A DNA stretch of 32,000 bases. It comes from Promethearchaeum syntrophicum (lineage in GTDB: Archaea > Asgardarchaeota > Lokiarchaeia > Sigyniarchaeales > Promethearchaeaceae). The DNA is taken from NCBI RefSeq assembly GCF_008000775.2, contig NZ_CP042905.2, forward strand, positions 3,390,001 to 3,422,000, read 5' to 3'. The notes below the pieces were generated by a model. It saw only the letters and a program-made list of their open reading frames with translations. It did not search any database and was not told the DNA's origin. The number at the start of each line of letters is the position of its first letter. Positions within the stretch are counted from its first letter, which is position 1. The position numbers and the translations under genes are program-made. Below are positions 1 to 32,000 of the stretch, piece after piece.

Positions 1-2093
1 CAGAATCTAGTCGGATATCAGACCTATTCCAATTAAGTATTAAAGGAATGACTAAAAAACAAATAAAAGAACAATTGGGTTTTGAAATTGTTTTTGTTGG
101 AATTTTTAGTAGTATTATTGGGTTCATCTTGGGAGCAGGTTTTTTCTTTTTTATCAGATCCAGTTTATCCCCCATATTTTTCCCAACTTTGACACCTAAG
201 CAAATTCCTTTGATTATTTCACCTATTTGGGTAGGAATCACGATATTGATAGGTGTGATAATCTCATTCTTTTCCTATAAGCCCACTTTGAAGATTATAA
301 AATATACAGAAGTTGGAGATATGGCAGAAGCAATTGAAACCAAAGATCTCCAAGCGATCTATAACGAAAAAACAACTTACGAAAACCTTACTCCTCAGAT
401 CCAAAGGAAAAAACCATTGGAAAAACATAATAATAAGAACAAAAAGAAAAAAGACCAATATGAAGATTCTATTGTTAATACGGAAAAAAAAATTCCGAAA
501 TGGTCCTATCTCTTGGTACCAACTATATTAATTCCCATTTTTCTATTCGTCTCCGCCAATTATGCCATAGATCATCCTGTTGGACAATTTTGGATAGACT
601 TAGTTGGTAATATGTATTACGATTTCAGAACTTATTTGGTTATTGTCTTAGGAGGAACGATTCTTTTAAGTGTCTATGGATTATATCGGTTTTTTATAGT
701 AGAATCACCTCGTCGGATGGCAAAATTAACCAAATTCTTATCAAAACCATTAACCCGAAGATTGGATTATATTTTTGGATTGGAAATGGTCAGAAGGCGG
801 GAATTTCGTTATATAATCTTATTAGTCTCAATTTTTACAAGTTTATCTGTAATGATAAATCCAATAACAGTTTCTCTTCAAAGTTATCCTATTTTAGTCG
901 AAAATTTAAATGTTGGAGGGGATATTAAAGTTGAAGTAGAATTTGACCAAGGAGGGATCCAAGATTCTAATTTTTTTCCACAATTTAAGATAGATCTTCA
1001 AACGAATATCAGCCAAAAGCTAAATACTCAAATCGGGGACAATACATATGTTATGAGCCAAAATCCCGAATTTTATTATCAAGGTGAAGAAGAAGAAATT
1101 GTACATCCCACTTCCTATTATTTAAATTTTCCCGAATACTTGACCACAATTTCTTCTAAGAATAAAATTTTACCTGACGATGAGATTTCCCAAAGCCTAG
1201 AAGTAACCATAGAGTATAATGAACACGCAGAAAAAGATCAAGTTGGTTTGATTTTATCCCACTATTTTAGTTATTATGATGATGTTTCACAATATGAGAA
1301 TTTCTATCTTAATTTCTCTTATTTTAATCATATAACCGAGAAAATCGAAAGTAAGTGGTTGGAATGTGAAGTTATCGCCCGTGTGAATTATATGCCGGGA
1401 CTCTATAATCACTATTCCCGATATAATTCAGGTAGTAATTTATTTTTAGACATCTCTCAGGTACTCCCTCCCAACTGCACGGTTTATTCTTTAAAACATA
1501 CTTATTTATTAAATCTTGAACATCAAACCGAAATTCCTTTAGATTTTGCACAAGATCTTAAGATGAAAATACAAAACTATGCGAAATTCAGTTCTGTATA
1601 TTTATATAATTATGAATGGTTGGAATATTCTCGAGGATTTGTAATACTTAAAACTAAAATGGGCTACAGTCTTTATTCTTTGTTAGTTATTGGGCTTATT
1701 TTAGGGATCGGGCAAGGATTAATTTTTACCCAGACATCAAAAGCTAATAACCAATTTCATGGAAATTTAATGGTTCGCGGAGTAGCAAAGAAACAGATCT
1801 TTAAATTTGGATGCACTCAATTAGGACTCTTTATCGGGTTTGCTATAGTCTTTTCGATTACAAGTGCGGTGATACCTCTCATAAGTGCCCTTCGATTTTC
1901 CCAGATTACTTTTATGTTTGAACATTATGCTTATATGGGTTCACCGTTTACGATACAATATCCTATTTTCGTCAATTGGGGAATTCTATTTGGAAATATA
2001 ATAATGATCGCCTTATCCGGGCTAATAATATATTCTATTTTCTTTTTTTCCCAAAACCGTGAGAAATATTTCATTACAATGAAAGAATTATAA
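1..2093 (+). CDS. FtsX-family (MacB/BceB-like) ABC transporter permease, 5'-truncated by the window edge
   Basis: Frame 3 is open from nt 3; ESSRISDLFQLSIKG precedes the first Met at 48, so the gene begins upstream of the window. Two FtsX-type modules are visible: LSIKGMTKKQIKEQLGFEIVFVGIFSSIIGFILGAG near the start and LMVRGVAKKQIFKFGCTQLGLFIGFAIVF near the end. A large soluble loop separates them, and several hydrophobic helices are present. Confidence 0.85.
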   Translation, partial: ESSRISDLFQLSIKGMTKKQIKEQLGFEIVFVGIFSSIIGFILGAGFFFFIRSSLSPIFFPTLTPKQIPLIISPIWVGITILIGVIISFFSYKPTLKIIKYTEVGDMAEAIETKDLQAIYNEKTTYENLTPQIQRKKPLEKHNNKNKKKKDQYEDSIVNTEKKIPKWSYLLVPTILIPIFLFVSANYAIDHPVGQFWIDLVGNMYYDFRTYLVIVLGGTILLSVYGLYRFFIVESPRRMAKLTKFLSKPLTRRLDYIFGLEMVRRREFRYIILLVSIFTSLSVMINPITVSLQSYPILVENLNVGGDIKVEVEFDQGGIQDSNFFPQFKIDLQTNISQKLNTQIGDNTYVMSQNPEFYYQGEEEEIVHPTSYYLNFPEYLTTISSKNKILPDDEISQSLEVTIEYNEHAEKDQVGLILSHYFSYYDDVSQYENFYLNFSYFNHITEKIESKWLECEVIARVNYMPGLYNHYSRYNSGSNLFLDISQVLPPNCTVYSLKHTYLLNLEHQTEIPLDFAQDLKMKIQNYAKFSSVYLYNYEWLEYSRGFVILKTKMGYSLYSLLVIGLILGIGQGLIFTQTSKANNQFHGNLMVRGVAKKQIFKFGCTQLGLFIGFAIVFSITSAVIPLISALRFSQITFMFEHYAYMGSPFTIQYPIFVNWGILFGNIIMIALSGLIIYSIFFFSQNREKYFITMKEL

Positions 2094-2140
2094 TAAATTC
2101 AAATTGAGAAATAATATAAAGAACAAATTAGGTGAAAAAA

Positions 2141-3187
2141 ATGACTGAATCTGATGATGTGAAAACCAAAAGTAGTCCTTCTAAACCTATTGCTGAATTG
2201 AGTGAACTTTACAAAATATTCAAACAAGGACAAAACGAAGTTATGGCACTAAAAAATATCAACTTAAAAATCTACCCAGGAGAACTGGTTGTCATCATGG
2301 GGCCCAGTGGTTCTGGAAAAACCACACTCCTCCATGTGATTGCTGGGATCACGCGCCCTTCGGCAGGTAATGTGACCGTGAACGATCTTAAAGTGGAAAA
2401 ATTGAAAGATGAAGGTATTCAAGACCTGTTGCAAAACCATATTGGAATGATTTTTCAATTCTTTAATTTAATCCCTACCCTCACAGCCACCGGAAATGTC
2501 GAAATGCCCATGATCGTTTCCAAAATGCCAAAAATTCAACGAAAAGAACGGGTTCAATATTTATTAAAAGAAGTGGGAATGATTGAACGTGCAAATCACA
2601 GACCCTTCGCGCTCTCAGGAGGAGAAAAACAAAGAATTGCCATTGCTCAAGCCTTTGCTAATAATCCAGAATTAATTTTAGCTGATGAACCCACAGGTAA
2701 TGTGGATTCCATATCTGCTGAAAAAATAATGCAATATTTCAAGAAAGCGCTAGTAGACAACCCCGAAAAAGCAATGATCATTGTCACCCATGATATTGTT
2801 TTCCGAAAAATTGCAGATCGCACGCTTATCCTACGAGATGGGGAAATAATTAAGGAATATGGACGATTCAGCCAAGATGAACTGGATACTCAAAAAAACG
2901 CAAAAATATCTGATCAAATTGGTGAAATCACCCATAAACATGAACAAACCCAAGCTTTAATTAATGGGAAACATGATCATCTATTTTTTGAGGATATCAT
3001 CCAATGCCCAAAATGTGGATCGAAAGAAATTTTAAAAGCTTATGATAAAGAAGCAGGTGCATTATTTACACATAACCAACAAATCATTACCAGGATGTCC
3101 ATTGCGTGCCTTAAATGCAGTGAAATCACTTATCACTACGCTGGAATCTATAATATTAAAAAAGACCTCCATCAACCTCATGATTAA
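2141..3187 (+). CDS. ABC transporter ATP-binding protein (MacB/LolD-like) with a C-terminal zinc-ribbon extension
   Basis: Motifs: Walker A GPSGSGKTT, signature LSGGEKQR, Walker B LILADEPT, H-loop VTHD. I prefer ATG 2141 to the GTG at 2132 because AGGTGA (2130-2135) lies 5 nt upstream of it. A C-terminal extension of about 110 aa carries CPKC (3005-3016) and CLKC (3107-3118). Confidence 0.95.
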   Translation: MTESDDVKTKSSPSKPIAELSELYKIFKQGQNEVMALKNINLKIYPGELVVIMGPSGSGKTTLLHVIAGITRPSAGNVTVNDLKVEKLKDEGIQDLLQNHIGMIFQFFNLIPTLTATGNVEMPMIVSKMPKIQRKERVQYLLKEVGMIERANHRPFALSGGEKQRIAIAQAFANNPELILADEPTGNVDSISAEKIMQYFKKALVDNPEKAMIIVTHDIVFRKIADRTLILRDGEIIKEYGRFSQDELDTQKNAKISDQIGEITHKHEQTQALINGKHDHLFFEDIIQCPKCGSKEILKAYDKEAGALFTHNQQIITRMSIACLKCSEITYHYAGIYNIKKDLHQPHD

Positions 3188-3238
3188 TATCCATTGTGAT
3201 GGATTTATTAATTCAATTAGGATTCAGGATAGAGAAAA

Positions 3239-6200
3239 ATGCGGCCAACAATCAAATACACAATCTCGCAAGCGCTAAAAGTGTTTAAACGATCACCTTT
3301 ATTAATCATTAGTTTAGGAGTGACACTGTCTTTGGTTACAGGCATGAATATTTATATCTACAATGCTAAGGTTTATCAGCTGGAAAATTTTAAAGGTAGT
3401 TTCTTTGATATTAGCATCCTAGAAAACAATGAAAACGAAAATTTCCCGTTAAATGGGACAGAATTCTTCGAATCGAACTATGCATATTTTGCTTCTGAGG
3501 TTGAAAAAACGTTTCTAATAAAACAAACTTCTCCCATTTTCCAACTCTCTAATGATTATGTCATACTTGAATCAACTGAAATTAAGTCCACCGATAACCA
3601 CACCGATCACTTAGAATGGTTGTATTCTGACACCAATTTTTATGAATCTAAAGATTTTTCCCGCGATTATACTCTTTATTCAGGACGATTACCCCAAAAT
3701 GAAACAGAATATTTGATAGATATTGTTTCCGCAGCAAAAATGGGATTGATTCCTGGGCAAATAAATCATGCACAACTTTCAATTAAGGAAGACTTAAACG
3801 TTTCTGGTACACTTCGAAGTTACTCCCTTTCGAACCCCTTAATGATTGTGGTGGGTGTGGTGATACCCAATAATGATTATTGTGAACTTTTATCATACTG
3901 GACCAAAATAGAAATGAGTTATTCGGTGGAAGAAGTAGAGAATATGGAAATGGCATTAAGGGAAGACTGGTGGACGGGAGTGGTGATGGGGGTAATAGAT
4001 ATAGAAAACTTGCATGATCATCCCATGTTAAAAGAACTTGATACTGCCAGCATTTTATTTAATCAAACAAATTGGGAGATCTACGCGGGCGTTGGGTTTA
4101 GTTATGATCGAAGTACAATTGATCCAAACCATATCAGTCAAATTGTTAACGATCTTGGAAATAAACGTGCAGAATTTTATAATGATCTTCCACGTGAGAA
4201 TATAGATATTTATTTTGAAATTATTTATAATTTAGAAAGTATCCAATCTGGTTCCCAGGAGTTTTTTATTCTACAAATTCTTACAGTTCCACTTTTCTTT
4301 TGTATTATATTCATTAGTCAACTTCTGGTAAAAACAGCATTTTATCCCCGATTTAACGAGATTCATCTCAGTCTTATGAAAGGATACCCCCGAAATATGA
4401 TTCTGGCTCAAATTCTTGTTGAAATTTTTTTGATGGGAATTTCAGTCGGTTTATTAAGTTTAGGATTTAGTAGAGTGCTTTATGGAGGAATTCAGACAAT
4501 TCTTAACCCAAGTTTAAACAGAGTTTCATCATCAAGTTCTATTTCTTGGTCAGGCAGTTATGCACGCCTCGTAGCACCAACATCCCCTCTTCCTTTTAAC
4601 ATCACTCCCTCCCTCATTCTATGGGCTTGCATTATCGGACTCGTGACAACTCTCGTGATTTATTTTCAATTGATGATACGTATTAAAAATTTAAAATTGC
4701 ATTCACTCACCGATTATTTGGAGCAAAGAGATCTGGAGAGTTCATTAGATGAAAATGTATTGTTGAAAAAAATGAAAAAAAATAATAATAAAGCAAAATC
4801 AAGATCTGATGCCTCAAATAAGATGAAGGATGATAACACTCAGCAGTATAAATCTCAAGAATTCTATTATTCACGCAATTTACGGAAATTTGGTTGGATT
4901 TTTGTTTTGATTGGAGGTATTCCTCTTCTTTTTACCATTATCATGCAAGTAGGATCACAATCAACATTTGATATTCTTGTGTTTTTATCCCAAACCCTCT
5001 TTACGTACGCTGGGACGCTAGCTGTGCTCAATTTTTTTAGCCCTATATTGCTTATTTTTGGAGTTCTCCGAATCCTTTTATTTGAACACCCCATTTGGTA
5101 TTCTAAGCTCTGTAAGGCATTCTCTACCATTTTTATTGGTGAAAAATCAATAATCAATGCACTTGAGACATTTAGGCATCGACATTTAAAATCTATTTCG
5201 ATTTTTATGGCTCTAATTACTGGTTTATTCATTTTTACTAATTTATCTATATATTCTGGCCAAAATTTGGAACCAACTATTTACAACGCTAAAATTGGAA
5301 CAGATTTGAATATTCATACCATTAACAATTACGATGCTATGGCTACTTCAATAAATGAAATCCCGAGTCAAGATTTGCTGGAATTGACACAAAACTTTGA
5401 AAACATATCTATCGAAGGAGAAGATGAATTTAAAGCAAAAGCATGTCCCATCGTCTCACTCTGTGATATATCTCAAACAAATTGGGATTATAAAAGTGTA
5501 GTATTAACAAATCTATCACAATATCTTGTAATGGCGCAGCAACCCATAGTAAAATCCCTCTTCCCAAAATTAGAAAAAAAATTAATAGAGCTTGAAGCAT
5601 TCAATGAGGAAAATCCAAATGTAGTCGGCATTTTAGCTGCCCAAAGTTTTTTAGATACCTTTGGGTACTCAATTGGTGAATCTTTTATCATTAATCCGCA
5701 ATTGTTTCCGTTTACTGGAAATTTTTCACAAAAAGAGCCGATGGAAGTCAAGATCATCAATAAAATCGCGTGTTTTCCTGGTTATTATCACACTTTACAT
5801 CATAGCCATCCAATTCTGATGGATATAGGAGAAATTTGGGAAGAAAATATCATGATAACTTATGACACCTTAAACTTTATGGTTGGTTTTTCGCAAGATT
5901 ATGAGATCTCTACTCAAATCCCCCTTTCAAAGGTTTATCAAGATGTCCCTGAACAATATCAGATTCAACTTATCATCAATAGATTTGATTATTCAACCGA
6001 AACTTGTGGAATTTTTAATTTTTCAGGTATGAAAGACGAAAATTTATCGATATTTTTGCTATATATTGAATTAATTTTAATTTTACTGTTTGTTGAGCTA
6101 AGTATATTATTTTTAGTTAATCTTTATCAACGAACAAACGAAAAGTATTACGGATCTCTTCTCGTCCAAGGATTTGGAAAAAAAAATATTCACTTGATGG

Positions 6201-6472
6201 TCTTGGCACAAATATTGTTTGTAATCGGTTTTTCTTTTTTAGTGGGAGTTATCTTAGGGACGATCACTGGATTATCGTGGACATACAGTTTACTTTCGGT
6301 ACATTTAGCCAATCAAGGATTATATAGCTTGTCTATTCCCCTAACCTTCAATTTTCCAGAATTTTTCGTTATACTCATTACTTTAATTGTTGGAACCTTA
6401 ACTAGTTATTTTTTGATCATGTTAAAATATCATGGCAAAGAATACGCCGAATTTCTAAAAAGGGATATTTAA
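3239..6472 (+). CDS. Giant double-FtsX ABC transporter permease (1077 aa)
   Basis: Two FtsX modules: HLSLMKGYPRNMILAQILVEIFLMGISVGLL and LLVQGFGKKNIHLMVLAQILFVIGFSFLVG. There is an N-terminal anchor helix, two very large hydrophilic (presumably extracytoplasmic) domains and a K/N-rich linker around 4770-4840. Confidence 0.85.
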   Translation: MRPTIKYTISQALKVFKRSPLLIISLGVTLSLVTGMNIYIYNAKVYQLENFKGSFFDISILENNENENFPLNGTEFFESNYAYFASEVEKTFLIKQTSPIFQLSNDYVILESTEIKSTDNHTDHLEWLYSDTNFYESKDFSRDYTLYSGRLPQNETEYLIDIVSAAKMGLIPGQINHAQLSIKEDLNVSGTLRSYSLSNPLMIVVGVVIPNNDYCELLSYWTKIEMSYSVEEVENMEMALREDWWTGVVMGVIDIENLHDHPMLKELDTASILFNQTNWEIYAGVGFSYDRSTIDPNHISQIVNDLGNKRAEFYNDLPRENIDIYFEIIYNLESIQSGSQEFFILQILTVPLFFCIIFISQLLVKTAFYPRFNEIHLSLMKGYPRNMILAQILVEIFLMGISVGLLSLGFSRVLYGGIQTILNPSLNRVSSSSSISWSGSYARLVAPTSPLPFNITPSLILWACIIGLVTTLVIYFQLMIRIKNLKLHSLTDYLEQRDLESSLDENVLLKKMKKNNNKAKSRSDASNKMKDDNTQQYKSQEFYYSRNLRKFGWIFVLIGGIPLLFTIIMQVGSQSTFDILVFLSQTLFTYAGTLAVLNFFSPILLIFGVLRILLFEHPIWYSKLCKAFSTIFIGEKSIINALETFRHRHLKSISIFMALITGLFIFTNLSIYSGQNLEPTIYNAKIGTDLNIHTINNYDAMATSINEIPSQDLLELTQNFENISIEGEDEFKAKACPIVSLCDISQTNWDYKSVVLTNLSQYLVMAQQPIVKSLFPKLEKKLIELEAFNEENPNVVGILAAQSFLDTFGYSIGESFIINPQLFPFTGNFSQKEPMEVKIINKIACFPGYYHTLHHSHPILMDIGEIWEENIMITYDTLNFMVGFSQDYEISTQIPLSKVYQDVPEQYQIQLIINRFDYSTETCGIFNFSGMKDENLSIFLLYIELILILLFVELSILFLVNLYQRTNEKYYGSLLVQGFGKKNIHLMVLAQILFVIGFSFLVGVILGTITGLSWTYSLLSVHLANQGLYSLSIPLTFNFPEFFVILITLIVGTLTSYFLIMLKYHGKEYAEFLKRDI

Positions 6473-6486
6473 ATCCTTTGATGGTG

Positions 6487-6511
6487 TTTTTTTGTAATTT
6501 AATTTTTTTTT
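6487..6511 (+). terminator. Oligo-T tracts (T7 at 6487-6493, T9 at 6503-6511) downstream of the permease stop
   Basis: Two T runs lie within 40 nt of the stop at 6472. Archaeal RNA polymerase terminates at oligo-T. A 290-nt intergenic gap follows. Confidence 0.4.
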
Positions 6512-6768
6512 GATTTTCTTATCGCTTTATAATTATTTCCATTATAGGATGTAAGGGGATATTTAGAAATTTTGAATCTTCTTGGTTTAATTTACTAAAA
6601 TGCTAGTTTGTACCTATATATTATACCAAAAAAATTTTTAGGTCACTTAAATTATCGATTTCACTCAAAGATGATAGAGAATGCGATAATAAAATTGATT
6701 TTTTTAGAAAAAATCCAGAATGATAAAAAATGATAACAATTAAATAACCAAATTACCAATTGTTTAGT

Positions 6769-7947
6769 ATGAAATTATGGATTCTCAGAGTAAGACAAGT
6801 ATCTCACATTTTGAATATTATTCTCGGAAGCGTATTTTTGGCTTTCAATACCTACTTAATGTTGATGTATGGAGTAAAATATATTCAAGATGAACAGATT
6901 TGGTACCAAGCTAATCTCACATTGAATAGTGGATTTTTTATCAACATTATTATAGTATCCCTCTCAGTATTCGTTCTTGCATTCACGCTTCTGGGAGGGT
7001 TTTCCAAAAATCCGAGAAGAAATTCAAAACCTCTCTTACTTGCTTGCGTGGGGATTGTGATAACCCTATTTTGGGTAATTTTCCAATTATTTACCCAAGC
7101 TGGAATTATTGTTTATTCTGTAATAAATGGTCTTATTTTGATATTTTGTGGGTTTGCGGGAAACCAATTTCCTGGTCTACGACTCAAAATTGAAAATTTG
7201 GTTGAGATCGTGCCTAAACAAGGGCCTATTGATCCTCAAAAAAATTATTTTAATATAATTGAGCGAGTATTTATTCCTGTTTTAATCTCTGGACTCTTTA
7301 TTGCTAACCTACCTGCTAGATTTCATCAACGAGAATTGCGGGAAGGAATCATTCTTGTTGTTATGTTTCTCTTGGCTTTGGTTATTGTGACCATTTTTAA
7401 TTATAAAAAACGGGCGCGATTGAGAAAATTAGTATTGCAATACCTAGTAGTGAGTTTAATTCTTTCTATATGGTTTCTCTTTATTTCATTTTCATGTCTG
7501 ATCTCTTATGACGGTGAACCAAAGTTTAAAGAATCAGGAATAAGTTATCATAATGGTGACTTGTATTTTTTCACAATTGGGGCAATAATTTGTGGAACTT
7601 TTTTCTTGTCAGATAATATTTTGAACCAAATCAGTCGAGTCAAGCATTCTGAAGAACAACCTGTTCTTCCCAACCCTTTACATGCTACTAAATCTAACAA
7701 ACCATCAACACTATCGGATTACGATTATAACCAGTTTATATGCCCCAATTGTGATACATTATTAGAACAAGATACAATAAGAGAATTGAAAGCAAAAAAA
7801 TCGGTTTTCTGTGCCCTTTGTGGCAGTCAGATCTCTTTTTCTGATATATTCGGTAATGAAAAAGAGGCGGTACTACAAGAACACAATCGATTATTAAAAA
7901 AAATCACGAAACTTCCATCAATAAAGACAGATAATTCCGAGGAGTAG
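6769..7947 (+). CDS. Polytopic membrane protein with a C-terminal cytoplasmic zinc ribbon (hypothetical)
   Basis: Roughly 7-8 hydrophobic helices are followed by a hydrophilic tail carrying CPNC (7741-7752) and CALC (7810-7821). I prefer ATG 6769 to the TTG at 6760. No family is recognised. Confidence 0.6.
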   Translation: MKLWILRVRQVSHILNIILGSVFLAFNTYLMLMYGVKYIQDEQIWYQANLTLNSGFFINIIIVSLSVFVLAFTLLGGFSKNPRRNSKPLLLACVGIVITLFWVIFQLFTQAGIIVYSVINGLILIFCGFAGNQFPGLRLKIENLVEIVPKQGPIDPQKNYFNIIERVFIPVLISGLFIANLPARFHQRELREGIILVVMFLLALVIVTIFNYKKRARLRKLVLQYLVVSLILSIWFLFISFSCLISYDGEPKFKESGISYHNGDLYFFTIGAIICGTFFLSDNILNQISRVKHSEEQPVLPNPLHATKSNKPSTLSDYDYNQFICPNCDTLLEQDTIRELKAKKSVFCALCGSQISFSDIFGNEKEAVLQEHNRLLKKITKLPSIKTDNSEE

Positions 7948-7956
7948 GAATAACCA

Positions 7957-8217
7957 ATGAATCCGAAATCTACTGCTGAGAAAGTCGAATTTGCAAAGCA
8001 GCTCGTGAAATTAGGACTTCCTTATCGTGAAATTCAAGAGGAATTAAAACGCAATTTTGGAACGGGAATGTCCAATACCACACTACAAAAAATCGGAGCC
8101 CAAGAGACAGAAATTGCCGAGTTAAAAATTAGACTTGCCCAAACCACCAACGAGTTAGAATTATATAAGCGGCTCTATTATGAAATAGTTGAGGCAATGA
8201 AAGATAAAATTAAATGA
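7957..8217 (+). CDS. Small HTH plus coiled-coil protein (hypothetical DNA-binding protein)
   Basis: 86 aa. An HTH-like stretch (LGLPYREIQEELKRNFGTGMSNTTLQKI) is followed by a heptad-like segment (EIAELKIRLAQTTNELELYKRLYYEI). The start lies 9 nt after the upstream stop, with an AGGA about 8 nt upstream. Confidence 0.55.
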   Translation: MNPKSTAEKVEFAKQLVKLGLPYREIQEELKRNFGTGMSNTTLQKIGAQETEIAELKIRLAQTTNELELYKRLYYEIVEAMKDKIK

Positions 8218-8265
8218 AAATAAAAGTATTCAATTTAATGCAAAAATGAGAGGATAGCTAATCAA

Positions 8266-11244
8266 ATGAAAAGCAAATTATTTTTCAAGTTTATGAGGAA
8301 AAAAAAAGAAATTTGGGTAATTACTGGATTGTTAATAATATCAATCACATTTTTGATGGGTGTCTTATATTCCACAAATGCATTTCGATCACATTCAATG
8401 ATGAATACTATTAATCAATATCCTACAGATTTCTATATCGAAAGTAATAATTGGAACAGTTCTGATGAATTTCTAACCTCATATTTTTCTAATTATGAGG
8501 GACCCTTGGAAATTAATCAAACGTATCCTACAGAAGATATTAATTTAGATAATGTAAAGATTGAAGGAGATAATATATCAGATACTGGTGTATTAATAAA
8601 CCAATTAAATCGATCATATAATTTGGTGCATTTGGTAGGAATTGATGAGAGTGCATATAATTTGCTTAATAGTAAAGATATGCAATCCAAATTTTTCTTT
8701 TCTGAACCAATTAATTTTTCATCTACAGGGATTTATTTCTCTAATCTGTTACGGGAATCTCAGGTAATCTTAACAGATATGAGACTTAATATTTTTACTG
8801 AAGCAAATACAAGTGAAGATGGAGATATTTATCCTCTAAATTTAAATTTTACAAATATTAATACAAGTGTAGATAATAGTGTTTCAGTAGATGGATATTT
8901 TAATGTTTATGATATTGAGTTCTTTTATAGAGTTTTAGGAATATCTTCCGGTGGTTTTGATACATATCCAATACTTTTAGGAAATCTGGACACAATTAAT
9001 GTGTTATTTCCCAATTCAACGGATAATATTATCCATGTTTCGAGTGATCAAATTACAAATATTGTATTTAATAAAACAAAATTAAGCGAATATTCTCCAA
9101 CTAAAATAGTTCAAGAATTAAATACTTTAGATCTTGCTCTGGACAATTATAAAGAGGATTATTCTGTTAGAGGAAGAGGAACTTGGGTAAATGAAATTAG
9201 TCATCTCTTGACATACAATCTAGCATTTGAATTAATTTCTATTATTCTTTTCATTCCAATTATTATTATTTGTTATAGCTATTTTAAAATTTCATATTAT
9301 TTTATGATATCGAAACGAAAACGAGAGATTGGAATGTGCTTGGTCAATGGAATGAATAGAAAACAAATTAAAATTCAGTATTATTGGAGTGCAATTATTT
9401 CAGGATTAATAGGAGGGATAATTGGAAATATTGGTGGTTTGATTCTATCAAAAAAAATTGGTGAGTTTCTTTTTCCAAATATTCTTCTGTCTTTTACTAA
9501 AGATATAATATTGAATTTTATTCTAAATTCAATTGTAGCAAGTATTATTGCAGCTTTAATTTCATTGATTGCAGTCAGAAAACCATTAAAGCAAATTGTG
9601 AATCAGAAACTTGAAAACGTGTTAGAAACTAAAAAAAATGAACTCGAAAAACCAAAAGAAATTAAACAATTAGAATGGATATTGTTTGGAGGTTGTATTT
9701 ATGCTTTTTTCTTCTCAATAATTCAGTCACTTTTCTTTGAATCATTCGATTTTAAAAATTTAACTAAAAATCCTCCTTTGATGTTCATCGCTCTTATAAT
9801 AGCGATTCCTTTCTTACCCATTTTCATGTATGTTTTTCCTTCTATACTTCTAAAAATCTTGTTGAATAAATTTAAAGGGATTTCAAGGAAAATTGCTGAA
9901 TTGAAGATATTGAAGAAAAATCAATTTAAAATGAAATTAATGTTTTGGAATTGGAATCAGAAAAGTGATCGAAATAAGAAATTAATAAAAGTTTCTTCAT
10001 TTTCTGTGATTTTCATTTTTATGACTTCAATTTTAACAGCATCCTACAATTATTCCAATATAGTCTATGAATCATCGCGAACAGCCAATGCAAATAGGGT
10101 AGATTTGGAATTTTGGGAAAATATTAATATAACATCAATTAACAATTTCAATTCTGATTTATCAAAAAATTCATCTGAATTCCACCTCAAATCATTTAAT
10201 ACATTTTCATTTACAACAACAAATAATGAACGGCGTTATGATGAAGACGATACAGGATTTATGAATGATGTTAAAATCCTTAATTGTAATAAAGATGATC
10301 TTGGGGATTATCAATTTGTGTGTTTCAATATATCCAATCTTCAAAATAATGCAGTATTCAGAGATGAATGGTTTATTGGCGGTAGTTATGTTGAAATTCT
10401 AAACAAGCTTCAACAACCAAATGCAATTTTAGTCCCAATATATATGTTAGACAAAAACTTCTCAATTAATGATCAAGTAAACTTATACTTCACAAATGAG
10501 AAAGATGAAAAAGTATATCGAAACGTTACAATTATTGGTGCGTATAATAAATTTCCTGTATGTACAGATAGAGTCTACTATGATGATGGTAGTGGGTATA
10601 TATCTATAAATACAGAAATTATTGTTAATCCTCAAGTATTGGAGAACGCAACTCTTAAAAAAGCAACTTATCTTTTTTATGGGGATGGGGATTTGAATGC
10701 TACCCATATATATCAATTAAAAAATCTCTTCTATCGAAATTTTCCACTTGATTTTTCAATTTCAAGTTATTTTTCAAGTTCTGATGACCTTGAAACTGAA
10801 TATGATGCTATACAATTTAAATTTATTAAACTTGAAAGTGTTTTATTTGTTCTTTACATGGTAATAGGCGTTTTCTTTCATTCGACATTATCAAATATGA
10901 AATCATCTTATGAAATTGGACTACTGAAATCTCGTGGTGTGAGTAAAAAAGATCTACTTAAATTAAGCTTAAGCGAAATTCATTTAATATTGGTAATTGG
11001 ATTTATTTTTTCTTCAATTTCTCTAATTGGAATACGACTTTTAATGACGTTTTTAAATCTAATACGATCTACAGATATTGGAAGCCTTGTTTTTATCTAT
11101 TACCAACAACCGAAGATCATCGACTTAATTGGAATTATTGTCGGAACAATCTTATTTTATATAACATATTTCAGTTTGAATTATCTTCAAATTATAAAAT
11201 CAAGTGCTAATAGAGATTTAGAAAAAATATTGCGAATTAATTGA
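8266..11244 (+). CDS. Giant double-FtsX ABC transporter permease (992 aa)
   Basis: FtsX modules: REIGMCLVNGMNRKQIKIQYYWSAIISGLIGGIIGNIGG and YEIGLLKSRGVSKKDLLKLSLSEIHLILVIGFIF. There is an N-terminal anchor helix and two large N/S-rich soluble domains. Confidence 0.85.
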   Translation: MKSKLFFKFMRKKKEIWVITGLLIISITFLMGVLYSTNAFRSHSMMNTINQYPTDFYIESNNWNSSDEFLTSYFSNYEGPLEINQTYPTEDINLDNVKIEGDNISDTGVLINQLNRSYNLVHLVGIDESAYNLLNSKDMQSKFFFSEPINFSSTGIYFSNLLRESQVILTDMRLNIFTEANTSEDGDIYPLNLNFTNINTSVDNSVSVDGYFNVYDIEFFYRVLGISSGGFDTYPILLGNLDTINVLFPNSTDNIIHVSSDQITNIVFNKTKLSEYSPTKIVQELNTLDLALDNYKEDYSVRGRGTWVNEISHLLTYNLAFELISIILFIPIIIICYSYFKISYYFMISKRKREIGMCLVNGMNRKQIKIQYYWSAIISGLIGGIIGNIGGLILSKKIGEFLFPNILLSFTKDIILNFILNSIVASIIAALISLIAVRKPLKQIVNQKLENVLETKKNELEKPKEIKQLEWILFGGCIYAFFFSIIQSLFFESFDFKNLTKNPPLMFIALIIAIPFLPIFMYVFPSILLKILLNKFKGISRKIAELKILKKNQFKMKLMFWNWNQKSDRNKKLIKVSSFSVIFIFMTSILTASYNYSNIVYESSRTANANRVDLEFWENINITSINNFNSDLSKNSSEFHLKSFNTFSFTTTNNERRYDEDDTGFMNDVKILNCNKDDLGDYQFVCFNISNLQNNAVFRDEWFIGGSYVEILNKLQQPNAILVPIYMLDKNFSINDQVNLYFTNEKDEKVYRNVTIIGAYNKFPVCTDRVYYDDGSGYISINTEIIVNPQVLENATLKKATYLFYGDGDLNATHIYQLKNLFYRNFPLDFSISSYFSSSDDLETEYDAIQFKFIKLESVLFVLYMVIGVFFHSTLSNMKSSYEIGLLKSRGVSKKDLLKLSLSEIHLILVIGFIFSSISLIGIRLLMTFLNLIRSTDIGSLVFIYYQQPKIIDLIGIIVGTILFYITYFSLNYLQIIKSSANRDLEKILRIN

Positions 11245-11285
11245 AAGTTTTGAACATTCAAGTTAAATTTATTAGGTGAAAAAAA

Positions 11286-12206
11286 ATGACGGAAATAAAA
11301 ACAATGAAACCAAAATCAAATACAATAATATCAATAAGAACTGAAAATGTAATAAAAATTTATAAACGGAAAGGAGTAGAAACATCAGCTTTACGGGGTC
11401 TTAGTTGTGAGATGAATAAGGGTGAAATCACAATTATCATGGGACCAAGTGGATGTGGAAAAACAACCTTAATGAATATACTTTCGGGAATAAGTCTCCC
11501 TAATGCGGGTTCAGTTATTGTTCAAGGTCAAGATATTACTCAGTATTCTGAAACTCAATTAGAACAATTCCGAAGAGACAAAATCAGCTATATTTTCCAA
11601 AAACTGAATCTCATACCGACATTAAATGTTATGGATAACATAACTTTTGCCTTGGAATATACAAATAAAATGAATGAGGCTCAACAAAGCCGAATTAACA
11701 ATATTATTGAACTCATTGGACTTGAAGATCATACTAAAAAATTTCCTGATGAATTAAGTGGCGGAGAACAACAAAGAGTAGCCTTAGCAGCAGCTTTAGC
11801 AAAGAATTCAGATATCATATTGTGTGATGAACCAACCGGGGAATTAGATAGTAAAGCTAAAATGAAAGTAATGGAATTGCTATCAATTATTAAGAAAAAC
11901 TATCCTGAGAAAACCATTGTTATTGTATCTCATGATACCGATATGAATTTAATTGCAGACCGCTTACTGTATATACGTGATGGAAAAATCTCATATGAGA
12001 TGTCTACTGAAAAATTACAAAGAATTAAAACTCAAGGTGAAATTCCCATAGAAGTTCATGCAGAAAAATCATTACATAATTCCAATGATGAAGATTTACT
12101 TACGGAATTACGAGAATTGAATAAGATTATTTCAGACAAATTAGAGCATTATGAAAGTAGAAATATTCAGAAACATAAATTAAAAGAAAAAATGGATAAT
12201 ATTTAG
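11286..12206 (+). CDS. ABC transporter ATP-binding protein (MacB/LolD-like)
   Basis: Motifs: Walker A GPSGCGKTT, signature LSGGEQQR, Walker B ILCDEPT, H-loop VSHD. AGGTGA at 11274-11279 lies 6 nt before the ATG. The C-terminal tail looks coiled-coil and has no Cys motif. Confidence 0.95.
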   Translation: MTEIKTMKPKSNTIISIRTENVIKIYKRKGVETSALRGLSCEMNKGEITIIMGPSGCGKTTLMNILSGISLPNAGSVIVQGQDITQYSETQLEQFRRDKISYIFQKLNLIPTLNVMDNITFALEYTNKMNEAQQSRINNIIELIGLEDHTKKFPDELSGGEQQRVALAAALAKNSDIILCDEPTGELDSKAKMKVMELLSIIKKNYPEKTIVIVSHDTDMNLIADRLLYIRDGKISYEMSTEKLQRIKTQGEIPIEVHAEKSLHNSNDEDLLTELRELNKIISDKLEHYESRNIQKHKLKEKMDNI

Positions 12207-12302
12207 GAGATTCCGAAATAAAAACCGATTATTATTATTAAAAGTAGTATCCATCATTTCAATTTCACTCATTTTTATTTTTCCTTTACTTATTGAATTA
12301 TA

Positions 12303-13214
12303 ATGCTTTTTGATAACGATAAAATTAGAATAGGACCAACTGGAGTGAAAAAAGATTTATTTTTCATGAAAGGGCGTGCTAATACACTCAGAAGGGGGAA
12401 AAGATTCGAAATTCCCGAATATTTATCAAGTATGGGATTGAATGCCTATGAATTTTCTGCGGGAAGAATGGCAAAATTTTCCGATAGCCCAATTTATGAA
12501 AAATTTCGAGTTAATTCGAAGAAATTTAATGTTGCTATTTCAATCCATGCCCCATATTATATCTCGTTGACAAGTGAAACTCCTGAAACATATGAGAAAT
12601 CAATCGAACGATTAGCAAGAACATATGCTTGGGCTGTTTGGTTAAATGCTAAAAGAATTGTGGTTCATCCAGGGACCTATGGAAAATCTAAAATGAAAAG
12701 GAATTTAACCCAGATGATAATTGATGGAATCAATTCAAGCATTACCCTTTCAAAGAATCTCTATCCAAACATAAAAGAAAAATTCAAAGAAATTTGTTTA
12801 TGTCCTGAAACGATGGGAAAATTGGGTCAAATTGGATCAGCAGATGAAATAATCGAGATTTGTAATGAAGTCGGTACGAATAAGACTCGTCCTTGTATCG
12901 ATTTTGGTCATCTTTATACTCGTAATATTGGAAAAATAATTGGAAAAAACCTCTATATGCCTGTATTTGAAAAAATTGAACAAAATTTAGGAAAAAATAT
13001 TGTAGAAAATCTCCATATTCACTATTCTAAAATTGAATATACCGGAAAAGGGGAAAAAATGCACCATTCAAACGATAGTAGTTGGGGACCAAACATTGAA
13101 CCCTTATTCAAAATAATTAAAGAACAAGGATATAAGCCGATAATAATTAATGAAAGCCCAGAATTAGAAACAGATGCGACAAAATTGATGGATATATGGA
13201 AAAAAATGAGTTAA
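12303..13214 (+). CDS. Xylose-isomerase-like TIM-barrel protein, endonuclease IV (AP endonuclease 2) family-like
   Basis: The motifs IHAPYYISLTS, RIVVHPG, CPETMGK, CIDFGHL and LHIHYS parallel the metal-ligand blocks of endonuclease IV (HAPYLINL, HPG, E-T, D-H, H). This was judged by eye only. Confidence 0.6.
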   Translation: MLFDNDKIRIGPTGVKKDLFFMKGRANTLRRGKRFEIPEYLSSMGLNAYEFSAGRMAKFSDSPIYEKFRVNSKKFNVAISIHAPYYISLTSETPETYEKSIERLARTYAWAVWLNAKRIVVHPGTYGKSKMKRNLTQMIIDGINSSITLSKNLYPNIKEKFKEICLCPETMGKLGQIGSADEIIEICNEVGTNKTRPCIDFGHLYTRNIGKIIGKNLYMPVFEKIEQNLGKNIVENLHIHYSKIEYTGKGEKMHHSNDSSWGPNIEPLFKIIKEQGYKPIIINESPELETDATKLMDIWKKMS

Positions 13215-13315
13215 ATTAATTTTCCAGATGAAAAAATTTTTTAATTTATCTAAATTTTATAAATTGGTGCATTTAAATTCCATTTTGTTCTAACTGCGGT
13301 CTATTCTCAATTCAA

Positions 13316-13819
13316 TTGAATTCAAGGAATCATTGTCAAGCTTGTTCTGATGCTCATTTTAATGGAAAAATTAAGGAAAAAAACATTACCGATGCAAATT
13401 TTAAAATTGAGAAGAAATTACGTACTACAATGTTACATTATATCGAGGATATTGAATTAAAACCTATCCCTATTGATCCAAACATTACAAGTTTAGGTCG
13501 TGGTCAAAGACAAATTTTATTTAATCAAAATCTTCAACCAGGATATATTAAATCTACAATGGCTTTAATAGCATCATTTTTAGGATTTCTTTTTTTACTG
13601 AGTCCTGTTTTAGGATTTTTTAGTTTAGCTTCTGAATTAGTTGCATTATCTCTGGCGCTAAGTTCACGGAGAACAGAACAACCAAATTGGCGTCGGAAAA
13701 TCGCTATTGCGGTTTCCTTAATTTACATGATTATCTTTATTATTACGATTATTTATTTATTTATGAATCCTGAAATGATTGAAGAACTTCTCCTTGAGAT
13801 TGAAAATCAAGGTGTTTAA
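13316..13819 (+). CDS. Small membrane protein; the N-terminal zinc ribbon appears cut by the predicted start
   Basis: The C-terminal half has 2-3 hydrophobic helices. The only canonical start is TTG 13316, but the frame is open from 13277 and encodes CSNC 12 residues before CQAC. See the finding at 13228-13345. Confidence 0.55.
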   Translation: MNSRNHCQACSDAHFNGKIKEKNITDANFKIEKKLRTTMLHYIEDIELKPIPIDPNITSLGRGQRQILFNQNLQPGYIKSTMALIASFLGFLFLLSPVLGFFSLASELVALSLALSSRRTEQPNWRRKIAIAVSLIYMIIFIITIIYLFMNPEMIEELLLEIENQGV

Positions 13820-13843
13820 CATCAATCAATAAAGAGGAAATAA

Positions 13844-14788
13844 CTATTTAAAGTATGATTCCATATCTTCGGAGAGATCTAAAATTTTTTTAATTACATT
13901 GGAGAAATTATGTTCCTGATCTTCGGGTTTTTCAATTAAGATTTTCGCAAATTCTCTATATTCAGTACATAAATCGTCTCTTCCGATAAATTTCAATTTA
14001 GAAGAAAAAGAATAAAGATTTAGGTAAGCATCTTTAAAATCAGTTTCATAAATGAGTTTACCTTTTGAGTGTTGGATAGATCTATTAATAGCCTGTTTAG
14101 TTTGTTCTAAAAAATATTTCATTCGTTCTTTCGTACTTTGGAGTTCAACCTGGAATTTCTTTCTTCTTTGCTTATTTTTCTCAATATTTGGTTTTTCTTT
14201 TAATTTATGATCAATTTGGTCAATCGAATTTAAAATTTCAATTTTTTTTGGTAATGCAGCGGTTTCTTTTAGTCGATCTTCCAAAAATTTTCTCTCTTCA
14301 TCAAATTTTGTATACTTATCATAATGTGGATGCCTAACCTCATGAACGAATTTATTACCCTCTTGTCCAGTCAATCTCTTTTCTTTTATTTCTAATTTTT
14401 CTTTGAGAACTTTTCCTTTCTTTAGGATTTTTTTATTTTTTTCAATGATTTGCAGTATTTTAAAATCTAAAATTTCAAAAACAGACATATTTCCATCAAA
14501 ATCTTTGAATAAGCTTGCATTTTCATTTAGAATTTTTATAAATTCAGGTATAATCTTGCGGATATTTTTTTCATTATCACTATCGGAAATGGTAACCATT
14601 TCTACACCCAAAGATTTAATATCAGTTACAATTACAATCAAGTTACCCATTTCAATATTTTTTATACCCTTACTTGAATTTGCAATCATTTCTTTAATAT
14701 TGTGGTTTATTGCACTTAGAAATGAACTTAGCATTTCAGTTTGGAATGGTTCAATTTGATCCTCAAATGATTTCTCCCAAAATAACAA
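13844..14788 (-). CDS. Hypothetical protein: roadblock/longin-like N-terminal region plus a K/E-rich coiled coil; the 5' end is possibly frameshifted
   Basis: 314-aa ORF with a weak TTG start. The N-terminal ~100 aa show an alternating beta/alpha pattern, followed by a long charged helical region. The upstream ORF 14763-14951 in another frame looks like the missing first strands. Confidence 0.6.
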   Translation of the reverse strand: MLFWEKSFEDQIEPFQTEMLSSFLSAINHNIKEMIANSSKGIKNIEMGNLIVIVTDIKSLGVEMVTISDSDNEKNIRKIIPEFIKILNENASLFKDFDGNMSVFEILDFKILQIIEKNKKILKKGKVLKEKLEIKEKRLTGQEGNKFVHEVRHPHYDKYTKFDEERKFLEDRLKETAALPKKIEILNSIDQIDHKLKEKPNIEKNKQRRKKFQVELQSTKERMKYFLEQTKQAINRSIQHSKGKLIYETDFKDAYLNLYSFSSKLKFIGRDDLCTEYREFAKILIEKPEDQEHNFSNVIKKILDLSEDMESYFK

Positions 14789-14965
14789 ACCAGTTTTCGA
14801 TTGATAAAGAAATATGGAATATAACGTCTAAAATCCCTCTTTTATTGAATTGTAATTTCCGAAAAAAAACTATATATACAGTATTGTGAACATAATTATT
14901 AAAATCTTTATGGTTTTGAAAATTAGGATCTAACTTATTCGAGAAAAACAATCAGATAGCAACAA

Positions 14966-15574
14966 TTATTCAGATTTCATTATTATTTTCTCATTTTCGG
15001 TTATAATCATATCCATTGGAACATCTAATTTATGTGATTTCAACTGAAAATCCATAACTGAAAAAGAAAGTGCAAAAGAAACTTTTAATGCATGGTTTAA
15101 CGATGGTTTACCTAATAAACTGTCATAATACCCTTTTCCATAGCCGTATCTCATACCTAAATGATCAAAAACTAATCCAGGGACAATTATTATATCTAAA
15201 CTTTCAAATAATTCTATTTTTTTCAAACTAGGTTTAGGTTCCATGATTTTAAATTGGCCCGGTTCTAAATCATTTATCGGATCAAAAATTTCGTAAATCT
15301 CCAATTGAATTTGATTGGGAACACATCTAGTTAAATAAAGATGCTTTCCATCATGCAAGATCTTCTCCATTAATCCAAGCGTATTAAATTCAGCATTTCT
15401 GGAAATTCCATAATATGCTAAGATGTGTTTTGATCTCTTATATCTTGGAGTTTTATAAAATTGGTTCAAAATTTTGTTGAATCGCAAAATTCGTTCCGAT
15501 TCAGAAAGTTCTTTTCTCTTTTTAAGAATAAATTTACGAAGAGCAATCGGATCTCTAGGAAATTCCAAGTCCAT
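14966..15574 (-). CDS. 5-formyltetrahydrofolate cyclo-ligase (MTHFS family)
   Basis: 202 aa. The family-typical blocks are ILAYYGISRNAEFNT, FKIMEP and DIIIVPGLVFDHLGMRYGYGKGYYD. Confidence 0.85.
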   Translation of the reverse strand: MDLEFPRDPIALRKFILKKRKELSESERILRFNKILNQFYKTPRYKRSKHILAYYGISRNAEFNTLGLMEKILHDGKHLYLTRCVPNQIQLEIYEIFDPINDLEPGQFKIMEPKPSLKKIELFESLDIIIVPGLVFDHLGMRYGYGKGYYDSLLGKPSLNHALKVSFALSFSVMDFQLKSHKLDVPMDMIITENEKIIMKSE

Positions 15575-15617
15575 AATTAATAATTATATTAATTAATAAT
15601 TTTCAACTTTCTTAATT
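15575..15617. promoter_or_regulatory. 43-bp divergent promoter region between the MTHFS gene and purH
   Basis: The whole intergenic space is A/T-rich and contains aattaataatt twice (15575-15585 and 15591-15601). Neither gene has an SD, so both are probably leaderless. TATA-like sequence lies about 20-30 nt from each start. Confidence 0.4.
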
Positions 15618-17255
15618 ATGGATTTTCCAAAAATTAAACGTGCACTTGTTTCAGTTTATAATAAGTCAGGCTTAGTTGATTTTGTGAAACAATTAGTAAA
15701 TGATTTTGGGATCGAGATACTATCTACAGGGGGAACAGCAAGAATTTTACAAGAAGCAGGTATTCCCATAACTTTTGTCTCCGATTATACACAATCTCCG
15801 GAAATGTTCGATGGACGGGTAAAAACTCTACATCCTCGTATCCACGGTGGGCTTCTTATGCGCCGTGATAATCAAAATGATGTTGAGGATGCTAAAAAAA
15901 ACAATATCTTACCAATTGATATGGTTATTTGTAATTTATATCCTTTCAAAGATGCCATTACCAAAGAAGGAACCACATTAGAAGAAGCAATTGAAATGAT
16001 TGATATTGGTGGACCTACCCAAATTCGAGCAGCAGCTAAATCTTTTCCCTATGTAACGGTAATTCCGACCCCTAAATCTTATAAAAGTGTTATAAAGGAG
16101 ATGTACGAGAATGAGGGAAAAATTTCATTGAAAACAAGGATGAATTTAGCTCAGCATGTTTTCTCAATTATGTCTCTTTACGATGCTACAATAGCAAATT
16201 ATTTATCTGTGATCTATAAAGAAAAATATGGAACAAATGAAAATATTTCTAAAGAGTTACCAGATATAATCCATAAAACTTATGAAAAGGTTCAAACATG
16301 CAGATACGGTGAAAATTGGGAACAAAAAGCAGCATATTACAAAGATCCAAATTCTAACGCAGGATTGCAAAATTTGGAACAATTGCATGGAAAAGCGATT
16401 TCATTCAATAATTGGCTTGATATAGACTCATGCATTCAAGTTCTGCTTGATTTTCATATTGATCACGAAAAACATCATATTTGTGCAATTTTTAAACATA
16501 CTACACCAAATGGAATTGCAGTGGATTATAATTCCCAGCTTGAAGCATGCAAGCGTGCATTTTCTACAGATCCACTTTCAGCGTTTGGAGGAATTTGGGG
16601 ATTTAATCAAGTAATTAGTAAAGAAGTTGCGGATTATTTAGTTAATGAAAAAAATGTTTTTATTGAAGTTCTTCTGGCTCCAGATTTCGAGGATGAAGCC
16701 TTAAAGATTTTAGAAACCAAGAAAAATATGCGTATTGTTAGATTTGGAGATTTATTAAAGAAAAGAGCTATTTGTTATGAGCAACCTGAAATTCGAGGAG
16801 TTTTAGGGGGAGCTTTGGTTCAAGATTATGATTGGGGTCCTTTAATAAAATCTTGGGATCTAAAAACAAAACGTGACATTACAGTTCGCGAAAAAGAAGC
16901 ACTAATTTTTGCTTATCGAGTAAGTAAATGGACAAAATCGAATTCTGCAGCATTTGTTAAAGAATATGATACAGGAATTTACACACTTGGTATAGGAGCG
17001 GGTCAACAGAGCCGTGTACATGTTGTAAAACTCGCCGCTCAAAAAGCAAAGGAATTTAATCATGATTTAAAAGACAGTGTTATGGGAACAGATTCATTTT
17101 TCCCATTCCCAGATGGTTTAGTTGCAGCTGCAGAAGTTGGTGCAAAAGCTATTATAAATCCAGGGGGTTCTATTAGAGACGAAAAAGTAATATCTAAAGC
17201 TGATGAATTGGGAATCTCTTTGATTTTTTGTGGAAAAAGGGTTTTCCGACACTAA
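15618..17255 (+). CDS. purH: Bifunctional AICAR transformylase / IMP cyclohydrolase
   Basis: N-terminal MGS-like block: KRALVSVYNKSGLVDFVKQL, ILSTGGTARIL, DGRVKTLHPRIHGGLL. The full-length AICARFT domain runs to the C-terminal IFCGKRVFRH. Confidence 0.97.
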   Translation: MDFPKIKRALVSVYNKSGLVDFVKQLVNDFGIEILSTGGTARILQEAGIPITFVSDYTQSPEMFDGRVKTLHPRIHGGLLMRRDNQNDVEDAKKNNILPIDMVICNLYPFKDAITKEGTTLEEAIEMIDIGGPTQIRAAAKSFPYVTVIPTPKSYKSVIKEMYENEGKISLKTRMNLAQHVFSIMSLYDATIANYLSVIYKEKYGTNENISKELPDIIHKTYEKVQTCRYGENWEQKAAYYKDPNSNAGLQNLEQLHGKAISFNNWLDIDSCIQVLLDFHIDHEKHHICAIFKHTTPNGIAVDYNSQLEACKRAFSTDPLSAFGGIWGFNQVISKEVADYLVNEKNVFIEVLLAPDFEDEALKILETKKNMRIVRFGDLLKKRAICYEQPEIRGVLGGALVQDYDWGPLIKSWDLKTKRDITVREKEALIFAYRVSKWTKSNSAAFVKEYDTGIYTLGIGAGQQSRVHVVKLAAQKAKEFNHDLKDSVMGTDSFFPFPDGLVAAAEVGAKAIINPGGSIRDEKVISKADELGISLIFCGKRVFRH

Positions 17256-17263
17256 TTTTTTTT
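17256..17263 (+). terminator. T8 tract immediately after the purH stop
   Basis: TAA at 17253-17255 is followed directly by tttttttt. Confidence 0.4.
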
Positions 17264-17341
17264 AGATATTTTTTAATTGAAAATAAAAACGATAAAATAG
17301 AAAAAATAAAAAAGGCAGCTCAGTTTCTTAAAATCAGAGAA

Positions 17342-17626
17342 TTAATCAATCAATTTCTCTATTTCGTTAATCTTCTTCAAAACTTTTAATCCTTTTTCAG
17401 TTAAATATATGACTTTTTCATTCGCATCATTGAGTTTGAATTTGATCAAACCTGTGTCAAGTAATGACTTTTTAACTCTTAAATATGCATTATAATAAGA
17501 GTCTGATGCTTCAAACTTCTCAAAAAACCTAGCTTGAACTGCTTCCTTATTATCAAAGCTGTTCAACACGGTTAAGGTTTCGCTGAAACCTCTTTTTTTC
17601 ATTAGTGTATAGAATTTGTTTCCCAT
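17342..17626 (-). CDS. Small winged-helix-like protein (hypothetical transcription factor)
   Basis: 94 aa. The helix-rich core is followed by a beta-hairpin-like segment (IKFKLNDANEKVIYLTEKG) and a C-terminal helix. GAGGT lies about 8 nt upstream of the ATG. Fold assignment is by eye only. Confidence 0.5.
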   Translation of the reverse strand: MGNKFYTLMKKRGFSETLTVLNSFDNKEAVQARFFEKFEASDSYYNAYLRVKKSLLDTGLIKFKLNDANEKVIYLTEKGLKVLKKINEIEKLID

Positions 17627-17822
17627 GCAATATTACCTCAAAAATGTTAAGTTCAATATAAATTAGGTTTGTACTCTTATATTATTTTTTACATTTTTGT
17701 TAATTTTTACTGAATATCACATAATTGAGGGAATATAAGCGTTTTTATATATTCCACTTTTAAAATATAAGTTGGTTACTCTTCATAAGCGATAAAATCC
17801 GATAAATTGAGAAAGAAAAACC

Positions 17823-17846
17823 AAAAAAAAAACGTAGAAAAAAAAA
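17823..17846 (-). terminator. Two oligo-T tracts (on the minus strand) directly after the guaB stop
   Basis: The plus strand shows A10 (17823-17832) and A9 (17838-17846) abutting the TAA at 17847-17849. Confidence 0.4.
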
Positions 17847-19343
17847 TTAACGGATTAGATCATGCACGTTTGATTCGTTAATACCCGCTGTTGAAACGCG
17901 ACCAATTTTTACTTTATACGCTTCCGAAATTCCTTTTGCTCCAGCATATATTAACCCATTCTTTAAACCTTCTTCAAGCGATAGAAGAACACCTTCTAAA
18001 GGGCCAAGAAACGGTGTATATCCACTCACACCTTCTGCTAATTTTTTGCTATCTTTGACATATCTATCAAACACATAAGATCCAATTGCTCGTGCTTCCT
18101 TACTCCCCATACCCCGATATATCTTTACTTTTCTTCCCTGTATATTATCAAGAATTCCCGGTGATTCGGTGCACCCAGCGAAGAAATGACCGCTCATAAT
18201 CATATCAGCGCCAACGGCAAAAGATTTGATCAGATCTCCAGGAAACTTAAACCCACCATCAGCGATTAAACTTATTTTTCCCGGTGCATAATCGTTAATT
18301 GCATCAGCAACTTGGGCTGTAGCGAAAAAAGTTGGAGCCCCAACACCAGTTTGAATCGAAGTAGTACAAATACTCCCACTCCCCATGCCTACTTTTATAC
18401 CGATAAATTTATCTTCGGGAAAACCCGTGTTGCATATTAAATCCTCAGCGGCTTCATAGGTTCCAATGTTGCCAACTACAAATTTTGAATCTATAATTTC
18501 CATCAATTTCTTAGTGCCTTCAATATCATCTTTTTTATGAAATTCAGCTACATCTGTCATTAAAATATCTGCCAAATTAGCCGCTTTTTTAAATGTTTCT
18601 AATTCTTCTAGATTTTTGGGCAGAAATGGAGAGCAGCCTAACCCACATAATAATCTACCTTTCGTATCTTTTGATGCGTATGGATAATTAGGTTTTAAAT
18701 CTTTTTTTGTTATCAAACCTGTTAAAACACCATCAGAATCAACTAATGGAATTTTTTCTTTCCTAATTTCATATAATTTCGCAAGACCTTCTTCTCTGGA
18801 TACATTTGCAGGTAAACATATTGGATCTTTAGTCATCACATCTCCGACTTTACCATCGTATTCACTTTCAAACGGAATATCTCTTTGAGTAATAATGCCT
18901 ATCACTTTATTTTTTGAATCAAGTACGGGAAATCCACTAATCCCCCGATTTTTCATCATTACTCTTACTTCTTTTATAGTCATTCCAGGTGAAACAGTTG
19001 CTACATCTTCAATAATAAAATTTCTAGCCCTTTTAACCTTTTTAACCATTTGCAATTGTTTAGAATAAGAACAATTTCTATGAAGTACCCCTAAACCACC
19101 AAAGAGCGCCATGTTTATTGCCATTTCTTCTTCAGTAACAGTATCCATTGACGCTGAAATAATTGGAGATTCAAAATGAAATGGACCTAAATTTGATGAT
19201 AGATCACATTCTGAAGGTTTAAACGAAGTATAACCTGGAAGAGTTAAGACGTCATTAAAAGTAAGAATCCATCCTCTATCTGCAAAGGATTTTTCTCGGA
19301 AATAATTTTTATCTCCTGGATTTTTTTTTTTTAGTATCTCCAT
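17847..19343 (-). CDS. guaB: IMP dehydrogenase with a CBS-pair insert
   Basis: Motifs: GVLHRN, catalytic loop GIKVGMGSGSICTT, IADGG, GRKVKIYRGMGS. The CBS pair spans roughly residues 100-215. Confidence 0.97.
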   Translation of the reverse strand: MEILKKKNPGDKNYFREKSFADRGWILTFNDVLTLPGYTSFKPSECDLSSNLGPFHFESPIISASMDTVTEEEMAINMALFGGLGVLHRNCSYSKQLQMVKKVKRARNFIIEDVATVSPGMTIKEVRVMMKNRGISGFPVLDSKNKVIGIITQRDIPFESEYDGKVGDVMTKDPICLPANVSREEGLAKLYEIRKEKIPLVDSDGVLTGLITKKDLKPNYPYASKDTKGRLLCGLGCSPFLPKNLEELETFKKAANLADILMTDVAEFHKKDDIEGTKKLMEIIDSKFVVGNIGTYEAAEDLICNTGFPEDKFIGIKVGMGSGSICTTSIQTGVGAPTFFATAQVADAINDYAPGKISLIADGGFKFPGDLIKSFAVGADMIMSGHFFAGCTESPGILDNIQGRKVKIYRGMGSKEARAIGSYVFDRYVKDSKKLAEGVSGYTPFLGPLEGVLLSLEEGLKNGLIYAGAKGISEAYKVKIGRVSTAGINESNVHDLIR

Positions 19344-19672
19344 AGAATAAAATAAATTTCTTATTTCTTATACTTTACCGATCATTCGATTTTAGTATAA
19401 TTAAAAAAAAATGCCATAAAAGAATCGAAAGATTGCAAAATTTAATCTAACTTTCTAAAATCAAAGTAATCATTAGTTTTTTAAAACAAGAATTTAAGCC
19501 TTTATACATTCCTTATTTTTTAACCACTGTTTTAATTTTTCAAACTGTAATATCTCAGAAAGGGAAAAGATTTAAGTTCAAAAATTCTATTTTTTAATAT
19601 CTTAAACACTTTGCAAGTGAATGAAATTTAAAAATAGAAAGAAAATTATATAATAATATAAAGTGAAACATT

Positions 19673-20206
19673 TTGACAGATAAATTCCTATTCAAACTAA
19701 TAATTGCTGGATCGGGCGGATCGGGGAAAACTACACTTTTACGACGATATACAACAGGTCTTTTTTCTGGTGGTACAAAAATGACAATAGGTGTCGATTT
19801 CAGTGTAACTAACTGCGAAACATCCAAAGGTAAAACTGTGCTTCAGATTTGGGATTTCGGCGGAGAAGAGCGATTCAGGATCATGTTACCTAATTTTTGC
19901 TTAGGAGCTTCGGGCTGTATCATGATGTTTGACCCATTACGACCATCTACATTTATCGAATTAGACGAATGGATTCAAATTGTTCGACAAAATACAAAAA
20001 ATATACCAATAATTCTACTCTCCTCAAAACAAGATTTGATTCAAGAAGGCCATCCATTTGCTGTAGCCAAAGATGATATTGAAAGTTTTATTTCCGAAGA
20101 AGCTTTGAATAATTATATGGCAGTTTCTTCAAAAACAGGAGTAAACGTTGTAGAATCTTTTGAACAAATTGCAGAATTAATGATTTCTAAAAGCACTAAC
20201 AAATAA
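19673..20206 (+). CDS. Ras-superfamily small GTPase, Rab-like
   Basis: G1 is GSGGSGKT. Switch I TIGVDF is Rab-like. G3 is WDFGGEERF, G4 is SKQD and G5 is SSK. The TTG start is forced: a TGA lies at 19664-19666 and the next Met is downstream of the P-loop. There is no C-terminal Cys. Confidence 0.9.
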   Translation: MTDKFLFKLIIAGSGGSGKTTLLRRYTTGLFSGGTKMTIGVDFSVTNCETSKGKTVLQIWDFGGEERFRIMLPNFCLGASGCIMMFDPLRPSTFIELDEWIQIVRQNTKNIPIILLSSKQDLIQEGHPFAVAKDDIESFISEEALNNYMAVSSKTGVNVVESFEQIAELMISKSTNK

Positions 20207-20237
20207 TATTATTTTAGGAAATTATACGATTAGCTTA

Positions 20238-20246
20238 TTTTTTTTT
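20238..20246 (+). terminator. T9 tract downstream of the GTPase gene
   Basis: The T run lies 32 nt after the stop at 20206. Confidence 0.35.
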
Positions 20247-20287
20247 AGAGATATTTTATTTTTATTTAATGATTAGATTTGTGAATA

Positions 20288-20905
20288 ATGAGAAAATCCT
20301 TGAACAAAGCACAAGAATTAGATATAGAGGCAAGAATTAAGGATCTCAAAGCAAATTCTAAAATAGATTTTTCCAAATCATTACCTACTAAAGAAGAAGC
20401 AATTGAAATTATGAAAAAATTGGGTCTACCCAAGAATATTATTAATCATGAACTAGCGGTGATGCGCAAAGCACGAGATTTGGCATATAATATCACAAAA
20501 GTAGAAGTCGATATTGAGTTAGTAAAAATTGGTGCACTAATGCATGACATTGGACGTTGTGTATTACATTCAATGGCACACGGACCTATAGGAGGAGATA
20601 TAATTCGCAAACTCGGATTTAAATCTTCAAAAAAATTAGCAAGGGTTGTTGAACGACATCTTCTAGCAGGAATTTCAGCAGATGAAGCAGAAAAATTTGA
20701 TCTTCCAGAGCGAAACTATATTCCTGAAACTATCGAAGAGAAATTAGTGTGTTTTTCAGACAAATTACATTCAGGCTCACGTAAGGTTACAATAGAAAAG
20801 CGATTCCAAAGGTGGATTGCAAAACATGGATTAAACCAATTTTTAAAAGAGCAAATTAATCGCGCAAAGATTTTAGAAGAAGAAATCTTGGGGCAAATTT
20901 ATTGA
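20288..20905 (+). CDS. HD/HDIG-domain metal-dependent phosphohydrolase
   Basis: Contains H...HD (GALMHDIGR) with downstream His/Asp residues (ERHLLAG, FSDKLHSG). 205 aa. Confidence 0.8.
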   Translation: MRKSLNKAQELDIEARIKDLKANSKIDFSKSLPTKEEAIEIMKKLGLPKNIINHELAVMRKARDLAYNITKVEVDIELVKIGALMHDIGRCVLHSMAHGPIGGDIIRKLGFKSSKKLARVVERHLLAGISADEAEKFDLPERNYIPETIEEKLVCFSDKLHSGSRKVTIEKRFQRWIAKHGLNQFLKEQINRAKILEEEILGQIY

Positions 20906-21423
20906 TGGATGAATATTGGAAAAAAAAATCATGGAAACTTAAAGCACAGGAAGATTTACCATATTTAGCAACCCCAACAATTGTAATTGAATCGATTTTT
21001 AAATTTTTGAAAGAAGAAAACCTAATTAAAAAAAATCAAAGATTAGTTGATTTAGGTGCGGGTGATGGAAGAGTAATTGTTTTTGCATCGGAATTTTATA
21101 GTTTAATATCATTGGGGTTAGAAATAAACATTAATTTAATAAAAACTGCAGAAAGTGAAATTATACGAAAAAATCTATCAGATCTTTGCCAGGTAAAAGA
21201 AATGGATCTTTTTAATTTTGATATTTCGGAAATGGATATTGTTTTTTGCTTCTTCTTACCTTCAAATTATGAATATTGCTCTCACGTTATTGAAACGGTA
21301 AAATCGGGAGGAATAGTTATCAATATTAAATGGAATCTTAAAAAATTTAAAAAATATTGGAAAAAATCGTTTAAAATTACAGCGGACGAGCATTTTCCCG
21401 CTTATATTTACATTAAAAAGTAG
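20905..21423 (+). CDS. Small class I SAM-dependent methyltransferase
   Basis: Motif I is LVDLGAGDGRVIVFAS, followed by an acidic residue after beta-2 (LEIN). ATG 20905 overlaps the upstream TGA (tgATG), which suggests translational coupling. The track's TTG at 20902 is less likely. Confidence 0.7.
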   Translation: MDEYWKKKSWKLKAQEDLPYLATPTIVIESIFKFLKEENLIKKNQRLVDLGAGDGRVIVFASEFYSLISLGLEININLIKTAESEIIRKNLSDLCQVKEMDLFNFDISEMDIVFCFFLPSNYEYCSHVIETVKSGGIVINIKWNLKKFKKYWKKSFKITADEHFPAYIYIKK

Positions 21424-21483
21424 GAATTACCCATTTAAACTGCTATTATAACTATTATAAAATATAATCAATACAAAAAAAAA

Positions 21484-22335
21484 TTGAGAATATCTAATCT
21501 TACTCGATTTAAATTGAAAAAATTTAATTTATCTTCTGATCAAATTAGTAGATATTCCCGCCAAATAATCCTTAAGGAAATTGGCGCTAAAGGGATGAGA
21601 AAACTTTTAAATGCAAGAGTATTAGTCATCGGTGCAGGAGGATTAGGATGTCCTGCAGTTCAAATTCTAAGTGCAAGTGGCGTTGGTAATATTAGAATTG
21701 TTGATGGGGATAAAGTAGAAATTTCAAATTTATCTCGGCAAATCATGCATTATACCAGTGATATCGGCAAATTGAAGGTAGAAAGCCTTGAAAGCAAAAT
21801 TAATCTAATGAACCCTGATGTTTCCGTTGAAATAATCAATGAATTTGCAAATAAATCAAACATAAAAAGATTACTTGAAGATTGTGATTTTGTCATTGAA
21901 GCTAGTGATAATTTTGGAACGAAATTTTTGATTAATGATGCTTGCACACACTTTAAAATACCGTATAGTATTGCAGGTGTTGTTCAATTTTTTGGTCAAA
22001 TTCTTTCTGTAATTCCAGGAGAAACTACTTGTTATCGATGTATATTTTCAAAGTATACGGGTGAAGATTCTAATAATACGTGTTCAGCATTAGGCGTAAT
22101 TGGAACTGTTCCCGTTATTGCTGGAACTTTACAAGCAAATGAAGCGATAAAATCAATTTTAGGCTTACCATTAAAATTTACAAATGGATTTTTTTTTTTT
22201 AACTTGATGGAAAATACATTTGAATTTGTTAATATTAAAAAAAATCCAAGTTGTCCAGTGTGCTCAAATCCAGATGAACCCTTTTACTTAAAAAATCAAT
22301 ACACAGATGAATTTGATGAATGTAAGATAAAATAA
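21484..22335 (+). CDS. ThiF/MoeB/UbaA-type E1-like adenylyltransferase
   Basis: Motifs: RYSRQIILKEIG, the nucleotide loop VLVIGAGGLGCP, DGDKVEISNLSRQ, and zinc motifs CYRC and CPVC. No rhodanese domain is present. Only TTG starts (21484 or 21514) precede the conserved N-terminus. Confidence 0.9.
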   Translation: MRISNLTRFKLKKFNLSSDQISRYSRQIILKEIGAKGMRKLLNARVLVIGAGGLGCPAVQILSASGVGNIRIVDGDKVEISNLSRQIMHYTSDIGKLKVESLESKINLMNPDVSVEIINEFANKSNIKRLLEDCDFVIEASDNFGTKFLINDACTHFKIPYSIAGVVQFFGQILSVIPGETTCYRCIFSKYTGEDSNNTCSALGVIGTVPVIAGTLQANEAIKSILGLPLKFTNGFFFFNLMENTFEFVNIKKNPSCPVCSNPDEPFYLKNQYTDEFDECKIK

Positions 22336-22357
22336 AATAATGCAGGTTAAAAATTGA

Positions 22358-22639
22358 TTAAGTTTTTTTTATCCAAATTGTTTTTTCATTGTTTAATTCA
22401 AACTCCGATAATACTTCGCCCAATTCTTGTTTCATTATAGATTGAGGAACATTAGTGAAAGCGGAACGAAAATCTAATATTACTTTTAATATCGAATTTG
22501 ATTCCATTTCTTCTAAAGCTACTTTGGCATATACAAAGGTCATTGGACATTGATAACCTCGAAGATCTAATACACGATCTTCCTTAATTTCATTAGAATT
22601 GGAACATTTAGATTCAAAATTTTCAAAATTAGTCATCAT
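22358..22639 (-). CDS. TusA/SirA-like sulfur-carrier protein
   Basis: LDLRGYQCPMTFVYAKVALEEM matches the TusA D-x-R-G-x-x-CP active-site block. About 93 aa. The first ATG is at 22639; the track's TTG is at 22642. Confidence 0.75.
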   Translation of the reverse strand: MMTNFENFESKCSNSNEIKEDRVLDLRGYQCPMTFVYAKVALEEMESNSILKVILDFRSAFTNVPQSIMKQELGEVLSEFELNNEKTIWIKKT

Positions 22640-22719
22640 CAATCCGAAATAAAAACTTTTTCAACAAAAAAGCTCCGATTAAAATTGAAAGGCAAGAGGT
22701 TTTTAAATTGAAAAAGAAG

Positions 22720-23259
22720 TTACTTTAAATGCTTTAACTGTTCTTTTACATAAAAAAACGCACCATTTTTATCCAAATATTTCTGCAAAAAAGGAGTAAA
22801 TGGATGGAAAGTAAATTTTCTGTTAGAAATATGGTTATAGATAACATTATTTTTGAGATCGATAGATATTAAATCACCTTGATTTCCCAAATCGGAGGGT
22901 ATAGAATAAGAAGATCCATTTTCTTTTTTAATTACAATTGGAAGAAGTCCTAAATTTATACAATTCCTAAAGAAGATCCGTGCAAATGAAAACGCAATTA
23001 TCCCTCCAACCCCCAATTGTTTTAAAACATAAACTGCTTCTTCTCTACTCGAACCACACCCGAAATTTTTACCGGCAATTATGAAATCTCCTTTCTTTAC
23101 CAATTTATGAAAATCAGGAATTACTAACTCTAATGTAGCTTCTAGCATTTTTTCAGAATTTTGCTCGGTGAGAACTCTACTGGGCACAATTAAATCGGTA
23201 TCGATTGAATCGCCAACAATCCATATCCTACCTTCTAGCTTTTTTATTTCTTCTTTCAT
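22720..23259 (-). CDS. leuD: Aconitase-family dehydratase small subunit (3-isopropylmalate dehydratase LeuD-type; homoaconitase is not excluded)
   Basis: Motifs: GDSIDTDLIVP, GKNFGCGSSREEAV, FARIFFRNCINLGLLPI. The start lies 8 nt downstream of the large-subunit gene. Confidence 0.85.
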   Translation of the reverse strand: MKEEIKKLEGRIWIVGDSIDTDLIVPSRVLTEQNSEKMLEATLELVIPDFHKLVKKGDFIIAGKNFGCGSSREEAVYVLKQLGVGGIIAFSFARIFFRNCINLGLLPIVIKKENGSSYSIPSDLGNQGDLISIDLKNNVIYNHISNRKFTFHPFTPFLQKYLDKNGAFFYVKEQLKHLK

Positions 23260-23267
23260 TTATTAAA

Positions 23268-24548
23268 CTACTTCCAAATGTCTTTTTCAGGAATTGTGAT
23301 ATAACCTTTCAATGCAGATGCTGCAACCACAGCAGGAGATGCTAAATAGGATTTAGAAGTCGGATCTCCCATGCGTCCCTTAAAATTACGATTCGAAGAA
23401 CTAACACAAATTTCATTAGGCCCCAAGACTCCAAGATGGCCTCCAATACAAGGGCCACAAGAGGGATATTCAACAACACCACCTGCTTGAATCAAAATTT
23501 CGATTAATCCCTCATTTAATGCTTGAAGATAAATCTCCCGAGATGCAGGAATTATGATAAATTTCACGCTTGAAGGTATTTTTTTACCCTGTATTATCTT
23601 TGCAGCAACACGTAAATCTTCCATTCTTCCATTAGTGCATGATCCCAGAAAGGCTTCATCAATTTCAATGGTTCCTAATTCTTCTACTGGTATTACATTA
23701 TCCGGACTAAACGGTTTTGCAACTAATGGAGGGATTTCATTTAAATCGTAATTTGATATTTTTTTATATTGGGCATCTTTGGTTGGAAAAATTGGTTTAT
23801 TGAATTTTTTATTGAAGTCATTTTCAACTGAGGGATGGCTTTTTAGCCAATTTTCTAATAGTTTATCGCTCTCGAAAACCCCGCATTTAGCCCCCATTTC
23901 AACACTCATATTTGCGATTGTCATACGGGCAGATATCGAAAGGTTTTCCAATCCAAGACCACCAAATTCGAAGGCTTCATAAATCGCGCCATCAGTGTGA
24001 AAATCTTTCAATAACTGGAGCACAACATCTTTCCCCATTACTTTTGACCCTAACTTTCCTTTAAACTCAATTCTTTGGACTTCAGGAATTTTGAACCATA
24101 ATTTTCCCAGAGAAAAGATAATTGAAACGTCTGTAGCACCAATTCCCGTTCCAATACAATTAAATGCACCGTAGGTAGTAGTATGGGAATCAGATCCAAC
24201 AATTAACATACCTGGCCGTGAGAATCCTTTTTCAGGTAGGACTTGATGACAAATCCCTTGATTTTGTCCCATATTCCATTTAATATTATAATCTTTAGCA
24301 AATTTATTGGCGATTTGATGCATTTTTGCAGCTTTAATATCGGGAGGAGGGACCCAATGATCTAGAATATAGAATACTTTTGAAGGATCCCAAATGCGAT
24401 CTAATCCCAATTTGCGAAATTCTGGAGAAATTCGCCCTCCTAGTTGTTCATGAACCATAACTAGATCAATATCGCATTCAACAAATTCTCCCGGTTCAAG
24501 AGATTTTTTATTACAATGCTTGGCAAAAATTTGATTACTTATCGACAC
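23268..24548 (-). CDS. leuC: Aconitase-family dehydratase large subunit (3-isopropylmalate dehydratase LeuC-type)
   Basis: Motifs: GSDSHTTTYGAFN and the Fe-S cluster ligand blocks GSCTNGR and PSCGPCIG, plus SSSNRNFKGRMG. GTG start at 24548. Confidence 0.9.
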   Translation of the reverse strand: MSISNQIFAKHCNKKSLEPGEFVECDIDLVMVHEQLGGRISPEFRKLGLDRIWDPSKVFYILDHWVPPPDIKAAKMHQIANKFAKDYNIKWNMGQNQGICHQVLPEKGFSRPGMLIVGSDSHTTTYGAFNCIGTGIGATDVSIIFSLGKLWFKIPEVQRIEFKGKLGSKVMGKDVVLQLLKDFHTDGAIYEAFEFGGLGLENLSISARMTIANMSVEMGAKCGVFESDKLLENWLKSHPSVENDFNKKFNKPIFPTKDAQYKKISNYDLNEIPPLVAKPFSPDNVIPVEELGTIEIDEAFLGSCTNGRMEDLRVAAKIIQGKKIPSSVKFIIIPASREIYLQALNEGLIEILIQAGGVVEYPSCGPCIGGHLGVLGPNEICVSSSNRNFKGRMGDPTSKSYLASPAVVAASALKGYITIPEKDIWK

Positions 24549-24639
24549 TAATAAAAATTAATTTAAATCAATTATTAATTGATCCTATAGTTGATTTATT
24601 TTTAATAAAACAATTTATAAATTAAGGAATGAATAAAAA

Positions 24640-25287
24640 ATGCCAAATTTCGTACTTTTCGGAGCACCAGGTGCTGGTAAGGGAACTTTAGCTGGAAAAA
24701 TTAAAAGTTTTAGTCCAGTTGTCCATATCTCTACAGGAGATTTATTTAGAGCAAATATAAAAGGAGATACCCCAATCGGTAAAGAAGCTAAAAGTTTCAT
24801 TGATTCAGGAAGATTAGTCCCAGATAGCGTTGTTATCGACATGGTAAAAGATAGAATTGCACAAGATGACGTAAAACAAAATGGTTTTATGTTGGATGGA
24901 TTTCCAAGAACATTAGATCAATCTAAGGCTTTATCCAATATCGCAAGTTTAGATGTTGTTGTTGTTATTGATATTCCAAAGGAAGATCTTAAAAACCGTA
25001 TTCTTGGTCGTTATTCTTGCCCAAAATGTGGTAAAATATATAATATTTACAATGATGAATTGAAACCCAAAATAGAAGGCAAATGCGATACTTGTACAAA
25101 CACAGAATTGACTCACCGTAGTGATGATAATGAAGAAACATTTGAAAAGCGTTGGAACACTTATTTAAGCCAATCTGAAGAGGTAATTAATTATTATTCA
25201 GAAACCGCTGGTTTAGTACAGAAAATTGATGGTAGAAAGACAATGTCTTATACTGAAGAAGAATTAAAACAAATTTTACGAATTTGA
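24640..25287 (+). CDS. adk: Adenylate kinase, long form with a zinc-binding lid
   Basis: Motifs: P-loop GAPGAGKGT, STGDLFR, GFPRT, and the lid Cys motifs CPKCG...CDTC. Confidence 0.95.
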   Translation: MPNFVLFGAPGAGKGTLAGKIKSFSPVVHISTGDLFRANIKGDTPIGKEAKSFIDSGRLVPDSVVIDMVKDRIAQDDVKQNGFMLDGFPRTLDQSKALSNIASLDVVVVIDIPKEDLKNRILGRYSCPKCGKIYNIYNDELKPKIEGKCDTCTNTELTHRSDDNEETFEKRWNTYLSQSEEVINYYSETAGLVQKIDGRKTMSYTEEELKQILRI

Positions 25288-25299
25288 AAATTGCAAGAA

Positions 25300-25308
25300 T
25301 TTTTTTTT
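25300..25308 (+). terminator. T9 tract after adk
   Basis: The T run lies 13 nt after the stop at 25287. Confidence 0.35.
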
Positions 25309-25331
25309 ACGCTATTCTTTAATTAATTAAG

Positions 25332-25682
25332 ATGATATCAAGGAAATTAATGAATTTTTATCTTTCTTTTTTTGGATTAAATAGCATTATATCTTTAATT
25401 GCTTCAATCTATGGATTTTCACTAGGTTTATTCTACATCATTGATTTAATTTTAACTCTATTATTAATTGGATTATATTTTTATGTCTTTTTCAGAAAAG
25501 CGGAATATTTAGGTTTTTTTACGCTATTCTTCATGTTTTATGGATTCGTTAACGCATTACTGTTTGTAGACTTTGGTTGGTCATTTTGGATAATTGTACC
25601 AATATGCATTATTGATTTTATTGGAATTGTTATCTATTCTTTTGCAAAAATGAGAAGAACAAAGCAAAGTTTCAGAAGATAA
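25332..25682 (+). CDS. Small integral membrane protein (hypothetical)
   Basis: 116 aa with four hydrophobic segments and a basic C-terminus (KMRRTKQSFRR). Confidence 0.55.
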   Translation: MISRKLMNFYLSFFGLNSIISLIASIYGFSLGLFYIIDLILTLLLIGLYFYVFFRKAEYLGFFTLFFMFYGFVNALLFVDFGWSFWIIVPICIIDFIGIVIYSFAKMRRTKQSFRR

Positions 25683-25709
25683 GTACCATAATTAATAAAT
25701 AAAAAAAAA

Positions 25710-26777
25710 TTACTGCACCATTTCAATCCAATTAAATATATCCTCTTTTTCCCCATATTGGATTCCGATCAATTCATCATAAATTTGCTTTGCAATGAGC
25801 CCAACCTTGAATTCATTTATGATATGTTCTTGGTCTCGATACGAAATTGAACCCACAGGAGCAATTATTGCGGCAGTCCCCATACCGAAGGCTTCAGTTA
25901 ATGATTTATTTTCAATCCTTTCAATTACTTCCTCAATAGAAATTCTTCGCTCACTAGCTTTAATGCCTAATTTCTTACATATTTCTAAGACAGATTTCCG
26001 AGTAATCCCATGTAAAATAGTTCCATCAAGCTCTGGAGTTACAACCTCATTGTCAATAACAAAAGCAATATTCATTGCACCTACTTCTTCAACATACTTC
26101 ATTTCAATTGAATCTAACCATAAAGTTTGGGAAAAACCTTTCTTTTTTGCTTCAACAGCAGATTTAAGAGATGCAGCATAATTTCCCGCAGTTTTTGCTT
26201 CTCCAGTTCCACCCATAGCAGCTCTGACGTATTTATCTTCAACCATTATTTTAATTGGATTAAAACCTTCTTTAAAGTACGGTCCAGAGGGGCTTAAAAT
26301 TATAAATAGAAGGTATTTATCTGCTTTATGAAGCCCTAAGAATGTTTCATGTGCCACCATACAAGGTCTAATATAGAGAGATGTACCCTTTAATTTAGGG
26401 ACCCATTCTTTTTCAATTTTTAAAAACTCCTTTAAGGCACCCACCATATATTCTACATCAACTGATGGCATGCACATTCTCTCTGCGGAACGGTTTAAAC
26501 GTTGAAAATTCTCTTTTGGACGAAACAACCTAAGTCCATCTTTTGCTCGATAACATTTCATACCCTCCCAAACAATTTGACCATAATGAAGACATGCAGC
26601 TGCAGGTTCTAAACCTAATTGCCCATAAGGTTTAATTTCTGCTGGATCCCAACCACCTTTATCTTTATCATATTCCATAATTAGCATGTGATTGGAAAAA
26701 ACATTCCCAAATCCTAATTTTGAATCATCTTCTGGCGGGTGTCTTGGATTTTGGTTTTCAGTTAATTTTATCTCCAT
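25710..26777 (-). CDS. ilvE: Branched-chain amino acid aminotransferase (class IV PLP), downstream paralog
   Basis: Motifs: HYGQIVWEGMKCY, LYIRP, GTGEAKTAGNYAASL (Lys in the PLP block), GITR, GMGTAA. AGGGG lies before the ATG. Confidence 0.93.
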   Translation of the reverse strand: MEIKLTENQNPRHPPEDDSKLGFGNVFSNHMLIMEYDKDKGGWDPAEIKPYGQLGLEPAAACLHYGQIVWEGMKCYRAKDGLRLFRPKENFQRLNRSAERMCMPSVDVEYMVGALKEFLKIEKEWVPKLKGTSLYIRPCMVAHETFLGLHKADKYLLFIILSPSGPYFKEGFNPIKIMVEDKYVRAAMGGTGEAKTAGNYAASLKSAVEAKKKGFSQTLWLDSIEMKYVEEVGAMNIAFVIDNEVVTPELDGTILHGITRKSVLEICKKLGIKASERRISIEEVIERIENKSLTEAFGMGTAAIIAPVGSISYRDQEHIINEFKVGLIAKQIYDELIGIQYGEKEDIFNWIEMVQ

Positions 26778-26787
26778 AATAAAACCC

Positions 26788-27855
26788 CTAAACTTTATCT
26801 ACCCATCCAAAATGGTCTTTAACTAATCCGGATTGAATTCCCGTTATTTCATCAAATAATTGTTGACTCAGAGGTCCAACTTTAAAATCATTTAATATAT
26901 ATTCTTGATCTTGATAATAAATTGATCCAATTGGCGCAATGACTGCCGCAGTCCCCATTCCAAACATCTCACTTAATGTACCATCCTTTAAAGCTTGAAT
27001 TATTTCATCAATGCTTATTTTTCGCTCAGTAATTTTAATTCCCTTTTTTTTACAGATTTCAATTACGGAATTTCGAGTAATTCCTGGAAGTATTGCCCCA
27101 TCTAGTTCAGGGGTTATTACTTCATTGTTAATTACAAATGAAACATTCATAGCTCCAATTTCTGAAGCATATTTCATTTCTTTTGCATCCAACCATAATA
27201 CTTGTGAAAAACCCTTTTTTTCAGCATCAGTTGAAGCTTTTAACGATGCAGCGTAATTTCCTCCAGTTTTAGCATCTCCAATGCCTCCAGGACATGCTCG
27301 AACATGGAAAGTTTCAACAGCTATTTTTACAGGTTTAAAACCATTTTTAAAATATGCCCCTACAGGACTTAAAATTATGTAAAACAAATATTCATCAGCA
27401 GAATGAACACCGAGAAAAGGTTGACTTGCAATCATCGTAGGTCGGATGTATAATGCGGTTCCTTTTTCTTTAGGTACCCAAGCTTTTTCCAGTTTGAGCA
27501 ATTCTTTCAATGCATTGATAATGTAATCAATATCAAGTTTTGGCATACACATTTTTTCTGCGGAATTATTCATTCTCTTGAAATTCATATCTGGTCTAAA
27601 TAAATCAATAGTACCATCTTCATGACCATAGCATTTCATTCCTTCGAAAATTTCTTGTCCATAATGTAAAACACTTGCCGCAGGATCTAAACTTAGATTC
27701 CCATAGGGAATAATTTTCGCAGGGCCCCATCCTCCCTGTGATTTTTTATATTCCATAATTAACATGTGATCTGTAAAATTCTTGCCAAATCTTAACTTAG
27801 AATAATCTTTTGGGATTTCTTTCAAATTTTTTGCTTTAATTATTTCGATTTCCAA
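26788..27855 (-). CDS. ilvE: Branched-chain amino acid aminotransferase (class IV PLP), upstream paralog
   Basis: Same motif set: HYGQEIFEGMKCY, LYIRP, GIGDAKTGGNYAASL, GITR, GMGTAA. TTG start at 27855 with AGGTGA 6 nt upstream. Confidence 0.93.
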   Translation of the reverse strand: MEIEIIKAKNLKEIPKDYSKLRFGKNFTDHMLIMEYKKSQGGWGPAKIIPYGNLSLDPAASVLHYGQEIFEGMKCYGHEDGTIDLFRPDMNFKRMNNSAEKMCMPKLDIDYIINALKELLKLEKAWVPKEKGTALYIRPTMIASQPFLGVHSADEYLFYIILSPVGAYFKNGFKPVKIAVETFHVRACPGGIGDAKTGGNYAASLKASTDAEKKGFSQVLWLDAKEMKYASEIGAMNVSFVINNEVITPELDGAILPGITRNSVIEICKKKGIKITERKISIDEIIQALKDGTLSEMFGMGTAAVIAPIGSIYYQDQEYILNDFKVGPLSQQLFDEITGIQSGLVKDHFGWVDKV

Positions 27856-28020
27856 TTATTTCACCTTAGATAAATTAATAGTAAAAAGTCATTCATATTA
27901 ATTTCTGAAGGATAATTATAAAATATTTTGCATAGAAGAGAAGATTGGGAAAATAGTGGGAAAAAATTCAAGTAGATCGATTAGTTATAGATTTTGATTA
28001 ATAATAATGCTTAAAAATTG

Positions 28021-28028
28021 AGTCTTTT
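28021..28028. repeat. Left copy of the 8-bp direct repeat agtctttt flanking the IS
   Basis: Identical to 30199-30206. Confidence 0.6.
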
Positions 28029-28071
28029 TGACCATAGAAAAAAAATAATGAAAAAGAAAAAAAATTTAGCC

Positions 28072-28090
28072 TGGGGGTCGTTGACCCCCA
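28072..28090 (-). terminator. G+C-rich hairpin plus T8, downstream of the transposase stop
   Basis: tgggggtc (28072-28079) pairs with gaccccca (28083-28090) around a 3-nt loop. On the minus strand it is followed by a T8 run (plus-strand A8 at 28047-28054). Alternatively it is an IS right-end structure. Confidence 0.45.
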
Positions 28091-28097
28091 TTAAAGA

Positions 28098-29633
28098 CTA
28101 AATCTTATTTTTTTTTGAATCCACCTTAGTCCCTTGCAGTTCCACTACATTTGCCTTCCGTATCAATTGTTGGAAACCCTTTATCAAGAAGAAGCGACTT
28201 TTGGAGGTCATATATTGTGAGTTGGTAACCAAAAGTTGAGATATATCACGACGGAGACTGCGAGTTTGGGGAAATTCTAACATTGTACCGTGTTTGGTAT
28301 TTCGGCGCTGCAATCGCTGTATTTTCGCCTTGGTTTGTTCAAAAGTCGCATCATAGGAAACATTATTTACTAGGACTTGATATATAATGCGACTGAGTTT
28401 TTGAGCCACTCGCATCACGGCTTTCTTGTAAGGAAGTCCTCTTAAAACATACTGGCGATGAGCAAATTTAGCTAAGTCGCTTCCCTTGGCATAACCGTTG
28501 ACATATAACATGGCAATTTGTGATAAGGCGGTCCGAAGATGAGTATTAGTAAACCGATTGATATGACCGGGAGTAAATGTTCCTCCACTTTCCTTTATTT
28601 CAGGAACTACTCCGCAATATTTAGCAAAAGCCTTCCAATTGACAAACCGTCGAAAATCCCCTAATTCAGTAATTAAACGCAAGGCGGAAACTTGCCCTAC
28701 ACAGGGAATTCGGAGAAGTTGGAGGTACCAATATTCGAATTCAGCATCCTTAAGAATTTGTTTTTCGGTTTGCAATAAATATTGGGCAGCATTTGTTTCT
28801 GCTTGGAGATATTGGATGACTAATTGTCGCAAGTTGAACCGAGAAGTTTTGGGAAGTTCTATGTTAAAATAAGGCACATAATCATCTTGATGTTTCATCA
28901 AGCTGCTGATTGATCGCTTTTCTAACTGAGATGATTCTACCATTGCTTTAAATGCCCGTTTCATCGGACCTTCAGTTGTAATCATAAAATCGAGCAAGTG
29001 TAATTCCCATTCATGATGAAGATTAAGTTTATGCATGAAATTGACACTGCATAATACTCGATGAATACGATTCACGTATTTATTAGCTGCTTTCTTTGCA
29101 TGCTTGTAATTTCGCAGAGTATCCCGCAAATGGAAAAACTCGGGAGTACCGATATAACTTGGTCGTATTAATCGATCGTAGAAGCTAAGTTCTGCCATGC
29201 CTTGAGCATCTGCTTTATCATGTTTGTTTCCCAAATCGGTCAATTTACGGTGGACCAATAATGGATTCATTGCAATAATTTTCGTCTTTGAATTCGGAAA
29301 TGCATCTTCCAAGGCGTGATATACAGGTCGATGATATATGCCTGTGCATTCCATTAAATAATGGGAAACGGGAAGATATTTCTGTAAGAACTGGGTTAAT
29401 TCCTGCAATCCTTGAGGTTGATTTCGAAATTTATGGGTTCGAATTTGAATAATCAAGTTTTGCTCAGTTTGGGCCGCGACACTCACCACAATGTTCTCCT
29501 TATGAACATCTAAGCCGACCCCATATCGGACAATTTCAATTTCAGCACCAGATGAAGTAGATCCTTGAGAACTTCTCCTGGATTTTCGACGGGTTGTTTT
29601 TTTCCTAAAGCTTTTTGAGGGATTATGACTCAT
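28098..29633 (-). CDS. IS110-family DEDD (RuvC-like) transposase/recombinase, intact
   Basis: N-terminal DEDD blocks: GLDVHK, YLMECTGIYH, NKHDKADAQGMAEL. C-terminal IS116/IS110/IS902 domain: LLRIPCVGQVSALRLITELGDFRRF, FAKYCGVVPEIKESGG, GHINRFTNTHLRTAL. 511 aa, including a basic, Ser-rich N-terminal extension of about 30 aa. Confidence 0.9.
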   Translation of the reverse strand: MSHNPSKSFRKKTTRRKSRRSSQGSTSSGAEIEIVRYGVGLDVHKENIVVSVAAQTEQNLIIQIRTHKFRNQPQGLQELTQFLQKYLPVSHYLMECTGIYHRPVYHALEDAFPNSKTKIIAMNPLLVHRKLTDLGNKHDKADAQGMAELSFYDRLIRPSYIGTPEFFHLRDTLRNYKHAKKAANKYVNRIHRVLCSVNFMHKLNLHHEWELHLLDFMITTEGPMKRAFKAMVESSQLEKRSISSLMKHQDDYVPYFNIELPKTSRFNLRQLVIQYLQAETNAAQYLLQTEKQILKDAEFEYWYLQLLRIPCVGQVSALRLITELGDFRRFVNWKAFAKYCGVVPEIKESGGTFTPGHINRFTNTHLRTALSQIAMLYVNGYAKGSDLAKFAHRQYVLRGLPYKKAVMRVAQKLSRIIYQVLVNNVSYDATFEQTKAKIQRLQRRNTKHGTMLEFPQTRSLRRDISQLLVTNSQYMTSKSRFFLIKGFQQLIRKANVVELQGTKVDSKKNKI

Positions 29634-30198
29634 TGTAACTCACTGGATTCAGGTTGATTGAATCCATCACCGAGAGCAATTGTTCGTTGCAATTGCTCTC
29701 AATTCTTTCTTTTGGTCGGATTTTTTACCAATGAAAGGATTTTCGCCAATATCACACCATTTCACGCGGATCTCACAAGGGATTGGTCCTTACACGGTCT
29801 GTTCAGACCCTCAAAGCGGATGCAAAGCCAAAAAAGATCCCAAAAGGCTCTGCATCCAATGCTGTGAGGCGTGACAATATTTTATTAAATGACCACTCCC
29901 GTGATCACCTGGAAAAGAAGCTTTCTGTGGATCTTCCCTGTAAGTTTTCACGGAGGTTAGCCAAAGTCTTTGAAAGATGGGTGACCTCGAGCTTCAAATC
30001 CCAAGAATGGTCTTGGAATTCGGATCTCACGCAAAGGAATGACAAATTTTTTTTCGATATGATCGGGCGAACCGAGTCACATAAAAAGAACATTGTTCTC
30101 CAGTCCCCTTGGGATCCGCCTGCAACGAGTAGATTGGCGGTAATTATTATTTTGTCGGCAGATTATTTAATACTTTCGGAGTGCTAAGTGCTCCAAAA
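29634..30198 (-). ncRNA. Candidate bridge/guide RNA region (non-coding left end of the IS110-family element)
   Basis: There is no convincing ORF. Perfect stems are dense: 29644-29651/29659-29666, 29672-29682/29690-29700 and 30001-30006/30011-30016, plus 29818-29829/29846-29857 with one mismatch. Internal segments complement or copy the insertion junction (see findings). Orientation and exact ends are unknown. Confidence 0.4.
29644..29671. repeat. Inner copy of a 28-nt hairpin-containing inverted repeat
   Basis: tggattcaggttgattgaatccatcacc. Its last 12 nt (29660-29671) are the perfect reverse complement of 30207-30218, and its first 4 nt also match the partner. Confidence 0.7.
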
Positions 30199-30206
30199 AG
30201 TCTTTT
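30199..30206. repeat. Right copy of the 8-bp direct repeat agtctttt flanking the IS
   Basis: Identical to 28021-28028. It abuts the outer inverted-repeat copy. Confidence 0.6.
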
Positions 30207-30234
30207 GGTGATGGATTCCTAAGTATGAATTCCA
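30207..30234. repeat. Outer copy of the 28-nt hairpin-containing inverted repeat (presumed target-side palindrome)
   Basis: ggtgatggattcctaagtatgaattcca. It forms its own imperfect hairpin (tggattc / gaattcca with one bulge). It lies immediately outside the right direct repeat. Confidence 0.65.
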
Positions 30235-30395
30235 AAATTACACAAATTCAAAGAGCTTTCCTTTTCTATAAGTAAAAATCATGTTTAAGATGAAAATGGC
30301 GAAGGAGTTGAGTTGGAGAAATGACCTTCTTCAAAATAAAGCAAAAAATCGTAATTTAAGGAACTTCAAAAAAAAATATAATAAAAAATTAAATA

Positions 30396-31520
30396 TTATT
30401 CTTCTACAGCAGCAGTAACATTACCTTTTATTGATTTCATATGGGCATAATATTCTTCTCTCATTAATTCTAATGCTTTTACCAATACATTTGAATTTTG
30501 AGCCCGACTGCGGTATTGTTTTCGAATTGTGTCAACTAAATACCGGGGGTAGAATTTATCTATATAGAAATCACAAGTTAAGCAAAAGTATTCATTACCT
30601 TTGTCATCTTTAAACACTGCAACCATTTTTGTTTCCCAAAAGGATTTTAATACTCTATCAACATCGTCTACTCCCTTTTTCCGTAATTTCTCTAAATCAT
30701 TGCGAGTGACTATTGCTTCACGCATTAATTTTAACACTTCATAACATGCAGGATCCAATAATACTTTTTCAATGATTTCTATATTGTCTCGCTCACTTGG
30801 TGTATAATGTTTGAAGAAATTACGAATTTCAGAGGTATATTCGCCCACTAACGATTGAGGTAGGTGTCTATCAACGGGATCCTTTATTAATTCTGCAGGA
30901 GGGACTCTGAGAGCCATAATATCTTCAGAAAGAAATACTAAATCGGAAGACATGCCTTTGACAGAAGCAATTTTAGCAATCCCAAGTTTGACCATCGCAT
31001 TTAATATGTTTTCAATATCTACAAAACCTTCTTTGTACTGATCTTTTAACCATATAGAGATTTCAGATTTGGAAATGACACATTCTTCTCTGAGTCTCTC
31101 TAAAATCATACGTTTAATCTCGCTGTTTAGAAACATTCCATATCTCTGTTCTTCCTTTAGAGTTGGATAAACAGATAAGCGTTGGAATAAGGGAGGTAGA
31201 ATCGCATTCAAAGAATCCGACTCTAAATTCATAAGAATTTGACGTGTAATATCAGACAAACCCTCTTCATATACATCTCCATCTTCTTCCATGGATAGAA
31301 TCAGAATAACGTAAATTGCTGATTCTGGACCGGTATAATAGGAGGCCAGATTAACAGCGCCGGCTGCGATTGAAACTAACCCTGCTTCCCCAGTAAATTC
31401 GTGTTGGGAATAGAGTTGCATCAGTGTTTTTTCTTGAATTGTGGCTTCTTGTGGATAGGCCCCAAGTACTTCGACACCCATACGTTCATCCCAATGCATT
31501 ATGACTAATCCGGAAGGCAT
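30396..31520 (-). CDS. Hypothetical protein: longin/roadblock-like N-terminal domain plus two winged-helix-like modules
   Basis: 374 aa. The N-terminal ~100 aa (GLVIMHWDERMGVEVLGAYPQE ... AIYVILILSMEED ... ITRQILMNLE) show a beta-beta-alpha-beta-beta-alpha pattern. Two later segments resemble winged helices: SKSEISIWLK..LNAMVKLGIAKIASVKG and CYEVLKLMREAIVTRNDLEKL..MVAVFKDDKGNEYFCLT. A strong GGAGGG SD at 31529-31534 makes the coding call firm; the domain calls are by eye. Confidence 0.7.
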   Translation of the reverse strand: MPSGLVIMHWDERMGVEVLGAYPQEATIQEKTLMQLYSQHEFTGEAGLVSIAAGAVNLASYYTGPESAIYVILILSMEEDGDVYEEGLSDITRQILMNLESDSLNAILPPLFQRLSVYPTLKEEQRYGMFLNSEIKRMILERLREECVISKSEISIWLKDQYKEGFVDIENILNAMVKLGIAKIASVKGMSSDLVFLSEDIMALRVPPAELIKDPVDRHLPQSLVGEYTSEIRNFFKHYTPSERDNIEIIEKVLLDPACYEVLKLMREAIVTRNDLEKLRKKGVDDVDRVLKSFWETKMVAVFKDDKGNEYFCLTCDFYIDKFYPRYLVDTIRKQYRSRAQNSNVLVKALELMREEYYAHMKSIKGNVTAAVEE

Positions 31521-31522
31521 TT

Positions 31523-32000
31523 TTAGATCCCTCCTGTAGCTTCTTCACTAGATGATAATAATTCATCACTAGGAACAGATTCTTTACCAATTCCAAGAAT
31601 CTCATTTAAATTCAAATCAAGTAATTTCCAATACTCATCAAATTTCTCAATAATTTCTTCGTTAGCTGAAACAGAGATATTGTCATCAGATATGGTCTTC
31701 TTTCCAGAAATATCGGATAAAACTTTGTTAATCATCTTAACAAATGCAGGAATTCGAGCATTTTGCACAAGTTTATACCCAACTAAAGATCCAACTAAAA
31801 TTACTACTGCTCCTACTCCCAATAACAGATAGAAGGTTGGAAAACCATCAAAGATTTCATCCATTTTAATGGTGATTGAAATAGTTTCTGATACTTCAGA
31901 ATAATGATCAGCAGTAATGGTTAAAGTTCCTTGGAAGGTATTATCACGGAAGAATGCATTTATTTGTTCCTTAGAATAGCTAACATTAGCAGTATACACA
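31523..32000 (-). CDS. Single-pass membrane protein, 5'-truncated by the window edge (hypothetical)
   Basis: The ORF is open to the window end. It has one clear TM helix (FPTFYLLLGVGAVVILVGSLVGYKLV) and an acidic cytoplasmic tail. Its TAA stop lies 2 nt before the ATG of the downstream gene. Confidence 0.6.
   Translation of the reverse strand, partial: VYTANVSYSKEQINAFFRDNTFQGTLTITADHYSEVSETISITIKMDEIFDGFPTFYLLLGVGAVVILVGSLVGYKLVQNARIPAFVKMINKVLSDISGKKTISDDNISVSANEEIIEKFDEYWKLLDLNLNEILGIGKESVPSDELLSSSEEATGGI

Follow-up and report, generated by a model that had tools for sequence, protein, structure and literature searches.

A candidate bridge RNA in the long left end of an IS110-family element of the Asgard archaeon Promethearchaeum syntrophicum

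The window analysed here is a stretch of 32,000 nucleotides of Promethearchaeum syntrophicum (contig NZ_CP042905.2, positions 3,390,001 to 3,422,000 of the forward strand). Its minus strand carries an IS110-family element of ~2.32 kb (~28063-30386), in which the transposase gene is preceded by a non-coding left end (LE) of 753 nt and followed by a right end (RE) extending only ~33 nt past the transposase stop codon. The features of the element and of its junctions are as follows.

28063-30386, minus strand: IS110-family insertion element, delimited by copies at other sites
28098-29633, minus strand: transposase/recombinase of 511 aa, with a DEDD RuvC-like domain (PF01548) and a Tnp (Ser) domain (PF02371)
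29634-30386, minus strand: non-coding LE, 753 nt, from alignments of relatives
30379-30386, minus strand: right donor half, the probable core TT plus TTATTA, first bases of the element; the flanks of copies diverge here; complementary to 29880-29887
30365-30378, minus strand: LE arm of a 14-bp sub-terminal inverted repeat; partner 28106-28119, 100% complementary
28065-28089, minus strand: right-end terminus, a GC hairpin GGGGGTCAACGACCCCC (28073-28089) and then the left donor half AGGCTAAA (28065-28072)
28056-28064, minus strand: T-run TTTTTTTTC adjoining the right end, the probable core TT plus right target half, host DNA
28021-28028, no strand: left copy of a direct repeat of the initial annotation; ordinary flank with a chance 8-mer match, outside the DNA common to the copies

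Both domains of the transposase are matched above the cut-offs (PF01548, 1.6e-17; PF02371, 6e-16), and the best solved-structure match is the IS621 transposase (8wt6, E = 2.8e-11), with GLDVH, MECTG, NKHDKADA and KESGG aligned opposite the IS621 catalytic motifs (D, E, D, D, ESG). Judged by its sequence, the protein is a DEDD/Ser recombinase of the IS110 family whose catalytic motifs are intact, and the domain matches and the 8wt6 alignment agree in this with the family assignment of the initial annotation. At E <= 1e-30, 57 family proteins are found, and one Lokiarchaeum homologue is named 'IS110 family RNA-guided transposase' by NCBI, by family membership alone.

The ends of the element are set by copies at three further sites (L001/L002, L013 and L007), each end being uncertain by a few bases because both lie inside T-runs. 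The second copy, which encodes the identical protein at another locus (L001/L002), has the DNA of window positions 28051-30388 in common at 99.8% identity; for the 89%-identical copy L013, which occupies a third site, the first base is again exactly 30388. The same architecture is seen in three copies of Lokiarchaeum ossiferum, of ~2.34 kb each. The bounds proposed earlier, 28029-30206, are thus wrong. Because the copies share 28051-30388, the segments 30199-30206 and 30207-30218 are internal to the element and 28021-28033 is external, and the 8-nt direct repeat AGTCTTTT, previously read as a target duplication, has one copy outside the element and the other (30199-30206) inside it.

In relatives the sub-terminal inverted repeat is 10-16 bp long and differs in sequence; in the window, its partner arm overlaps the transposase stop codon. 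The arms of the GC hairpin at the right end covary (GGGGAGC/GCTCCCC in L040; CGAGAG/CTCTCG in L009), and a single long hairpin is folded from the right end together with the beginning of the left end. All right donor halves begin with TT(T) and all right junctions carry T's after the left donor half, a homopolymer that hides the crossover. An exact-protein look-up of the upstream neighbour gave no empty site, and the exact crossover and the TT core are therefore inferred rather than observed.

The LE aligns across Asgard-archaeal relatives with transposases that are 37-91% identical, and aligns end to end at 55-91% amino acid identity. Among the aligned relatives no ORF keeps its strand, frame or position, and the 134-aa antisense ORF at 29783-30187 is no exception. 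The minus strand of the region first annotated has a minimum free energy (MFE) of -213.9 kcal/mol, as compared with -157.4 +/- 6.6 for shuffles (z = -8.6). This is in agreement with the initial annotation, which described a stem-rich region free of a credible ORF and named covariation of the stems among homologues as a check. Consensus folds were built from 6, 10 and 12 sequences. The LE fold comprises 96 pairs, with 95.4% of the cells paired as against 35-47% with slid partners, and 37 pairs are changed on both sides as against 10-16 in the slid controls; the observed values are reached in 0 of 500 shuffles. Because many G-U pairs are possible on this strand only (UG in 10/10 at columns 412/530; GU in 9/10 at columns 316/337), the structure is that of an RNA in the transposase sense and not a DNA palindrome. 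A scan with Rfam 15, also suggested at the outset, matches no family at E <= 10 in 27500-30800 and none at the gathering score anywhere in the window; weak matches to SNORD51, caiA and MIR2118, with E of 5-9, are noise. Most likely, sense-direction transcription of the 753-nt LE yields a large structured RNA, whose parts are listed here.

29660-30218, minus strand: conserved structured RNA domain, ~560 nt (MFE z score, covariation)
30036-30101, minus strand: loop 1, of the target-binding-loop type (helices 5 and 6, 98% paired)
30082-30091, minus strand: 5' strand of loop 1, GUUCUUUUUA, candidate left target guide; the most variable strand among relatives
30043-30056, minus strand: 3' strand of loop 1, CGAAAAAAAAUUUG, with the candidate right target guide GAAAAAAAA at 30047-30055
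29989-30028, minus strand: hairpin between loops 1 and 2, with the strongest covariation in the RNA (helices 7 and 8, 13 of 14 pairs changed on both sides)
29866-29988, minus strand: loop 2, of the donor-binding-loop type (helices 9-12)
29964-29983, minus strand: 5' strand of loop 2, CACCCAUCUUUCAAAGACUU, expected place of the left donor guide; nearly invariant in the family
29880-29887, minus strand: candidate right donor guide UAAUAAAA, 3' strand of loop 2 (helix 1, 100% paired, 2 covarying columns)
29672-29700, minus strand: conserved 11-bp RNA hairpin (helix 15, 5 of 11 pairs changed on both sides, 96% paired)
29639-29665, minus strand: local hairpin 29645-29665 (helix 16, 2 covarying pairs, 99% paired), then a Shine-Dalgarno-like GUGAG at 29639-29643

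In this lineage the structured domain is closed by a 12-bp complementarity between 30207-30218 and 29660-29671. The 3' arm of this helix overlaps the local hairpin 29645-29665, the two being mutually exclusive, and the GUGAG sits 5 nt ahead of the transposase ATG. A regulatory role of the 3' hairpins is compatible with a bridge-RNA function of the LE. The possibility that GUGAUGG...CUGA near 29645-29671 forms a C/D box or a K-turn was discarded, the motif being absent from Lokiarchaeum-type sequences. The core of the RNA (29866-30101) has two internal loops on the minus strand, target then donor, which is the order of IS621. The covarying fold and this two-loop layout support the general idea of a structured bridge-type RNA in the non-coding end, as first put forward, with specifics that differ.

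Loop 2 is built from a closing stem (GAGGU 29984-29988 / GCCUC 29866-29870), an inner stem (29958-29963 / 29890-29895) and a variable apical part. The segment 29880-29887 matches the first bases of the element as their reverse complement, and this relation is kept across the family: at 16 loci, with six variants, the 8 nt ahead of a conserved UAUUG motif are the reverse complement of the element's first 8 nt, each variant (TTTTATTA, TTTAATTA, TTTAATTG, TTTCGTG, TTTCATAA and TTTTGTAT) being matched by its own RNA; L009 matches at 7 of 8 positions. This fits a role of 29880-29887 as the right donor guide. The 5' strand of loop 2 hardly changes while the left donor half varies (GGCTAAA, GCTAAAC, GGCTAAGG, GCTACA), and it agrees with GGCTAAA+TT, when compared by eye, at 4-5 of 10 positions in any register. 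No covariation with the left donor half is found for this strand or for other LE segments (UUAAAU near 30165 and GGCUAA at 29958-29963), in sense and antisense, with bulges of 2-3 nt allowed.

Loop 1 consists of an inner hairpin (30058-30081) and two single strands, enclosed by the stem GGAGAACAAU / UUUGUCAUUCC. The segment 30047-30055 of its 3' strand reads as the reverse complement of the T-run that adjoins the right end. When the reverse complement of this strand is compared with the right junctions of the same elements, the value is 89 as against 69.7 +/- 4.4, which is reached in 0 of 20000 permutations. The A-run and T-run lengths track each other: A8 occurs with T8C (window, L038), GAGAAAAA with T5CT (L013, L043), AGAAAAAAG with CT6CT (L040), AGAAAAAAA with T7CT (L044) and with T7C (L046), AUAAAAAA with T6AT (L015) and AUGAAAAAA with T6CAT (L045). 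One relative, with 100%-identical transposase and identical RNA loops, is found with eight distinct right flanks (T8A four times, T9A, TTTCTTTTA, T8G and T8C). The T-run comes from the target, that is from host DNA, because it differs (TTTCTTTT, T9) among copies of an element encoding one identical protein. The L. ossiferum copies, at TTAA/T8, TTTA/T8 and TTAA/T8, fit their own loop 1 strands GUUAAUUUU and A8. These comparisons fit 30047-30055 as a candidate right target guide, and the adjacent UUU (30044-30046), which is complementary to the AAA ending the right end (GGCTAAA), is possibly a handshake guide.

For the 5' strand of loop 1, the family-wide comparison with the left flanks gives 79 as against 69.2 +/- 3.3 (p = 0.003), with 9/10 matches in L009, 8/10 in L003 and L006 and 7/10 in L004/L008. 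The window copy and L002 reach only 6/10, all of them T's; the GUUC of the strand matches neither known site of the window element (TTAA.., CAAG..), the U-run alone being matched, and the P0038 element likewise shows a match of only the U-run in most of its seven left flanks. The comparisons point weakly to 30082-30091 as the left target guide, with a poor fit for the window copy. Because the guides are low-complexity A/U runs in a genome of 32% GC, single matches weigh little, and the argument rests on covariation across elements. The polypurine run 29703-29715 was also considered as a second target-binding strand and set aside, as its T/C-rich flank matches are of low complexity and inconsistent across types. 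Wherever enough upstream sequence is available, the insertion site follows the stop codon of a co-oriented ORF at a distance of 0-61 nt, and the upstream gene calls are co-oriented.

Three other explanations have to be compared with a bridge RNA having its guides in loops 1 and 2. The initial annotation placed the guides elsewhere: 29660-29671 and 29708-29716 were to pair with 30201-30218, and 29953-29988 was to mimic a circle junction of 30193-30206 with 28029-28033. All the strings quoted for this proposal are present in the sequence, and the 12-nt complementarity of 29660-29671 with 30207-30218 is unlikely by chance (P ~0.007), such a perfect inverted repeat, with non-overlapping arms required, being found in ~0.7% of dinucleotide shuffles of the 601-nt stretch, and two stems of at least 11 bp in 0 of 300. 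Its supposed target is inside the element, however, and copies elsewhere carry 30207-30218 and 30199-30206 unchanged. At best, this pairing is a long-range RNA helix specific to this lineage, which closes the structured domain: it is complete in the window (12/12) and, with two G-U pairs, in L037 (12/12), reaches 11/12 in L013 and 10/12 in L038, and has no counterpart in the Lokiarchaeum group. The identity of 29708-29716 with 30201-30209 is real but at chance level, as a direct repeat of at least 9 nt occurs in 62% of shuffles and 18 such families are present in 2.5 kb, and again the partner is internal. The perfect hairpin 29672-29700, conserved and covarying as described, is not flanked by guides. 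The strings ccaaagtcttt, tgacc and gaggt-acctc exist, but the real junction differs from the one they were thought to mimic, and because ccaaagtcttt hardly changes across ten aligned relatives whatever their flanks, the block is not a junction mimic. The gaggt (29984-29988) is really the 5' half of the stem closing a donor-type loop, but its proposed partner acctc (29953-29957) is not conserved, the conserved partner being GCCUC. Already refuted by the copies at other sites, with its target and junction sequences lying either within the element or beyond its opposite end, this placement keeps next to no probability; the guides backed by covariation are 29880-29887 and 30047-30055.

Alternatively, the LE could be only a structured 5' leader of the transposase mRNA, acting in stability, translational control or processing, with complementarities that are intramolecular helices or coincidences of A/T-runs. 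The two covarying hairpins (helices 15 and 16) directly ahead of GUGAG and the ATG, the regulatory-looking competition of one of them with the long-range helix, and ~300 nt of conserved structure that has no counterpart in the 177-nt IS621 RNA would suit a leader. Against this, the element's first 8 nt lie upstream of the T9 run, which would stop archaeal transcription ahead of the leader; the T-run complementary to loop 1 varies among copies of an identical element and hence is host DNA, present in no element transcript; the protein belongs to the IS110 recombinases and has its catalytic motifs intact; and IS621 shows precisely this loop order and, for both matches, this strand polarity. A role as a leader only is thus quite improbable. 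It is also conceivable that the T-run is the left donor half of the element, such that what the A-run of loop 1 reads is the right end of the element itself, whether in DNA form or as the U-tail of the transposase mRNA, and the target is chosen otherwise, for example by protein recognition or DNA structure. The T-run has the same length within several element types (T8 in all three L. ossiferum copies, T8CT5 in both window-type copies), the long hairpin joins the right end and the left-end start, and the complementarity runs on into the AAA of GGCTAAA, which is certainly element DNA. Described handshake guides, however, pair in just this way, next to a target guide and with the bases that end the left donor half, and the 3' loop strand of IS621 reads the top strand right of the core, that is the right target half and not the left donor half. 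Moreover, copies with an identical transposase have TTTCTTTT, seen in two independent assemblies, or T9 in place of T8, and L037 and L039 deviate too. This assignment of the T-run to the element is accordingly regarded as unlikely.

The bridge-RNA interpretation thus remains the preferred one: it is likely that this is an element with an LE RNA whose core, 29866-30101, works as a bridge RNA aimed at T-runs behind host genes. It builds on the element ends, the covariation of the fold at the RNA level, the complementarity of the right donor and right target guides and the target-derived variation of the T-run. By analogy with IS621, the core would be at TT, a circular intermediate would be formed, and strand exchange would follow the IS621 chemistry once the RNA has paired with DNA, loop 2 holding the donor and loop 1 the target, with the 5' strand 30082-30091 pairing with the bottom strand just left of the T-tract. 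Recombination at the TT core in the T-run would then place the element between the host stop codon and the oligo-T tract. The predicted circle junction is GGCTAAA-TT-TTATTATA, and the predicted empty site for the window is ...TATTTAA-T10-CTTTTTCATTA. Archaeal RNA polymerase terminates at oligo-T, and the T-tract is presumably the terminator of the host gene. More tentatively, and with considerable doubt, these elements may be an Asgard-rich IS110 clade forming a distinct archaeal branch, with a bridge RNA ~3x the described size that is programmed for oligo-T behind a co-oriented gene. The element's own T9 (30367-30375) would then end the host transcript and the T-tract of the host would end the element's own mRNA, and the additional RNA domains, like the larger size of the recombinase, would serve added functions such as regulation, processing or the binding of an archaeal cofactor.

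Bridge RNAs have been characterised in bacterial elements, and no paper describing an archaeal one was found in the literature searched. The present analysis provides a testable map for an Asgard element, giving the positions of the loops, the strands that would read donor and target, and the appearance of the target. It suggests that a bridge-RNA system can accommodate an RNA scaffold of much greater size, and a larger recombinase as well. By combining a left-end RNA with a long sub-terminal inverted repeat, the element mixes characters that serve to tell the IS110 group from the IS1111 group. Insertion into oligo-T behind genes, which these elements seem to prefer, would amount to a 'safe site' strategy in archaea, which use oligo-T as the terminator. 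This may be of interest to mobile-element biologists and for the mining of bridge recombinases for new specificities. A distinct archaeal RNA-guided branch, if true, bears on the proposed evolutionary link from IS110 to Nop5 (bioRxiv 10.1101/2024.06.21.599552).

The element resembles IS621 and the IS110 group in having a DEDD and Ser recombinase, an RNA specified by a long left end ahead of the gene, the right end being short, two internal loops (target then donor) flanked by conserved stems, 3' loop strands that both complement the top strand to the right of the core, and possible handshake pairing beside the target guide. There are also clear differences. The LE is 753 nt and the structured domain ~560 nt, whereas IS621 has a 298-bp RE-LE and a 177-nt RNA (Durrant et al. 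2024, PMC11208160; Hiraizumi et al. 2024, PMC11208158); the comparisons of the LE, unlike IS621, yield no left donor guide; a covarying hairpin lies between the loops, and further conserved domains lie on both sides. The recombinase has 511 aa as compared with 328 residues in the solved IS621 chain, including a ~38-aa N-terminal region before the DEDD domain and ~80 extra C-terminal residues. The core is probably TT here and CT in IS621, and the target is an oligo-T tract behind genes instead of a REP element. In this archaeal host any junction promoter would have to be of the TATA/BRE type.

The sub-terminal inverted repeat of 14 bp (10-16 bp in the relatives) exceeds the 2-3 bp of the IS110 group and is more like that of the IS1111 group, with seekRNA-type guides, which belongs to the same recombinase family and has long sub-terminal inverted repeats of 7-17 bp (PMC11208160). 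IS1111 elements, however, carry the guide RNA sequence on the other side, in a long right end that follows the gene, whereas here the RE is ~33 nt and the RNA is upstream. According to PMC12288879 and bioRxiv 10.64898/2026.03.19.712850, the IS110-family element ISPpu9 of Pseudomonas putida inserts into repetitive extragenic palindromic sequences, and all insertions of ISPpu10 map to copies of one conserved intergenic sequence. These bacterial elements use specific repeated targets, whereas the target of the present element is a generic oligo-T tract.

The minus-strand ORF encodes an IS110-family recombinase (PF01548 and PF02371 both exceed their cut-offs) whose best match among solved structures is the IS621 transposase, and the catalytic D, E, D, D and S motifs align. 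A basic region (residues 1-38) precedes the DEDD domain, a long linker separates the two domains, and about 80 C-terminal residues (about 431-511) extend past the IS621-aligned region. The second locus of the identical protein (L001/L002), which adjoins a homoserine dehydrogenase gene, has 28051-30388 in common with the window at 99.8% identity, with divergence beyond both ends. At a third site (L013, 89% nucleotide identity) the similarity starts at the same exact base, 30388, and L007 supplies a fourth right junction. These copies fix the ends of the element, so that its left end is about 753 nt long and its right end is just about 33 nt, from the stop codon to GGCTAAA (28065).

Features of the element in the window
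About 28063-30386, minus strand: IS110-family insertion, about 2.32 kb
28098-29633, minus strand: transposase ORF
29634-30386, minus strand: left end
29645-29665, minus strand: hairpin next to the transposase start
29672-29700, minus strand: hairpin (helix 15)
29866-29988, minus strand: loop 2, donor-binding type
29880-29887, minus strand: putative right donor guide
30036-30101, minus strand: loop 1, target-binding type
30047-30055, minus strand: putative right target guide
30365-30378 with 28106-28119: sub-terminal inverted repeat, 14 bp, perfect

Relatives of the element are found in Promethearchaeota/Lokiarchaeia genomes and in sediment metagenomes, and the complete Lokiarchaeum ossiferum genome has three copies of the same architecture (2.34 kb). 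Many family members (P0005, P0007, P0010, P0015-P0017 and others) are carried on contigs of 2.2-2.4 kb, equal to the element length, which suggests multi-copy repeats collapsed by assemblers. In the contig pairs L050/L055 and L013/L043 the left flank of the element is common and the right flanks differ; these could be assembly chimeras across the repeat, or rearrangements between copies.

The initial annotation proposed a bridge RNA here, from strings that are all present where it had placed them, and the general idea stands. Its specific evidence fails: as shown by the copies at other sites, the supposed flank (30207-30218) and right direct repeat (30199-30206) belong to the element itself, the left copy of the repeat (28021-28028) is plain flanking sequence, and the proposed junction is wrong. 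The 12-nt complementarity between 29660-29671 and 30207-30218, proposed as guide and target, is nevertheless unusual, as a perfect 12-nt inverted repeat occurs in about 0.7% of dinucleotide shuffles of the 601 nt, and two stems of 11 bp or more in 0/300. The 9-nt direct repeat (29708-29716/30201-30209) is ordinary, with an equal or longer repeat in 62% of shuffles, and the surrounding 2.5 kb holds 18 direct-repeat families of at least 9 nt. The hairpin 29672-29700, thought to separate two guide segments, is retained as a covarying RNA helix; the supposed target partners of the adjoining segments lie within the element.

From the transposase ATG (29633) to about 30220 the GC content is 43%, compared with 32% for the window, and as minus-strand RNA the region from 29634 folds with -213.9 kcal/mol, compared with -157.4 +/- 6.6 kcal/mol for shuffles (z = -8.6). 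The whole left end can be aligned across elements with transposase identities of 55-91% (alignments A1 and A2), and its core can still be recognised where identity is 37-45% (L009, L015, L045, L046 and the P0038 type, a group with a 100%-identical transposase at ten loci). No left-end ORF conserved in strand, frame or position was found among the relatives. In a 10-sequence alignment, the 96 pairs of the consensus structure plus donor pairing are standard in 95.4% of cells; sliding the 3' partners by 1-3 columns lowers this to 35-47%. Changes on both sides are seen in 37 pairs (10-16 in the slid controls), and 0/500 column shuffles reach the observed pairing values. G-U pairs occur on the minus strand in most or all sequences at many positions, and this strand specificity argues for a transposase-sense RNA rather than a DNA palindrome. 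The second covarying hairpin (29645-29665) lies just 5' of a Shine-Dalgarno-like GUGAG, followed by the ATG. It is overlapped by the 12-nt complementarity, which is found in close relatives only (L013 11/12; L037 12/12, two G-U; L038 10/12) and is missing from Lokiarchaeum-type sequences. We take the complementarity for a lineage-specific helix that closes the ~560-nt domain and may alternate with the local hairpin.

The fold of the 250-nt core in 12 elements has two internal loops with a hairpin between them. The published scheme for IS621 assigns the target to the first loop and the donor to the second; within either loop, the DNA partner of the 5' strand is the bottom strand left of the core, and that of the 3' strand is the top strand to the right of it (PMC11208160). 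The loop order in the window element, target then donor, is that of IS621.

Parts of the core fold
Loop 1: closing stem GGAGAACAAU / UUUGUCAUUCC; 10-11 nt 5' strand; inner hairpin; A-rich 3' strand
Inter-loop hairpin: 13/14 pairs covary
Loop 2: closing stem GAGGU 29984-29988 / GCCUC 29866-29870; 20-nt 5' strand; inner stem; 3' strand

On the donor side, the loop 2 3' strand carries, before a conserved UAUUG, 8 nt that are exactly reverse-complementary to the opening 8 nt of the element; six variants were found. This fits the expectation for a right donor guide, a well-supported assignment at the level of sequence. The core is probably TT, since every element start opens with TT(T).

Element start and loop 2 segment of the donor variants
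Variant 1: TTTTATTA; UAAUAAAA
Variant 2: TTTAATTA; UAAUUAAA
Variant 3: TTTAATTG; CAAUUAAA
Variant 4: TTTCGTG; CACGAAA
Variant 5: TTTCATAA; UUAUGAAA
Variant 6: TTTTGTAT; AUACAAAA

The loop 2 5' strand, the expected place of the left donor guide, contains the ccaaagtcttt block that had been taken for a mimic of the circle junction. Besides the wrong junction, this reading is contradicted by the near-invariance of the strand, whereas the left donor half varies between elements (GGCTAAA, GCTAAAC, GGCTAAGG, GCTACA); no convincing match between the two was found.

On the target side, the loop 1 3' strand is a run of A's that differs by element in length and in the bases beside it, and its reverse complement matches the own right junction of each element. 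The cognate score is 89, compared with 69.7 +/- 4.4 for permuted pairs, and 0/20000 permutations are as high; the assignment of this strand as the right target guide appears well supported.

Right-junction matches
Window element, L038: AAATTTTTTTTC
L013, L043: AAATTTTTCT
L040: AAACTTTTTTCT
L044: AAATTTTTTTCT
L041: AAACTTTTTTTT
L015: TTTTTTAT
L045: ATTTTTTCAT
L046: ATTTTTTTC

At ten loci of the P0038 type, identical transposases and identical RNA loops are found with seven distinct left and eight distinct right flanks. After an invariant GGCTAAAG, the right flanks are T8A (four sites), T9A, TTTCTTTTA (in two independent assemblies), T8G and T8C. Because the tract varies among copies of an identical element, the T-run comes from the target, and it would be chosen by the putative guide UAAAAAAAA with at most one mismatch. 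In L002, at about 510-525, the putative right target guide has A9, compared with A8 in the window (30047-30054); T8C adjoins both copies. The UUU after the A-run pairs with AAA at the end of the left donor half; L040 and L041 have one more pair, between an additional G and an additional C. The handshake guide of IS621 is described at this position, beside the target guide (PMC11208158). The UUU may occupy the same position, but little weight is placed on this pairing, as these bases are also part of the loop-closing stem.

The loop 1 5' strand, the most variable strand, reproduces the left flank plus T's in several elements, and the family-wide cognate score is 79, compared with 69.2 +/- 3.3 for permuted pairs (p = 0.003). 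Neither known site of the window element matches the GUUC of its candidate left guide, and agreement is loose at the seven left flanks of the P0038 type. Either the left flank is read with little specificity, it seems, or the register used is wrong; this strand is a weakly supported left target guide.

Left-flank matches
L009: 9/10, AATAATTTC
L003: 8/10, TTCCTTTA
L006: 8/10
L004, L008: 7/10, TTAATTT
L046: 7/10, TACTTTT

The reconstructed targets begin with a few A/T-rich bases, continue with T8-T11 and usually end in C or A. A co-oriented ORF has its stop codon 0-61 nt upstream at every site with enough upstream sequence (nine loci), and upstream gene calls at L045, L046 and most P0038-type loci agree with this placement. 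The sites considered for this placement are those in the window (30389-30398; ORF 30396-31520) and at L002, L013, L038, L042, L004, L005, L008, L006, L045, L046 and L049-L057. In the window, 11/12 TTTTTTTTC sites are on the minus strand, as are the examined ORFs at 26788-31999, and no T10C was found in the whole window besides the reconstructed insertion point. Since oligo-T terminates archaeal RNA polymerase, we infer that the element lands after a gene but ahead of that gene's terminator. The element's own T9 run near the left-end start could then end the host transcript, and in the transposase mRNA the right-end hairpin would be followed by the host T tract.

The left arm of the sub-terminal inverted repeat lies 9-22 nt from the left end, and the right arm, about 41 nt short of the right end, overlaps the transposase stop codon. 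In relatives (L013, L037, L044, L049 and others) a repeat of 10-16 bp is kept with different sequences; the repeat thus covaries. A second covarying end pairing, AAGATTTAG with CTAAATTTT, spans the left donor half and the core. In a hypothetical circle junction (28065-28125 + 30355-30386), the repeat, this pairing and a GC hairpin stack into a single long hairpin, with an energy between -34 and -43 kcal/mol for the three element types folded (window, L049, L004); when the element is integrated, the inner portion makes up a hairpin, and the host T-run comes next. L009 has a tandem duplication (2203-2250) of the first ~23 nt of the left end (TTTCGTGATATTTTTTACAATATT), and its candidate left target guide fits the flank of the outer copy.

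Two of the four expected guides are thus well supported by sequence comparison and one weakly; the fourth, the left donor guide, was not found. No description of an archaeal bridge RNA was found in the literature searched. Sub-terminal repeats are 2-3 bp in the IS110 group and 7-17 bp in the IS1111 group (PMC11208160); with its repeat of 10-16 bp, the clade of this element mixes features of both groups. The window element differs from IS621 in its conserved RNA structure (~560 nt, compared with 177 nt), recombinase size, long inverted repeat, probable TT core, oligo-T target and archaeal host. Judged by protein and RNA layout, the system is in the same family as IS621, and by analogy it appears to work like the IS621 bridge RNA.
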